Shown: positions 1 to 10,625 of the stretch, piece by piece
How the letters are laid out: every line of letters starts with the position of its first letter
How positions within the stretch are numbered: position 1 is the first letter of the stretch
Source: Candidatus Asgardarchaeum abyssi
GTDB taxonomy: Archaea; Asgardarchaeota; Asgardarchaeia; Asgardarchaeales; Asgardarchaeaceae
Assembly: GCA_040225955.1 (NCBI GenBank)
Contig: JBECUL010000066.1
Coordinates: forward strand, 1 to 10,625
Length of the DNA stretch: 10,625 nucleotides
Direction of reading: 5' to 3'
Translations under genes and position numbers: made by a program
Notes under the pieces: model-generated
What the model was told of the DNA's origin: nothing
Databases searched by the model: none
What the model saw: only the letters and a program-made list of their open reading frames with translations

Positions 1-191
1 TACTGTGTTGTGGGGGATGATAACGACGGGTAGTGATTTCGATATGGATCATGAGGCAAAGCGGCTCTACGAACGTAAGCTCAAAAGATTTAATTCGATG
101 GCCGAGACTGGTAGGAGGGTGTTAACGGAGAGGCATAAAAAATAAAAGGAAGTAACGAGTACGAAGCATAGAGCGACGAAGTTTTTCATAG
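1..191 (+). mobile_element. Right-hand part of a putative IS110-family element, ending near GTTTTTCATAG (181-191)
   Basis: Transposase-like tail, a ~45-bp non-coding 3' segment, then an abrupt drop in GC at ~181-191. The end position is inferred from composition and from my recollection that some IS110 ends read TTTTCATAG. Confidence 0.45.
2..145 (+). CDS. C-terminal fragment (47 aa, runs off the left edge) of a probable IS110-family transposase/recombinase
   Basis: Frame 2 is open from the edge: TVLWGMITTGSDFDMDHEAKRLYERKLKRFNSMAETGRRVLTERHKK*. This resembles the tail of archaeal IS110 transposases (xxW(A/H)MLxxxExY/F...ERKLKR). Bases 1-180 are 45% GC (81/180) versus 22% for 181-240. Catalytic motifs lie outside the window. 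Confidence 0.55.
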   Translation, partial: TVLWGMITTGSDFDMDHEAKRLYERKLKRFNSMAETGRRVLTERHKK

Positions 192-323
192 AAATAAAAA
201 TAATAATTTTTGTGATATTGATTAACACCATACCTGAGAAGTCATAGTGTAATACTAGCGAGTAATAAAGTTATAAGATATGGTAATAAACGAACATGTA
301 GAAGATGTTGTAATATTGATTCT

Positions 324-773
324 TTATTCAGTTTCTTCTTTCTTTAATACCGATGTGTATTCATGTCTTATTTTGTCGACAATCTCAGAAATTTTATTTG
401 AAAGGTCAGCAAGCTGCTTAGCGAGCTCGTCCAAAGCTCTAACATCCTCGTCAAGAAGTTCTCTCAACGCTTCAACTTCTTTCATTGCCTCGCTTAATAA
501 TGGCTTTTCTTCCTTAGAATACACCTCAAGTTGTAAAGTGTCAAAATTCCATACTATCTGTCCATCTTTTATATCGAAATCGCATTTAATTCTCACTACG
601 TCATCTTTTTTAACGCCTTTTTCTTGTAGTATATCGAAAAGTTTCTGATTAAATTCTGCGGAAGCTCTTATGATCTCCTTTGGATCAATGCCCTTTGCTC
701 TAGCAAACATTACTCTTCTAACCTTATCTGCATAACCAGCTGCTCTTACAAAACCTGTTGACATGGTTGGCAT
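324..773 (-). CDS. ThermoDBP-related protein (ThermoDBP-RP1 / DUF2258 family), single-stranded nucleic-acid-binding protein
   Basis: Signature STGFVRAAGYADKVRRVMFA...RASAEFNQKLF...KDDVVRI.CDFDIKDGQIVWNFDTLQLEVY followed by a heptad coiled-coil tail, matching the Thermococcales-type RP1 architecture. Start placed at ATG 773, downstream of an SD-like G-run (781-786), rather than 788. Confidence 0.88.
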   Translation of the reverse strand: MPTMSTGFVRAAGYADKVRRVMFARAKGIDPKEIIRASAEFNQKLFDILQEKGVKKDDVVRIKCDFDIKDGQIVWNFDTLQLEVYSKEEKPLLSEAMKEVEALRELLDEDVRALDELAKQLADLSNKISEIVDKIRHEYTSVLKKEETE

Positions 774-823
774 TTTATAACCCCCCATTTTATAATTTCT
801 CTAATTTAAATTCTATTTTTTCA

Positions 824-839
824 ATTTATAACCTTTACG
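824..839 (-). promoter_or_regulatory. Archaeal BRE/TATA promoter for the ThermoDBP-RP gene
   Basis: Minus strand reads CGTAAAGG-TTATAAAT, about 50 nt upstream of the start codon. Confidence 0.6.
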
Positions 840-915
840 TTATTTTTTGAAATAAAATATGCAATTAAAAGAGTTTTTATGAAGATTATGTATGTTTATT
901 GGACTTAATTCAAAC

Positions 916-931
916 CCAAAAAACTTAAATA
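916..931 (+). promoter_or_regulatory. Archaeal BRE/TATA promoter for the ArsR-membrane protein operon
   Basis: CCAAAAAA-CTTAAATA, about 45-55 nt upstream of the GTG/ATG starts. Confidence 0.55.
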
Positions 932-973
932 CATCAAAATAAAATATAACTTCAGCAAAATGGAGTAAGTTGT

Positions 974-1537
974 GTGAATGACATGAGTGATATCTCAAAA
1001 CAAATAAAGAAACTTGAGGAAGAGCTTGAAAAGTTAAAGAAAAAGCTTCAAGAGATGGAGCTTCAAAGAGTTGATAGGAAGAGAGTAGAAGAACCAATAA
1101 GAATTCCTGTAGTAAGTCCTGAGGAAGCTGTAGATGTAGAGGTCAGGTCACCCATTGAAAACGAAATATTAAGGGATGTTCGCTCCATTTTTCAACGAAG
1201 TATGCAAGAAGCCGCAAGCAGAATAGTCCCTCTTTCTAAACTTGTTGATGATTTAGATCCTGTTGAGGCATCTAAAACTTTAGCGGCTTTAGCAAATGAC
1301 ATTAGACTTCTAATTTTGAAATTACTCTTTTATCAAGGTAGGTATTTTTCTGAACTTGAAGAAATTACTGGATTAAATCCTAGTCCCTTAAATTTTCACT
1401 TAGCAAAATTAATGGAAGCAGGTCTAGTAGTTCAAGAAAGAGCACGAGGTAGGTACATAATTACAAGGCCAGGGCAGGTCATAATTGTGTTGATATCTTA
1501 TTTATGGAAAAGGTTTAAGGAGGCACAACTAGGGTGA
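974..1537 (+). CDS. ArsR/SmtB-type winged-helix regulator with N-terminal coiled coil (start may be ATG 983)
   Basis: C-terminal LAALANDIRLLILKLL...FSELEEITGLNPSPLNFHLAKLMEAGLVVQERARGRYIIT is a classic ArsR-like wHTH. N-terminal IKKLEEELEKLKKKLQEME forms heptads. No Cys residues. Confidence 0.88.
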   Translation: MNDMSDISKQIKKLEEELEKLKKKLQEMELQRVDRKRVEEPIRIPVVSPEEAVDVEVRSPIENEILRDVRSIFQRSMQEAASRIVPLSKLVDDLDPVEASKTLAALANDIRLLILKLLFYQGRYFSELEEITGLNPSPLNFHLAKLMEAGLVVQERARGRYIITRPGQVIIVLISYLWKRFKEAQLG

Positions 1538-3420
1538 GGAAAAAATTCTCTTTCGAGTGGGAGTGGAGAAAGGAAAAAACTAGTCTCTCGAGCGCTTTAG
1601 CTACGATAGGTGTTTTATTCCTCTTAGTATGGTTTATATCATTTACTAACATATTTAGCCTATACCGTTATTCATTTTGGTTTTTCATAGCGTCCCTTCT
1701 CTTTTTCTGCATTTCAGAGGTTACATCAAAGGATAGTGTAGCATCAAAACTTTTAAGTGTCACTTTCTTTGTAGCAGCCTATCTATTCTTTTTTATAATA
1801 CTTGGACACTTTAATCTTTTAAAAGGTCCTTATTGGGACTTTGCGTTTAACATCTTACTTTTCATTTTTATCACCTTCTCAGCAATTATTTCCTTTGCAT
1901 ATCCATCACCAGTTCGCGCATCAATAATGGATAGAATAGGGTGTATTATGCTGGCCTTAACAATATTTATTGGCGCACTCTGGTATTTTACTAAAATAGA
2001 ACTTAGTCTTCCTTTGATAGAAAACTTGATTGCACTTTTACATATGGAAAGCTATCCTGATTACTTAATCTTTTTTGGATTAGTAGGCACCATGGGAGTA
2101 GGATTCCTTATCCGTAGCCTTAGATTTCATAAAGAGGGCATCTTTGCTGTGCTGGCAGAATTTTTCTCTTCTACGGCAAAATTCCTATTTGTATTTATAT
2201 TATTCTTGATAGTAATGCCTTTCCTTATACCTAGTGCGTCAATCCTTGCATGGATTTATTTCAATGAATTAATTGTGCTCCTTATAGTTGTCGGGATAAT
2301 TGCTATAGGCCTTAGCTCATTTAAAGTAGATGAGCTTGAGATCAAAGTAGGTCCTATTTCAAAGACTATTACTTCTCCTAAAGAGGAGTTGTCATTTGTA
2401 TCAAAAACAGTATCAAATCTATCTTCCGAATTAAGGATATACAGATTACTAAAAGATTGTGAGTTGATTAATAGGAAGAATATAATGTTAACATTAACTA
2501 AAGATTCTTTGTTAATTCCACTGGTTGATAGTAATGGTGTACGAAAGGGGATGATTGCTTTTGGCAGTGGCCAATATTTCATTCACACAATTATAAAGGA
2601 TATAACATCTGAATTCCATGGTGATTTAATATTAATTGGAACAAATGATATATGGGAAGGTAATCCGTGTATGGGCATTATACAAGAAATTCACCCCTCA
2701 GCCATCGAACCAAGAGTTTTTGACAAAATAACTAGGACAATAAACCAGAGATTAGACGAACTAAGTAAGTGGCGTGTAAAAAAAGAAAAGCATAAGAGAA
2801 TGAGTAGGACAAGGATAAAAATGCCCTTTATAGATATAGATGTGGATGAATTTTCTGATTATGCCGATATTAGGATCGGACCACTGCATGTGAGAAGTAT
2901 CGGTGGAAGGTCATATGTCAAAATGGGACCATTTTTAGTTATAGATGATTCATCAAAGATGTTAACTGAAAGTAACTTGATTGGAACAATAACAGATGAA
3001 AGTGGTGAAAAAACAAACTTTGCGATAAGAAATAGCAGTTTGCTCTTTAATAAAGGATCTCTTGACATATACATCTCAAAAGGCAGCACAATCATTTACG
3101 ATAAGAACATAAAGATCGTTTTCAAACCAAAGTCAATCTATATCAAAAGCGAACATTTTAAGCTAACATTACAAAAAGATCGATTGCTGACATTAAAAGG
3201 GGCAGATATAAAACTCCTAATCGATGCAGCAAATGGAAGTATAATCTTAAAGCGATTAGGTGGAGAACGAAGAATATATAAAGATATAACTGCTGCTAAC
3301 AGACTTCTCATGATCATCGAAGAAATGTCAGTCGACTTAGCACGTGAGATACTAGAAAATAAAGCACTTGAGAGTTTAAGCAGATTTCTTGACGAACTAG
3401 ATCAAACATTTGGCACATAA
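1534..3420 (+). CDS. Uncharacterised polytopic membrane protein (~8 TM helices) with a large beta-rich C-terminal domain
   Basis: 628-aa ORF with a GTGA start/stop overlap with the ArsR gene. Eight hydrophobic segments in the first ~262 aa, then a basic, beta-strand-patterned soluble region with xKxGP motifs. Confidence 0.8.
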   Translation: MRKKFSFEWEWRKEKTSLSSALATIGVLFLLVWFISFTNIFSLYRYSFWFFIASLLFFCISEVTSKDSVASKLLSVTFFVAAYLFFFIILGHFNLLKGPYWDFAFNILLFIFITFSAIISFAYPSPVRASIMDRIGCIMLALTIFIGALWYFTKIELSLPLIENLIALLHMESYPDYLIFFGLVGTMGVGFLIRSLRFHKEGIFAVLAEFFSSTAKFLFVFILFLIVMPFLIPSASILAWIYFNELIVLLIVVGIIAIGLSSFKVDELEIKVGPISKTITSPKEELSFVSKTVSNLSSELRIYRLLKDCELINRKNIMLTLTKDSLLIPLVDSNGVRKGMIAFGSGQYFIHTIIKDITSEFHGDLILIGTNDIWEGNPCMGIIQEIHPSAIEPRVFDKITRTINQRLDELSKWRVKKEKHKRMSRTRIKMPFIDIDVDEFSDYADIRIGPLHVRSIGGRSYVKMGPFLVIDDSSKMLTESNLIGTITDESGEKTNFAIRNSSLLFNKGSLDIYISKGSTIIYDKNIKIVFKPKSIYIKSEHFKLTLQKDRLLTLKGADIKLLIDAANGSIILKRLGGERRIYKDITAANRLLMIIEEMSVDLAREILENKALESLSRFLDELDQTFGT

Positions 3421-3433
3421 TTTGCAATTCAAC

Positions 3434-3922
3434 CTAAATCTCTTCGAGCATTTTATTTATTTTTTCTAGAGCATTTGATAGCTTATCCTTAAGAAATTTT
3501 AAGAGAATCAACTGATCACTCTTACTTAGTTTTTTTATAGCTTCAAGTCCAAAATCACTAATTAAAAAACTGATGGGTATTGGATGTCTAATGCCGCTTA
3601 CGACCATGTCAACATAATGTTTCATGAGTTGCTTTTCTCGCTCTTCTAAATACCTTAACCCCTTTTCAGTCATACTATACTTATATCTTGTTAATCCTCC
3701 TTTGCGATCTTCAATTTTTTTAACATAGCCGTGTTCTTCTAATTCGTTAAGAAGAGGGTATATTGTTGAATGTGACGGTTTCCAAGCACCACCAGTAATT
3801 TCTTTAATTTTCTTCATCAGATCATAACCATGACACTCACATTCTTTTAGTATTGAAAGAACTACGTATTCTATAATGCTTTTCTTCTTATCAAACGGAA
3901 GAAACTGAAAAATTCTCATCAT
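3434..3922 (-). CDS. PadR-family transcriptional regulator
   Basis: VLSILKECECHGYDLMKKIKEITGGAWKPSHSTIYPLLNELEEHGYV...RYKYSMTEKG is the PadR wHTH signature. GTGAGG SD lies just upstream; the start may be the second ATG (3919). Confidence 0.93.
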   Translation of the reverse strand: MMRIFQFLPFDKKKSIIEYVVLSILKECECHGYDLMKKIKEITGGAWKPSHSTIYPLLNELEEHGYVKKIEDRKGGLTRYKYSMTEKGLRYLEEREKQLMKHYVDMVVSGIRHPIPISFLISDFGLEAIKKLSKSDQLILLKFLKDKLSNALEKINKMLEEI

Positions 3923-4102
3923 TCCTCACAAAAATTCTCTGTGCCATATCACAAATAGATTCTTATTTTTTTGTTCTTATTTCTCAAGCTTATTAGATAT
4001 TAATTTTTCTATGAAAACAGTCAATTTTTGTCTAAAGCTAATTTTATTCTTCTTTATTTGTAGAGCTTACTTATAATTTTTAACTCTTACTAGGAAAAAG
4101 TT

Positions 4103-4127
4103 TTTGACAGGGCGTCAAATTTAATAT
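4103..4127 (+). promoter_or_regulatory. Palindrome TTTGAC-N5-GTCAAA abutting a TATA-like TTTAATAT box
   Basis: Perfect 6-bp arms at 4103-4108 and 4114-4119. TTTAATAT at 4120-4127 begins 28 nt upstream of the GGGG that opens the hairpin. Confidence 0.45.
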
Positions 4128-4147
4128 TTTTAAATCATTTATATTTA

Positions 4148-4205
4148 GGGGTACGGCAATTATTTTGTTCTGGGGCATACGCTACTTATCGCTGTACCTC
4201 TTTTT
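4148..4205 (+). ncRNA. Candidate small structured RNA (~53 nt plus T5 tail), family not recognised
   Basis: 5' GGGGUACGGC pairs with 3' GCUGUACCUC (10 bp, two G-U wobbles that work only on the + strand). It is 49% GC (26/53) against a nearly all-AT upstream flank, is followed immediately by TTTTT, and has a TATA-like box at -28. Confidence 0.5.
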
Positions 4206-4239
4206 AAATCACTCATTCTCGGATGGCCCTTTCTTAATA

Positions 4240-4270
4240 GAAACATATAAATTTTGATTGAGTAATCAAA
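4240..4270 (+). promoter_or_regulatory. BRE/TATA (GAAACA-TATAAAT) followed by operator-like palindrome TTTGATT-N4-AATCAAA
   Basis: TATAAAT at 4246-4252. Perfect 7-bp arms at 4253-4259 and 4264-4270 sit between the TATA box and ATG 4274. Confidence 0.55.
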
Positions 4271-4273
4271 TAT

Positions 4274-6106
4274 ATGGGGATTGTCATGCTTTTAGAAAGC
4301 TTAGTATTAGTGATCTTGTTATATATGATAAACTTTTGTTCATTAAGCAGATTTCTAAAAGGAGAAATCAACTTTAAGAAAATATTTCTTACTCCTTCCA
4401 GAGTTGTAGCTGCAATCATAGGAATTGTCCTATGGGCAATTCTATATTTTTCAACAATACCTCTATATTTATTCATCTTGATTATAATAGTGGCGAGAAT
4501 GGGTTTCATACTTCCTGCAGAAATTCTTTCTCTAGGTTTCAAACTAGAGTGGACATCCGAAGAACCAAGAAAATATAAATTAGTTCCTAAAAGTATGCGA
4601 GAGTCCAAAAAGCCATTAATTTTAGTAGCACTTTTAATAATTTCGATCTCTGCTGCGTCAGTAATATGGATTGGAATTGATAGACCAGTTGCCAACGCAG
4701 TTGCTTTTAACCAAACAATTAAAATCATTGAGAACGAGCCTTTTCTAAAAAATGAAATTCCAGCTGGCATGATGAGATTGGTAACACCAGAGCTAGCAAG
4801 AAGTATTGCAGAGCAGCATCTTTCATCGTTTGGCAGTAACATGGAAGTAAAGGGAGTGCATTTAAGTATAATAAACAACACTCTGGTTTGGGTTGTAGCA
4901 GTAGGATCTACTAACACATTTGCTGAAAATTACATCCAAGGTATCGTAGTTGTTAAAGCTAGTGATCCTCTTGCCGAACCTATATTGATAAAGAAACAAT
5001 TCAATATAGGTGAGGGTCTTTTCTTATTCAATGAAATTCATCTACATTCTTATGAGCGCAATCCTGTAGACTGTTATGGTACAGCTTATATTACACAAAC
5101 ACCAGATGGCGACTGGGTATATATTGTAACTCGATACTATGTTGGTCCAGATTTGATCGAGAGAGCAGATGGAATCATAATTTATAACCCGGATGGTACA
5201 ATAAAGGAAGAATACTCTATGGATGAAATTCCCGAGTGGGTTCCACAGCTTTATGATGAGGTTTGGTTAGAGGGGAAAATCAGCCAGTGGGGAAGCTTTA
5301 GGCGTGGAGATACATTTGACTTTTGGGCTAGAGGTTTCCTATGGATACAACCATCAAGAGATTTGGTTGAAATAAGTGAAGATTTGCGATATATTCAATC
5401 GCCAGACACAGGTCGAATGATTGGAATTGTTACCGTACATCCTGCGGCATCAGATCGTACTCTTGCAGGAGTGTTTGTTATTAATACTAGTGGCATCTTT
5501 TATTACGACTATCGTAAGTTCAATTACATAAGTGGACGTAGTGCGATAGATTATGTGGAGGGAAGACTTGTTCAACCGGCTCAAGGTTTCTATTATGGAA
5601 CTATGCCATTACTCTATGCAATTAAAGTCAACAATGAAACAAGGGTTGCTTGGTTTGTGCCAATTTATTGGGCACAATATAGTGAGGAGGAAGAACGTAT
5701 AACTTTCATTAGATTTGCTGGTCTAGGTATCGTTGATGCTTTAGATCCGAGTTATATTGTTGTAAATACTAACATTCAAGGAAAAAACGGACCGCAGGTA
5801 GTTAATGAAACAATCACATTATTCAAAAGCTTATTTGGTGTTGCACCTAAAGTAGAGAAAAAGACAGTTGATATCATTGCAAACGTTACCAATGTTTATC
5901 AGTATATATACAATGGTATGACACACATAGTTCTGGAACTTGACAACTCCACGTATCAATACATTGAAGGAACACCCGATAAATTAACTCCTAATGAATG
6001 GTATGAACTCCTAGCAACCAAAATAGGCGATAGAATCCATGCTAAGATAGAGCAAACCGATGACGGAAAATGGATTATCGTAGAATTCGATAACTTAGAA
6101 ATTTAA
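4274..6106 (+). CDS. Membrane-anchored cell-surface protein of unknown function (N-terminal TM helices, large ectodomain, probable C-terminal OB-like domain)
   Basis: 610-aa ORF with 3-4 N-terminal hydrophobic helices and 7 N-x-S/T sequons in the soluble part. Motifs YSMDEIPEWVPQLYD, PLLY and terminal KIGDRI...FDNL recall an uncharacterised family also found in Firmicutes. Start is ATG 4274 (leaderless) or ATG 4286 (after GGGGA). Confidence 0.82.
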   Translation: MGIVMLLESLVLVILLYMINFCSLSRFLKGEINFKKIFLTPSRVVAAIIGIVLWAILYFSTIPLYLFILIIIVARMGFILPAEILSLGFKLEWTSEEPRKYKLVPKSMRESKKPLILVALLIISISAASVIWIGIDRPVANAVAFNQTIKIIENEPFLKNEIPAGMMRLVTPELARSIAEQHLSSFGSNMEVKGVHLSIINNTLVWVVAVGSTNTFAENYIQGIVVVKASDPLAEPILIKKQFNIGEGLFLFNEIHLHSYERNPVDCYGTAYITQTPDGDWVYIVTRYYVGPDLIERADGIIIYNPDGTIKEEYSMDEIPEWVPQLYDEVWLEGKISQWGSFRRGDTFDFWARGFLWIQPSRDLVEISEDLRYIQSPDTGRMIGIVTVHPAASDRTLAGVFVINTSGIFYYDYRKFNYISGRSAIDYVEGRLVQPAQGFYYGTMPLLYAIKVNNETRVAWFVPIYWAQYSEEEERITFIRFAGLGIVDALDPSYIVVNTNIQGKNGPQVVNETITLFKSLFGVAPKVEKKTVDIIANVTNVYQYIYNGMTHIVLELDNSTYQYIEGTPDKLTPNEWYELLATKIGDRIHAKIEQTDDGKWIIVEFDNLEI

Positions 6107-6130
6107 AAATACAGCAAGCTATATACTTAC

Positions 6131-7732
6131 TTATTTTATTTCAACTTTTTGAAGAACATATGAAATAATACGCACACCAAATGATATAAGTGCTATACTT
6201 ATCGTCAGAAGTGCCATAAGAAGTATGACATCATCTGATAGAACTATAATAAGAGGTATAGAACAGCTTATCAGAAAGCTATTGATGAAGAATACTATAA
6301 ACATATACAACTGATAAACAGAATTTTTTCGTACTTCTTCGGAATAAAAAATTCCTGACATTGGACTCGCTTTGAGTTTTGAGCCTAAAATAAACCCGAC
6401 TGGGGCTGCTATCGTGATGATAATTGAAATATCAAATAGACAAACTATTAATAATGGAACTATTTGGAATGATTGAAAAACCACAAAAGAGAAAATCGAA
6501 ATAAATATCGGTATTGGAAGTAGAACAATTAAAAACCTTATAAAAATAGCTTTGGCGAGAGCATGCTGAGGAACATTGACTGTGCGATAAATCCAGAGTG
6601 TCTTTACATCATCTGCAGCCATGAACACTATAAAAATACTGAATACCACTAAGAGCATTACTGATATTAGCGTAGTAACGAAAATAAGAAAATCTATATC
6701 TATTATTGCTATAACTTTTAATAAATCTAAGAACCTTATGAAAAAGCTAAGAGGTAATACGATAAGAAAGGCGATCTTATATGCTGTTATTATTCTTAAT
6801 CTTACCAAATCAAGAAACATTTTTTGAAAAATTGCACTAAATATACTTGTGGTCTTGGAAAAATCAAAAGGTTTCACCTTCATGGCTTCAGCACGTTTTC
6901 TATATACAGAAGCTATATCTAATAAAGTGACTACCTCCGCCGTCAATAACCTTGAGAGATAAGATATAAGAAGAATGACAATGAGTATGGCTATAATAGA
7001 GAATATAACTATATAAAGCGTATGCGGAAACATGCTTCTTGTATACGTATTGATGAAAAGATAAACGAGAGGAGCCATAGGAAGCTGAAAAAGAATGTAA
7101 GGATGCCCCTCTACTAAGGATATTGCGATTGAAATCCATATAAAGACTGCACTAGCAAATTGCAAAATTCTCTTCTTATTTTTACGTTCAAGTATAAATA
7201 GAAAAATTGTTGCAATTCTACTAATTGAAGCTATATAAAAGAATAACAGTATTGCGGCTATATATGCTATCGGTAGACGCCATAATGGTAGGTTTAAAAG
7301 AATTATTGGTATTGCTAGATAAAGAATTAAAAGCCAAATAACTTTAAATTGCGAGAAAATAGACTCAAAAAGTATTTTGCCATATATGTAATCCCTCATC
7401 TCTATAGGTTGAGAAAGTATAAAATTGTACTCTGCAGGAGAAATTACTCTTATACGGCTCCTTCCACTAAGAAGAATTGCCCAGAAAACACCGAGTGATA
7501 ATATAAATGACGCCCATTCAGCAATAAAATACTTTGTTATATCATATTTAGAAAGAAAAGTTATAAAACTTGAACTTATGTCCCCCTGAGAGATTCCAAA
7601 TATCAGAAATAAGAAAAGTGGTATTTGTGAGAATAAAAAAATTAGATCCATAAGTAATGCTTTTTGGCTCCGCCTGTAAGCCCCTATAAAATCTTTAAAT
7701 AGAAGGAGGGCCACTATTATGCTTTTTTTCAT
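6131..7732 (-). CDS. ABC exporter permease (large, duplicated ABC-2/EcsB-like type)
   Basis: About 12-14 TM segments in two halves, with motifs EYNFILSQPIEMRDYIYGKIL and LWIYRTVNV...LAKAIF. Directly follows the ATPase (TAA-C-ATG, with GGGTGA SD), so the start is placed at 7732 rather than 7744. Confidence 0.85.
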   Translation of the reverse strand: MKKSIIVALLLFKDFIGAYRRSQKALLMDLIFLFSQIPLFLFLIFGISQGDISSSFITFLSKYDITKYFIAEWASFILSLGVFWAILLSGRSRIRVISPAEYNFILSQPIEMRDYIYGKILFESIFSQFKVIWLLILYLAIPIILLNLPLWRLPIAYIAAILLFFYIASISRIATIFLFILERKNKKRILQFASAVFIWISIAISLVEGHPYILFQLPMAPLVYLFINTYTRSMFPHTLYIVIFSIIAILIVILLISYLSRLLTAEVVTLLDIASVYRKRAEAMKVKPFDFSKTTSIFSAIFQKMFLDLVRLRIITAYKIAFLIVLPLSFFIRFLDLLKVIAIIDIDFLIFVTTLISVMLLVVFSIFIVFMAADDVKTLWIYRTVNVPQHALAKAIFIRFLIVLLPIPIFISIFSFVVFQSFQIVPLLIVCLFDISIIITIAAPVGFILGSKLKASPMSGIFYSEEVRKNSVYQLYMFIVFFINSFLISCSIPLIIVLSDDVILLMALLTISIALISFGVRIISYVLQKVEIK

Positions 7733-7733
7733 G

Positions 7734-8471
7734 TTATTCTTCACCCTTGATGATCTTCATAAAGACCTCTTCAAGTGTTGCATCCTCACCACGAAATGCT
7801 ACTCTCTTTAATTTGTCTATCTCCCCTTCAATAAGCAATGTACCTTTATTAATAATGCCAACTCTTGTGCAAAAACGTTCAACCATATCTAACATGTGAC
7901 TAGAAATTAGTGCTGTAGAACCCTTTTCGACTAAGTTCTTTACTTCTTTTTTAAAGACATATTGAGCTTCAGGGTCTATATTTACCATTGGCTCATCCAT
8001 TATTAAAATGCGGGGATTGTGGATGAGTGCAGATGCTATTGCAACCTTTTGAATCATACCTCTAGAAAGAGCTCTAATTATCGTACTTTCCTTCTCATCT
8101 AACTCAAAGATAGATAAATAATATTCAACTCTGTCCCTTAGCTCATCTTTTTGCATTCCTCGTAATCTTCCTATAAACTCAATAAACTCTCTTACAGTTA
8201 AATTTTGGAAAAGATAAGGATCCTCTGGAACATACCCCACATATTTCAATGCATCAACTCTGGATTTTGATACATCAAATCCCATTATTCGAACAGTGCC
8301 AGTATCTGGCGTTAAAAGACCGACTATTATCTTCAGGGTTGTTGTTTTCCCCGCACCGTTTGGTCCTAATAATCCATATATCTCTTTTTCGTTAATAGAT
8401 AAACTAAGATTCTTTAGAGCTACAGTTTTCCCGTAGGTCTTAGAAACATTAAATAGCTCTATGACTCCCAT
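7734..8471 (-). CDS. ABC transporter ATP-binding protein (multidrug/ABC-2 type)
   Basis: Walker A GPNGAGKTT, signature LSRGM, Walker B ILIMDEP, H-loop SSH, C-terminal TLEEVF. GGGGT SD upstream. Confidence 0.96.
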   Translation of the reverse strand: MGVIELFNVSKTYGKTVALKNLSLSINEKEIYGLLGPNGAGKTTTLKIIVGLLTPDTGTVRIMGFDVSKSRVDALKYVGYVPEDPYLFQNLTVREFIEFIGRLRGMQKDELRDRVEYYLSIFELDEKESTIIRALSRGMIQKVAIASALIHNPRILIMDEPMVNIDPEAQYVFKKEVKNLVEKGSTALISSHMLDMVERFCTRVGIINKGTLLIEGEIDKLKRVAFRGEDATLEEVFMKIIKGEE

Positions 8472-8590
8472 GTCAATCTACCCCTTATGTATGCAACTAA
8501 ATCAAAATAAAAAAGAAATCATAGAAATAAAATGTTTTTTGAAGACATTTTTCAACAATTTTTGTTTGAAAATTTTATCAGACTTGAAAA

Positions 8591-8624
8591 CGATACTTTT
8601 ATTCGATGTTCGATTCTATAGAAT
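8591..8624 (+). promoter_or_regulatory. Possible BRE/TATA (CGATAC-TTTTATT) with perfect 12-bp palindrome ATTCTATAGAAT near the expected transcription start
   Basis: Palindrome at 8613-8624, upstream of the GAGGG SD and ATG 8669. Confidence 0.4.
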
Positions 8625-8668
8625 AATATATACTTTGATTTTTATTCTTATGATAGAGGGACTATAAC

Positions 8669-10027
8669 ATGAGAAAGTGCTTAAAGCGTATGATATCTCG
8701 TCTCTTAGTAATTATCACATTAGGTTCTCTTGTTTTCTCTGGTATATTCCTAGAACCAAATGTATTGGCAATCAACAAGGGTGCTGAATATGAAAGTGGT
8801 ATCATAGAAGGGGATCCTTTGGATATTTGGTACACATGGATCAATACTCGTTGGATACAACTACTATATGCATCCTATGTTTCCGATATTTATCCCCCTC
8901 CATTCTTATCGATAATGGCTCAGCATTTTCTTGGTGATAACAATACTGAAATTTTCTTTGCAATGAACTTTATAGGAATCGAATTTTTCGACGACGAGAA
9001 TAATAACTCATATTTTGATATGGACCCTACTAGCGGGGCTTCAGAGTTAAGGTATTTCATATTTCCTAATGCATCGTTCAGTGTGGTCCCTATAAATGTA
9101 ACGAAATCAATATTGGAATATAACAATAAAACAATTGCAGTTTATCGATGGGGCTTCTCATTTAACTCTGTTCAAGGTTGTTTAATGGATAATAATGGAC
9201 AGTTGGTCTATTCTGAGAATGATGAAATAATAGATGTTATTGTTGAGTATCTAATATTTGAATACGAATTACGGGTGCATCAAGATACTTACTTATGTGA
9301 GATTAAACAAAGTATAGAAATTGGAAATATCACGTTTTATGAGTACATTCCTGGAGTTGGGCGTTATCCATTAAGTAATTCTAGTAGTTTTTATAACTTG
9401 GGTCTATCTCTAATATTTGCAATAACTCTTGCATCCAACATGAATTTAACCTTTATGAGTACAACGGAAAATAGGACCTTAAGAGATCCAAATCTAACTC
9501 CTACACCTGTACAAAATATAACCCTTAACAATGGGACACATACTTTTCTAGAAATGGGCTTCAACGAAAATTACACCATTTTTCCAGAAAATCAATCTTA
9601 TAGAGCTAACGTTGTTGCATATTCAAAAGATACCCTTCCTAGTGCAACAGTACTTCAATTTTATACTAAAAATGATGTTTATGATTTTATAGGCTCTGTA
9701 TTCAAAGACTCTGTTGTCTTTCCTTCAGAGGTAACGCCTGATCTTTCATATAATAGGTCAACATTCATTTACAGAATAATGTATCCAATGTGGCAAGGTA
9801 GGAAAATCTCACACGACCCTAAGATTCTAGTATATCCTAGTGCAAAGCTATTATCTGAGTACGTTTCAATTCCTCCAGGTGTTGCACCTATGTCATACTT
9901 ATTTTACCATAGTATAATATTTCTTACAATATTTGTTGGAGTGATCTTTTTCTTAATAGCCGTTATCAGAGCTAAAAATATTAAGCGTAATGAACTTTCC
10001 CCTTTAACGGAAAATATCTCAAACTAA
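8669..10027 (+). CDS. Type-I membrane cell-surface glycoprotein of unknown function
   Basis: Basic-hydrophobic signal peptide, beta-rich ectodomain with 15 N-x-S/T sequons, an acidic Ca-binding-like loop EFFDDENNNSYFD, an HDP motif before the C-terminal TM helix, and a short basic tail. Confidence 0.85.
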   Translation: MRKCLKRMISRLLVIITLGSLVFSGIFLEPNVLAINKGAEYESGIIEGDPLDIWYTWINTRWIQLLYASYVSDIYPPPFLSIMAQHFLGDNNTEIFFAMNFIGIEFFDDENNNSYFDMDPTSGASELRYFIFPNASFSVVPINVTKSILEYNNKTIAVYRWGFSFNSVQGCLMDNNGQLVYSENDEIIDVIVEYLIFEYELRVHQDTYLCEIKQSIEIGNITFYEYIPGVGRYPLSNSSSFYNLGLSLIFAITLASNMNLTFMSTTENRTLRDPNLTPTPVQNITLNNGTHTFLEMGFNENYTIFPENQSYRANVVAYSKDTLPSATVLQFYTKNDVYDFIGSVFKDSVVFPSEVTPDLSYNRSTFIYRIMYPMWQGRKISHDPKILVYPSAKLLSEYVSIPPGVAPMSYLFYHSIIFLTIFVGVIFFLIAVIRAKNIKRNELSPLTENISN

Positions 10028-10040
10028 ATATTCCTGAAAG

Positions 10041-10511
10041 GTGATGCTCTTGCGATCCGTAGTTTATGAAGATCTATCTGAGAACGCATTTAAAACATAT
10101 GTCTATCTTATTACTCGGAAAGATCATTGTGCTGGACCAAGAGAAGTTCAGAGAGCTCTTGGATTTTCTAGCCCCAGCTCGGCTTTATTTCATTTAAATA
10201 AATTAGTTGAAAGAGGGCTTGTGAGAGAAGAACGTGGTATTTATTACATCAATGACATAAAGAAAATTGGGCCACTAAGGAATTTCTTCATAATAAGAAA
10301 TAAGCTCATACCTAAAGACCTAATATACTTTTTAATTATTTTTGAGTTTACGATTTTTGATACTTTTGTTTTACTGAATCCTGATGAAATTATTGAGTTT
10401 TTGGCTCTATTTCCTCTTTTTGCTGCTATGGTACTATTTCTGATAAATGGATTTCACGAATTACTTCTGAGGCGAAAGATAACAAAATTTTTTGTTATGA
10501 AGAAAAAATGA
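10041..10511 (+). CDS. Winged-helix DNA-binding protein with two C-terminal TM helices (membrane-tethered regulator)
   Basis: TYVYLI...GPREVQRALGFSSPSSALFHLNKLVERGLVREERGIYYI wHTH followed by two hydrophobic segments. Begins 13 bp after the surface protein gene. The exact start (GTG/ATG/TTG, 10041-10050) is uncertain. Confidence 0.85.
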   Translation: MMLLRSVVYEDLSENAFKTYVYLITRKDHCAGPREVQRALGFSSPSSALFHLNKLVERGLVREERGIYYINDIKKIGPLRNFFIIRNKLIPKDLIYFLIIFEFTIFDTFVLLNPDEIIEFLALFPLFAAMVLFLINGFHELLLRRKITKFFVMKKK

Positions 10512-10591
10512 TTCATTTGTAACTATTTTATGATTGTAGAAATTATAACAGTACTTCCGCATTAATTAGGTGAAAAATCCGTATTGGTTGC

Positions 10592-10608
10592 GAAAAAATT
10601 ATTTTTTC
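10592..10608. terminator. A6/T6 inverted repeat, possible bidirectional oligo-T terminator
   Basis: GAAAAAAT-T-ATTTTTTC gives a T6 tract on each strand downstream of the wHTH gene. Confidence 0.3.
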
Positions 10609-10625
10609 CGCCGCACTCCTTTTTG
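10599..10625 (-). CDS. Possible last codons of a convergent gene running off the right edge
   Basis: Minus strand reads QKGVRRKK* with locally raised GC; too short to identify. Confidence 0.3.
   Translation of the reverse strand, partial: QKGVRRKK

What the first reader, a model, noticed from the sequence alone, without database searches (positions are those of the whole stretch)
4120..4205. Candidate stand-alone small RNA gene: promoter, GC-rich closed stem, U-rich loop, T5 terminator
Seen: TTTAATAT at -28; a transcript starting GGGG; a 10-11-bp terminal helix with two strand-specific G-U pairs; an internal AAUUAUUUUGUU tract; a possible mini-hairpin GGC-AUAC-GCU; then TTTTT. The downstream gene has its own TATA, so this need not be its UTR. 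Known: GC-rich islands in AT-rich thermophile genomes typically mark structural RNAs. It lacks C/D boxes (RUGAUGA, CUGA), an ACA tail and a tRNA cloverleaf. Inference: an unclassified ~55-nt RNA. The single-stranded AUUUUG resembles an Sm/Lsm-binding site (speculative), which would be notable in an Asgard/TACK host.
Basis: partly seen in the sequence, partly recalled or inferred. Interest (0 to 1): 0.7.

Follow-up and report, generated by a model that had tools for sequence, protein, structure and literature searches.

The report
Broken insertion-sequence end, not sRNA gene
The hairpin is real and evolutionarily conserved, but it is the cut-off left end of a 1341-base jumping gene read on the opposite strand, with the transposase start codon in its loop, so it is not a host small-RNA gene.

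Summary
The stretch is not unique. Window 4102-4230 is a truncated, frameshifted copy, on the minus strand, of positions 1-134 of a 1341-bp insertion sequence. That IS has 23-bp terminal inverted repeats and a 426-aa zinc-finger/HTH transposase.

The genome holds at least 9 copies of the hairpin module, 4-5 full IS copies that break contigs, and about 13 short MITEs sharing the same ends with 7-8-bp target duplications.

- The "T5 terminator" is the reverse of a TATA-like box 23 nt upstream of that ATG.
- The "TATA at -28" lies in codons 19-22.
- The U-rich loop is the complement of codons 2-7.

The stem is under selection in the IS family. It is 96% paired across 8 copies, four pairs change on both sides, and a relative with about 40% protein identity keeps a perfect 14-bp stem.

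I read it as a transposase-expression control fold. I could not decide between a sense fold-back and an IS10 RNA-OUT-like antisense RNA, and no expression data could be obtained. Other notes of this scan had already recorded this IS and its MITEs on other contigs.

The parts
4102..4230 (-). Truncated, decayed left end of a 1341-bp insertion sequence (IS positions 1-134)
   Evidence: Local alignment to the full copy L035:174-1514 covers IS 6-134 = window 4225-4102. blastn and the covariance model find homologous copies on 10 or more other contigs.
4208..4230 (-). Left terminal inverted repeat, 18 of 23 positions kept, with four of the five mismatches in the outermost five bases
   Evidence: Compared by eye with the 23-bp repeat at L035:174-196 and 1492-1514 and with 40 copies of the motif in the genome.
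4201..4208 (-). TATA-like box (TTTAAAAA on the - strand) 22-23 nt upstream of the transposase ATG.
   Evidence: The same box and the same 22-23-nt spacing occur in four IS subfamilies: L035, L037-39, L040 and L041. Promoter function is inferred, not shown.
4188..4200 (-). Non-coding arm of the stem, between the TATA-like box and the start codon (the 5' arm on the transposase strand)
4176..4178 (-). Transposase start codon, inside the hairpin loop
   Evidence: The minus-strand translation begins MPQNKIIAVPL..., and I count 17 of its first 18 residues identical to the 426-aa relative P0002. tblastn places P0002 residues 1-27 on 4178-4098.
4148..4160 (-). Coding arm of the stem (transposase codons 7-11, I-A-V-P-L)
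4077..4178 (-). Remnant ORF of 33 codons. Transposase homology runs to about codon 27 with a 1-nt frameshift near codon 19, then stops.
   Evidence: Six-frame translation and alignment to the IS. No further homology upstream of 4102.
4120..4127 (+). TATA-like octamer 28 nt upstream of the G-run. It is a candidate outward (antisense) promoter and lies in transposase codons 19-22.
   Evidence: Sequence. Equivalent A/T-rich boxes occur at the same place in L035 and, more weakly, in L037. Function untested.
4148..4205 (+). It would overlap the first 31 nt of the transposase reading frame.
   Evidence: Geometry only. No expression data could be obtained.

Best explanation
Window 4102-4230 is a dead fragment of an insertion sequence. 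It holds the first about 134 bp of a 1341-bp IS lying on the minus strand: terminal inverted repeat, TATA-like box, hairpin, start codon and about 27 codons of the transposase. The fragment is cut off at 4102, is frameshifted, and has lost the tip of its inverted repeat. The hairpin is a conserved part of that IS family. One arm lies between the TATA-like box and the start codon, the ATG sits in the roughly 30-nt loop, and the other arm is codons 7-11.

Shown: the homology, the copy number, the TIRs and target duplications, the coding frame, and the covariation of the stem.

Inferred: the function. I think the fold limits transposase production at the RNA level. My leading version (about 40%) is a sense-strand fold-back. 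A transcript from the element's own promoter would start at or next to the ATG and lack the upstream arm. Any transcript reading in from host DNA carries both arms and closes the start region into a stem-loop. Outside promoters therefore cannot switch the transposase on, as in IS10, IS50 and IS200.

A second layer (about 30%, not exclusive) is that the mirror-image + strand RNA is made and acts like IS10 RNA-OUT.

In the window itself there is no transposase left to control, so this copy is most likely an inert relic (about 75%).
For: Multi-copy: 13 blastn matches in the genome, and 9 full modules by covariance model.

Sharp outer boundary: the copies end at a 23-nt motif that is also the inverted repeat of about 13 short (97-100 bp) MITEs, seven of them flanked by clean 7-8-bp target duplications.

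Full IS: L035:174-1514 has 22/23 inverted repeats and an intact 426-aa ORF.

Full copies in this genome: four contig ends carry its right end and encode transposase residues 386-426, three at 100% and one at 98%. Five contigs carry its left end (C16 internally near its start, C177, C131, C74 and C55 at contig ends).

Transposase N-terminus: it is conserved at protein level down to 42% overall identity, and the window encodes it.

Stem: 96% of cells are paired across 8 copies, against 35-66% when the partners are slid. Four pairs change on both sides, and 0 of 500 shuffles reach the observed covariation score.

Distant relative: an IS with 39-44% protein identity has the same order of parts (repeat, TATA-like box, arm, ATG in the loop, arm) with a perfect 14-bp stem of different sequence (z -6.1 and -8.7).

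Spacing: the TATA-like box lies 22-23 nt from the ATG in four subfamilies.

Precedents: IS200 has a left-end terminator, an SD-sequestering stem and the antisense art200 (PMC4513863). IS10 has RNA-OUT (PMC5006887).
Against: No transcript data.

The ATG lies in the loop, not in the duplex, unlike the textbook fold-back structures.

The genome as a whole uses Shine-Dalgarno leaders and shows no TATA peak at the leaderless distance. A start-codon-proximal transcription start for this gene rests only on the conserved spacing.

More distant relatives have only a weak stem (L040, z -0.95) or none (L041).

Wobble pairs favour the antisense strand in most copies but the sense strand in the C70 copy. 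My own tally is about 11 to 4, which does not settle the strand.

The IS family is not classified: NCBIfam IS1, ISL3 and IS1249 models score far below their cut-offs.
Confidence: 0.85

Rival explanations
1. RNA-OUT-like antisense RNA. The IS makes a roughly 55-60-nt + strand RNA from an outward promoter inside the first codons of the transposase gene. It folds into the stem-loop, ends at the T-run next to the inverted repeat, and pairs through its loop with the 5' end of the transposase mRNA to block translation. The solo copy in the window could still make it and act in trans.
For: The geometry matches IS10. A TATA-like box lies 28 nt upstream of the G-run, a stable stem follows, the loop is complementary to the ATG and the following codons, and a T5 run lies directly 3'. 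The overlap with the reading frame would be about 31-34 nt, compared with 35 nt for RNA-OUT (PMC5006887). Most wobble pairs fit this strand: 8 to 1 in the first alignment, three more in the frame-broken copy C5:8223-8320, and the type-4 stem lengthens to 18 bp only on this strand (-37.6 against -29.0 kcal/mol). Antisense RNAs over transposase 5' ends are known from archaeal transcriptomes (PMC6523106).
Against: The T5 run and the -28 box are each explained by the other strand (a TATA-like box and A/T-rich codons). In the 40%-identity relative the T-run shrinks to T3 and the upstream box is weak. The wobble bias is not significant once one allows that only the non-coding arm is free to change, and the C70 copy points the other way. 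No Rfam match, RNA-OUT included. No expression data.
Confidence: 0.3
2. Stand-alone host small RNA gene of a new class, possibly Sm/Lsm-bound.
For: The promoter-like box, stem and T5 are all present. No known family matches. The fragment has lost its transposase, so any remaining activity would be host-side.
Against: The sequence is a fragment of a mobile element with many copies. Its sequence conservation follows the transposase reading frame. There is no orthologous locus to compare: the transposase was not found in 399 other genomes of the phylum except for three distant homologues. The Sm-like tract is the complement of codons.
Confidence: 0.04
3. DNA-level or insulating role. The palindrome acts in DNA, as a cruciform or protein-binding site for transposition. 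Alternatively, the stem plus T-run stops transcripts leaving the element so that they do not run into neighbouring genes.
For: The stem is perfect on both strands in the intact copies, which DNA-level selection would also give. IS200 carries a bidirectional terminator in its left end (PMC4513863).
Against: G-U-type substitutions are tolerated in several copies, including the intact L035 element. This fits RNA better than DNA. The roughly 99-bp MITEs transpose without the module, as their target duplications show, so it is not needed for transposition in cis.
Confidence: 0.1

Closest known systems
IS10/Tn10 left-end control: RNA-OUT antisense RNA and fold-back inhibition of read-in transcripts
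   Same: The control module sits in the first about 90 bp of the element. Inward and outward promoter-like boxes face each other. A stem-loop has its loop complementary to the 5' end of the transposase message. The overlap is about 31-34 nt, against 35 nt in IS10 (PMC5006887).
   Different: The host is archaeal, with TATA-type boxes instead of -10/-35 elements. There is no sequence or Rfam similarity. The stem is 13-14 bp with a roughly 30-nt loop. The start codon lies in the loop. No transcript has been observed.
IS200 left end: SD-sequestering stem-loop, antisense art200 and an end-proximal terminator
   Same: A conserved inverted repeat spans the translation start region, and an antisense RNA could arise from the same DNA. 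The purpose would be to keep transposase very low (PMC4513863).
   Different: IS200 is a Y1 (HUH) transposon without terminal inverted repeats. Here the element has 23-bp TIRs, 7-8-bp target duplications and a zinc-finger/HTH transposase with weak IS1/ISL3-like similarity. Only the type-4 relative has an SD-like hexamer in the arm.
IS1 / ISL3 / IS1249-type DDE insertion sequences
   Same: N-terminal zinc finger plus HTH, a single long ORF, TIRs of 23 bp starting with GG, and 7-8-bp target duplications. Weak NCBIfam hits to these three models.
   Different: All scores are far below the curated cut-offs (35.9 against 180, 26.8 against 100, and 19 against 300 bits), and there is no Pfam catalytic-domain hit. 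Family assignment stays open.
Solo IS ends and IS-derived MITEs
   Same: A non-autonomous leftover of an IS in an intergenic region. The same genome holds true MITEs of this IS.
   Different: The window copy has only one, damaged, inverted repeat and no target duplication. It is a truncated fragment, not a mobilisable MITE.

Membership tests
TIR-type insertion sequence (fragment of one) | Terminal inverted repeats at both ends of the full element | tested here: met
   L035:174-196 and 1492-1514 are 22/23 identical as inverted repeats. The window keeps 18/23 of one repeat at 4208-4230 (by eye).
TIR-type insertion sequence (fragment of one) | Transposase ORF between the repeats | tested here: met
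   426-aa ORF in L035. Relatives P0001-P0004 align over the full length. The window encodes only residues 1 to about 27, with a frameshift.
TIR-type insertion sequence (fragment of one) | Target-site duplication | tested here: met
   Clean 7-8-bp direct repeats flank the MITEs on C10, C16, C20, C24, C40, C47 and C93. None is seen for the window copy (truncated) or for L035.
TIR-type insertion sequence (fragment of one) | Several copies at unrelated sites | tested here: met
IS1 or ISL3 family | Transposase reaches the curated family score | tested here: not met
   For P0001, NCBIfam ISL3 gives 35.9 bits (cut-off 180), IS1 26.8 (cut-off 100) and IS1249 19 (cut-off 300). No Pfam DDE domain.
MITE | Two inverted repeats and a target duplication around a short non-coding body | tested here: not met
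   Only one damaged repeat. Homology stops at 4102 and no second repeat lies upstream.
RNA-OUT (Rfam family) / RNA-OUT-like antisense regulator | Match to the Rfam model | tested here: not met
   No hit at gathering score or at E up to 10.
RNA-OUT (Rfam family) / RNA-OUT-like antisense regulator | A discrete antisense transcript that overlaps the transposase translation start | not testable with these tools
Read-in fold-back (IS10/IS50/IS200 type) | Upstream arm lies outside the element's own transcript, and the downstream arm lies at or after the start | tested here: inconclusive
   The upstream arm lies between the TATA-like box and the ATG in types 1, 2 and 4. The transcription start is inferred from the 22-23-nt spacing only. 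The genome shows no general leaderless signal.
Conserved structured RNA element | Base pairs kept through compensatory change | tested here: met
   13 pairs, 96% paired, 4 pairs with changes on both sides, slid controls 35-66%. The type-4 stem differs at two pairs on both sides.
C/D box, H/ACA sRNA or tRNA | Box motifs or a cloverleaf | tested here: not met
   Rfam and ARAGORN are negative.
IS200/IS605 right end with TnpB guide RNA | Lies downstream of tnpB, with no TIRs | tested here: not met
   TnpB-like genes exist elsewhere in the genome. This module, however, sits at a TIR and upstream of a different transposase.

The most novel reading that the evidence does not exclude
This unclassified IS family of an Asgard-like archaeon carries an RNA-OUT-type antisense gene at its left end. 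Cut-off solo ends such as window 4102-4230 and C5:8223-8320 keep promoter, stem, loop and T-run although their coding frame is broken. They would survive because they still supply the antisense RNA in trans and so damp transposition of the intact copies, as a primitive copy-number-sensing silencer.
Probability: 0.15. Interest if true: 0.55.

Novelty: new member of a known kind. Interest (0 to 1): 0.3.

Why it matters
For annotation, it removes a false new small-RNA gene and shows that the signals a sequence-only reader took for a gene are the mirror image of a transposase start region. For biology, it documents a start-region hairpin kept by compensatory change in an unclassified archaeal IS family, in a genome with a eukaryote-type actin. 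Transposase self-restraint by fold-back or antisense RNA is well worked out in bacteria. In the archaeal literature I retrieved it appears only as transcriptome-level antisense signals. A clean, covarying example gives a testable case.

Tried and rejected
1. TnpB guide-RNA (IS200/IS605 right end) idea. The sharp 3' boundary and the contig-end copies suggested it. It was rejected when the boundary motif proved to be a terminal inverted repeat and the adjacent gene a different transposase.

2. Armless or split tRNA idea, from the 7-bp acceptor-like stem. ARAGORN and Rfam are negative, and the coding frame explains the sequence.

I used one JGI metagenome scan and one genome-collection scan instead.

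5. Orthologous locus or IS in relatives. The nearest genomes held are only of the same phylum. The transposase was found in 3 of 399 other genomes, and only as distant homologues.

6. Strand choice from wobble pairs. It was 8 to 1 for the + strand in the first set, but the neutral expectation is about 9 to 4 because one arm is coding, and the C70 copy favours the other strand. I treat this as undecided.

7. Genome-wide support for leaderless starts. None was found: the genome is Shine-Dalgarno-led.

8. Hairpin in more distant IS relatives. It is weak in L040 and absent in L041.

Full report
**Observation**

- A TATA-like octamer lies at 4120-4127.
- A G-run starts at 4148.
- A terminal helix pairs 4148-4157 with 4191-4200. 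It has two G-U pairs and extends to 13 positions with one A.C mismatch.
- The loop is A/U-rich, with a 3-bp inner hairpin, and T5 lies at 4201-4205.

The + strand folds at -15.9 kcal/mol, z -2.96, and none of 200 shuffles does as well. The - strand folds at -9.7 kcal/mol, z -2.67. Rfam finds nothing at gathering score and nothing near it in E-value mode. ARAGORN finds no tRNA.

**The stretch is not unique**

A search of the window's own genome (189 contigs, 2.6 Mb) with 4100-4230 gave 13 matches at 75-90% identity, confirmed with blastn. Aligned, the copies share a sharp outer boundary, after which every flank differs.

The last 23 bases before that boundary occur about 40 times in the genome. 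In about 13 places two of them face each other as inverted repeats around a body of about 55 bp. Seven of these 97-100-bp elements are flanked by clean direct repeats of 7-8 bp. These are MITEs with target-site duplications, so the motif is the terminal inverted repeat of a transposon.

**The opposite strand is coding**

On contig C16 the minus strand of the module opens a reading frame whose ATG is the reverse complement of the "GGGGCAT" in the loop. It continues into a CxxC...CxxxH zinc finger and a helix-turn-helix.

A database search found 426-aa full-length relatives, P0001-P0004, with 96% to 51% local identity to that fragment. They align end to end, and the first 30 residues are conserved even in the most distant of them.

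One JGI metagenome contig (L035) holds a complete element at 174-1514, which is 1341 bp with 22/23 inverted repeats and an intact ORF. In IS coordinates the order of parts is:
- repeat, 1-23
- TATA-like box, 23-30
- arm, 32-44
- ATG, 54-56
- arm, 75-87 (codons 8-12)

In the window's genome four contig ends carry the right end and encode residues 386-426, three at 100% and one at 98%. Five contigs carry the left end. This means 4-5 full copies whose bodies were not binned.

**What the window holds**

Window 4225-4102 aligns with IS positions 6-134. The minus-strand frame from 4178 reads MPQNKIIAVPLNINDLKI, and I count 17 of those 18 residues identical to P0002. It then shifts frame by one base and loses homology at 4102. 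The inverted repeat (4208-4230) keeps 18 of 23 positions, and four of the five mismatches lie in the outermost five bases. There is no second repeat and no target duplication.

The window therefore carries a truncated, immobile IS end lying between a divergent PadR-family gene (3434-3922, minus strand) and a 610-aa ORF (4274-6106, plus strand).

- T5 is the reverse of the TATA-like box.
- The -28 box lies in codons 19-22.
- The mini-hairpin covers the complement of the ATG and codon 2.
- The U-rich "Sm-like" tract is the complement of codons 2-7.

**The stem is nevertheless selected**

In an alignment of eight copies the 13 pairs are 96% paired, against 35-66% when the partners are slid by 1-3 columns. 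Four pairs change on both sides, and no shuffle of 500 reaches the observed covariation score.

The strongest single case is an IS whose transposase is only 39-44% identical (L037, L038, L039). It has the same order of parts and a perfect 14-bp stem that differs from type 1 at two pairs on both sides. It folds with z -6.1 on the sense strand and -8.7 on the antisense strand. L035 gives z -6.6 and -3.8.

Further out the stem fades. L040 has a 10-bp stem around its ATG that is not better than shuffles, and L041 has none. A covariance model built from the alignment finds nine full modules in the genome.

**Mechanism**

The TATA-like box lies 22-23 nt upstream of the ATG in four subfamilies. At the usual archaeal spacing (established knowledge) that places the transcription start at or beside the ATG. 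The upstream arm would then be absent from the element's own message and present only in transcripts that read in from outside. Those transcripts could close the start region into a stem-loop. This is the logic of the IS10, IS50 and IS200 protections (PMC4513863; the IS10/IS50 part is from my own knowledge).

Several points weigh against this:
- The ATG is in the loop, not in the duplex.
- The genome at large is Shine-Dalgarno-led, with no sign of common leaderless starts.
- Nothing is known about transcripts.

It needs an outward box at the right distance, a stable stem, a loop complementary to the 5' end of the message, and a T-run. The overlap would be about 31-34 nt, against 35 nt in IS10 (PMC5006887). 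Antisense RNAs over transposase 5' ends are reported from archaeal transcriptomes (PMC6523106).

Wobble pairs lean to this strand. The count is 8 to 1 in the first set. Three more occur in C5:8223-8320, whose frame is broken and whose repeat is lost. The type-4 stem is 18 bp only on this strand.

Three things weaken that lean. One arm is coding, so the neutral expectation is already skewed. The C70 copy shows three wobbles on the other strand. In the distant relative the T-run shrinks to T3.

I put the sense fold-back at about 40%, the antisense RNA at about 30% (the two can coexist), a DNA-level or insulating role at about 10%, and the rest unknown. The MITEs move without the module, so it is not needed in cis for transposition.

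**Comparison and membership**

The element meets the definition of a TIR-type IS: repeats, transposase, target duplications and many copies. It reaches no curated family score. For P0001 the NCBIfam scores are ISL3 35.9 against 180 bits, IS1 26.8 against 100, and IS1249 19 against 300, and there is no Pfam catalytic domain. Its family therefore stays open. The window copy is not a MITE. It matches no Rfam family. It works, as far as can be inferred, like the left-end control modules of IS10 and IS200 without being related to them.

**Host**

The genome encodes a full-length actin homologue at 448 bits. This agrees with earlier notes of this scan calling it Asgard. A VPS28 search was empty, also in the controls, and so is uninformative.

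**Earlier notes**

Other notes of this scan had already described this 1341-base IS and its MITEs, and start-covering hairpins in other IS of the same genome. I reached the same IS independently and checked those points here.

**Limits**

No transcript evidence exists for either strand, and the set of independent copies is small.

**Verdict**

The stand-alone sRNA reading is replaced by an IS-end relic. The conserved hairpin is a modestly interesting archaeal example of a known kind of transposase control.

Noticed in passing
G000 C177:614-859 and 25 or more other contigs (e.g. C55:413-658, C14:44129-44372, C3:12950-13191): A second, unrelated repeat family of about 245 bp, present in at least 25 copies at 83-98% identity. 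It was not examined further.
   Followed up: no
G000 C16:282-439 and C46:15088-15185: Two copies of the hairpin module lie about 65-70 nt upstream of what look like tRNA genes (C16 from about 507, C46 from about 15240). The tRNA calls were made by eye only.
   Followed up: no
window 4230-4252, and 41 repeat-end flanks genome-wide: The damaged IS end at 4230 sits 14-15 nt before a TATA-like box (4244-4252) in front of the 610-aa ORF. In 14 of 41 outer flanks of this repeat a TATA-like motif starts at +15 to +22.
   Followed up: partly
G000 C14:44376-44402 and C24:873-899, outer flanks: Two ends of this IS/MITE family have homologous flanks for about 45 nt. Either the element inserted twice at the same site of another repeat, or a composite unit was duplicated.
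   Followed up: no
G000 C40:12584-12717: A 134-bp element bounded by both repeats. Its left part matches the IS right-end sequence and its right part holds only the non-coding half of the stem. It is a recombinant or deletion derivative.
   Followed up: partly
G000 C1:120-260 (minus strand): A deletion derivative that appears to join transposase codons 1 to about 25 directly to the C-terminal VANH motif region. Its hairpin has decayed.
   Followed up: no
G000 C34:706-1142: A 437-bp internally deleted copy bounded by both repeats. It holds transposase pieces (residues about 4-38 and 199-270) with three TAG stops.
   Followed up: partly
L035:160-173 and 1515-1530: The one complete IS copy has no target duplication. 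The metagenome contig may join flanks of different copies.
   Followed up: no
G000 C47:11021-12130 (minus strand): A full-length actin-family gene, 448 bits against Pfam Actin. This fits an Asgard-type host.
   Followed up: no
G000 C20:784-1644 and C70:102-404: More distant paralogues of the same transposase type (about 30% identity). The C20 one is split over two frames.
   Followed up: no
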